DNA from: Promethearchaeota archaeon
Lineage (GTDB): Archaea; Asgardarchaeota; Hermodarchaeia; Hermodarchaeales; Hermodarchaeaceae
Assembly: GCA_048938295.1 (NCBI GenBank)
Contig: JBHLMI010000003.1
Span: 60,001 to 92,000, forward strand
DNA length: 32,000 nt
Reading direction: 5' to 3'
Position numbers and translations under genes: made by a program. The notes below the pieces were generated by a model, which did not search any database, had not been told where the DNA came from, and saw only the letters and a program-made list of their open reading frames with translations. This document shows, one piece after another, positions 1 to 32,000 of the stretch; position 1 is the stretch's first letter, and every line of letters starts with the position of its first letter.

Positions 1-1261
1 CGGTGCTATTGGCTTTTTTCATTCCTAAGGCGTACCGGCATAGAGCCACAAAGAGGAGTTGTGCTCCAAAGCATATACCAAGAAATGGAAGGTCCTCTTC
101 AACCGCAATCCAAGCCGAACGAATCATCCCTTCTGTTCCTCGTGTACCAAAGCCAGGCGTGAGGAGAATCCCATCATAAATCAGGAGCTTTTCTTTGGCA
201 TCATCAGTACTCCCCAACATTTCTGCATCCACCATATCAATTGTGACACCAGCTCCCTGATGAGCACCTGCACTTCGTAAGGCTTCGTTGATACTCACAT
301 AAGTATCCGCCATTGCCACATACTTACCGGGCATAGCAATGCGTAACTGAGTAGTTGGATTCATAAACTGGTTGACAACCGCCTTCCAAGCCGCCATACC
401 TTCAGGTGGCCGTGCCATCATTTCAAGCCGCTGCAAAATAATGGCATCCAATCCCTGCTCGTAAAATTTAAGAGGTATTTCATAAATTTCATCCAAGTCG
501 GGATTGGAAATGACAGCCTCAGGGACAACATTGCTATGTAAGGCAATTTTCCGACGCGCTTCTTCAGTTAAAGAAACCTGACTGCGTGCAATTATGACGT
601 CAGGTTGAAGACCTAGCGCCTGGAGCTGCTTGACCGAATGCTGTGTAGGTTTTGTCTTCAATTCACCCACTGTCGGTAGCAGGGGCACTAGCGTGACGTG
701 TACCAATAAGGTGTCACAGGATCGCTCCTCGAGCCGAAACTGCCGAATAGCCTCTAAGAAAGGAGCCGCTTCAATATCACCTACCGTACCCCCAACTTCT
801 ACCATCACCACATCTAACCCTTTCACGGCAGCTCCGACATCTCGTAACCGTCGTTTAATCTCGCTTGTAATATGCGGTATAATTTGCACCGTCTTGCCCA
901 AGAATTTGCCCAAACGTTCCTGCAAAATCACAGCTAGATAGACTTGCCCGGAAGTGATGTTGTTTCGAGGATGAATAGCCCGCCCAATAAACCGCTCATA
1001 AGTTCCGAAATCCTGATCTACTTCTGCAGACCGATAATCAAAACTGGGGGCCGGAGAAAATTCGAATATTTGGTCTGTAATAAATGGCTCTCCATGCTCA
1101 ATCGGGTTCAATGTTCCTGGATCTACATTTAGATAGGGATCGATTTTCACCAAGTCAATCTCATAACCACGAAACTGAAGCAGCTTAGCAATACTTGCGG
1201 TGGTGTGGCCTTTCCCGATTCCGGATAACACGCCACCAGTTACAAAGATGAATTTGGGCAT
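1..1261 (-). CDS. pyrG: CTP synthase (3'-truncated by window edge; 420 codons visible)
   Basis: Manual translation of the minus strand from ATG at 1261 (GGAGG upstream): MPKFIFVTGGVLSGIGKGHTTASIAK...KIDPYLNVDPGT...EVGGTVGDIE...KTKPTQHSV...PGFGTRG...LGICFGAQ (glutaminase nucleophile motif). The frame stays open to base 1. Not in the ORF track because no stop lies in the window. Confidence 0.97.
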   Translation of the reverse strand, partial: MPKFIFVTGGVLSGIGKGHTTASIAKLLQFRGYEIDLVKIDPYLNVDPGTLNPIEHGEPFITDQIFEFSPAPSFDYRSAEVDQDFGTYERFIGRAIHPRNNITSGQVYLAVILQERLGKFLGKTVQIIPHITSEIKRRLRDVGAAVKGLDVVMVEVGGTVGDIEAAPFLEAIRQFRLEERSCDTLLVHVTLVPLLPTVGELKTKPTQHSVKQLQALGLQPDVIIARSQVSLTEEARRKIALHSNVVPEAVISNPDLDEIYEIPLKFYEQGLDAIILQRLEMMARPPEGMAAWKAVVNQFMNPTTQLRIAMPGKYVAMADTYVSINEALRSAGAHQGAGVTIDMVDAEMLGSTDDAKEKLLIYDGILLTPGFGTRGTEGMIRSAWIAVEEDLPFLGICFGAQLLFVALCRYALGMKKANST

Positions 1262-1372
1262 GTTTCCTCCTTTACTATCCACTACATAAGCCTAGCGGTT
1301 TCCTTGCCGATGCCGGCGCCATAACGTATTTATGCCACATCAAGCAACTGCCCAGCTGAGGGATTGGACTCA

Positions 1373-1723
1373 ATGTTTCGCCGTAAGACGACTAGGCTTC
1401 CATTCAGAAAAGCTTGGGCGCTCATCTTCATTTCCCTCTTAGTCCTGGTCGGCCTATACTTTGGATTTCATGCGATTTCAGTACCTGCCCTGACACCAGT
1501 TGACCAAGCCCGAGTCGCAATTCCCTCACAAGCCTCTCTTTCTTTTTACTCCATAAATTTTGAACCCCCCGACACATCGGATATGCTCTCACAGAGTCTG
1601 ACGAGTTGGCTGCTTCACAGAACCGCGGATAGTTGGTTTCGTTCCATATTAGTTGCCCTCGCAATCCTCCTAATCATGCTGATTGTGATGGCATTAACAG
1701 CCGCCATCCTTCGACAGAACTAA
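1373..1723 (+). CDS. Small hypothetical membrane protein (two hydrophobic segments)
   Basis: ORF 1364..1723 (TTG); ATG at 1373 preferred. Basic N-terminus, then hydrophobic AWALIFISLLVLVGLYFGF and C-terminal ILVALAILLIMLIVMALTAAIL. Divergent from pyrG and fills the gap. No family recognised. Confidence 0.6.
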   Translation: MFRRKTTRLPFRKAWALIFISLLVLVGLYFGFHAISVPALTPVDQARVAIPSQASLSFYSINFEPPDTSDMLSQSLTSWLLHRTADSWFRSILVALAILLIMLIVMALTAAILRQN

Positions 1724-1738
1724 CTCCAGGGAACGCGT

Positions 1739-1810
1739 GGGTTTTCTAGGATGACGGGAAGCATCCTAGAAAGGCGGAACATACCGCTCGTACAGGCAGA
1801 CCCTTTTTTT
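1739..1810 (+). terminator. Structured 3' element ending in T7 (possible terminator or small structured RNA)
   Basis: Perfect stem TCTAGGATG(1745-1753)/CATCCTAGA(1762-1770), small stem GCGG/CCGC (1774-1787), closing GGGTTT(1739-1744)/AGACCC(1798-1803), then T7 at 1804-1810, just after the 1723 stop. Confidence 0.5.
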
Positions 1811-1864
1811 CGAAGCCTCCAACTCAGGTCTGTCTGTACTCAATTTTTCACCGTTTCCATTAAC

Positions 1865-1894
1865 TTTATATATGTGTATCAATCGATATACATA
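1865..1894 (+). promoter_or_regulatory. TATA box plus overlapping imperfect palindrome (candidate PadR operator)
   Basis: TTTATATA at 1865-1872. The 24-bp inverted repeat TATGTGTATCAATCGATATACATA (1871-1894) has two mismatched pairs and lies upstream of the padR-like gene. Confidence 0.6.
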
Positions 1895-2004
1895 GCGTGG
1901 CAAGGTATCTTGTGTAACGAGATTCTGTGCCTATCAAGGCGTATTGTCTCGCATATAACACAAGCTTGCTGCCTTCGACAACCGCTCTCAGGCGGAGAAC
2001 ATAC

Positions 2005-2481
2005 ATGACGAAACAAAAACAACTTGAAACATGGGAAAGTGACGTACGCCGGGGCCTCCTACGACTCCTGGTCCTCGCCGTCATCAAGGAAAAGGAGTCC
2101 AACTTCGGTTACGCCATTGCCCAAAGCATCCGCGAGCGCACTGCTGATCGACTCATCGTTCAAGATGGCACGCTGTACCCGTTGCTCCGCCGTCTCGAAG
2201 AACAAAAAATGGTCCGCAGCAATTGGGACGTCTCTGGTGAACGCCCACGCAAGTATTACCAGCTGACTTCAGCTGGAGACAAACAGCTTCTAACCATGCT
2301 AGAGTTTTGGAATGACCTAGTGATTTCGTTGGACCCGCTCTTCCGCAGCATCGCGGTGGGGCGTGAAGCAAACGGCGGCTACCAAGAGCAAGTGCAATTC
2401 TGCACGTCCTGCGGCAACCAAGTGTACCCTGGAGCAATCTATTGTGCAAACTGCGGAGCGGAAATCCAAGAAAGTGAGTGA
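2005..2481 (+). CDS. PadR-family transcriptional regulator with C-terminal double zinc ribbon
   Basis: RRGLLRLLVLAVI...GYAIAQSI...GTLYPLLRRLEEQKMVRSNW...PRKYYQLT is the PadR wHTH signature. The tail is CTSCG-x8-YCANCG. ATG at 2005 follows GGCGGAG and is preferred over the ORF-track start at 1927. Confidence 0.92.
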   Translation: MTKQKQLETWESDVRRGLLRLLVLAVIKEKESNFGYAIAQSIRERTADRLIVQDGTLYPLLRRLEEQKMVRSNWDVSGERPRKYYQLTSAGDKQLLTMLEFWNDLVISLDPLFRSIAVGREANGGYQEQVQFCTSCGNQVYPGAIYCANCGAEIQESE

Positions 2482-2482
2482 A

Positions 2483-3640
2483 ATGTCAAACAATCCTCAA
2501 GACGAATATTCGGGCGATGGGAAACCTCCTCACGTACCCTCACCGGGTGATGAGGCATCAGCTCGAAAAATCATAGCAGACTACTTAGATCAAGTAAAGG
2601 CCCGACTTCCCAAAGAAGTGGCCGACGAAATGATCCCTGAACTCCGATCCCACCTCCTCGAACAAGCCAGCCAACCTAGTGGACGCTTAACCACAACCGC
2701 TGCATGGGATGCCGTCGTTGCAATGGGTAGCCCCGACATTGTGGCACGGGAATTCCGACGAGAAAAGGAACAGAGCGACATTGAAATGGCTCGAAGCTTC
2801 CTTGATGTCCTCTCACCCCAATACCGCCAATACTTCTGGTGGGTTATCATTGGGATCGTAATCGCGGACCTAGTCCTCATTGCCTATTTGGTCACAGTAG
2901 TATTACTCAACATGAGCGTTGTCCCCATAACCCTACTCCTACCATACATCCTCTTAGGTGTAGTCGCTCAGGTCTGGGTCTTTGCAGGATTTATCATCTC
3001 CTATTTGGTGATGTTAGGCTTATCCCATCCCTCGGGTCCCCCGATAATCGAAATCATCCGTGGCCTCATTGAAGACCATGGAAGGAAAGAAGAACAACGC
3101 ATTCCCCGCACTCAAAGGCGGGTCAATAAACGCGTGAAGAAATACAATGAACTAACTGGTCGAGGTCCATTATTAGGAAAACTCCTTGGCCATATTGTAG
3201 GCATCATTATTGCCTTAGTGTTCGCAATCGTTTTACCCATTATTATACCAACCTATCCAACCCTTGAAATCACAGTGCTCTACTGGTTGGCTTTCTTTGG
3301 CCTAACACAAGCGGGTCTCACAGCAGTACGAACCTTAGTCGGCGACAGCTCTCTAGCAGGCGCACGCCTCCTAGCATCCATTGACACCCTCTTTGCACTA
3401 GTTGGGATTTGGATTCTAACCCTATTCTTCTATGGAACACTGTCATGGCCTATTCCAATCTGGAACGGGGCCTTCTGGGGCCTCCTCCATTGGAAAGCAT
3501 TCGTGTTTCCATGGATATGGTGGCTTGGTCCCCTACTGATCTTCATTAGCTTAGTCGCTATGGTGATCAACCTCGTACAAGTGAACATCTACATTCAACC
3601 ATTAGCCAACGGTTACGAAGTCTGTATCGACGAATTCTAG
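2483..3640 (+). CDS. Multi-pass membrane protein with N-terminal HAAS/DUF1700-like helical domain (PadR partner)
   Basis: IADYLDQVKARLP...IPELRSHLLE...AVVAMGSPDIVAREF matches the YL..L...L / EL..HL.E / .G.P...A pattern of PadR-associated sensor domains. About 7-8 hydrophobic segments follow. ATG at 2483 abuts the padR stop. Confidence 0.8.
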   Translation: MSNNPQDEYSGDGKPPHVPSPGDEASARKIIADYLDQVKARLPKEVADEMIPELRSHLLEQASQPSGRLTTTAAWDAVVAMGSPDIVAREFRREKEQSDIEMARSFLDVLSPQYRQYFWWVIIGIVIADLVLIAYLVTVVLLNMSVVPITLLLPYILLGVVAQVWVFAGFIISYLVMLGLSHPSGPPIIEIIRGLIEDHGRKEEQRIPRTQRRVNKRVKKYNELTGRGPLLGKLLGHIVGIIIALVFAIVLPIIIPTYPTLEITVLYWLAFFGLTQAGLTAVRTLVGDSSLAGARLLASIDTLFALVGIWILTLFFYGTLSWPIPIWNGAFWGLLHWKAFVFPWIWWLGPLLIFISLVAMVINLVQVNIYIQPLANGYEVCIDEF

Positions 3641-3662
3641 CAGACATCATGTCCGTCCCCCT

Positions 3663-3710
3663 TGGGGTAGTACGCTGTTGGGTGCGTACTGCCCCACTAC
3701 ACTCTTTTTT
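3663..3710 (+). terminator. Hairpin + 8-nt spacer + T6 downstream of the PadR/HAAS operon
   Basis: 13-bp stem TGGGGTAGTACGC/GCGTACTGCCCCA (one G-U pair), spacer CTACACTC, then TTTTTT at 3705-3710. Confidence 0.7.
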
Positions 3711-3765
3711 GGTTCACAAGGCTTTTGTGTTCTGACACCCTTTTGCGTATGTCTGAGGGATTTCC

Positions 3766-4281
3766 ATGAGTACTGAGAACCTAATATCCATTCGGGAATA
3801 TACTGTTGAAGATTTTGTGAGTTTAACTAATTTGGTTGCTGAGTTTTTCACCTTTCATAATAGACTAAATGAACGAGGCCCACTCCCACCCGAGGAAGCA
3901 GCCACGATGATTCCCGAAGATATGCTACAGGAATCCTCGCATATTCTTATTGCTGAAGAAAAGCAAGAAAAGAAAGTTGTGGGTTTTTGTCGAGTTGAGC
4001 TACATGAGGGGGCATATTTTCTTCGTGAACTGGGAGTCACCGAGAATTGGCGAATCCGGGGCGTAGGTACAGCATTGCTTCGTGCAGCAGAAGATTACAT
4101 CAAGAAGGCAGGTAAATCCAACTTGTATCTATCAGTGGTGCCACGTAATATTGATGCAGTGCGTTTCTTTGTTCGACGAGGATATGATATTATCAACACT
4201 CTGGAATTACGTACACAAACCCCTGAAGAGAAGATTCAGCGGAAACCTCTTCACTTCCTGGGTTTGCAATTTCGATACTAA
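3766..4281 (+). CDS. GNAT-family N-acetyltransferase
   Basis: Acetyl-CoA-binding motif LGVTENWRIRGVGTALLRAAE and N..AVRFFVRRGY. GAGG lies upstream of the ATG. Confidence 0.9.
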   Translation: MSTENLISIREYTVEDFVSLTNLVAEFFTFHNRLNERGPLPPEEAATMIPEDMLQESSHILIAEEKQEKKVVGFCRVELHEGAYFLRELGVTENWRIRGVGTALLRAAEDYIKKAGKSNLYLSVVPRNIDAVRFFVRRGYDIINTLELRTQTPEEKIQRKPLHFLGLQFRY

Positions 4282-4354
4282 GCATGACAATGTTTTAATC
4301 ATAACAACTTACAAGGCAGTAAGGAAAGGAGCAGAAATCGGAGAATCGAACCTT

Positions 4355-5320
4355 GTGACGTCAGAAACTGAAGCGAAACCGGATTCTCGGTTAGAAATAA
4401 AGATTGGCACTGTCAAACTCGAGAATCCCACTATCTTAGCTTCAGGGGTCTTGGGTGTTGCTGCAGGCGGACTCATTAGCGCAGCTAATTTTGGCGCCGG
4501 AGCTGTAGTGACCAAGACTGTGGGATGGAAACCACGTTCCGGACATCCCGGTCCACGGGCTGTTGGACTCCACGGCGATAGCATGATGAACGCCATGGGA
4601 ATACCTAATCCAGGAATTCGAGAGTATTTACCGGAAATTAAAGCCGTAGTCAAGCAGGAAATAGCTGTTATCGGCAGTGCGTTAGGCACTTCACCTAAGG
4701 AGTACGCTAGAGTCGCTATCCACTTGGCAAAGGCAGGAGTATCTGCCATCGAACTCAACGTCTCATGTCCCCATGTTGGGTCCCTATACCTGTTGGGGAT
4801 GGATCCTGATGCAGTCACTGACGTAGTCAACGAAGTCGTGGCGCAAACAGATAAACAAGTACCAATCTGGGTCAAACTACCGGGCTCAACCGATTATCCT
4901 CGATTAATTAAGGTTGCGAAGGCAGCCCAATCTGCAGGAGCGGCAGCACTAGTCGCTCTGAACACCTTACCTGCCCTTGCCATCGATGTTGATGCACGCA
5001 GACCCATATTAGGGGCTGGCATCGGTGGTCTATCAGGACCAGCAATCAAACCCATAGTTGTTCGGGCTGTTTGGGAACTACACCAAGCCGGATTGAATAT
5101 TCCGATTATAGGAGTTGGAGGGATTCTGACAGGCCAAGATGTTATCGAATACCTACTCGCTGGCGCTACTGCGGTCGAAATTGGAACCGGAGTATTAACA
5201 CGAGGAAGGGCGATATTCTCACAAGTTTGTAAAGAAATCAGTGCGTATCTGACAAAATATAACATCGAACATGTGAGCGAATTGACAGGTCAGATGGCGA
5301 AGTTTGGGGTGAATTCCTAA
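4355..5320 (+). CDS. pyrD: Dihydroorotate dehydrogenase family 1B catalytic subunit
   Basis: NPTILASG, VVTKT, NAMGIPNPG, ELNVSCPH (catalytic Cys), VKL, NT, GGLSGPAIKP, IIGVGGI, GATAVEIGT. GTG at 4355 is the likely start; the ORF-track extension to 4082 overlaps the GNAT gene. Confidence 0.95.
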   Translation: MTSETEAKPDSRLEIKIGTVKLENPTILASGVLGVAAGGLISAANFGAGAVVTKTVGWKPRSGHPGPRAVGLHGDSMMNAMGIPNPGIREYLPEIKAVVKQEIAVIGSALGTSPKEYARVAIHLAKAGVSAIELNVSCPHVGSLYLLGMDPDAVTDVVNEVVAQTDKQVPIWVKLPGSTDYPRLIKVAKAAQSAGAAALVALNTLPALAIDVDARRPILGAGIGGLSGPAIKPIVVRAVWELHQAGLNIPIIGVGGILTGQDVIEYLLAGATAVEIGTGVLTRGRAIFSQVCKEISAYLTKYNIEHVSELTGQMAKFGVNS

Positions 5321-5322
5321 GG

Positions 5323-6642
5323 ATGGCTGTTCATGACCTCAAAGTAGCCAATGGCCGGCTAGTTTTACCAGATCGTGTTGAAGAAGCCGACTTGTTGATT
5401 GATGACGGGATTATCACTGCAATAGTTAAACCTGCCTTATCTAAGTCGGAACATGCCAGTGAAGTTATAGATGCCTCCGGCTACCTTGTCTTGCCGGGGC
5501 TTGTAGACGTTCATGTGCATTTCCGCGATCCTGGATTTCCTGCCAAAGAGGATTTTGCCTCGGGGTCGTTAGCCGCTGCTGCGGGTGGTGTGACTACTGT
5601 CATTGATATGCCCAATACTAATCCACCGACAACCACCCCTGAACGACTTCAGGATAAAATTGATCGTGCTGCAAGGAATTGTCTAGTCGATTTTGCCTTC
5701 CATGGCGGTCCATATAGGACAGATGATATCAAAACCTCCCTAACGGCTGAGGACGAGGTTATGGTCATCGATATGGCGCAGCAACTCATTGAAAGAGGAA
5801 TTGTATCATTCAAGATTTACATGCCCCACCAAGAAGCCATCTATCTCCCCCTTTTAGCGCCTTTGGGACACCTTATAACGGTCCATGCTGAAGAGCCAAA
5901 ATTGCTTAATACACCGACGGATGGTTCATCATTTGCATTTCTCGCGAGTCGACCACCGGAGGCTGAAGTACAGGCTATAGAGCAACTGCTGGCGAATCCT
6001 CCGGTGTGTGGATTTCATATTTGCCATCTATCAACGGCTGCAGGGTTTCGTCGAATTCTTGCTGCATGGCATAAGGGAATTCCTGTGACCACTGAAGTCA
6101 CTCCACATCATCTACTCCTCACGGTCAAAGACTTAGCGGAAATCGGTCCAATCGCGAAATGCTATCCACCCTTACGGTCGAAATCAGATACAGAAGCTCT
6201 CTTAAACGCTTGTTTTGCTGACCAGATTAAAATCATCGCTTCAGATCATGCCCCGCATACCGCCGCAGAAAAAACCGGCGCAGATGCGGATTTTGCCTCA
6301 GCGCCTGCAGGCATCATTGGCGTTGAGACCATGCTTCCACTTATGTACACCAAATTAGTTCATGACGCCGAAATGACCATCTCACATCTCATCCGTATGA
6401 TGGCCCTCAACCCTGCAGTATGGTTTGGGATTCGTAACACCCAATGGATTGAAAAAGGACAATTTGAAGTAGGAGCTGATGCGGATCTAGTGCTCTTCAA
6501 CCATAAAACTCAATATTCCATCCGTGGTGATTTGCTCCATAGTAAGGCCACCCTAACCCCCTACGAAGGATGGAAAGTCAGGGGGAAAATTTGTCAAACT
6601 ATTCTTGGTGGCCAAACGATTTTTGAAAGTGACCTTGAATGA
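5323..6642 (+). CDS. pyrC: Dihydroorotase (amidohydrolase superfamily)
   Basis: PGLVDVHVHFRDPG, GGVTTVIDMPNT, VHAE, CHLST, EVTPHHL, K..PPLR, SDHAPH. It lies between pyrD and pyrK. Confidence 0.92.
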   Translation: MAVHDLKVANGRLVLPDRVEEADLLIDDGIITAIVKPALSKSEHASEVIDASGYLVLPGLVDVHVHFRDPGFPAKEDFASGSLAAAAGGVTTVIDMPNTNPPTTTPERLQDKIDRAARNCLVDFAFHGGPYRTDDIKTSLTAEDEVMVIDMAQQLIERGIVSFKIYMPHQEAIYLPLLAPLGHLITVHAEEPKLLNTPTDGSSFAFLASRPPEAEVQAIEQLLANPPVCGFHICHLSTAAGFRRILAAWHKGIPVTTEVTPHHLLLTVKDLAEIGPIAKCYPPLRSKSDTEALLNACFADQIKIIASDHAPHTAAEKTGADADFASAPAGIIGVETMLPLMYTKLVHDAEMTISHLIRMMALNPAVWFGIRNTQWIEKGQFEVGADADLVLFNHKTQYSIRGDLLHSKATLTPYEGWKVRGKICQTILGGQTIFESDLE

Positions 6643-7529
6643 CACCTAATATAACGGTAAAAAAGAATCCTGCAAAGCTAATCCATGGCCTTCGGCCTTT
6701 TGTTGGACCAATTCAACAGATTCGACAGGAAACCCCTCGAACAAAATCCTTTACCCTTGAGGCCACTGATATCGCACGTGCTGCTGTTCCCGGACAGTTT
6801 ATGATGATCTGGATTCCTGGAGTCGATGAAATTCCTATGAGTATCTCCGCAGTTCGAAGTTCCTCAGGGCAGGTGGAATTTGCTGCAGCTAAAGTAGGAG
6901 AGGCGACTGCGGCGTTACATAGAATGAAAGAAGGCGACCTCTTAGGTCTTCGTGGACCACTGGGACAAGGTTTCAAGTTCCCCCGATCCATCGATAAAGG
7001 ACCTCTACTATGTGTTGCTGGTGGATGTGGATCACCACCCTTAGCCTTTGCCGCGGAGTGGGCGGTGAGAAAGGGACACGAGGTTCATGTGGCCCTAGGT
7101 GCCAGTACCCAGTCTGACTTGTTATTTCAAAAACGATTTGAAGCACACGCACAGAAGGTGATCATTGCCACTGATGACGGATCTGAGGGAATCCAAGGCA
7201 CATCTGTAGATGCAGCAGCCTTTCACCTCGATATCGACTCTCGTTATGCAGCGTGTTTAGCCTGTGGACCAGAGGCGATGTTAACAAGTCTGGCAGAACT
7301 ACTCTCCAAGTATCCCATTCCGTTACAGGTCAGTTTAGAGCGTTACATGAAGTGCGGTATTGGATTATGTGGCCATTGCATCATTGACAATCATGGAACT
7401 CGAGTATGCTTAGAGGGACCCGTGTTCGATGCAAAAATCTTGCGAAAGACTGATTTTGGTAAATGGAAACGTGACGGAACAGGAAAACGCTTACCCTTTG
7501 ATTCTAATGACGAAAGCTGCGAGGGCTAG
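6639..7529 (+). CDS. pyrK: Dihydroorotate dehydrogenase electron-transfer subunit (FAD, 2Fe-2S)
   Basis: PGQFMMIWIPGVDEIPMSI, RGPLGQGF, GGCG, CGPEAM, SLERYMKCGIGLCGHC...CLEGPVF. Overlaps the pyrC stop by 4 nt. Confidence 0.95.
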   Translation: MTPNITVKKNPAKLIHGLRPFVGPIQQIRQETPRTKSFTLEATDIARAAVPGQFMMIWIPGVDEIPMSISAVRSSSGQVEFAAAKVGEATAALHRMKEGDLLGLRGPLGQGFKFPRSIDKGPLLCVAGGCGSPPLAFAAEWAVRKGHEVHVALGASTQSDLLFQKRFEAHAQKVIIATDDGSEGIQGTSVDAAAFHLDIDSRYAACLACGPEAMLTSLAELLSKYPIPLQVSLERYMKCGIGLCGHCIIDNHGTRVCLEGPVFDAKILRKTDFGKWKRDGTGKRLPFDSNDESCEG

Positions 7530-7554
7530 AAAACCACAATACTGAGGTGGCACA

Positions 7555-8265
7555 GTGAAGCGATCGAATGTACTTGCAGGCTATTCTTCATGGCTGCTCT
7601 TTCTTGTGGGAACCATCCTCATCATCGCTGGAGGACTTATCTATGCACTTCCCCAAAGCCTCCTAACTCCCTTTTCTCTGGCCATCATAGTCCTGGGTAT
7701 CGTGCTTCTTTTTCAGACCTCCTGTGCCTTTCAGTCTAACAATGATGTGAAACTAATTTTAGCCATCATCGTGTCATCAGTACTTGTAATCTTTATTGAT
7801 TTCTGGCCAGTTCAAATGTTCTATTCAAACACAACAGCAAGTCTTCTCCGGTTGGTGGGAATTAGTTCTATACAACAAAGCACTCCTCACTTTGGAGGAG
7901 TCCAAGTTATCATCTTTGTCCGAGAGGCAGTGACAAATCGGATTGTCGGTGGGGAAATCGACAACGGGTGTGCAGGGCTCATGGCCTTAATTCCCTGTTT
8001 GATCCTCCTCTTCTTGGCTGATACCTACCGTGAACCGAAACCCGAAAGACTCATTGTTGGAATCCTGGCAGTATGCATCATTGTCCTGGGGAATCTTTTC
8101 AGAATCTTTGTCGAATTATGGGCTCCGGCTGTGGGCCTAATACCCTTCGAGTATGTCCACTACCCACTTGCGTTTCTACTAGGCTATTTTGGCGTCACCG
8201 TTATCGCCATTCTTGGACAGCGAATACTAAAACGTGAAAAGAGTCAAACTTTCAAAAAGAACTAG
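7555..8265 (+). CDS. Exosortase/archaeosortase-family membrane protein
   Basis: Multi-TM protein with the family's catalytic pattern: I..GC139AG, N180..R183I and H202, each next to a TM segment. GAGGTGG lies upstream of the GTG start, 25 nt after pyrK. Confidence 0.85.
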   Translation: MKRSNVLAGYSSWLLFLVGTILIIAGGLIYALPQSLLTPFSLAIIVLGIVLLFQTSCAFQSNNDVKLILAIIVSSVLVIFIDFWPVQMFYSNTTASLLRLVGISSIQQSTPHFGGVQVIIFVREAVTNRIVGGEIDNGCAGLMALIPCLILLFLADTYREPKPERLIVGILAVCIIVLGNLFRIFVELWAPAVGLIPFEYVHYPLAFLLGYFGVTVIAILGQRILKREKSQTFKKN

Positions 8266-9656
8266 CCTGGATTGGCTATGTAGGCTAGAATCTGTTTGGC
8301 ATCAGCTGCTGATAGACGTTTTTCCATCTCGAGAGTTTTGATAATCAGAGAAATCGAAGCTAACTTGTGCAGCTTGATCTTTTCCTTTTTTAGCTGTTCT
8401 GCGCCTCCCTGCTCTCGATCAACTGCGACAAGCACGTCGGTGACCTTCGCACCAGCTTCTCGCAGCGCCTCAACTGCTTCGAGCTTGCTTCCACCGTCGG
8501 TGATAAGATCATCGATAACCAAGATCTGATCCCCCTGTTCAAAGACGCCTTCCACTCGTTTCTGCCTCCCATATTTCTTAGGTTGTTTCCTGATATACAA
8601 TAAAGGCATGCTTAGACGGTTACACACAGCAGTAGCAAAAGAGATACCTGCAGTGGGAACTCCAGCGATTCGGGTGAATGTTACCTCAGGATGACCTGTA
8701 ATCCATCCGGTGAACAGGTCGGCTAACTCTTTGAACTCCTGGGGAAAAGATGGGATAACGCGGAGATCTATGTAGTAGGGACTTTTTTTTCCGGATGCGA
8801 GGGTGAAGTCACCGAACTGGATTGCTCCGGTGTTATGGAGTAAAATCGCGATGGATTTTACAAACTCATCCTTGTCAGCTGGTTGAGGTGTTAGTTGAGG
8901 TTTGGTTGTAAAGGTTTGCTGGGCAAATTCTTTTGCTTTAGCAACAGGATTATTCGCAGCATAGATGGATCGTCCGATAATTTCGTAATTGGCACCTGCG
9001 GCAATGGCTGAACCTGGTTTTCCTCCCTGGGCACCAACACCAGGAGCCAGAACGAGTGGGGCTCTTCCAATCTGATTGCGAATGGCTCGGACATGAGCAG
9101 GCCGAGTGCCTGGGGAAATCACTCCGGTGACCTGCATTTGTTTTGCAAGGTCCACCATCCGGGGTGTCTCGGGGTGAATGAATTGCGCTGCCCCTGGATG
9201 ACTCATATCCACGACGAGAATGACCCCCCTATCACCAGCTTTCTTCGCTTCTTCTACTACTGCTTGGATTGCATCACTTCCAATAAAGCCTTGAACGATG
9301 ATTGCATCAATATTGGCAGCAAAAGTATGACGAGCAATCCACGCATTTGTGTTATCGATATCAGCGACTTTGAAATCAGCAATGAGAGGTAATTCAGGGG
9401 CGACAAGCTTCAACTTGTGCGCGATTTCCAACCCAACAGAAAGTACAAGCGGATAATTCAGTTTTATTGCAACAACATAAGGAGCTACAGCTGCAGCGAG
9501 ATGGCAGGCTTGTTCGATAAGGACCTGTTTTTCGGAATCAGGAGCATTCGGGGAAAACGTATTAGCCAAGTCAAGGGCATGAATTACCCGTGTGTGATGA
9601 GATTCAACCCTTTTTTCAAGCGTTTGGATGAAAACTTGCCCAATCAATTTCGCCAT
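8262..9656 (-). CDS. pyrF-pyrE: Bifunctional OMP decarboxylase (N-terminal) - orotate phosphoribosyltransferase (C-terminal)
   Basis: N-half: DFKVADIDNT, PGVGAQGG, IIGRSIY. C-half: FTLASGKKSPYYIDLR, YIRKQPKKYG, VIDDLITDGGS. Both lie in one uninterrupted 464-aa frame. Confidence 0.95.
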   Translation of the reverse strand: MAKLIGQVFIQTLEKRVESHHTRVIHALDLANTFSPNAPDSEKQVLIEQACHLAAAVAPYVVAIKLNYPLVLSVGLEIAHKLKLVAPELPLIADFKVADIDNTNAWIARHTFAANIDAIIVQGFIGSDAIQAVVEEAKKAGDRGVILVVDMSHPGAAQFIHPETPRMVDLAKQMQVTGVISPGTRPAHVRAIRNQIGRAPLVLAPGVGAQGGKPGSAIAAGANYEIIGRSIYAANNPVAKAKEFAQQTFTTKPQLTPQPADKDEFVKSIAILLHNTGAIQFGDFTLASGKKSPYYIDLRVIPSFPQEFKELADLFTGWITGHPEVTFTRIAGVPTAGISFATAVCNRLSMPLLYIRKQPKKYGRQKRVEGVFEQGDQILVIDDLITDGGSKLEAVEALREAGAKVTDVLVAVDREQGGAEQLKKEKIKLHKLASISLIIKTLEMEKRLSAADAKQILAYIANPG

Positions 9657-9685
9657 AGAGATGATCCTCCTGTAGACTTACGGGA

Positions 9686-10204
9686 TTAACTTGCCCCTTG
9701 CAGTTGCTCGATGAGATGTTCATGATGGGAAATGCGTTTACAATAGGAACAGCGGAGTGTTACCGGAGAGCGATCAACGACACTGAAATGACTCTTAATC
9801 CCGCGTTCATTGTTGGTGATGCAATTTGGGTTCTCGCATCGAACAATTCCAATAATTTTGTCAGGCACCTCAATACGCATTTTGCCGAAAATCTTATAAT
9901 TTCGGATAATATTGATGGTGGCTTGTGGTGCGACAAGGGCAATTCGGTTAATTTCATCAGCAGTTAATTCTCGCCTTTCAACTTTGATGATATCCTTTTT
10001 CCCCATCCGTTGGCTTTGTACATTCATGGCGATGCTCAAAACATCACCTTCTTGCCCATTGATACCGAGGATTTGTAACACCGCGAGGGCGTAACCAGCG
10101 GTGATGTGGTCAATAACCGTTCCCGCCGGGATTTTTTGAATACGCAGCGTGTCATCTTTCTCCTCGGTTTTGGATTTCGAAGATTTCGGTTTAGTCGAGT
10201 TCAT
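9686..10204 (-). CDS. pyrI: Aspartate carbamoyltransferase regulatory subunit
   Basis: GTVIDHI, KDIIKVE, APQATINIIRNY, Zn motif CENPNCITN...CSYC. Carries a short Lys/Ser-rich N-terminal extension. Confidence 0.97.
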   Translation of the reverse strand: MNSTKPKSSKSKTEEKDDTLRIQKIPAGTVIDHITAGYALAVLQILGINGQEGDVLSIAMNVQSQRMGKKDIIKVERRELTADEINRIALVAPQATINIIRNYKIFGKMRIEVPDKIIGIVRCENPNCITNNERGIKSHFSVVDRSPVTLRCSYCKRISHHEHLIEQLQGAS

Positions 10205-11136
10205 TTCACATTTGCCTCTAATAGTAGTGATAATATGGCCATTCGGACCAGGACTCCATGAAACATTTGTTGGAAGTATCGTGCATAGGGGGTTTCGTCG
10301 ACGTCGGGGGCAATCTCATCAACACGGGGTAGGGGATGCAGGATATCAAGATTAGGTTTCACATCTTTTAACATGCTTTTGTCGATACGGAATACGCCGC
10401 GTACTTGCTCATAATCAGCAGGTGTGGGAAAACGCTCCTTTTGAATCCGTGTAGCATAGAGCACGTCAAGTTCGGGGAGGATGTCTTTCAAATCGCTAGT
10501 CATTATAACTTCCTTTCCTTGTTCTCGAAGGTCCATCACGATCTCATCGGGTAATTCCAATCCAGGTGGTGCGATGCAATAGAGTCGATTTGTGAAACGT
10601 GTGATGGCATAGGAAAGTGAATGAACGGTCCTACCGAACCGTAAGTCGCCCACTACTGCAATGTTCAAATCCTTTAACCGACCCTGACTGCGACGGATAG
10701 TAGAGAGATCCAGAAGCGTTTGCGTTGGATGACGGCCTGCTCCGTCACCAGCGTTGATAATTGGTACACTTGATACTTCGGCGGCCCATTGTGCAGCACC
10801 TTCCTGTGGATGCCGCAAGACGATCACATCCGCATAGTTGTCTACGGTCCGAATCGTATCCGCAAGGGATTCGCCCTTCGCTACTGATGAAGCGCCAACG
10901 TCCGCTACCGTGATGGAGGATCCACCAAGTCTAGCCATGGCAGATTCGAAGCTAAGGCGTGTTCGAGTAGAAGGCTCATAAAACAGGGTGGCTAGGATTT
11001 TTCCCGAAAGAAGCTTTGAAGGTTTCTCACCACGAACCAAGGGCTCCATTTTGTCAGCTAGGTCAAGGACTATGAGTATCTCCTTAGTGCTGAGGTCTGC
11101 AATACTGATTAGGTTCTTAACCTTGAGTGACACCAT
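10201..11136 (-). CDS. pyrB: Aspartate carbamoyltransferase catalytic subunit
   Basis: FYEPSTRTRLSF, KGESLADT, INAGDG..RHPTQTLLD, GDLRFGRTVHS, TRIQKERF, HPLPRVDEI. Confidence 0.98.
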   Translation of the reverse strand: MVSLKVKNLISIADLSTKEILIVLDLADKMEPLVRGEKPSKLLSGKILATLFYEPSTRTRLSFESAMARLGGSSITVADVGASSVAKGESLADTIRTVDNYADVIVLRHPQEGAAQWAAEVSSVPIINAGDGAGRHPTQTLLDLSTIRRSQGRLKDLNIAVVGDLRFGRTVHSLSYAITRFTNRLYCIAPPGLELPDEIVMDLREQGKEVIMTSDLKDILPELDVLYATRIQKERFPTPADYEQVRGVFRIDKSMLKDVKPNLDILHPLPRVDEIAPDVDETPYARYFQQMFHGVLVRMAILSLLLEANVK

Positions 11137-11220
11137 AACTCCTCTTTTACCGCTCAGGGCTGAGTACTAATAAAAATCTTCGCCCTTGCCACCTAACAGG
11201 ATGCATGAATATTTTCCAAG

Positions 11221-13716
11221 TTATCGATCTTCGAGAATGTCACTAATTCTGGCAACATAGGTACGAATAATATCTCCCGTGGGTTCTTCTACAGGCATAT
11301 CGCGCTGATTAGCTGTCGCCTTGTACATACTAAGAGCAGTATTTACCATATGGCGAGCCTGAACCATGTCAATCATTTTCTCGTGCAATGGAAGTTCCAA
11401 TAATAGCGGTGGAAAGAATAAATTTGGAGTAGTCAGGAACACCTGAAGTCTGTGGATAGTTTTGTGAAGACTGTAAGGTAATTGCTGTTCATAAGCATCT
11501 GAAGATAACTGGCTTAGCAACCGTGCTAATTCAGATTTCGCGTCTTCACCGTGATTCACATCACCACTGGCAGCATATCTACAAACATATGTTAAGGCAA
11601 TAAGGAGTTGACGAAGCTGTCGGAGACTCCGTTCAGTTTCTGTCTGCAATTCCTTGGATAGATCATCAAACAACAATGCTGCATGAGCGTAATCGCCTTT
11701 TTCAATGATGCTCAATCCATCCACTAATCCTACCAGGGTGATTCCAAACGTACTAAACACTGAGTAAACATCTGCAAGATCAGGTATTAGTTCAGCAGCT
11801 TGATCAAAGGCTTGTTGAACCTTATTGAAGTATTCTTGGGCACCACTGAAATCGCCTCTTAGGAGATGAATCTGCCCAATCCGCCAATGGTTTTCGCCCA
11901 TGTCATGATAAAAGAAAAGTGTGGAGTATAATTCTGCAGCTTTAAGGTGTAATTTCTCACTTTCCTCAAGTAATTCGAATCTTATGGCTTCATCAGGAGT
12001 GAAATCTAAGCTACTTAGGAACAACAATGAATCTGCATGTTGGGTTAGAGCTTGTGCTTGTTTATGACGTTCACCAGTTTTATCCCAATCATCTGAGGCT
12101 TGTTTATAGAATAATCCAGCTTTCTCAAGGAGTTGCCTTTCTCCTAAAAGTATACCAAGATGTTTTGCTGCTTCTCCTGCCTGTTGAAATGCATAAGCCG
12201 TAGCAACGGGATCTGGTACCTTTTCTTTGAGTTTGATCGCTTGTTCTCCATATTTTTGCATTTCCTCATATAGGAGGCACTTTTCATTAAAGGCGGGAGA
12301 TAATTCGGCAAGTTTTGTGCAAGCGAAAGCGGCATAGCTTAGTGCTACAATCTGCCCTCGGAGATCCTGGGTCTGATTTAATAGTTCAAGCCCTTTTTGA
12401 CTCAATTCACGCTGCTGAAGAGCCCATTCTCGTTTCTTATCAGTCCGTGTTTCCAAATCTGAAAGAAAGCCACACATTTCACTAGCATTCATAGTAGCGT
12501 AGCCAGCACCACGAAGCCCCTTCGTTTTTTCAGCCAAGTTCTTTCCTTCAAGTTGGAGATTGTAAATTTCCATTAATCTAGCTTTTCTACTCTCTGGATT
12601 CAAATCAAACCAGGTCAAACGTTCTAGTGCAACACCCAAATTAATGGCAGCACGAGCCCGTAGTTGATACTGCTGTGTCATCTCCCCAATTCCTTGAGCT
12701 TTTCTGAGAAGGTCTTCCCCTTGTTTATACAATTGATTTCTTCGTTTGAAATCATGTTCAAGTTCAGCTATTGAAAGAAAACCTGTTCCAGCGAGAGTAT
12801 AAGCATAGAGTAAATCTCCATATGCAGGAGTCTTTTCAAACGTCGATACTGATTGAAGAAAATGATCCTTAGCTTTTTCATACAAATCTTGGCGGAGTTC
12901 CGAATCCCGTTCATCCTCAGCCATTCGGTAATATGAACTTCCTAACAGTGCAAGCATCTTACCGCGAGTTTGGTTATCTGTTACGTTAACAAGAGAACGG
13001 ACTAGTTCGTGAACGTTATCATGTCGAATCTGGCGAATGAGATCAAATTCAATTCGATATGGATGGAGTAAATCGACCCCCCTCAAAATCGCAATATTTC
13101 CCCTTGCTGAACGGTTCGGAGTCCTGGCTAATTCCTGAATGTGACCTAAAATTTCACGTAATAGTGCTTGTTTCTTGTCCTCCTCTTCATACAATAACAA
13201 TGGTTCAATTAAAAGCAGATAGTAAGCATCCCTTCTTTCTGCGTAGAGCTGGTCAGCAAGCTCAAGTCCATATCTAGTCCACGAGACCTGTTGATCTGGT
13301 TCTAAGAATGCCATTGTACTTTCTAGTAGAGCTAGAGCGCGAGGTATATCCTTAGCTTTTATGAAGCTATTGATTGCTTGAATGAGGTTTTCGTGGTTAG
13401 GTGGATCTGAAAGCCATCCTTCTGCTTCCCAAGACAAAGCATTCAGATGCGCAAGCTGTTCAGAGTTGAGTGATAAGTTTCCTTCGATTTTCTTTAGTTG
13501 TGAAAAGAATTCTGACAGATTTGCCCTCATTTCCACTAAGCTATTCGCATTCCAAGCACTAGCCCAAAGGTTGTTGAAACCACGAATTGCCACATCGGAG
13601 GTTTTAGTTCTTCGAAATAATTTGAAGCATTTTTGTGCAGCATCGTAGTATTCAGCATTGCGTTCTAATATGGTGATTCGACGAAGTTCCACACTGACAT
13701 CGTCTAAGGTCAACAC
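11221..13716 (-). CDS. Large all-alpha solenoid (TPR-like) protein with 51-aa repeats, function unknown
   Basis: 831-aa ORF, GTG start after GGTGA, 9 nt downstream of the MinD gene. Residues 248-502 form five consecutive 51-aa units with aligned (L/A)(G/A/S) at repeat positions 11-12. No signal peptide or TM segment is apparent. Confidence 0.8.
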   Translation of the reverse strand: MLTLDDVSVELRRITILERNAEYYDAAQKCFKLFRRTKTSDVAIRGFNNLWASAWNANSLVEMRANLSEFFSQLKKIEGNLSLNSEQLAHLNALSWEAEGWLSDPPNHENLIQAINSFIKAKDIPRALALLESTMAFLEPDQQVSWTRYGLELADQLYAERRDAYYLLLIEPLLLYEEEDKKQALLREILGHIQELARTPNRSARGNIAILRGVDLLHPYRIEFDLIRQIRHDNVHELVRSLVNVTDNQTRGKMLALLGSSYYRMAEDERDSELRQDLYEKAKDHFLQSVSTFEKTPAYGDLLYAYTLAGTGFLSIAELEHDFKRRNQLYKQGEDLLRKAQGIGEMTQQYQLRARAAINLGVALERLTWFDLNPESRKARLMEIYNLQLEGKNLAEKTKGLRGAGYATMNASEMCGFLSDLETRTDKKREWALQQRELSQKGLELLNQTQDLRGQIVALSYAAFACTKLAELSPAFNEKCLLYEEMQKYGEQAIKLKEKVPDPVATAYAFQQAGEAAKHLGILLGERQLLEKAGLFYKQASDDWDKTGERHKQAQALTQHADSLLFLSSLDFTPDEAIRFELLEESEKLHLKAAELYSTLFFYHDMGENHWRIGQIHLLRGDFSGAQEYFNKVQQAFDQAAELIPDLADVYSVFSTFGITLVGLVDGLSIIEKGDYAHAALLFDDLSKELQTETERSLRQLRQLLIALTYVCRYAASGDVNHGEDAKSELARLLSQLSSDAYEQQLPYSLHKTIHRLQVFLTTPNLFFPPLLLELPLHEKMIDMVQARHMVNTALSMYKATANQRDMPVEEPTGDIIRTYVARISDILEDR

Positions 13717-13725
13717 CTTTCACCA

Positions 13726-14556
13726 TTAGTTTGCCATTTCAAAATGAGACGCTAGTTGATCAATTGATTGCGAGAATTGATGTTCAGGTTCCTTTTCAAT
13801 GAAAAGACTCTGACTCATATTTTCCATGACTTCACAAAAACACGGAATAATACAAACAACCTCAATCCCTAAGTCTCGCTTAAGTTTCTCTTTTAGTCTA
13901 TGATAATCTTCGGTGCTTTCTAACATGCTACAAGGCACTTTATTTACAATAAGCTTAGGTCGCTTTCCAAGGGTCTGATTATATACTCCCGTAATTAGGT
14001 GTTTTGTGCCTATAATGTCTAGCTGATCCATTTTGATAACAATCATTAATTCATCTGCAGCAAGGATTGCATTAATGGAGCTTAGGGCAAACCCAGGGCT
14101 AGTATCAAAGATTTCAAAATTAACGTCATATCTTTCGAAGAGAAGATTTTTTCCATCTAACACAAGTTGAAGAACCCGTGCTTGCCACTCTTCATTGAGG
14201 CTATACATGGTCATTTCATTAATTGCGGTTCCACTTGGATTCGTGAATCCGATATAGAAGTGGCCTTTTGTTTTGAATTGTTCACTAAAATCAATCAATA
14301 CTTCAGGTAATTCACAGCGTTGTGCGAGCCAGTCATTGATGTAGTATTCTACACCGTTTAGTTGAAATAACGCGTTCAGACTGGGGGCTCGAAAATCAAA
14401 ATCGAGAAGGGCAACATTCCATCCTCGCTTAGCCAAATTGAGTGCCGTGTTAGCTGAGAGGTTCGATTTACCCGTACCTCCTTTGAAGCTGTGGATGGTA
14501 ATTGCTTTATTCAGATTGTGTCTGTGCCTTCCACCCCCTTCTAATAGTTGTGCCAT
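13726..14556 (-). CDS. MinD/ParA-family ATPase
   Basis: Deviant Walker A KGGTGKS, DFDFRAPSL (switch I region), DTSPG (switch II), IVNKV. GAGGGGG upstream. No obvious C-terminal membrane-targeting helix after the core fold. Confidence 0.93.
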   Translation of the reverse strand: MAQLLEGGGRHRHNLNKAITIHSFKGGTGKSNLSANTALNLAKRGWNVALLDFDFRAPSLNALFQLNGVEYYINDWLAQRCELPEVLIDFSEQFKTKGHFYIGFTNPSGTAINEMTMYSLNEEWQARVLQLVLDGKNLLFERYDVNFEIFDTSPGFALSSINAILAADELMIVIKMDQLDIIGTKHLITGVYNQTLGKRPKLIVNKVPCSMLESTEDYHRLKEKLKRDLGIEVVCIIPCFCEVMENMSQSLFIEKEPEHQFSQSIDQLASHFEMAN

Positions 14557-14560
14557 TTGG

Positions 14561-15040
14561 TTACCCCCTCATGCCATTTTGTGTAGGAATACTGTACTGG
14601 TAACTATGTTGGATGCGCACACGTTGTAGATAACCCAACCGAAATAAAGCACCCAGATAATTTGATTCAGCATTCTGGGATTTTCCAGTTAGAATCGCTA
14701 CATCAGATGCCATCGCTTGTCGAAGCTTCAACATTGCCATTGCAGTTTCTCGATACCGCCGAGGAACCCGTAGAAGTACCATGGCATTCAACGGGACGGT
14801 TTGGGGTGGTCGTTCAATAGTTACGGTTTCACTGAGCTCAGTTCCACGAACCAAATATTGGCGATCAAGATATAGAATAAGCACATGCGCCGGATCTCCA
14901 TGAAGATAGGCATGACTTACCGGATATGATGGTGCATTCTCTACGATAGCCTTCGGTAACTTGACTTGAATGTCCTGCTGACAACCATGACAGTAGGTCT
15001 GAATAGTCGCTGTGTCTATAGTCTCATCTACCTTTGACAT
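14561..15040 (-). CDS. Two-domain protein: N-terminal CxxC/His domain plus C-terminal winged-helix-like domain
   Basis: YCHGC...YPVSHAYLHGDPAHVLILYLD, then ETAMAMLKLRQAMASDVAILTGKSQNAESNYLGALFRLGYLQR (HTH-wing pattern). It ends 4 nt before the MinD start. Confidence 0.75.
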   Translation of the reverse strand: MSKVDETIDTATIQTYCHGCQQDIQVKLPKAIVENAPSYPVSHAYLHGDPAHVLILYLDRQYLVRGTELSETVTIERPPQTVPLNAMVLLRVPRRYRETAMAMLKLRQAMASDVAILTGKSQNAESNYLGALFRLGYLQRVRIQHSYQYSIPTQNGMRG

Positions 15041-15267
15041 GCAGTTCCCCGCTGACCACAGTGCATGTTCTCAGATTCATCAATCCGTTTGAGCTCTCTT
15101 AAACATTTTCTGTAGAAAAGACCTAACCGTGTTAGGATGCGGAGTTCTTAAGCTCTAAGAGAAATCTAAACAGCTCAACCGTTTGTACCAAAAAACATGT
15201 TTGGAAAAGGTTCTAAAGTTCGCAAGTCTAGCGTGAACAATTAACACAAAGCCATGTGAACGCGATT

Positions 15268-16491
15268 ATGGATACAGTACTCGTCGTCGGATTCAACGTA
15301 CGCCCACTTGCACGATCAGCGAAGAAAGCTGGATACCGGGTCTTTGCCATTGATTACTGGGGTGATATGGATCTTCAACAATGGGCTGATGCACAGCTTG
15401 CTGTCTTAGAGCAACAACCTGAGCAACGCCCTGGTCGCCCTCAGCACTCAACCGCGGAGTCTCTAATAGTGTATGCCCAACAGATGCTCGAAAGAAAAGG
15501 TCCTGTTGACTATATTCTCGTTAGTGGCGGATTCGATGATCACCTCAAAGCATGGAGACAACTGCACAGCCTTGGAAGGCTCGTAGGAAATTCTCCGCAG
15601 ACACTACAACAAGCCCGAGATCGAGAACTAACTATTCGACTAGCAAAACGGTTTGGAGCAAATGCCCCCAGAAGTTTTGAGGTCAAGGATGAAAAGCAGT
15701 TTCATTGGGGAGCAAATCAGCTAGAGCTTCCAATTCTTGTAAAACCCAAGTATGGAAGTGGCGGTTTTCATACACGTATCATTCACACAGAACAGGATTT
15801 AGACCGATACTCTGCTCGACATCGTTTCTCGAAGGATGAGCCAGTCTTGGTTCAAGAATTAATTCAGGGAAATGATGTGAGCGTTTCACTTCTTGGTACG
15901 GGAGACAGTGCTATTACTCTCTCAGTAAATCGACAACTAATTGGACTAGCTGAGCTGGGTAAACATAGAACCAAAGCATATTGTGGCAACGTTGTGCCCT
16001 TAGATGCCCCTTCAGAAACCATTGCTCACCTGGCAAATATCTCAGAAGAGATATGTAGCCAATTGAAATTAGTGGGGAGCAATGGATTCGACTATGTTGT
16101 TGACAACAAGGGCGTCCCATTTTTTATGGAAATCAACCCACGAATACAAGCCACGATCGAAGCTCTTGAGCTAGTGAGTAATATTAACGTCGTCAACCTC
16201 CATATTGATGCATGGCGTGGAGTCTTACCCAAACAGCTGCCCACTTTCAAAGGGTATTGCACTCGTGTTATTGTGTATGCAAAAACTTCTGTTGAAATCC
16301 TGGATCTGAGTAATATTCCTGGTGTCGTAGATATCCCAATGCCCAGAAGTCATGCCGAACGAGGAGATCCTATTTGCACCGTAAACCATGTCGCAACCTC
16401 AGAAGCTGACGCACTAAAAGGAGCTTGGGAAATCGTGAACGCCATCTATAACTTTCTTACGCCTATTTCCACATCATCTTCCACTGAATAG
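15268..16491 (+). CDS. ATP-grasp carboligase (COG2232-like, pterin/C1-cluster associated)
   Basis: VLVVGFNVRPLARSAKKAGYRVFAIDYWGDMDL N-terminus, LVKPKYGSGG, VQELIQG, GSNGFDY, MEINPRIQAT. ATG at 15268 is preferred over GTG at 15256. Confidence 0.85.
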   Translation: MDTVLVVGFNVRPLARSAKKAGYRVFAIDYWGDMDLQQWADAQLAVLEQQPEQRPGRPQHSTAESLIVYAQQMLERKGPVDYILVSGGFDDHLKAWRQLHSLGRLVGNSPQTLQQARDRELTIRLAKRFGANAPRSFEVKDEKQFHWGANQLELPILVKPKYGSGGFHTRIIHTEQDLDRYSARHRFSKDEPVLVQELIQGNDVSVSLLGTGDSAITLSVNRQLIGLAELGKHRTKAYCGNVVPLDAPSETIAHLANISEEICSQLKLVGSNGFDYVVDNKGVPFFMEINPRIQATIEALELVSNINVVNLHIDAWRGVLPKQLPTFKGYCTRVIVYAKTSVEILDLSNIPGVVDIPMPRSHAERGDPICTVNHVATSEADALKGAWEIVNAIYNFLTPISTSSSTE

Positions 16492-16538
16492 TATTGCTTA
16501 ATTATTCGAAGGACTAGGTGTTCTTCGAGGTTTCAATT

Positions 16539-17636
16539 ATGGTTCGTGTAATTGGCATTGACCCCGGAACGCGATCCTTTGATTTCTGTGGATTAGAAGA
16601 TGGCAAAATTTTCTTACAAACCTCGATAACTAGTGTTGAGGTTGCTGAAAATCCACAGAGCATTCTTGATGTCATTACCAAAGCGGATAACATTGATTTG
16701 GTAGCTGGGCCATCCGGCTATGGTCTGCCACTCCTGCCAGCCAACAAGGTGACAGAAAAAGAATTCTTCCAATTGGTTCTCGTCCGACATGACGATGACA
16801 AAATCCCAGTACTAGAAGCAATCAAGGATATGGTCCGTCTCGTTCAGAAAACCGATATCAATATGATCTTTATTCCTGGTGTCATTCATCTTCACTCAGT
16901 CCCAGTTTGGCGAAAACATAATCGAATTGACCTGGGAACAGCCGATAAGTTATGTTGCGCTATTTTGGGTGTATATGATCAAGCACGCCATCTGGATATT
17001 CCAGCAAACAAAACAGCATTCATTCTTGTCGAATTAGGATACGGATATCCTGCTGCAGTTGCTGTGAAAAATGGACTTGTCGTTGATGGAATCGGAGGAA
17101 CTATCGGAGGTCCTGGATTTCTTACGCTTGGAGGAATGGATGGAGAACTGGCTTACCTTCTCCGGGGTTTCGCAAAAGGCACATTATTTCAGGGTGGTGT
17201 ATTATCATCCTTAGATGATCCGAGCTTGAGCCCCGAGGCATTTGCCGAATTGTTGCAAAAAGATGATAAGAAAGCTCAGCAAGCATGGAATGCTGTTGCA
17301 GAAGGACTTGCAAAGTCTGTATCTGCCCTTATGGTTTCTGTTCCACATCCAAAGGAGATCATCCTTTCAGGTCGTCTAACCAGAGTTCCTGCCCTTGTTG
17401 AAGATCTTACTAAGCGTATGAAGCAGTTTGGATATCCAGTACGACGTGTACAACGACTTGGTGATCAATCAAAAGAAGCAGCCCAGGGTGCCGCCCTATT
17501 TGCTGATGGTCTTGCTGGTGGGTTCTCTGCCAGCTTGGTTAAGACAATGCGTCTTAAAGAGTGCAGTGGTTCAGTCTTGGATTGGATCAGCCTTCCTCAA
17601 GCCGATGCCATCCGCAATATGTACAAGGAAGCCTAA
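16539..17636 (+). CDS. DUF1464-family protein (ASKHA/acetate-kinase-like fold)
   Basis: MVRVIGIDPGTRSFD, GPSGYGLP, PGVIHL..VP..RK.NRIDLGTADK, ELGYGY, DGIGGT, DGELAYL, IILSGR, KEAAQGAA..ADGLAGG. GAGG lies upstream of the ATG at 16539. Confidence 0.85.
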   Translation: MVRVIGIDPGTRSFDFCGLEDGKIFLQTSITSVEVAENPQSILDVITKADNIDLVAGPSGYGLPLLPANKVTEKEFFQLVLVRHDDDKIPVLEAIKDMVRLVQKTDINMIFIPGVIHLHSVPVWRKHNRIDLGTADKLCCAILGVYDQARHLDIPANKTAFILVELGYGYPAAVAVKNGLVVDGIGGTIGGPGFLTLGGMDGELAYLLRGFAKGTLFQGGVLSSLDDPSLSPEAFAELLQKDDKKAQQAWNAVAEGLAKSVSALMVSVPHPKEIILSGRLTRVPALVEDLTKRMKQFGYPVRRVQRLGDQSKEAAQGAALFADGLAGGFSASLVKTMRLKECSGSVLDWISLPQADAIRNMYKEA

Positions 17637-18628
17637 TGTATGATGACCTTCGCCCCCTGGTTATTCACAGGAGTCGAAAAAACATGCCCACCTGACCCAG
17701 TTTCTAAAACTGCTTGCACCGCCTTTTTCACTTCTGAAACCTTCTTTGTTCCACGAACCAGCCCATAACAGGTTGGACCCCAAGAACTTTGCCCAGCTCC
17801 TAAAGCCCCAACATCTAGCAGTGCCTTGATACAGTCATTTATTACAGGTGATGCATATCGTCCTCCTTGTGCTGACGCAAACGCCTCTCCCACAAGAATC
17901 TGTATCTGTGTCAATGCTTCACCAAACCGTTCGATGTCATCGTCAACAATGGCAGGGAGCAATTTCATCAAAAGTAATCGACTAGCTATCTGAGCTGATT
18001 CAGGTGCAGCTACCGGGAGGTCACGAAACGCCTTTCTTTCCATCTCACCACTCAAGCCCCTCGCAACATTCGGAACCGCTATTACAAAGATCCAATCCTC
18101 GGGAATGGTGTGGTGAAAAATCAGCGGTGGCACCATATCCTTTTGGTTTCTGGTAGGTTCAATAACTTTCCCTCCATCGATAACAAACCCTCCAACCTCA
18201 AAGGTTGCTGTTCCTACACCAGAAACCAGTCCTCGCCAAAGGATGTTCGATAAGTCTCTTACACTCGTGTTGACTCCAACTATCGTTGACAGTCCTGTTC
18301 CAATTGCTAAACCTAATTGCGTACCTGATCCCAACCCAACATGGGCTGGAATGGTTTCCCGCACAGTCACCCGGAACCCAGTACCTATCGCCAACTTTGT
18401 AATAATCTGAGTGGCGATCGCTTTTACCTGATCCTGATTCTGCCCTGAAACCACTAGCCCGTCATCATTGGGTGTTACCTCAACAATACATTCGGGCTGT
18501 TGAAGTGAAACCCCCAACGAGCCAAACTTGCGTCCCAAACCACCATGCAGGTCGATGAATCCCAGATGAAGTCGCGCTGTTGTACGGACAAGAACTTTAT
18601 CAGGAGTTGAACTAGCCATTAACTTCAC
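17633..18628 (-). CDS. mptG: Beta-ribofuranosylaminobenzene 5'-phosphate (beta-RFAP) synthase, GHMP family
   Basis: ARLHLGFIDL, GSLGV, PAHVGLGSGTQL, SGVG...F..GGFVIDGG, GAGQSSWGPT. Confidence 0.92.
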   Translation of the reverse strand: MKLMASSTPDKVLVRTTARLHLGFIDLHGGLGRKFGSLGVSLQQPECIVEVTPNDDGLVVSGQNQDQVKAIATQIITKLAIGTGFRVTVRETIPAHVGLGSGTQLGLAIGTGLSTIVGVNTSVRDLSNILWRGLVSGVGTATFEVGGFVIDGGKVIEPTRNQKDMVPPLIFHHTIPEDWIFVIAVPNVARGLSGEMERKAFRDLPVAAPESAQIASRLLLMKLLPAIVDDDIERFGEALTQIQILVGEAFASAQGGRYASPVINDCIKALLDVGALGAGQSSWGPTCYGLVRGTKKVSEVKKAVQAVLETGSGGHVFSTPVNNQGAKVIIH

Positions 18629-19257
18629 TTAATCCATTTAGGCAAGAGTGCTTCCACCTTTCGAATGACTTCTGCTGCAGGAGATTGTGGGGCAATCCGT
18701 TCCACAAATGCATAGTACTCACCGATTTGATGAGCTAGATGCTTAACAGTGATAGGATCAGTTTTATGCAATGCACGAATTTTAGTCGCATATATCACAC
18801 ATTCTATAGCAGCACTTCGCGAGCGTGAAAACACCATCGGAAACTTCGATGTAATCTCTACATGCTGGACGGTGCACAAGAATTCTTTGAAAGGAACAGC
18901 AGATTCGGGTGAGTGCTTAGGCTTAACAGTAACCTCGACGAATGCATTGGCACCGAATAATCTTGGGGGCTTCACTGTCTTTGCTGAAACGTATTCAACT
19001 GATTGTAATTGCCGGAGTTCCTCTTTGAAGGCAAATGACAGGAACAGTTCTGGATTCTGAGATAAGTTGAGAACCGCCTCTCCAGTAATCTCCATATTGC
19101 GGGCGCTTTGCGTTTCCTGATAGGGCTTAAGAGCTAGTCGAGGACCCTTTTCAATCCATACTCCCATAGGGGCAGTATTGGGTTCCCCTTTCGCAGAAAT
19201 TGTTGTCAGAAGAACCTCAACAACCTCACCGTTGATGAACCCTAGCTTCGGTAGCAC
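18625..19257 (-). CDS. DUF447-family protein
   Basis: EVLLTTISAKGEPNTAPMGV, Y.ETQSARN, SR...AAIECVIYATK. GTG at 19257 is a plausible start (ORF track begins at 19308). Overlaps the beta-RFAP synthase start by 4 nt. Confidence 0.82.
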   Translation of the reverse strand: MLPKLGFINGEVVEVLLTTISAKGEPNTAPMGVWIEKGPRLALKPYQETQSARNMEITGEAVLNLSQNPELFLSFAFKEELRQLQSVEYVSAKTVKPPRLFGANAFVEVTVKPKHSPESAVPFKEFLCTVQHVEITSKFPMVFSRSRSAAIECVIYATKIRALHKTDPITVKHLAHQIGEYYAFVERIAPQSPAAEVIRKVEALLPKWIK

Positions 19258-19385
19258 AATAGAAAAATCAGTGATGTGAACACACCCATAACTGGTCTCT
19301 GTACACAATCGCAGTATATCTCACCTTAATGTCTTTTCTTAAAAGGAGAAAACACCTTAGGCAAAATGCCCAACGAAATGACTTA

Positions 19386-19742
19386 CTAGCTATTATCAAG
19401 CATAGGATTCTCGATGGGCCAACCCATCGCATTCAACGCTAATCTGGCAAGATCACGGATAGCTTCCCAAGCAGAATCTGTTTTTAGAGTTTCTTCCATC
19501 CAAAAACGCGAGTTATCGGGGCCACTTATCTCATCCAATTTTTTATTCAAGTCTTCAAGAAGTTTCTGCGCTTTGACAGGAAATAAAGTTCGACGTCGTT
19601 TAATCACCTGGTACCACTGATCAAACTCAATAGCCAACTCGTCGACTTTCCACTCAAAGTCGGGGAAAAGCTGGAGTTGTATATCCGCTGGTGCAGCTAG
19701 AGCTTGAAGAGACCATCTAAACCGTACCATCGAATAGTCCAT
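19386..19742 (-). CDS. Small hypothetical alpha-helical protein
   Basis: ORF 19386..19757; ATG at 19742 follows GGAGG. The protein-like composition (SLQALAAP...FP...DELAIEFD...W...R.LA..AL) fills the gap. No confident family. Confidence 0.7.
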   Translation of the reverse strand: MDYSMVRFRWSLQALAAPADIQLQLFPDFEWKVDELAIEFDQWYQVIKRRRTLFPVKAQKLLEDLNKKLDEISGPDNSRFWMEETLKTDSAWEAIRDLARLALNAMGWPIENPMLDNS

Positions 19743-20111
19743 GTGACCTGCCTCCAACGTCGCATGCTAGTATGAAGTGTAGGATAGTTGACCCGATATA
19801 TCGTCCGACGCGAACTGTGTATTGTTACGAATCTTCCTTATTACCATAATGGTGGCAAAATCGTCGACAGACTTATTTAGTCTCTTTTAAAAACATACTT
19901 GATGCCTACTCCCAATTCAGAAATCAACTAGTCCTTATAATCTCTACTTCAAGTCAAGTTTTTCTAATTCCGATTAATAAAATCGTTAATTCAATAAAAT
20001 TCCACAGAAGCCCAATAGTACTTTCCAATACAAGTTTCATTTACTAGTAACTCATCAATTAGAAAAGACTAAAGAGATAGGGTATGACCTTGAGTGGGAT
20101 GCTGACCAACA

Positions 20112-21068
20112 ATGTCTCCTCGTGACGTCCATAACGATAGCCCCGATGTCTCCGTTCACGTTCAACGAGTGGGAGTTACAGGAATTCGTGTTCCGGTTCA
20201 ATTTATTTTCTTTGATGAACAACCAGCCATTGTTGTACCCACCTTTGATGTCTTCGTTGATTTACCCGCATTCCAAAAAGGTATTCATCCTTCTCGGAAC
20301 ATCGAAGCGACAGTTGAAATCGTGAGCCAACATGCCCATAAGCTCCATTGGCTCGAAGATCTCTGTGCCGATATCGCCCAAGAGCAATTAATCCGACACA
20401 AGTATGCCCAAGAAGCCGAGGTTCGAGCTTCAGCCGATGTTGTGTTTGCACGAGCTACACCCCAAACAAACATCGAGACTTACGAGTCTTGCACAATGAA
20501 GGCTAGAGCCATTGCACGAAGAAAAGAAAGAAAGAGCATCAGTATCCGAAAATGGATTGGTGTCACCGTCTCCGGAATCGCCACCTGTCCCTGCGCCCAA
20601 GAAATGTTGCGCGATGATGCAGTGGCGAAACTCAAAAATAAATTTACCATCACTGAAACCGAAGCCAAACGAATCACCGAAGCTCTACCAATTGGAAGCC
20701 ACATGCAACGGAGTTATGGTTCTGTCATGGTGGAAATTCCTCCCAAGTTTAAGATCAATGCCTTACAACTGGTGGATATCGTGGAGCAGTCGATGAGCGC
20801 CAGTACCTTTGAGTTATTAAAACGTCCAGATGAAGCCCAGGTAGTTCAAACCGCATTGGATAATCCAAAATTTGTGGAAGACGCCATCCGCCAAATGATA
20901 AAACGTGTCGTTGAGGCGTTTCCCAAACTCCCCGATGACATGGAGTTATCCTTTGAACAACGAAATGAAGAATGCATTCACCGGCACGATCTTGTTGCAC
21001 AGGAAATGCTCACCATGGGAGAAGCAAGAAAGCAAATCCAAAAAAATAGCAGCCATAGCACAGTCTAG
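20112..21068 (+). CDS. mptA: GTP cyclohydrolase MptA (FolE2/type IV family)
   Basis: RVGVTG, FVDLP..QKGIH.SR, TCPCA, H.QR, LLKRPDE, NPKFVED, E.IH.HD (EECIHRHD where ESIH is usual). Confidence 0.93.
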   Translation: MSPRDVHNDSPDVSVHVQRVGVTGIRVPVQFIFFDEQPAIVVPTFDVFVDLPAFQKGIHPSRNIEATVEIVSQHAHKLHWLEDLCADIAQEQLIRHKYAQEAEVRASADVVFARATPQTNIETYESCTMKARAIARRKERKSISIRKWIGVTVSGIATCPCAQEMLRDDAVAKLKNKFTITETEAKRITEALPIGSHMQRSYGSVMVEIPPKFKINALQLVDIVEQSMSASTFELLKRPDEAQVVQTALDNPKFVEDAIRQMIKRVVEAFPKLPDDMELSFEQRNEECIHRHDLVAQEMLTMGEARKQIQKNSSHSTV

Positions 21069-21109
21069 AGAACAACTTTTTTGGCTCAGCAAAGTATCAA
21101 GACGTGGTG

Positions 21110-21901
21110 TTGGATTTGAGCCCCATCAATTTAAAGGAGTGGTGGCCGCGTTACGGAGCCATTGTCGAACAATTCGGTTACGAGATGAAGACTGACCAAG
21201 AGGCTGCTGACCTCCTTAGCGGATACATCGTAAACGCAGCCATGCCTTTATCAGATGCTCAAGCAAAAGTAGAAGGTAAAAATGTCATAGCCTGTGGAGC
21301 AGGCCCATCAATCCCAAACAACTTGGTCGAGATCAAGGATTATGGATTGCTGGATGATGCAGTTATCTTTGTTGCTGATGGAGCCACCACTGCCTGTTTG
21401 GAGCAAGACATCACACCTGATTTTATCCTTACAGATTTGGATGGCAACATGGAAGACATTATATCAGCTCAAAAACGGGGCGCAGTGGTGGTTGTTCATG
21501 CACACGGTGATAACATTCACGCCTTGGAGACCTGGATCACTCGTCTCCTAGAAGGGCGAGCTTTGATCGGCTCCACTCAGATTCGACCACGCCCCGATGT
21601 TTACAACCTGGGCGGATTCACCGATGGAGACCGCTGCGTCTTCTGGGCAGAAGGGCTAAAAGCTGCGAAAATCGCGTTAGCGGGAATGGATTTTGGAAAC
21701 ATGATTGGCCGGTACTCCAAGCCTGAGTTACACCATGATGTGATAGCCAGTCCAGTGAAACGACAAAAGCTCTTGATTGCAAAAGAGTTATTATCTTGGC
21801 TGGCAACCTGGAGTGAAAGTATATTGTTCAATCTCACCGGAATCTATTCAACAATCCATGGGATTCCGTATCGAGAAATACCAACATTCACCTGGGAATA
21901 A
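21110..21901 (+). CDS. mptE: 6-hydroxymethyl-7,8-dihydropterin pyrophosphokinase MptE
   Basis: W...Y..I...FGY...D, GAGPS, ADGAT, TDLDG, VHAHGDN, N.GGFTDGDR, GMDFG..IGRYSK. Start is GTG 21104 or TTG 21110. Confidence 0.92.
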   Translation: MDLSPINLKEWWPRYGAIVEQFGYEMKTDQEAADLLSGYIVNAAMPLSDAQAKVEGKNVIACGAGPSIPNNLVEIKDYGLLDDAVIFVADGATTACLEQDITPDFILTDLDGNMEDIISAQKRGAVVVVHAHGDNIHALETWITRLLEGRALIGSTQIRPRPDVYNLGGFTDGDRCVFWAEGLKAAKIALAGMDFGNMIGRYSKPELHHDVIASPVKRQKLLIAKELLSWLATWSESILFNLTGIYSTIHGIPYREIPTFTWE

Positions 21902-21933
21902 CCAGTTCCAGCCACCTGGGAGGACAATGGGCG

Positions 21934-23532
21934 ATGAAGATATTATTAGTAACAGGAACATTGGCAGCCCCACAATTACGACAAATCATAGACGAGAATC
22001 CGACGGCTCATACTTTCGATATATTGGAATTACCCTTGGCTGTTGCCGCATTCCTTCATCCGAAGTATGTGCTATCACAAATCAAGCTCAGAGGTCCTGT
22101 GGAGGAGTATAACCTCATTCTGCTACCCGGTATGGTTTTAGGAGATACTAGCATTGTGACGAAGAGCATCGGCATTCCTACTTTCAAAGGCACACGGCAT
22201 GCCGCCGATCTTCCGCTTTTATTTGATATCCTCTTTGATGCTGAAAACCAGCTATCCACCACTCAAGCTGCAGATCTCGTCTTCGCCGATAAACTTGCTA
22301 AGAAGGCGCAATATGACCTTACTCGGGCTGACAAACTTTTACAGGGCAAAATCCCTGAAGGATACCTCACGCTAGGCAGAGGAGATAATCGGCTCATTAT
22401 CGGACCTCGCTTACCTATGCGAATCATTGCCGAAATCACAGATGCGCCACTCCGATCCGAAGAGGAGCTCCTGCTCCTAGCCCGTCATTTCGCGACGAGT
22501 GGTGCACACATCATTGACATTGGCATGGTCGCTGAATCACCTGACCCTACCGCGGCTCATGACATTGTCAAGCTAATGCGGAAACACCTTACTGCTTTTG
22601 TAAGTATTGATTCGATGAAACCAGAAGAAATCGAAGCAGGCCTGGATGCAGGAGCACATCTGGTGCTAAGCTTAGATCAGGATAACATGATGGACATTGA
22701 GAAGAAATATCGGAACCGTGCCATCTTCACGGTTATCCCTGCAGCTCAACAAGGGGCAGAAATCCCCAAATCGCTTGAGGAGCGAGTCGAATTACTTTCT
22801 GATAATTTATCCAATGCTCGGAGTCTCGGTTACAAGAAGCTCATCGCCGATCCCCTCTGTGACCCATTGATTACACCAGGACTGATGAACGCCCTGCAAG
22901 CCTATGCATTGTTTGGAAAAAGAGAACCTCATGTGCCCATGCTGATGGGCATTGGTAACATCACAGAGCTATTGGATGCAGACAGTCCTGGAGCCAATGC
23001 CCTCCTCGCTGGTCTAGCCACGGAACTAGGAGTCTCATTACTCCTAACCACAGAAGTCAGCCCGAAGACCAAAGGTTCAGTCTGGGAATCTCACCGAGCT
23101 GCACAAATGATGCATTTAGCCCGGCGCCGACGGGCCCACCCTAAAGACATCGGGCTTGATCTACTCCTGCTGAAGCCCAAAAGGTTTCCTGAACAACCCT
23201 TTGAACGAGACGAAGGCGTTGACTATCCAATCATAAATGTCACACAGGAAGCTGCAACCATCCGTTTAGATAGAGCGGGATTTTTCACCTTTCATGTCGA
23301 CCGAAAACGTTACTTGTTAATCACTCGTCATTACACTTCAGAAACACGGGAGACCCCATCCCTTGAGTTAGAAGGCGCGAACGCCGAACAACTCATCAAC
23401 GCCATCCTGACCCGAAAACTCGTTACCCAGTTTGATCATGCCGCTTACATCGGACGCGAACTTACCAGAGCCGAACTAGCCCTAATAACAGGACGACCTT
23501 ATATCCAAGAAGCTCCGCTATTTAGCAAGTAG
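21934..23532 (+). CDS. Dihydropteroate synthase-like protein (archaeal MJ0107/TIGR00284 type) with C-terminal DUF4346-like domain
   Basis: MKILLVTGTLA N-domain; pterin-binding barrel (IIAEI, GAHIIDIG, SIDS, IADP, MGIGNITEL.DADS.G.NA); C-terminal LDRAGFF.F...DHAAYIGREL.RAELAL..GRPYIQE. Confidence 0.9.
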   Translation: MKILLVTGTLAAPQLRQIIDENPTAHTFDILELPLAVAAFLHPKYVLSQIKLRGPVEEYNLILLPGMVLGDTSIVTKSIGIPTFKGTRHAADLPLLFDILFDAENQLSTTQAADLVFADKLAKKAQYDLTRADKLLQGKIPEGYLTLGRGDNRLIIGPRLPMRIIAEITDAPLRSEEELLLLARHFATSGAHIIDIGMVAESPDPTAAHDIVKLMRKHLTAFVSIDSMKPEEIEAGLDAGAHLVLSLDQDNMMDIEKKYRNRAIFTVIPAAQQGAEIPKSLEERVELLSDNLSNARSLGYKKLIADPLCDPLITPGLMNALQAYALFGKREPHVPMLMGIGNITELLDADSPGANALLAGLATELGVSLLLTTEVSPKTKGSVWESHRAAQMMHLARRRRAHPKDIGLDLLLLKPKRFPEQPFERDEGVDYPIINVTQEAATIRLDRAGFFTFHVDRKRYLLITRHYTSETRETPSLELEGANAEQLINAILTRKLVTQFDHAAYIGRELTRAELALITGRPYIQEAPLFSK

Positions 23533-23579
23533 TTCCTGGGATGACTAATTTTGAGGTCACACTTATCGTCTCTTAAAGC

Positions 23580-23597
23580 TTTTATACCGTGGTATAA
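23580..23597 (+). promoter_or_regulatory. TATA box with overlapping inverted repeat
   Basis: AAAGC-TTTTATA (TATA-like at 23580-23586) overlaps TTATACC-GT-GGTATAA (23582-23597, perfect 7-bp arms), about 100 nt upstream of the 23694 start. Confidence 0.5.
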
Positions 23598-23693
23598 TCA
23601 TTCTAACTAATTCAGCCTGCATGCGGTCGTCTCCATCTCTCACTTTTCCGATGGAACGTCTTGATATGAGTGAGCTGAAGGAAGGAAACTAAC

Positions 23694-26591
23694 ATGAAAA
23701 ATCTAAAAATTCTGAGTGTAGTGTTACTAGCGGTTCTTTGTATTCCCTTTTTATCTATAAATCCCACACCCGCATCTCAGTCTCATTTTGTTATTGAGAC
23801 GGGTATGAGCAAAAGTGCTAATCCAGTGATTCCATCGCCCGAACCTCCACACCGTATTCTACCTATCCGATTACTGGTATATACTGAATTTGTGGATGCG
23901 TCTCCGGGTGGAGAATTTGAGAATGTAATGACCTCCATCAATATCACATATGGTACCGATTATTATTGGACCAACCTCTCATCCTATACGAATCTTGCCA
24001 GCGAACTTCCGAATCATGATGTCCTCATCATTCCTGAACAGGAAGCCGCTTATAAAGCGAATATGACGGTGGTTGGACAAGCCTGGGATCCCATTTTATC
24101 CAATTGGGTTCAAGCAGGAGGAATTGTCATCCTAATGGCTTACTGGGAGATGGAAATTGGTGAACAAGGCATCACCGCCCATATCTATAACGAAACTGGG
24201 CTCATTACGTATTCAAGTGCTATTCCAGTGACATTATCACCGATTTTTCTGGTGAATACTTCTGATGCACTTGCGCGAGGAGTTTCCGGGTCTTGGGCAG
24301 CTCCGGATGGGACAGTTGCTTTTGCTACTTCAGAAGGAACCGTCGTTGTTGATGATGGTGCCTTTCCAGTGGTGATTCACAAGGTTCTAGGAACTGGACA
24401 TGTCATCCTATTAGGTGCTGATTTCTATCTTACAGAGCCCAATATGCAAGCATTACTGGCTAATTCCATTCGGCTCCATCGGCATATAATCTTTGACAAT
24501 TCCCACAGTCAATATGAGAACATTTTTGGTGCATACAGCACCTTCGCTGATGATTTAGTGGCTCAAAATTTCGCAGTTTCGACCTGTAACAACTTTGATC
24601 CGATTTATATCGCCGCATCTGATGTGTTCATCGTTCCCTATTGTGCAACCTCATTTACTGCTTCAGAAAAGACCTACCTTGAAGACTATGTGATGCAGGG
24701 AGGCGGAACCTTTCTCCTAGGTGATTGGGGAAGTTGGGGAAATGAAATTAACGAGCTAACCAACCTTTTTGGATATAATCTTGATACTAGCGGTACAAGG
24801 CTAATAGACACAAATGATAATGAACCTCCAATAAATGATGTCAGCCAACCTTTCTATTCAGGGTCAAACATTCATAACCACTCTCTAACATTAGGTGTTT
24901 CAACCGTTCAGATGTTCTATGGAACCGGAATTACAACCATGCCTACTCACGCATTCAGTGCGATTACAGCGGATCTTGATGGAACAGCTTACTGGTTAAA
25001 TGCTACTCCCGCAGACGGAGTGACATGCTATGCTGCTTCAACCCATGGATTAGGACGAATTGTGGTCTCAGGTGATTGCAATTTCATAGAAGATGATAGC
25101 GACTACGATTCTGATGGTACTTTTGACTATTTTGAACACGACCATGACACCCTTTTAGTTAATACCATTCGTTGGCTATCAGCTGCAGGCATAAAAGAAC
25201 GAACTGTCCTCTTCGATGACTCTCACAGCCCCTATTGGAGCTTCAGTAATTACGTAGATTTCACAGATTATCTGACCTCTAATGGGTATACTGTTCATTG
25301 GATGTCAACGTTCTACTCGAACCTCGTGACTGCCGCCGACATTCTAGTGATTAGTGGAGCCTCTGTTCCCTATTCACCAGCTGAAAATGTCACAATACGG
25401 AACTTCGTATCTAACGGCGGTGGATTAGTATTATTAGCAGATTGGACCTTCTTCGGAGATAATCTCCTTCCGGTCGCTAATGAATTTGGGATGAGCCATA
25501 ACAACACTCATGCATATCTTTCGGATTCCGACGATGGATCAGGTGGTGGAAATTCGGCTATCACCTATGAGGGAAGTAATATAGGTGTACACCCCATTAC
25601 CACTGGTGTTCACGAGATTTATGTGGACCGAGGAACTGGCTTGATTAATCTCGGAGGTGGCACTGCCTTAGTGATAACGGATAATGATGGCACCTCCCAA
25701 TGGTACGATGATAGCTCATTGTACTGGCCGGCACCTTCTGTTCCAGTCTTTGCAGCAAACACCTTTGGTTTGGGTCGAATTGTCTATCTCACAGATATCA
25801 ACTTCTTTGACAATGCAGTCTTCGATCGCGAGGATAACAATCTCTTCTTAGTGAATGCGTTCCAATGGCTTGCTGTGAATCGCGCACCGACCGTCACGAT
25901 AACTTCACCTAATGGTGGTGAAGTAATTGAAGGGGCCATAAACAGCATAACTTGGACAGCCCAGGATCCCAACAAGGATTCCATGACGTATGACATCCTC
26001 TACAGCATCAATGGTGGCGCCTCTTGGACGCCCATCGCAACCGGCCACACAACAACAAGTATCAACTGGGATGCTAGTAGCGTTCCCGAAAGCATGGATG
26101 CACTGATTCGCGTGGTGGCCCACGACTACGAACTCTCAGGTCAGGATGACTCGGATGCTATCTTCACCGTTGAGAGTGAAGGCCCTCAAATCAGTAATAT
26201 CCAAACAACCCCAGCAATACCATTGGCGAGCATTCCTGTTATTGTTTCAGCCGATATTATTGACGCAAGTGGCGTCGCTTCGGCAGTCTGCCAAGTGAGT
26301 ATCAATAGCGGTTCGACCTGGACCGACTTCACTATGACCGTTAGCTCAGGTTCCACCTATGAAGCAGATATCGGAGCTTATACTGCTGGAACAACAGTTG
26401 ATTATCGCATCGTGGCCACTGATTCGTCTACTGCCTCGCGCATACGGACATCGCCAATTTCTAGCTTCTACATCCCAGCATTACCACCAGTTATTCCTGG
26501 CTTTCCGATCGAAGCCATTATCTTAGCGCTTGCAGCCGGTTTGGGCTTCATTCTCCTCGTTCGTCGGCGTCGCCACACGGTGTCCTCCTAA
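23694..26591 (+). CDS. Cell-surface glycoprotein: signal peptide, class-I-GATase-like domain, two DUF4350/GIFT-like domains, Ig-like domains, IPGFP-TM-RRRR sorting tail
   Basis: Signal peptide MKNLKILSVVLLAVLCIPFL. Tandem domains start IIFDNSH (aa 265) and VLFDDSH (aa 505), each with GRIV and ending N...WL. ITSPNGGE beta-sandwich. C-terminus IPGFPIEAIILALAAGLGFILLVRRRR. Many N-x-S/T sequons. Confidence 0.88.
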   Translation: MKNLKILSVVLLAVLCIPFLSINPTPASQSHFVIETGMSKSANPVIPSPEPPHRILPIRLLVYTEFVDASPGGEFENVMTSINITYGTDYYWTNLSSYTNLASELPNHDVLIIPEQEAAYKANMTVVGQAWDPILSNWVQAGGIVILMAYWEMEIGEQGITAHIYNETGLITYSSAIPVTLSPIFLVNTSDALARGVSGSWAAPDGTVAFATSEGTVVVDDGAFPVVIHKVLGTGHVILLGADFYLTEPNMQALLANSIRLHRHIIFDNSHSQYENIFGAYSTFADDLVAQNFAVSTCNNFDPIYIAASDVFIVPYCATSFTASEKTYLEDYVMQGGGTFLLGDWGSWGNEINELTNLFGYNLDTSGTRLIDTNDNEPPINDVSQPFYSGSNIHNHSLTLGVSTVQMFYGTGITTMPTHAFSAITADLDGTAYWLNATPADGVTCYAASTHGLGRIVVSGDCNFIEDDSDYDSDGTFDYFEHDHDTLLVNTIRWLSAAGIKERTVLFDDSHSPYWSFSNYVDFTDYLTSNGYTVHWMSTFYSNLVTAADILVISGASVPYSPAENVTIRNFVSNGGGLVLLADWTFFGDNLLPVANEFGMSHNNTHAYLSDSDDGSGGGNSAITYEGSNIGVHPITTGVHEIYVDRGTGLINLGGGTALVITDNDGTSQWYDDSSLYWPAPSVPVFAANTFGLGRIVYLTDINFFDNAVFDREDNNLFLVNAFQWLAVNRAPTVTITSPNGGEVIEGAINSITWTAQDPNKDSMTYDILYSINGGASWTPIATGHTTTSINWDASSVPESMDALIRVVAHDYELSGQDDSDAIFTVESEGPQISNIQTTPAIPLASIPVIVSADIIDASGVASAVCQVSINSGSTWTDFTMTVSSGSTYEADIGAYTAGTTVDYRIVATDSSTASRIRTSPISSFYIPALPPVIPGFPIEAIILALAAGLGFILLVRRRRHTVSS

Positions 26592-26614
26592 GAGGACACC
26601 CCCACACCTTTTTT
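26579..26614 (+). terminator. Hairpin with stop codon in its loop + 8-nt spacer + T6
   Basis: Perfect 9-bp stem GGTGTCCTC/GAGGACACC, loop CTAA (TAA is the stop codon), spacer CCCACACC, then T6 at 26609-26614. Confidence 0.7.
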
Positions 26615-26688
26615 GTTTAGATTGAAATTCTAACTAATTAACTATTAAGAACTCCACTTTGGAAAAGAAATTATCAAAAGCGGGACGT

Positions 26689-26724
26689 AAAAAAAAGAGA
26701 GGAGGTGGAGGAAGGTTCCTCCAC
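26689..26724 (-). terminator. Hairpin + 8-nt spacer + T8
   Basis: Minus strand: GTGGAGGA-ACCT-TCCTCCAC (perfect 8 bp), spacer CTCCTCTC, then T8. The stem begins 8 nt after the 26733 stop. Confidence 0.7.
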
Positions 26725-26732
26725 ATTGGTTT

Positions 26733-29348
26733 CTATTTGTTTGAACTCCGTCGTCGCATGAGTAAGTAGATGACAATGACTACAATGATGATGACGATGA
26801 CCAAGGCCACAATCCACCACCACCATGGAAGACCTGGAATCGGTGGAGGCGTGAAAGGTAAGGGAATAGCTTGAATGTCTGCACTAACTTGTGCAGCGGA
26901 GTAAGTCGTTCCCGGGAGGCCATAGTAGTCGGCATCAAAGAGGAGAGTGAAGTTACCCGCTCCACCGACGAGAATGCTCCAGACGATGTTCTGGCTTCCA
27001 CCTGGTGCAACAAAGAACGGAAGCGTTGCAGGGGTTGAAAGAGTTCCGAGACCAGGAGGAACCGTCACCGTAATTTCGCCCTCAACAGCACCTGTGAGTC
27101 CAAGGTTTTCAATGAGACATTCGAAGTTAATAGCAAAGCCAGTAGTAGCAGTCACTGGTACGTTAGGAATAAGGACACACCGTGGGGCCATCATGTAGGC
27201 GATTTCATTGATCCAAAGCTCAAAGCGATCCTCATAAGTGGAATCGTCTTCATCTAATCCAAAGTTATCAATGAGATAGCCATTAAGTAAGGTCTTATGG
27301 TCATTGCGTTCGATAATGAATGCTCCGGCGGCAATAGTCGTGGTTTGGTTGCCAGCTAACGCTGTCGCATTAGAATATACTGTGAATTTCGCCCCATCAG
27401 TGGAATAGCTAAAGGTTGTATTGAAGTTTGAGATTGTGAACAGATGAGGAATCGTAAAAACATCGTGCGTTGGATCCCAAACGAAGACCTGAGGATCACC
27501 AGAAACGTAGCTTTCAAATGCAACGCCAAGCCGATCCCATAAACGATGGGCAGAATCAGTCCCAGCAGTCCAAGTTGAGAGGATGAGTGAGCCACCAGCA
27601 TCTAAATAATTCACAAGATCGTCATAATAGGTGTCGAGCCCACCATAATTGGCGTTATCGACGATGACAAAGTCCCAAGAGTACAGGTTGAGTGAATGGT
27701 TGAAGTACTCGAACCGGGGTGAATCGTAGGGTCCTGTCAAGTAAAACTTGATGCCCAGATCATTGAGGGCTCGTGCGACAGGAGTTCGATAGTAGTTGAT
27801 ACTGAAAACTTCATCGGTATAAATCAGTACCCGTGCCAGTGATGAGCTGAGCCAGTTGGCCATGTTAAGAATTGATTGTCTGTTATTGGCTGAACTAAAG
27901 GGAACGCCGTCTTGGATCCAGTTCATGTCCGCGACTAGTACTGCACGACCGCTTCCGTAAGTACTTGTGGCTACGACAATATTGGGTCCATCATACCACA
28001 CGCCGGTAGCTGAACCACTGACATTCACTGCTCCATAGTAATCGAGGTAGAAACTAGAACAGCCCTCAGTAATTGGGTGCATGGTAAATGTGCTTGTGGT
28101 TAAAGTTGTGGCTCCCTGGAATGTATCGTTTATGGTTAGCCCAAAGGGACTAAGAAGCATGCTAGTTTGATGATTTTGTGGAGTAAACCAGATGGGATCA
28201 GGATAATCGCCAAAAGCTAGAACTGATCCGCCGTTGTTAGCCCAGTTTTGAAATGCCGTTCGATCTCCCGCAGTATAGTTGTAATCCGGTACATTGACGA
28301 CCAACATATCATAGGGATTAAGCCGTGCCAAGGTGAAATTGTCACCGCTGGCAGCAGGATAGAGTTTGTCGACTAAGAATCCGTGGGAAACCCATTCATT
28401 GCGCATCTCCGTATATGAGCCAGGATACATTGAATAGGGAGAATCCCAGGGATCGATAGACCGTCGGGGAAGATGAGACAAGTCATAGACGATTCGTCCC
28501 TTGGACCGGGGACAAAGCCATTGAACCGCATCGCTGATCATTTGATGAATACCTGGAAGCGGTTCTGTACTTCCATCCCACCAGAAGTGGACTACACGGC
28601 CACCTTCAACTGATGGATCATAAGCGAGAACGGTAACTTCGTCTTCATTTAGTCCATCATGTGCAACTCTGGTAAAATCGGAACCATACACAGAGGCCAC
28701 AAGAGCGGTCCAATCCCATTCTGCATAGCCATACGGTGAAAGTGTGTAAGTGTCCCCGACTGCGTAGTTCTTTGAAACAGGGTGTCGAGTCGTAACATTG
28801 GCACTATTACCACCGTAGGTCCAATATCCAGGATTACCATTGGTCCCTGTGGTTGCTGGGGTCATAATGCCCATGTAACAAGAGTAAACGGCGAAGCTGT
28901 CAAAGCCGAGGAGGGCCCCACCTCCAAGCCAGTATTCATAGATTTGGTTGGTGATATTCTCACGTGGTAGAGTATCGGGGATTACAAACACATCATAGTG
29001 TGCGGTCAACAGTTGATGATTGTAGATATCGTTCGTACTGAGCATTGTTGTTTGGTATCCAGCAGCTTGAAGGATGGATGCAATCTGACTGGATGAATTA
29101 GTATTAATTGAACCAAGGCCTCCTTCATAGGAAGGAGAGGTAGTGTTGGGTTCATTGTATATCGCAACACGAATCGCATCCGGTGGTATCGTCACCGCCA
29201 AGGGTTCGGTAAAAAAGCTCGGACCTATAGCTGGTTCGAAAGAATCCTCAGCAGGAGTCGATGTTGGAATGTAGATTACAGGTACGATGAACATTGGAAA
29301 AAGTAGAGATACCAGTAACAGTACTGAAATGAGCCTAGAATTTCTCAT
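26733..29348 (-). CDS. Cell-surface glycoprotein with GATase-like/DUF4350-like domains, Ig-like stalk and IPGLPWWWW-TM-RRR tail
   Basis: ATG at 29348 follows GGGAG. Signal peptide MRNSRLISVLLLVSLLFPMF. Domains RVAIYNE, IVYDLSH...GRAVLVADMNW...NMANWL, RVLIYTD. C-terminus PPPIPGLPWWWWIVALVIVIIIVVIVIYLLMRRR. Confidence 0.88.
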   Translation of the reverse strand: MRNSRLISVLLLVSLLFPMFIVPVIYIPTSTPAEDSFEPAIGPSFFTEPLAVTIPPDAIRVAIYNEPNTTSPSYEGGLGSINTNSSSQIASILQAAGYQTTMLSTNDIYNHQLLTAHYDVFVIPDTLPRENITNQIYEYWLGGGALLGFDSFAVYSCYMGIMTPATTGTNGNPGYWTYGGNSANVTTRHPVSKNYAVGDTYTLSPYGYAEWDWTALVASVYGSDFTRVAHDGLNEDEVTVLAYDPSVEGGRVVHFWWDGSTEPLPGIHQMISDAVQWLCPRSKGRIVYDLSHLPRRSIDPWDSPYSMYPGSYTEMRNEWVSHGFLVDKLYPAASGDNFTLARLNPYDMLVVNVPDYNYTAGDRTAFQNWANNGGSVLAFGDYPDPIWFTPQNHQTSMLLSPFGLTINDTFQGATTLTTSTFTMHPITEGCSSFYLDYYGAVNVSGSATGVWYDGPNIVVATSTYGSGRAVLVADMNWIQDGVPFSSANNRQSILNMANWLSSSLARVLIYTDEVFSINYYRTPVARALNDLGIKFYLTGPYDSPRFEYFNHSLNLYSWDFVIVDNANYGGLDTYYDDLVNYLDAGGSLILSTWTAGTDSAHRLWDRLGVAFESYVSGDPQVFVWDPTHDVFTIPHLFTISNFNTTFSYSTDGAKFTVYSNATALAGNQTTTIAAGAFIIERNDHKTLLNGYLIDNFGLDEDDSTYEDRFELWINEIAYMMAPRCVLIPNVPVTATTGFAINFECLIENLGLTGAVEGEITVTVPPGLGTLSTPATLPFFVAPGGSQNIVWSILVGGAGNFTLLFDADYYGLPGTTYSAAQVSADIQAIPLPFTPPPIPGLPWWWWIVALVIVIIIVVIVIYLLMRRRSSNK

Positions 29349-29463
29349 AACAGAATACTCCCAAAATTTTGGGTTATAGAGCAATTAGGATTCTAGGCTA
29401 TAAACGCACCGTTCAGCTTCTACATTCATTCTATAAATTGAACTTACAGGCACTCGAACGGCT

Positions 29464-29500
29464 AAAAAAAGGGAGGAAGGGAAGCGGTGTTACCGCTTCC
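29464..29500 (-). terminator. Hairpin overlapping the last codons and stop + 9-nt spacer + T7
   Basis: Minus strand: GGAAGCGGT-AAC-ACCGCTTCC (perfect 9 bp, spans ...RKR-TAA), spacer CTTCCTCCC, then T7. Confidence 0.7.
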
Positions 29501-32000
29501 TGCGTCGATAAAGTATTCCAACTGAGAGAGCAACCATGGCTCCAAGAGCTATAGCTTCGATGGGGAAGCCCGGAATTGGCGGTGGTGGAGGTGGTAAGCC
29601 ACCAGTTATGGTGATATCTTCCACGTTACTCCACGGTCCCCGTGCACCATCATCGTCAATGGCACGTACACGGAAGTAAAAGTCACCCGATGTTGGGGCA
29701 GATACATTGTATTCGGTTTGTGTCGTGGGATAGGTTGCCAGGACTACGGTGAAGCCAGCAGTATTGGAACTCTGAAGTTCATAGCTGTCCACGGTTCCAT
29801 CAGGGTCAGTGCTAGCTGACCATGAGATAGTAATTGTTCCTGCAGGAGCAGTTGTACCAGGATCAGTGAGGACAGGAGCAGTAGGAGGCTGGGTATGCAC
29901 ATAGCTGATGGTAATGTTGAAGAGGCGAGCACTGACATCATGCCGACCAGTTCCAAGGATTGCCCTAAAGCGGAGGTCGGAGCCTTGATGATTGAAGGGG
30001 TGAGGAACTCCGAGTGTGACGGCTTCCCAGTCAGTTCCTCCATTGGCTGAAAGTTCCCAACCAATCGTAGTATCTGTGGGGAGCATGGCCGTCATAGTGA
30101 CTGTTGCTTCCACGATGACTTCAGTGGTCGAGTCCACTGCCAATGATTGGGCGACCGAACCGCCGGTGTTGTAGGAACTTGCGATACTCTCAAAGAATTG
30201 GTAGATTTCGAGAGAACCCCGGCTAGCCACATAGACATAATCTCCGTGCGTAATGAGCTGCGTGGCATGGGAGCCTGCTAAGGCTGTGCGGATGACTGGT
30301 GTATTGTAAATGTTAGTAGCATCGAAGAGGCTGATACCAGCGGTGTTGTTAGCGATGAACATGTAAGGCCCGAAACCCCACGTTCCAAGAGCAATATCGG
30401 TGCTAGGGTTGGCAACTGACCATGTGATACTATACGGATCTGTCATGTTGTAAACAACGGCGAAGCCAACATCTGTGACGTATGCAATATCTCCATCAAC
30501 GTAGATGCTGGTATGGTTTTGTGTCATGGAGAGTATATCGGTTGGTACGATGTTGGATAGGTCTGTGAGATCGAAGACAGCGATATTCGAATCAGATGAA
30601 GGGGTATTGGAAACGGCGTATAGATGATGCCCCTGGACCCATACTGATGTCACATTGGGTACTGTGCCTAAATCGTAATAGCTAAGGAGAGTGGGACCAG
30701 CAAACGGATTGGACGCATTTAACAGATATACCCCATAGGTACCATCTGCGACGAATATGACATCGCCGGCGACGGCAACATCATATGGATAGCTCAGTGT
30801 ATAGGTACTCAGGTATTGGAGATTCGATGGATCAGAGATGTCATAGACGCGAACACCTCCAAAGGGGGCGTCGCATACAAAAGCCAAGTGGCCTTGGATA
30901 TCTAGGCGGCGATAGAACCGTCCAGGTGCAGTGGTATGATTATCGAGGTAGACTGGATGGGCGGGATCACTAATATCAACGGAGAGAAGCCCACTTTCGC
31001 CAGCGGCGATGAACGCCACGTTGCCTTGGATTCTGATATCGTTGTAATCATATCCGCCAGCAATGCTGCCAATGTGAGCGAGGCTAGGTGTGAGGTTCCC
31101 CACCCGATATGTAAGTACACCAGTGTCTGCTCCAACGACGAGAACACCCGCATACAAATCGAGATCCCAGACCATGGGAATACCTATCGTAGCGATGTGA
31201 GTGGGATGAGCGGGACTGGTTACGTCGATAATTTGGACACCACCAGTTTCGTCTGCGACGAAGAGCGTGTTGCCATGAAGCGCTAAACGGCGTGCATTTC
31301 CGGGAGTATCAATACTTCCAATGATACTGATATCAAAAGGATTTGTAACATCGACAACTTGGACACCGCTAGGACCATCAGCCACATAGGCGATTGGACC
31401 ATCGATGAGAACATCTGTTGCGTTTCCGGGCGTATCAACGAAATCAGGTTCGTAGACAACATAGGGATTTGATACGTTGCAAAGATAGAGCCCGTACTCG
31501 CTTTCGGCAAGATAAGCGATCTGTCCATCAATAGCAATTCCACGAGTCGTTACTGAATTCCAAACTGATGGCAATAGGACAGGATTCAGTGGATCTTCAA
31601 AGTCAATAATGCGAAAGGCATGAGTGGAGCCAGATCCAACTGCCGTGGCAAAGACGAAATGGCCTTGCACTTCAATATCGGTGGTCATCCCATCGAGAAA
31701 AACTGTTCCAAGGAAAGTCGGGCCTAAAGCATAATGATAGGGATTAGAGACATTGTACCGTGCAACTCCACCTGAATATCGTCCGGCGTAGAAGATGTCA
31801 CCGTCAATTCTGGCACAAATCAGATCACTCAAGGAAGTTCGTGATGACATAACCTCAAGATTCGTTGGATCTGTAATATTGAGGATCCTGTTGCTGTTTG
31901 CCAAGGCTCCATAGTGTACATAGTAGACCTTACGGCCTTGGACATCCACTCCCATCACTGGATAAGTGGTCGTGAAGTTATCGAGCAGTGTAATTGTATA
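29490..32000 (-). CDS. LVIVD-repeat beta-propeller surface protein with fibronectin type III domain and IPGFP-TM-RRRKR sorting tail (5'-truncated by window edge)
   Basis: Many repeats of the type AYVADG.SGVQVVDVTNP / LFVADE.GGVQIIDVTSP. Fn3 motifs ITISWSAS...YELQ...YFRVRAID...GPWS. C-terminus PPPPIPGFPIEAIALGAMVALSVGILYRRRKR. The frame is open from 32000 (YTITLLDNFTTTYPV...), so the true start is outside the window. Confidence 0.9.
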   Translation of the reverse strand, partial: YTITLLDNFTTTYPVMGVDVQGRKVYYVHYGALANSNRILNITDPTNLEVMSSRTSLSDLICARIDGDIFYAGRYSGGVARYNVSNPYHYALGPTFLGTVFLDGMTTDIEVQGHFVFATAVGSGSTHAFRIIDFEDPLNPVLLPSVWNSVTTRGIAIDGQIAYLAESEYGLYLCNVSNPYVVYEPDFVDTPGNATDVLIDGPIAYVADGPSGVQVVDVTNPFDISIIGSIDTPGNARRLALHGNTLFVADETGGVQIIDVTSPAHPTHIATIGIPMVWDLDLYAGVLVVGADTGVLTYRVGNLTPSLAHIGSIAGGYDYNDIRIQGNVAFIAAGESGLLSVDISDPAHPVYLDNHTTAPGRFYRRLDIQGHLAFVCDAPFGGVRVYDISDPSNLQYLSTYTLSYPYDVAVAGDVIFVADGTYGVYLLNASNPFAGPTLLSYYDLGTVPNVTSVWVQGHHLYAVSNTPSSDSNIAVFDLTDLSNIVPTDILSMTQNHTSIYVDGDIAYVTDVGFAVVYNMTDPYSITWSVANPSTDIALGTWGFGPYMFIANNTAGISLFDATNIYNTPVIRTALAGSHATQLITHGDYVYVASRGSLEIYQFFESIASSYNTGGSVAQSLAVDSTTEVIVEATVTMTAMLPTDTTIGWELSANGGTDWEAVTLGVPHPFNHQGSDLRFRAILGTGRHDVSARLFNITISYVHTQPPTAPVLTDPGTTAPAGTITISWSASTDPDGTVDSYELQSSNTAGFTVVLATYPTTQTEYNVSAPTSGDFYFRVRAIDDDGARGPWSNVEDITITGGLPPPPPPIPGFPIEAIALGAMVALSVGILYRRRKR

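Follow-up and report, generated by a model that had tools for sequence, protein, structure and literature searches.

A divergent archaeosortase subfamily in Hermodarchaeia and an ArtH-like paralog as the more probable sortase of Loki-CTERM tails

We analysed a stretch of 32,000 nucleotides (hereafter the window) from a metagenome-assembled genome (MAG) of Hermodarchaeia, and we found that one of its genes, named A here, encodes a member of the exosortase/archaeosortase superfamily. Gene A represents a small, fast-evolving subfamily that is restricted to Hermodarchaeia and lies outside all named Art/Xrt models. A preliminary description of the window had paired this enzyme with three surface proteins encoded in the same window, whose C-termini combine a short motif, a transmembrane (TM) helix, and basic residues. 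However, this pairing of enzyme and substrates was probably misassigned, because a second paralog, named B here, lay outside the window. The best explanation of the whole, which we hold with moderate confidence, is that A is an intact but divergent archaeosortase and that the IPGFPxEAI tails are more probably handled by B.

Results

Sequence and Family Membership of Gene A

Gene A occupies positions 7555–8265 of the plus strand, and it was read from the sequence as an ORF of 236 aa with a GTG start. A Shine-Dalgarno-like AGGTGG lies a few bases 5′ of the GTG, and the N-termini of the homologs align to this codon in the family alignment. The residues that the preliminary description had singled out (C139-x-G141, N180-x2-R183, and H202) were all recovered where it had placed them. 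The codons of C139-A140-G141, including that of the putative nucleophile, are at 7969–7977 (plus strand) inside an invariant GGEIDNxCAGL block, and the surroundings of C139 and G141 in A itself read EIDNGCAGL. The conserved Asn/Arg motif N180-L-F-R183, part of GNLFRI in A, is encoded at 8092–8103 (plus strand), and the H202 codon is at 8158–8160 (plus strand) inside an invariant VHYP block.

In the alignment of 31 family members, C139, G141, N180, R183, and H202 were invariant or nearly so. Furthermore, 33 columns were invariant among these homologs down to about 40% identity, and they include the blocks GGEIDNxCAG, GNxxRI, and VHYP. When 25 diverse Asgard archaeosortases were aligned as a panel, C139, G141, N180, R183, and H202 were the only invariant positions. 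Since its motifs are invariant, A is probably catalytically competent.

The profile searches placed A in the superfamily. Its score exceeded the curated cut-off of Pfam PF09721 (Exosortase_EpsH; 30.2 bits against 25.7) and, though the match is weak, that of the NCBIfam signature TIGR04178 (exo_archaeo; 31.7 bits against 23). None of the named Art/Xrt subfamily models in NCBIfam was matched by A. For instance, there was no match to archaeosortase H (ArtH; NF041736, equivalog at ≥200 bits) at E ≤ 10, to the heimdallarchaeosortase model NF045528 (≥130 bits), or to ArtA (TIGR04125, ≥75 bits), and the third catalytic position of A is His202, not Arg.

The AlphaFold2 model of A, built from the family alignment, had a pLDDT of 90 and a pTM of 0.85. 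When this model was searched against the AFDB clusters, the named entries in the top 30 were overwhelmingly exosortases and archaeosortases (probability 1.0, TM 0.35–0.58). No solved relative of A was found in the PDB by sequence or fold search; the top Foldseek matches there were 7-TM receptors with a TM of about 0.35, and they are unrelated. Hydropathy and the AlphaFold secondary structure agree that A is a polytopic membrane protein, as it had been described before. Thus, profiles above cut-off, signature residues, and predicted fold all bear out the superfamily membership that had first been proposed from the layout of the Cys, Arg, and His residues. A profile search also returned a giant Bacteroidetes-type T9SS adhesin (P0130), which matched residues 103–139 of A eighteen times. 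We take this match to reflect a short IVGG(D/E)IDNG beta-hairpin motif that the two proteins share, rather than homology of the enzyme.

Judging from the order of the helices, the weakly hydrophobic helix at residues 84–100, and the positive-inside rule, A would have an N-in topology with about six TM helices. Residues 84–135 may form an extracytoplasmic helix and a beta-sheet insert that leads into Cys139. In such an arrangement, Cys139, Arg183, and His202 would lie near the outer membrane face, with Arg183 and His202 close to where the last two helices end on the outside.

Distribution and Evolution of the A Subfamily

A word-indexed search recovered homologs of A in 49 clusters at 90% identity; they are about 232 aa long, and the MAGs of origin carry the labels Promethearchaeota, Hermodarchaeota, or Odinarchaeota. 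When 1.84 billion proteins were searched exhaustively with HMMER, only 5 representative clusters scored E < 1e-30, and 13 scored E < 1e-3; the family thus amounts to about five representative clusters at roughly the 50% identity level. The carriers are Candidatus Hermodarchaeota MAGs and Candidatus Hermodarchaeum yapensis, which confirms the Asgard-type origin that had been guessed for the window. In addition, 400 Asgard genomes were sampled in scans of the phylum, and the counts from these scans are lower bounds. Among the matches listed, full-length A was found solely in one GTDB family (f1; 19 genomes, the source genome among them). In two genomes of family f28 (G307 and G308), the A profile gave a weak cross-match to their B-like gene only.

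In the maximum-likelihood tree, the A family formed a clade with 100/100 support and a stem length of 2.49 substitutions per site, and the place of this clade among the Asgard archaeosortases was not resolved. The identity of A to its orthologs in two relatives was 40% and 53%, whereas ten neighbouring genes showed 58–83%. Thus, A is the fastest-evolving gene of its neighbourhood. The gene is nevertheless intact in every genome in which the sequence is available at this place. Two apparent pseudogenes in relatives were rejected, since the fragment in G108 is due to a contig end and the split in G105 to a run of N. We did not find A in three genomes (G097, G109, and G110) or B in two others (G098 and G103). 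The completeness of these genomes is 72–87%, so these absences cannot discriminate between the two paralogs.

The preliminary description had also proposed that A may belong to a distinct subfamily. This proposal holds, given the lack of a match to any named model, the 5 representative clusters, and the 100/100 clade. However, the argument that had been offered for it, namely His at the third catalytic position, does not. His occupies this position in all of the Asgard archaeosortases examined (the 25-member panel, including ArtH and B), and therefore it does not set the A subfamily apart.

Genomic Neighbourhood of Gene A

Gene A lies within a pyrimidine operon. Directly upstream on the plus strand are pyrC (5323–6642) and pyrK (6639–7529), with a gap of 26 bp before A. 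A pyrF/pyrE fusion gene (8262–9656, minus strand) is convergent with A, and the stop codons of the two genes overlap. In the relatives (loci L034 and L035), the ortholog of this fusion contains the Pfam domains OMPdecase and Pribosyltran. Gene A is always at the 3′ end of pyrD-pyrC-pyrK and convergent with pyrFE-pyrI-pyrB, and this order is kept in both of these loci, even where the identity of A has fallen to 40%.

About 15 kb separate A from the first gene for a tailed protein. This interval contains genes for pyrimidine enzymes, a TPR protein, a ParA-like protein, an ATP-grasp protein, a DUF1464 protein, a GHMP kinase, an MptA-type GTP cyclohydrolase, MptE, and a pterin-binding enzyme, together with unannotated ORFs. 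No surface-protein gene was found in it, and no tailed gene adjoins A in the Hermodarchaeial genomes viewed.

Tailed Proteins in the Window and in the Genome

The tailed genes of the window begin 15.4 kb from A, and the tails themselves are 18–21 kb away. A secreted DUF4350/GldG-like protein of 965 aa is encoded at 23694–26591 on the plus strand. It ends in ...PPVIPGFPIEAI-TM-RRRRH, in which the motif VIPGFPIEAI is followed by a TM helix and RRRR. A secreted protein with LVIVD repeats and PKD domains is encoded on the minus strand at 29490–31958 and on past the window end (32000), with a frame of 932 aa in the genome; it ends in ...PPPIPGFPIEAI-TM-RRRKR with the motif PIPGFPIEAI. Between them, a secreted DUF4350-like protein of 883 aa (26733–29384, minus strand) ends in PIPGLPWWWW, an I/V-rich TM helix, and RRR. 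All three ORFs have signal-peptide-like N-termini in the full frames read from the genome.

The Loki-CTERM model of NCBIfam (NF033507, cut-off 19.9 bits) matched the first of these tails at 26493–26576 with 38.1 bits and the second at 29493–29576 with 35.2 bits, and it gave no match to the IPGLP-WWWW tail. The preliminary description had given all three tails as IPG(F/L)P-TM-RRR. All three are indeed tripartite, but only the two IPGFP tails match Loki-CTERM, and for these two the reading as sorting signals is supported by the model. The IPGFPxEAI tails are a lineage variant of the catalogued Loki-CTERM signal rather than a new signal.

The genome (2.52 Mb, 66 contigs, 91.6% complete) contains 12 Loki-CTERM copies above the cut-off, which supplies the genome-wide count of tails that the preliminary description had asked for. 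Six of the 12 are on the 123-kb contig of A and none on that of B. A de novo survey of the tails in the genome yielded about a dozen in which PP-I-PGFP-x-[EA]-AI precedes a helix rich in Ala, Gly, and Leu, with RRR after it. Loki-CTERM was found in at least 229 of the 400 Asgard genomes. It is near-universal and multi-copy in family f1, where all 19 genomes have it, and in families f18, f19 (which we take to include cultured Lokiarchaeia), and f20. In the Hermodarchaeial tails, P-x-E-A invariably follows PGF, whereas the 14 tails inspected in ArtH genomes all lack P-x-E after PG[FY]. Like A itself, the precise E-A that follows PGFP is confined to Hermodarchaeia.

A second class of tails (class 2 hereafter) is also abundant in the genome. 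These tails have P-x-P-[L/I/P]-E right before an I/V-rich TM helix and end in RRR. A profile of this class (A6), built from ten tails of the source genome, matched the IPGLP-WWWW protein of the window at 26751–26882 with 30.2 bits, and no NCBIfam model covers the class. The profile gave 17–22 copies per Hermodarchaeial genome, and the motif is kept in divergent Hermodarchaeial genomes. At E ≤ 0.01, no match was found in G307, which has only the B-like gene, or in G134, which has only ArtH. However, class-2 tails also occur in the Asgard families f31, f3, and f10. Among the matches listed, an archaeosortase homolog was found in none of the three genomes of f3 and in 4 of the 89 genomes of the pooled tally that contains f31. 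Thus, the class-2 design does not depend on archaeosortases.

The ArtH-Like Paralog B

In the whole-genome scan, A and B were the only two exosortase/archaeosortase homologs of the genome. Paralog B has 246 aa and is encoded on another contig (positions 1207–1947 of locus L001, contig C50 of G000). Its best NCBIfam matches are the heimdallarchaeosortase model NF045528 (59 bits, cut-off 130) and archaeosortase H, NF041736 (47 bits, cut-off 200). True ArtH proteins, which score 226–323 bits with NF041736, were found in the Loki-CTERM-rich families f18, f19, and f20. By contrast, no ArtH above the cut-off was found in the source genome, the sole match being the 47 bits of B.

In profile–profile comparison (hhalign), B aligned with ArtH over 162 columns (probability 99.4%, E = 3.6e-21), whereas A reached a probability of 38% over only 61 C-terminal columns. 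From the NCBIfam matches and this comparison, B can be regarded as the ArtH-like enzyme of the Hermodarchaeial lineage. It is also the closest detectable relative of A (probability 97.9%, E = 3.7e-13, 25% identity). The two paralogs have the blocks xNxxRxxxE(I/L)W and P(W/F)E.xHYP in common, and the Cys of B is in the usual context RECTGIQ. Across the lineage, B is conserved at 60–93% identity, in comparison with 40–88% for A. Probably, A arose from a B-like ancestor and then diverged; the tree leaves its origin unsettled.

Relatives of B are also found beyond Hermodarchaeia, and some of them lie beside tailed genes. In G307 and G308, which lack A, a B-like gene is about 700 bp from the gene for a secreted protein of 219 aa that ends in GIPGYPIEGI-TM-RRNKKR. 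No other protein of the 4.2-Mb G307 genome matches the Hermodarchaeial tail profile as well. More distant B-like genes are found on metagenome contigs. In two of these loci (L062 and L063), the B-like gene is convergently overlapped by the gene for a NosD/beta-helix secreted protein ending in IPGFPVESI, a TM helix, and basic residues, and in another (L064) by that for a NosD-type secreted protein ending in IPGFPWESI-TM-basic. There was no PGF-tailed neighbour at two more B-like loci (L065 and L066). The tails beside B-like genes and the tails of the window share P-x-E after PG[FY].

Within Hermodarchaeial genomes, no tailed gene adjoins either paralog. In one of them (G095), three Loki-CTERM copies are 7–22 kb from B. 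Tails are therefore near A in the source genome and near B in G095, and such loose proximity is uninformative.

Discussion

Which Enzyme Handles the Loki-CTERM Tails

The preliminary description had inferred that the archaeosortase and the tailed proteins of the window form a cognate system. An archaeosortase and suitable tails are indeed present in the same genome. However, A as the partner is disputed by B, which is closer to ArtH and adjoins such tails elsewhere. On the sequence evidence, we favour B, with some reserve, as the more probable Loki-CTERM sortase of the genome. Because neither paralog adjoins a tailed gene in Hermodarchaeia, this assignment rests on the gene context in other lineages and on profile similarity. 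That A also handles the IPGFPxEAI tails, or handles them instead of B, is possible but doubtful. A and B could have redundant functions, or each could process a share of the Loki-CTERM set, and the substrates of A could be a subset of the IPGFPxEAI tails or something else. A complex modelled from A, B, and a tail of 43 aa scored 0.26, under the mark of 0.32, and it carries no weight either way.

The strongest competitor of this reading is the original one, in which the IPGFP(x)EAI Loki-CTERM proteins of the genome, including the two of the window, have A as their cognate sortase or at least as a principal one. We regard it as rather unlikely, although several observations speak for it. A is an intact archaeosortase, it is present in family f1 wherever the assembly allows, and all genomes of this family carry Loki-CTERM proteins, half of whose copies in the source genome share a contig with A. 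The invariant E-A after PGFP is as lineage-specific as A is, and since canonical ArtH is missing, its role must have passed to some lineage-specific enzyme. Yet these genomes also contain B, whose similarity to ArtH far exceeds that of A, and B-like genes adjoin IPG[FY]PxE-tailed proteins in lineages without A. In addition, the operon that holds A is one of pyrimidine genes, the first tailed gene follows only after about 15 kb without surface-protein genes, and the tailed genes of G095 cluster near B, not A. As for the co-occurrence of the tail with the A subfamily across genomes, which the preliminary description had proposed as a test, Loki-CTERM is in at least 229 of the 400 Asgard genomes, and A is in a single family of 19. 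Decay would be another way to explain a divergent A, which would then be a degenerating or noncatalytic paralog kept only by its position in the pyr operon. The faster evolution of A than of all its neighbours and its very long stem in the tree would fit such a history, but the 33 invariant columns with the whole GGEIDNxCAG, GNxxRI, and VHYP blocks, the intact gene (splits being contig ends or runs of N), and the high-confidence fold model make it very improbable.

A different division of labour is conceivable, in which A is specialised for class-2 tails, including the IPGLP-WWWW protein of the window. Two archaeosortases and two recurrent tail classes are found in one genome, the class-2 profile has 17–22 copies per Hermodarchaeial genome against none in G307 and G134, divergent Hermodarchaeial genomes retain the motif, and the third tail of the window fits the class. 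However, class-2 tails are also present in f31 and f3, where archaeosortase homologs are few or absent, and the I/V-rich helices of this class resemble ordinary permanent membrane anchors. Part of the enrichment in f1 is also circular, as the source genome supplied the tails from which the profile was built. Thus, we consider this specialisation improbable. More broadly, ArtH may have been replaced in Hermodarchaeia by two divergent archaeosortases, each serving its own part of the surface proteome, A having neofunctionalised with its own signal (class 2 or the W-rich IPGLP); we give this scenario a small chance. If it were true, the prokaryotes most closely related to eukaryotes would have a sortase–signal pair that has so far gone unrecognised. 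The preferred reading remains that of an intact, divergent A beside a B that more probably serves the IPGFPxEAI tails.

Possible Mechanism and Significance

By analogy with ArtA and sortases, A would be a membrane cysteine protease or transpeptidase that works at the outer membrane face. Cys139, assisted by Arg183 and His202, would attack the secreted substrate near the tail motif. The TM-basic tail would then be released through an acyl-enzyme intermediate, and the protein would be passed to an acceptor.

The way in which surface proteins are anchored depends on archaeosortase systems, and the surface biology of Asgard archaea is almost unexplored by experiment. We found no usable literature on Loki-CTERM, archaeosortase H, or Heimdall-CTERM. 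What the present study adds is a new small, lineage-restricted subfamily represented by A; the IPGFP tail signal was already known as Loki-CTERM. In place of a canonical ArtH, Hermodarchaeia have two divergent archaeosortases. Furthermore, the B-type enzyme and the P-x-E tail variant, which are linked by gene neighbourhoods in other lineages, are a concrete pair to test. These results refine the annotation and do not overturn the current understanding, and they are a warning against assigning sortases to substrates from loose proximity alone.

Comparison with Known Systems

A resembles the exosortase/archaeosortase superfamily at large in the cut-offs that it passes, in its Cys, Arg, and His residues, and in its polytopic fold, and its genome is rich in tails of the motif-TM-basic type. 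However, the GGEIDNxCAGL active-site block and the insert with PHFGG and the beta-sheet are specific to the A clade.

The mechanistic template is ArtA of Haloferax volcanii, which cuts a PGF-TM-basic signal and anchors surface proteins; PGF is also present in the tails of the window. According to PMC9263693, which cites Abdul Halim 2018, ArtA depends on Cys173, Arg214, and Arg253. The contrast drawn in the preliminary description between the His of this enzyme and the Arg of ArtA at the third catalytic site is correct (His202 against Arg253). Nevertheless, it is ArtA that is the exception, since the Asgard enzymes examined have His. Lipid anchoring by Haloferax ArtA follows an archaetidylethanolamine-dependent route (PMC9263693). 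No homolog of phosphatidylserine decarboxylase (PF02666, PssD-type) was found in our 91.6%-complete MAG, and thus this route may not apply here.

A further known system, from the same phylum, is ArtH (NF041736). It belongs to the same superfamily as A and has the same catalytic residues, and it co-occurs with Loki-CTERM in Lokiarchaeia-type genomes. The genomes with ArtH carry the same family of IPG[FY]-TM-basic signals as the tails of the window.

Genomic context of the archaeosortase gene

The archaeosortase-family gene A (window 7555-8265, + strand) lies in a pyrimidine-biosynthesis cluster at window 5323-11136, where the gene order is pyrD-pyrC-pyrK-A, and the pyrF/pyrE fusion, pyrI and pyrB face A convergently. 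The spacing between pyrK and A is 26 bp. In addition, A was an invariant member of this cluster in the window and in two homologous loci (L034 and L035, both at 6800-13600), and the synteny was kept in relatives despite identity of A down to 40-53%. No functional connection between A and the pyrimidine genes is evident.

The β-hairpin before the catalytic Cys of A is resembled by 18 repeats (...VFL..AGTA.IVGGDIDNG...) of P0130, a metagenomic T9SS-type giant adhesin of 2961 aa with HYR domains and CHU_C, which matched A at residues 103-139. Homology of these repeats to A is disfavoured, and they probably represent a common short structural motif.

Tailed surface proteins and a second tail class

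Two adjacent, convergent tailed surface proteins at window 23694-29384 both contain DUF4350/GldG-like (ABC_transp_aux) domains. The predicted model of A matched the AFDB cluster entry A0A419FFS3 (888 aa), which is named as a DUF4350 protein and has the exosortase-like fold at residues 75-295. This match hints that the two domain types may be joined as a fusion elsewhere.

We also observed a recurrent second tail, in which P-x-P-[L/I/P]-E immediately precedes an I/V-rich TM helix and a C-terminal RRR. It occurs at window 26751-26882 and genome-wide in the same assembly (for example, contigs C22:31580-31717, C31:2778-2915, C25:5727-5864 and C5:10405-10536), with 17-22 copies per Hermodarchaeial genome. 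It is also present in Asgard families f31 and f3, which have few or zero archaeosortase homologs, and it matched none of the NCBIfam models. Its role may be that of a simple anchor or of a sorting signal that has yet to be catalogued.

Beyond the window, on contig C32 of this assembly (52966-53300), a frame of 110-112 aa has a perfect Loki-CTERM tail (PPPPIPGFPFAAI-TM-RQQRR) with neither a signal peptide nor a full protein body, and is probably a C-terminal gene fragment.

Archaeosortase loci in other lineages and the second paralog

In the Loki-CTERM-rich genome G129 (family f18), fibronectin-like genes with tails GIPGYP... and VPGFEP..., followed by TM and KRR, flank one of three archaeosortase homologs (L010, contig C59; locus partly N).

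The second archaeosortase paralog of the window's genome, B (contig C50, L001:1207-1947), contains the motifs RECTGIQ, NVLRV and HYP, and the genes flanking it are a histidine kinase gene, two genes for KaiC-like ATPases and a small divergent membrane ORF. In archaea of other lineages, a single secreted protein adjoins or convergently overlaps a B-like gene (L056 on G307:C6, 949-2883; L062, 6001-7839; L064, 2001-3797), and its tail is IPG[FY]P-x-E-[GS]-I, followed by TM and basic residues. These loci look like compact dedicated sortase-substrate pairs. B itself, with a score under both cut-offs, resembles ArtH (archaeosortase H) and heimdallarchaeosortase.
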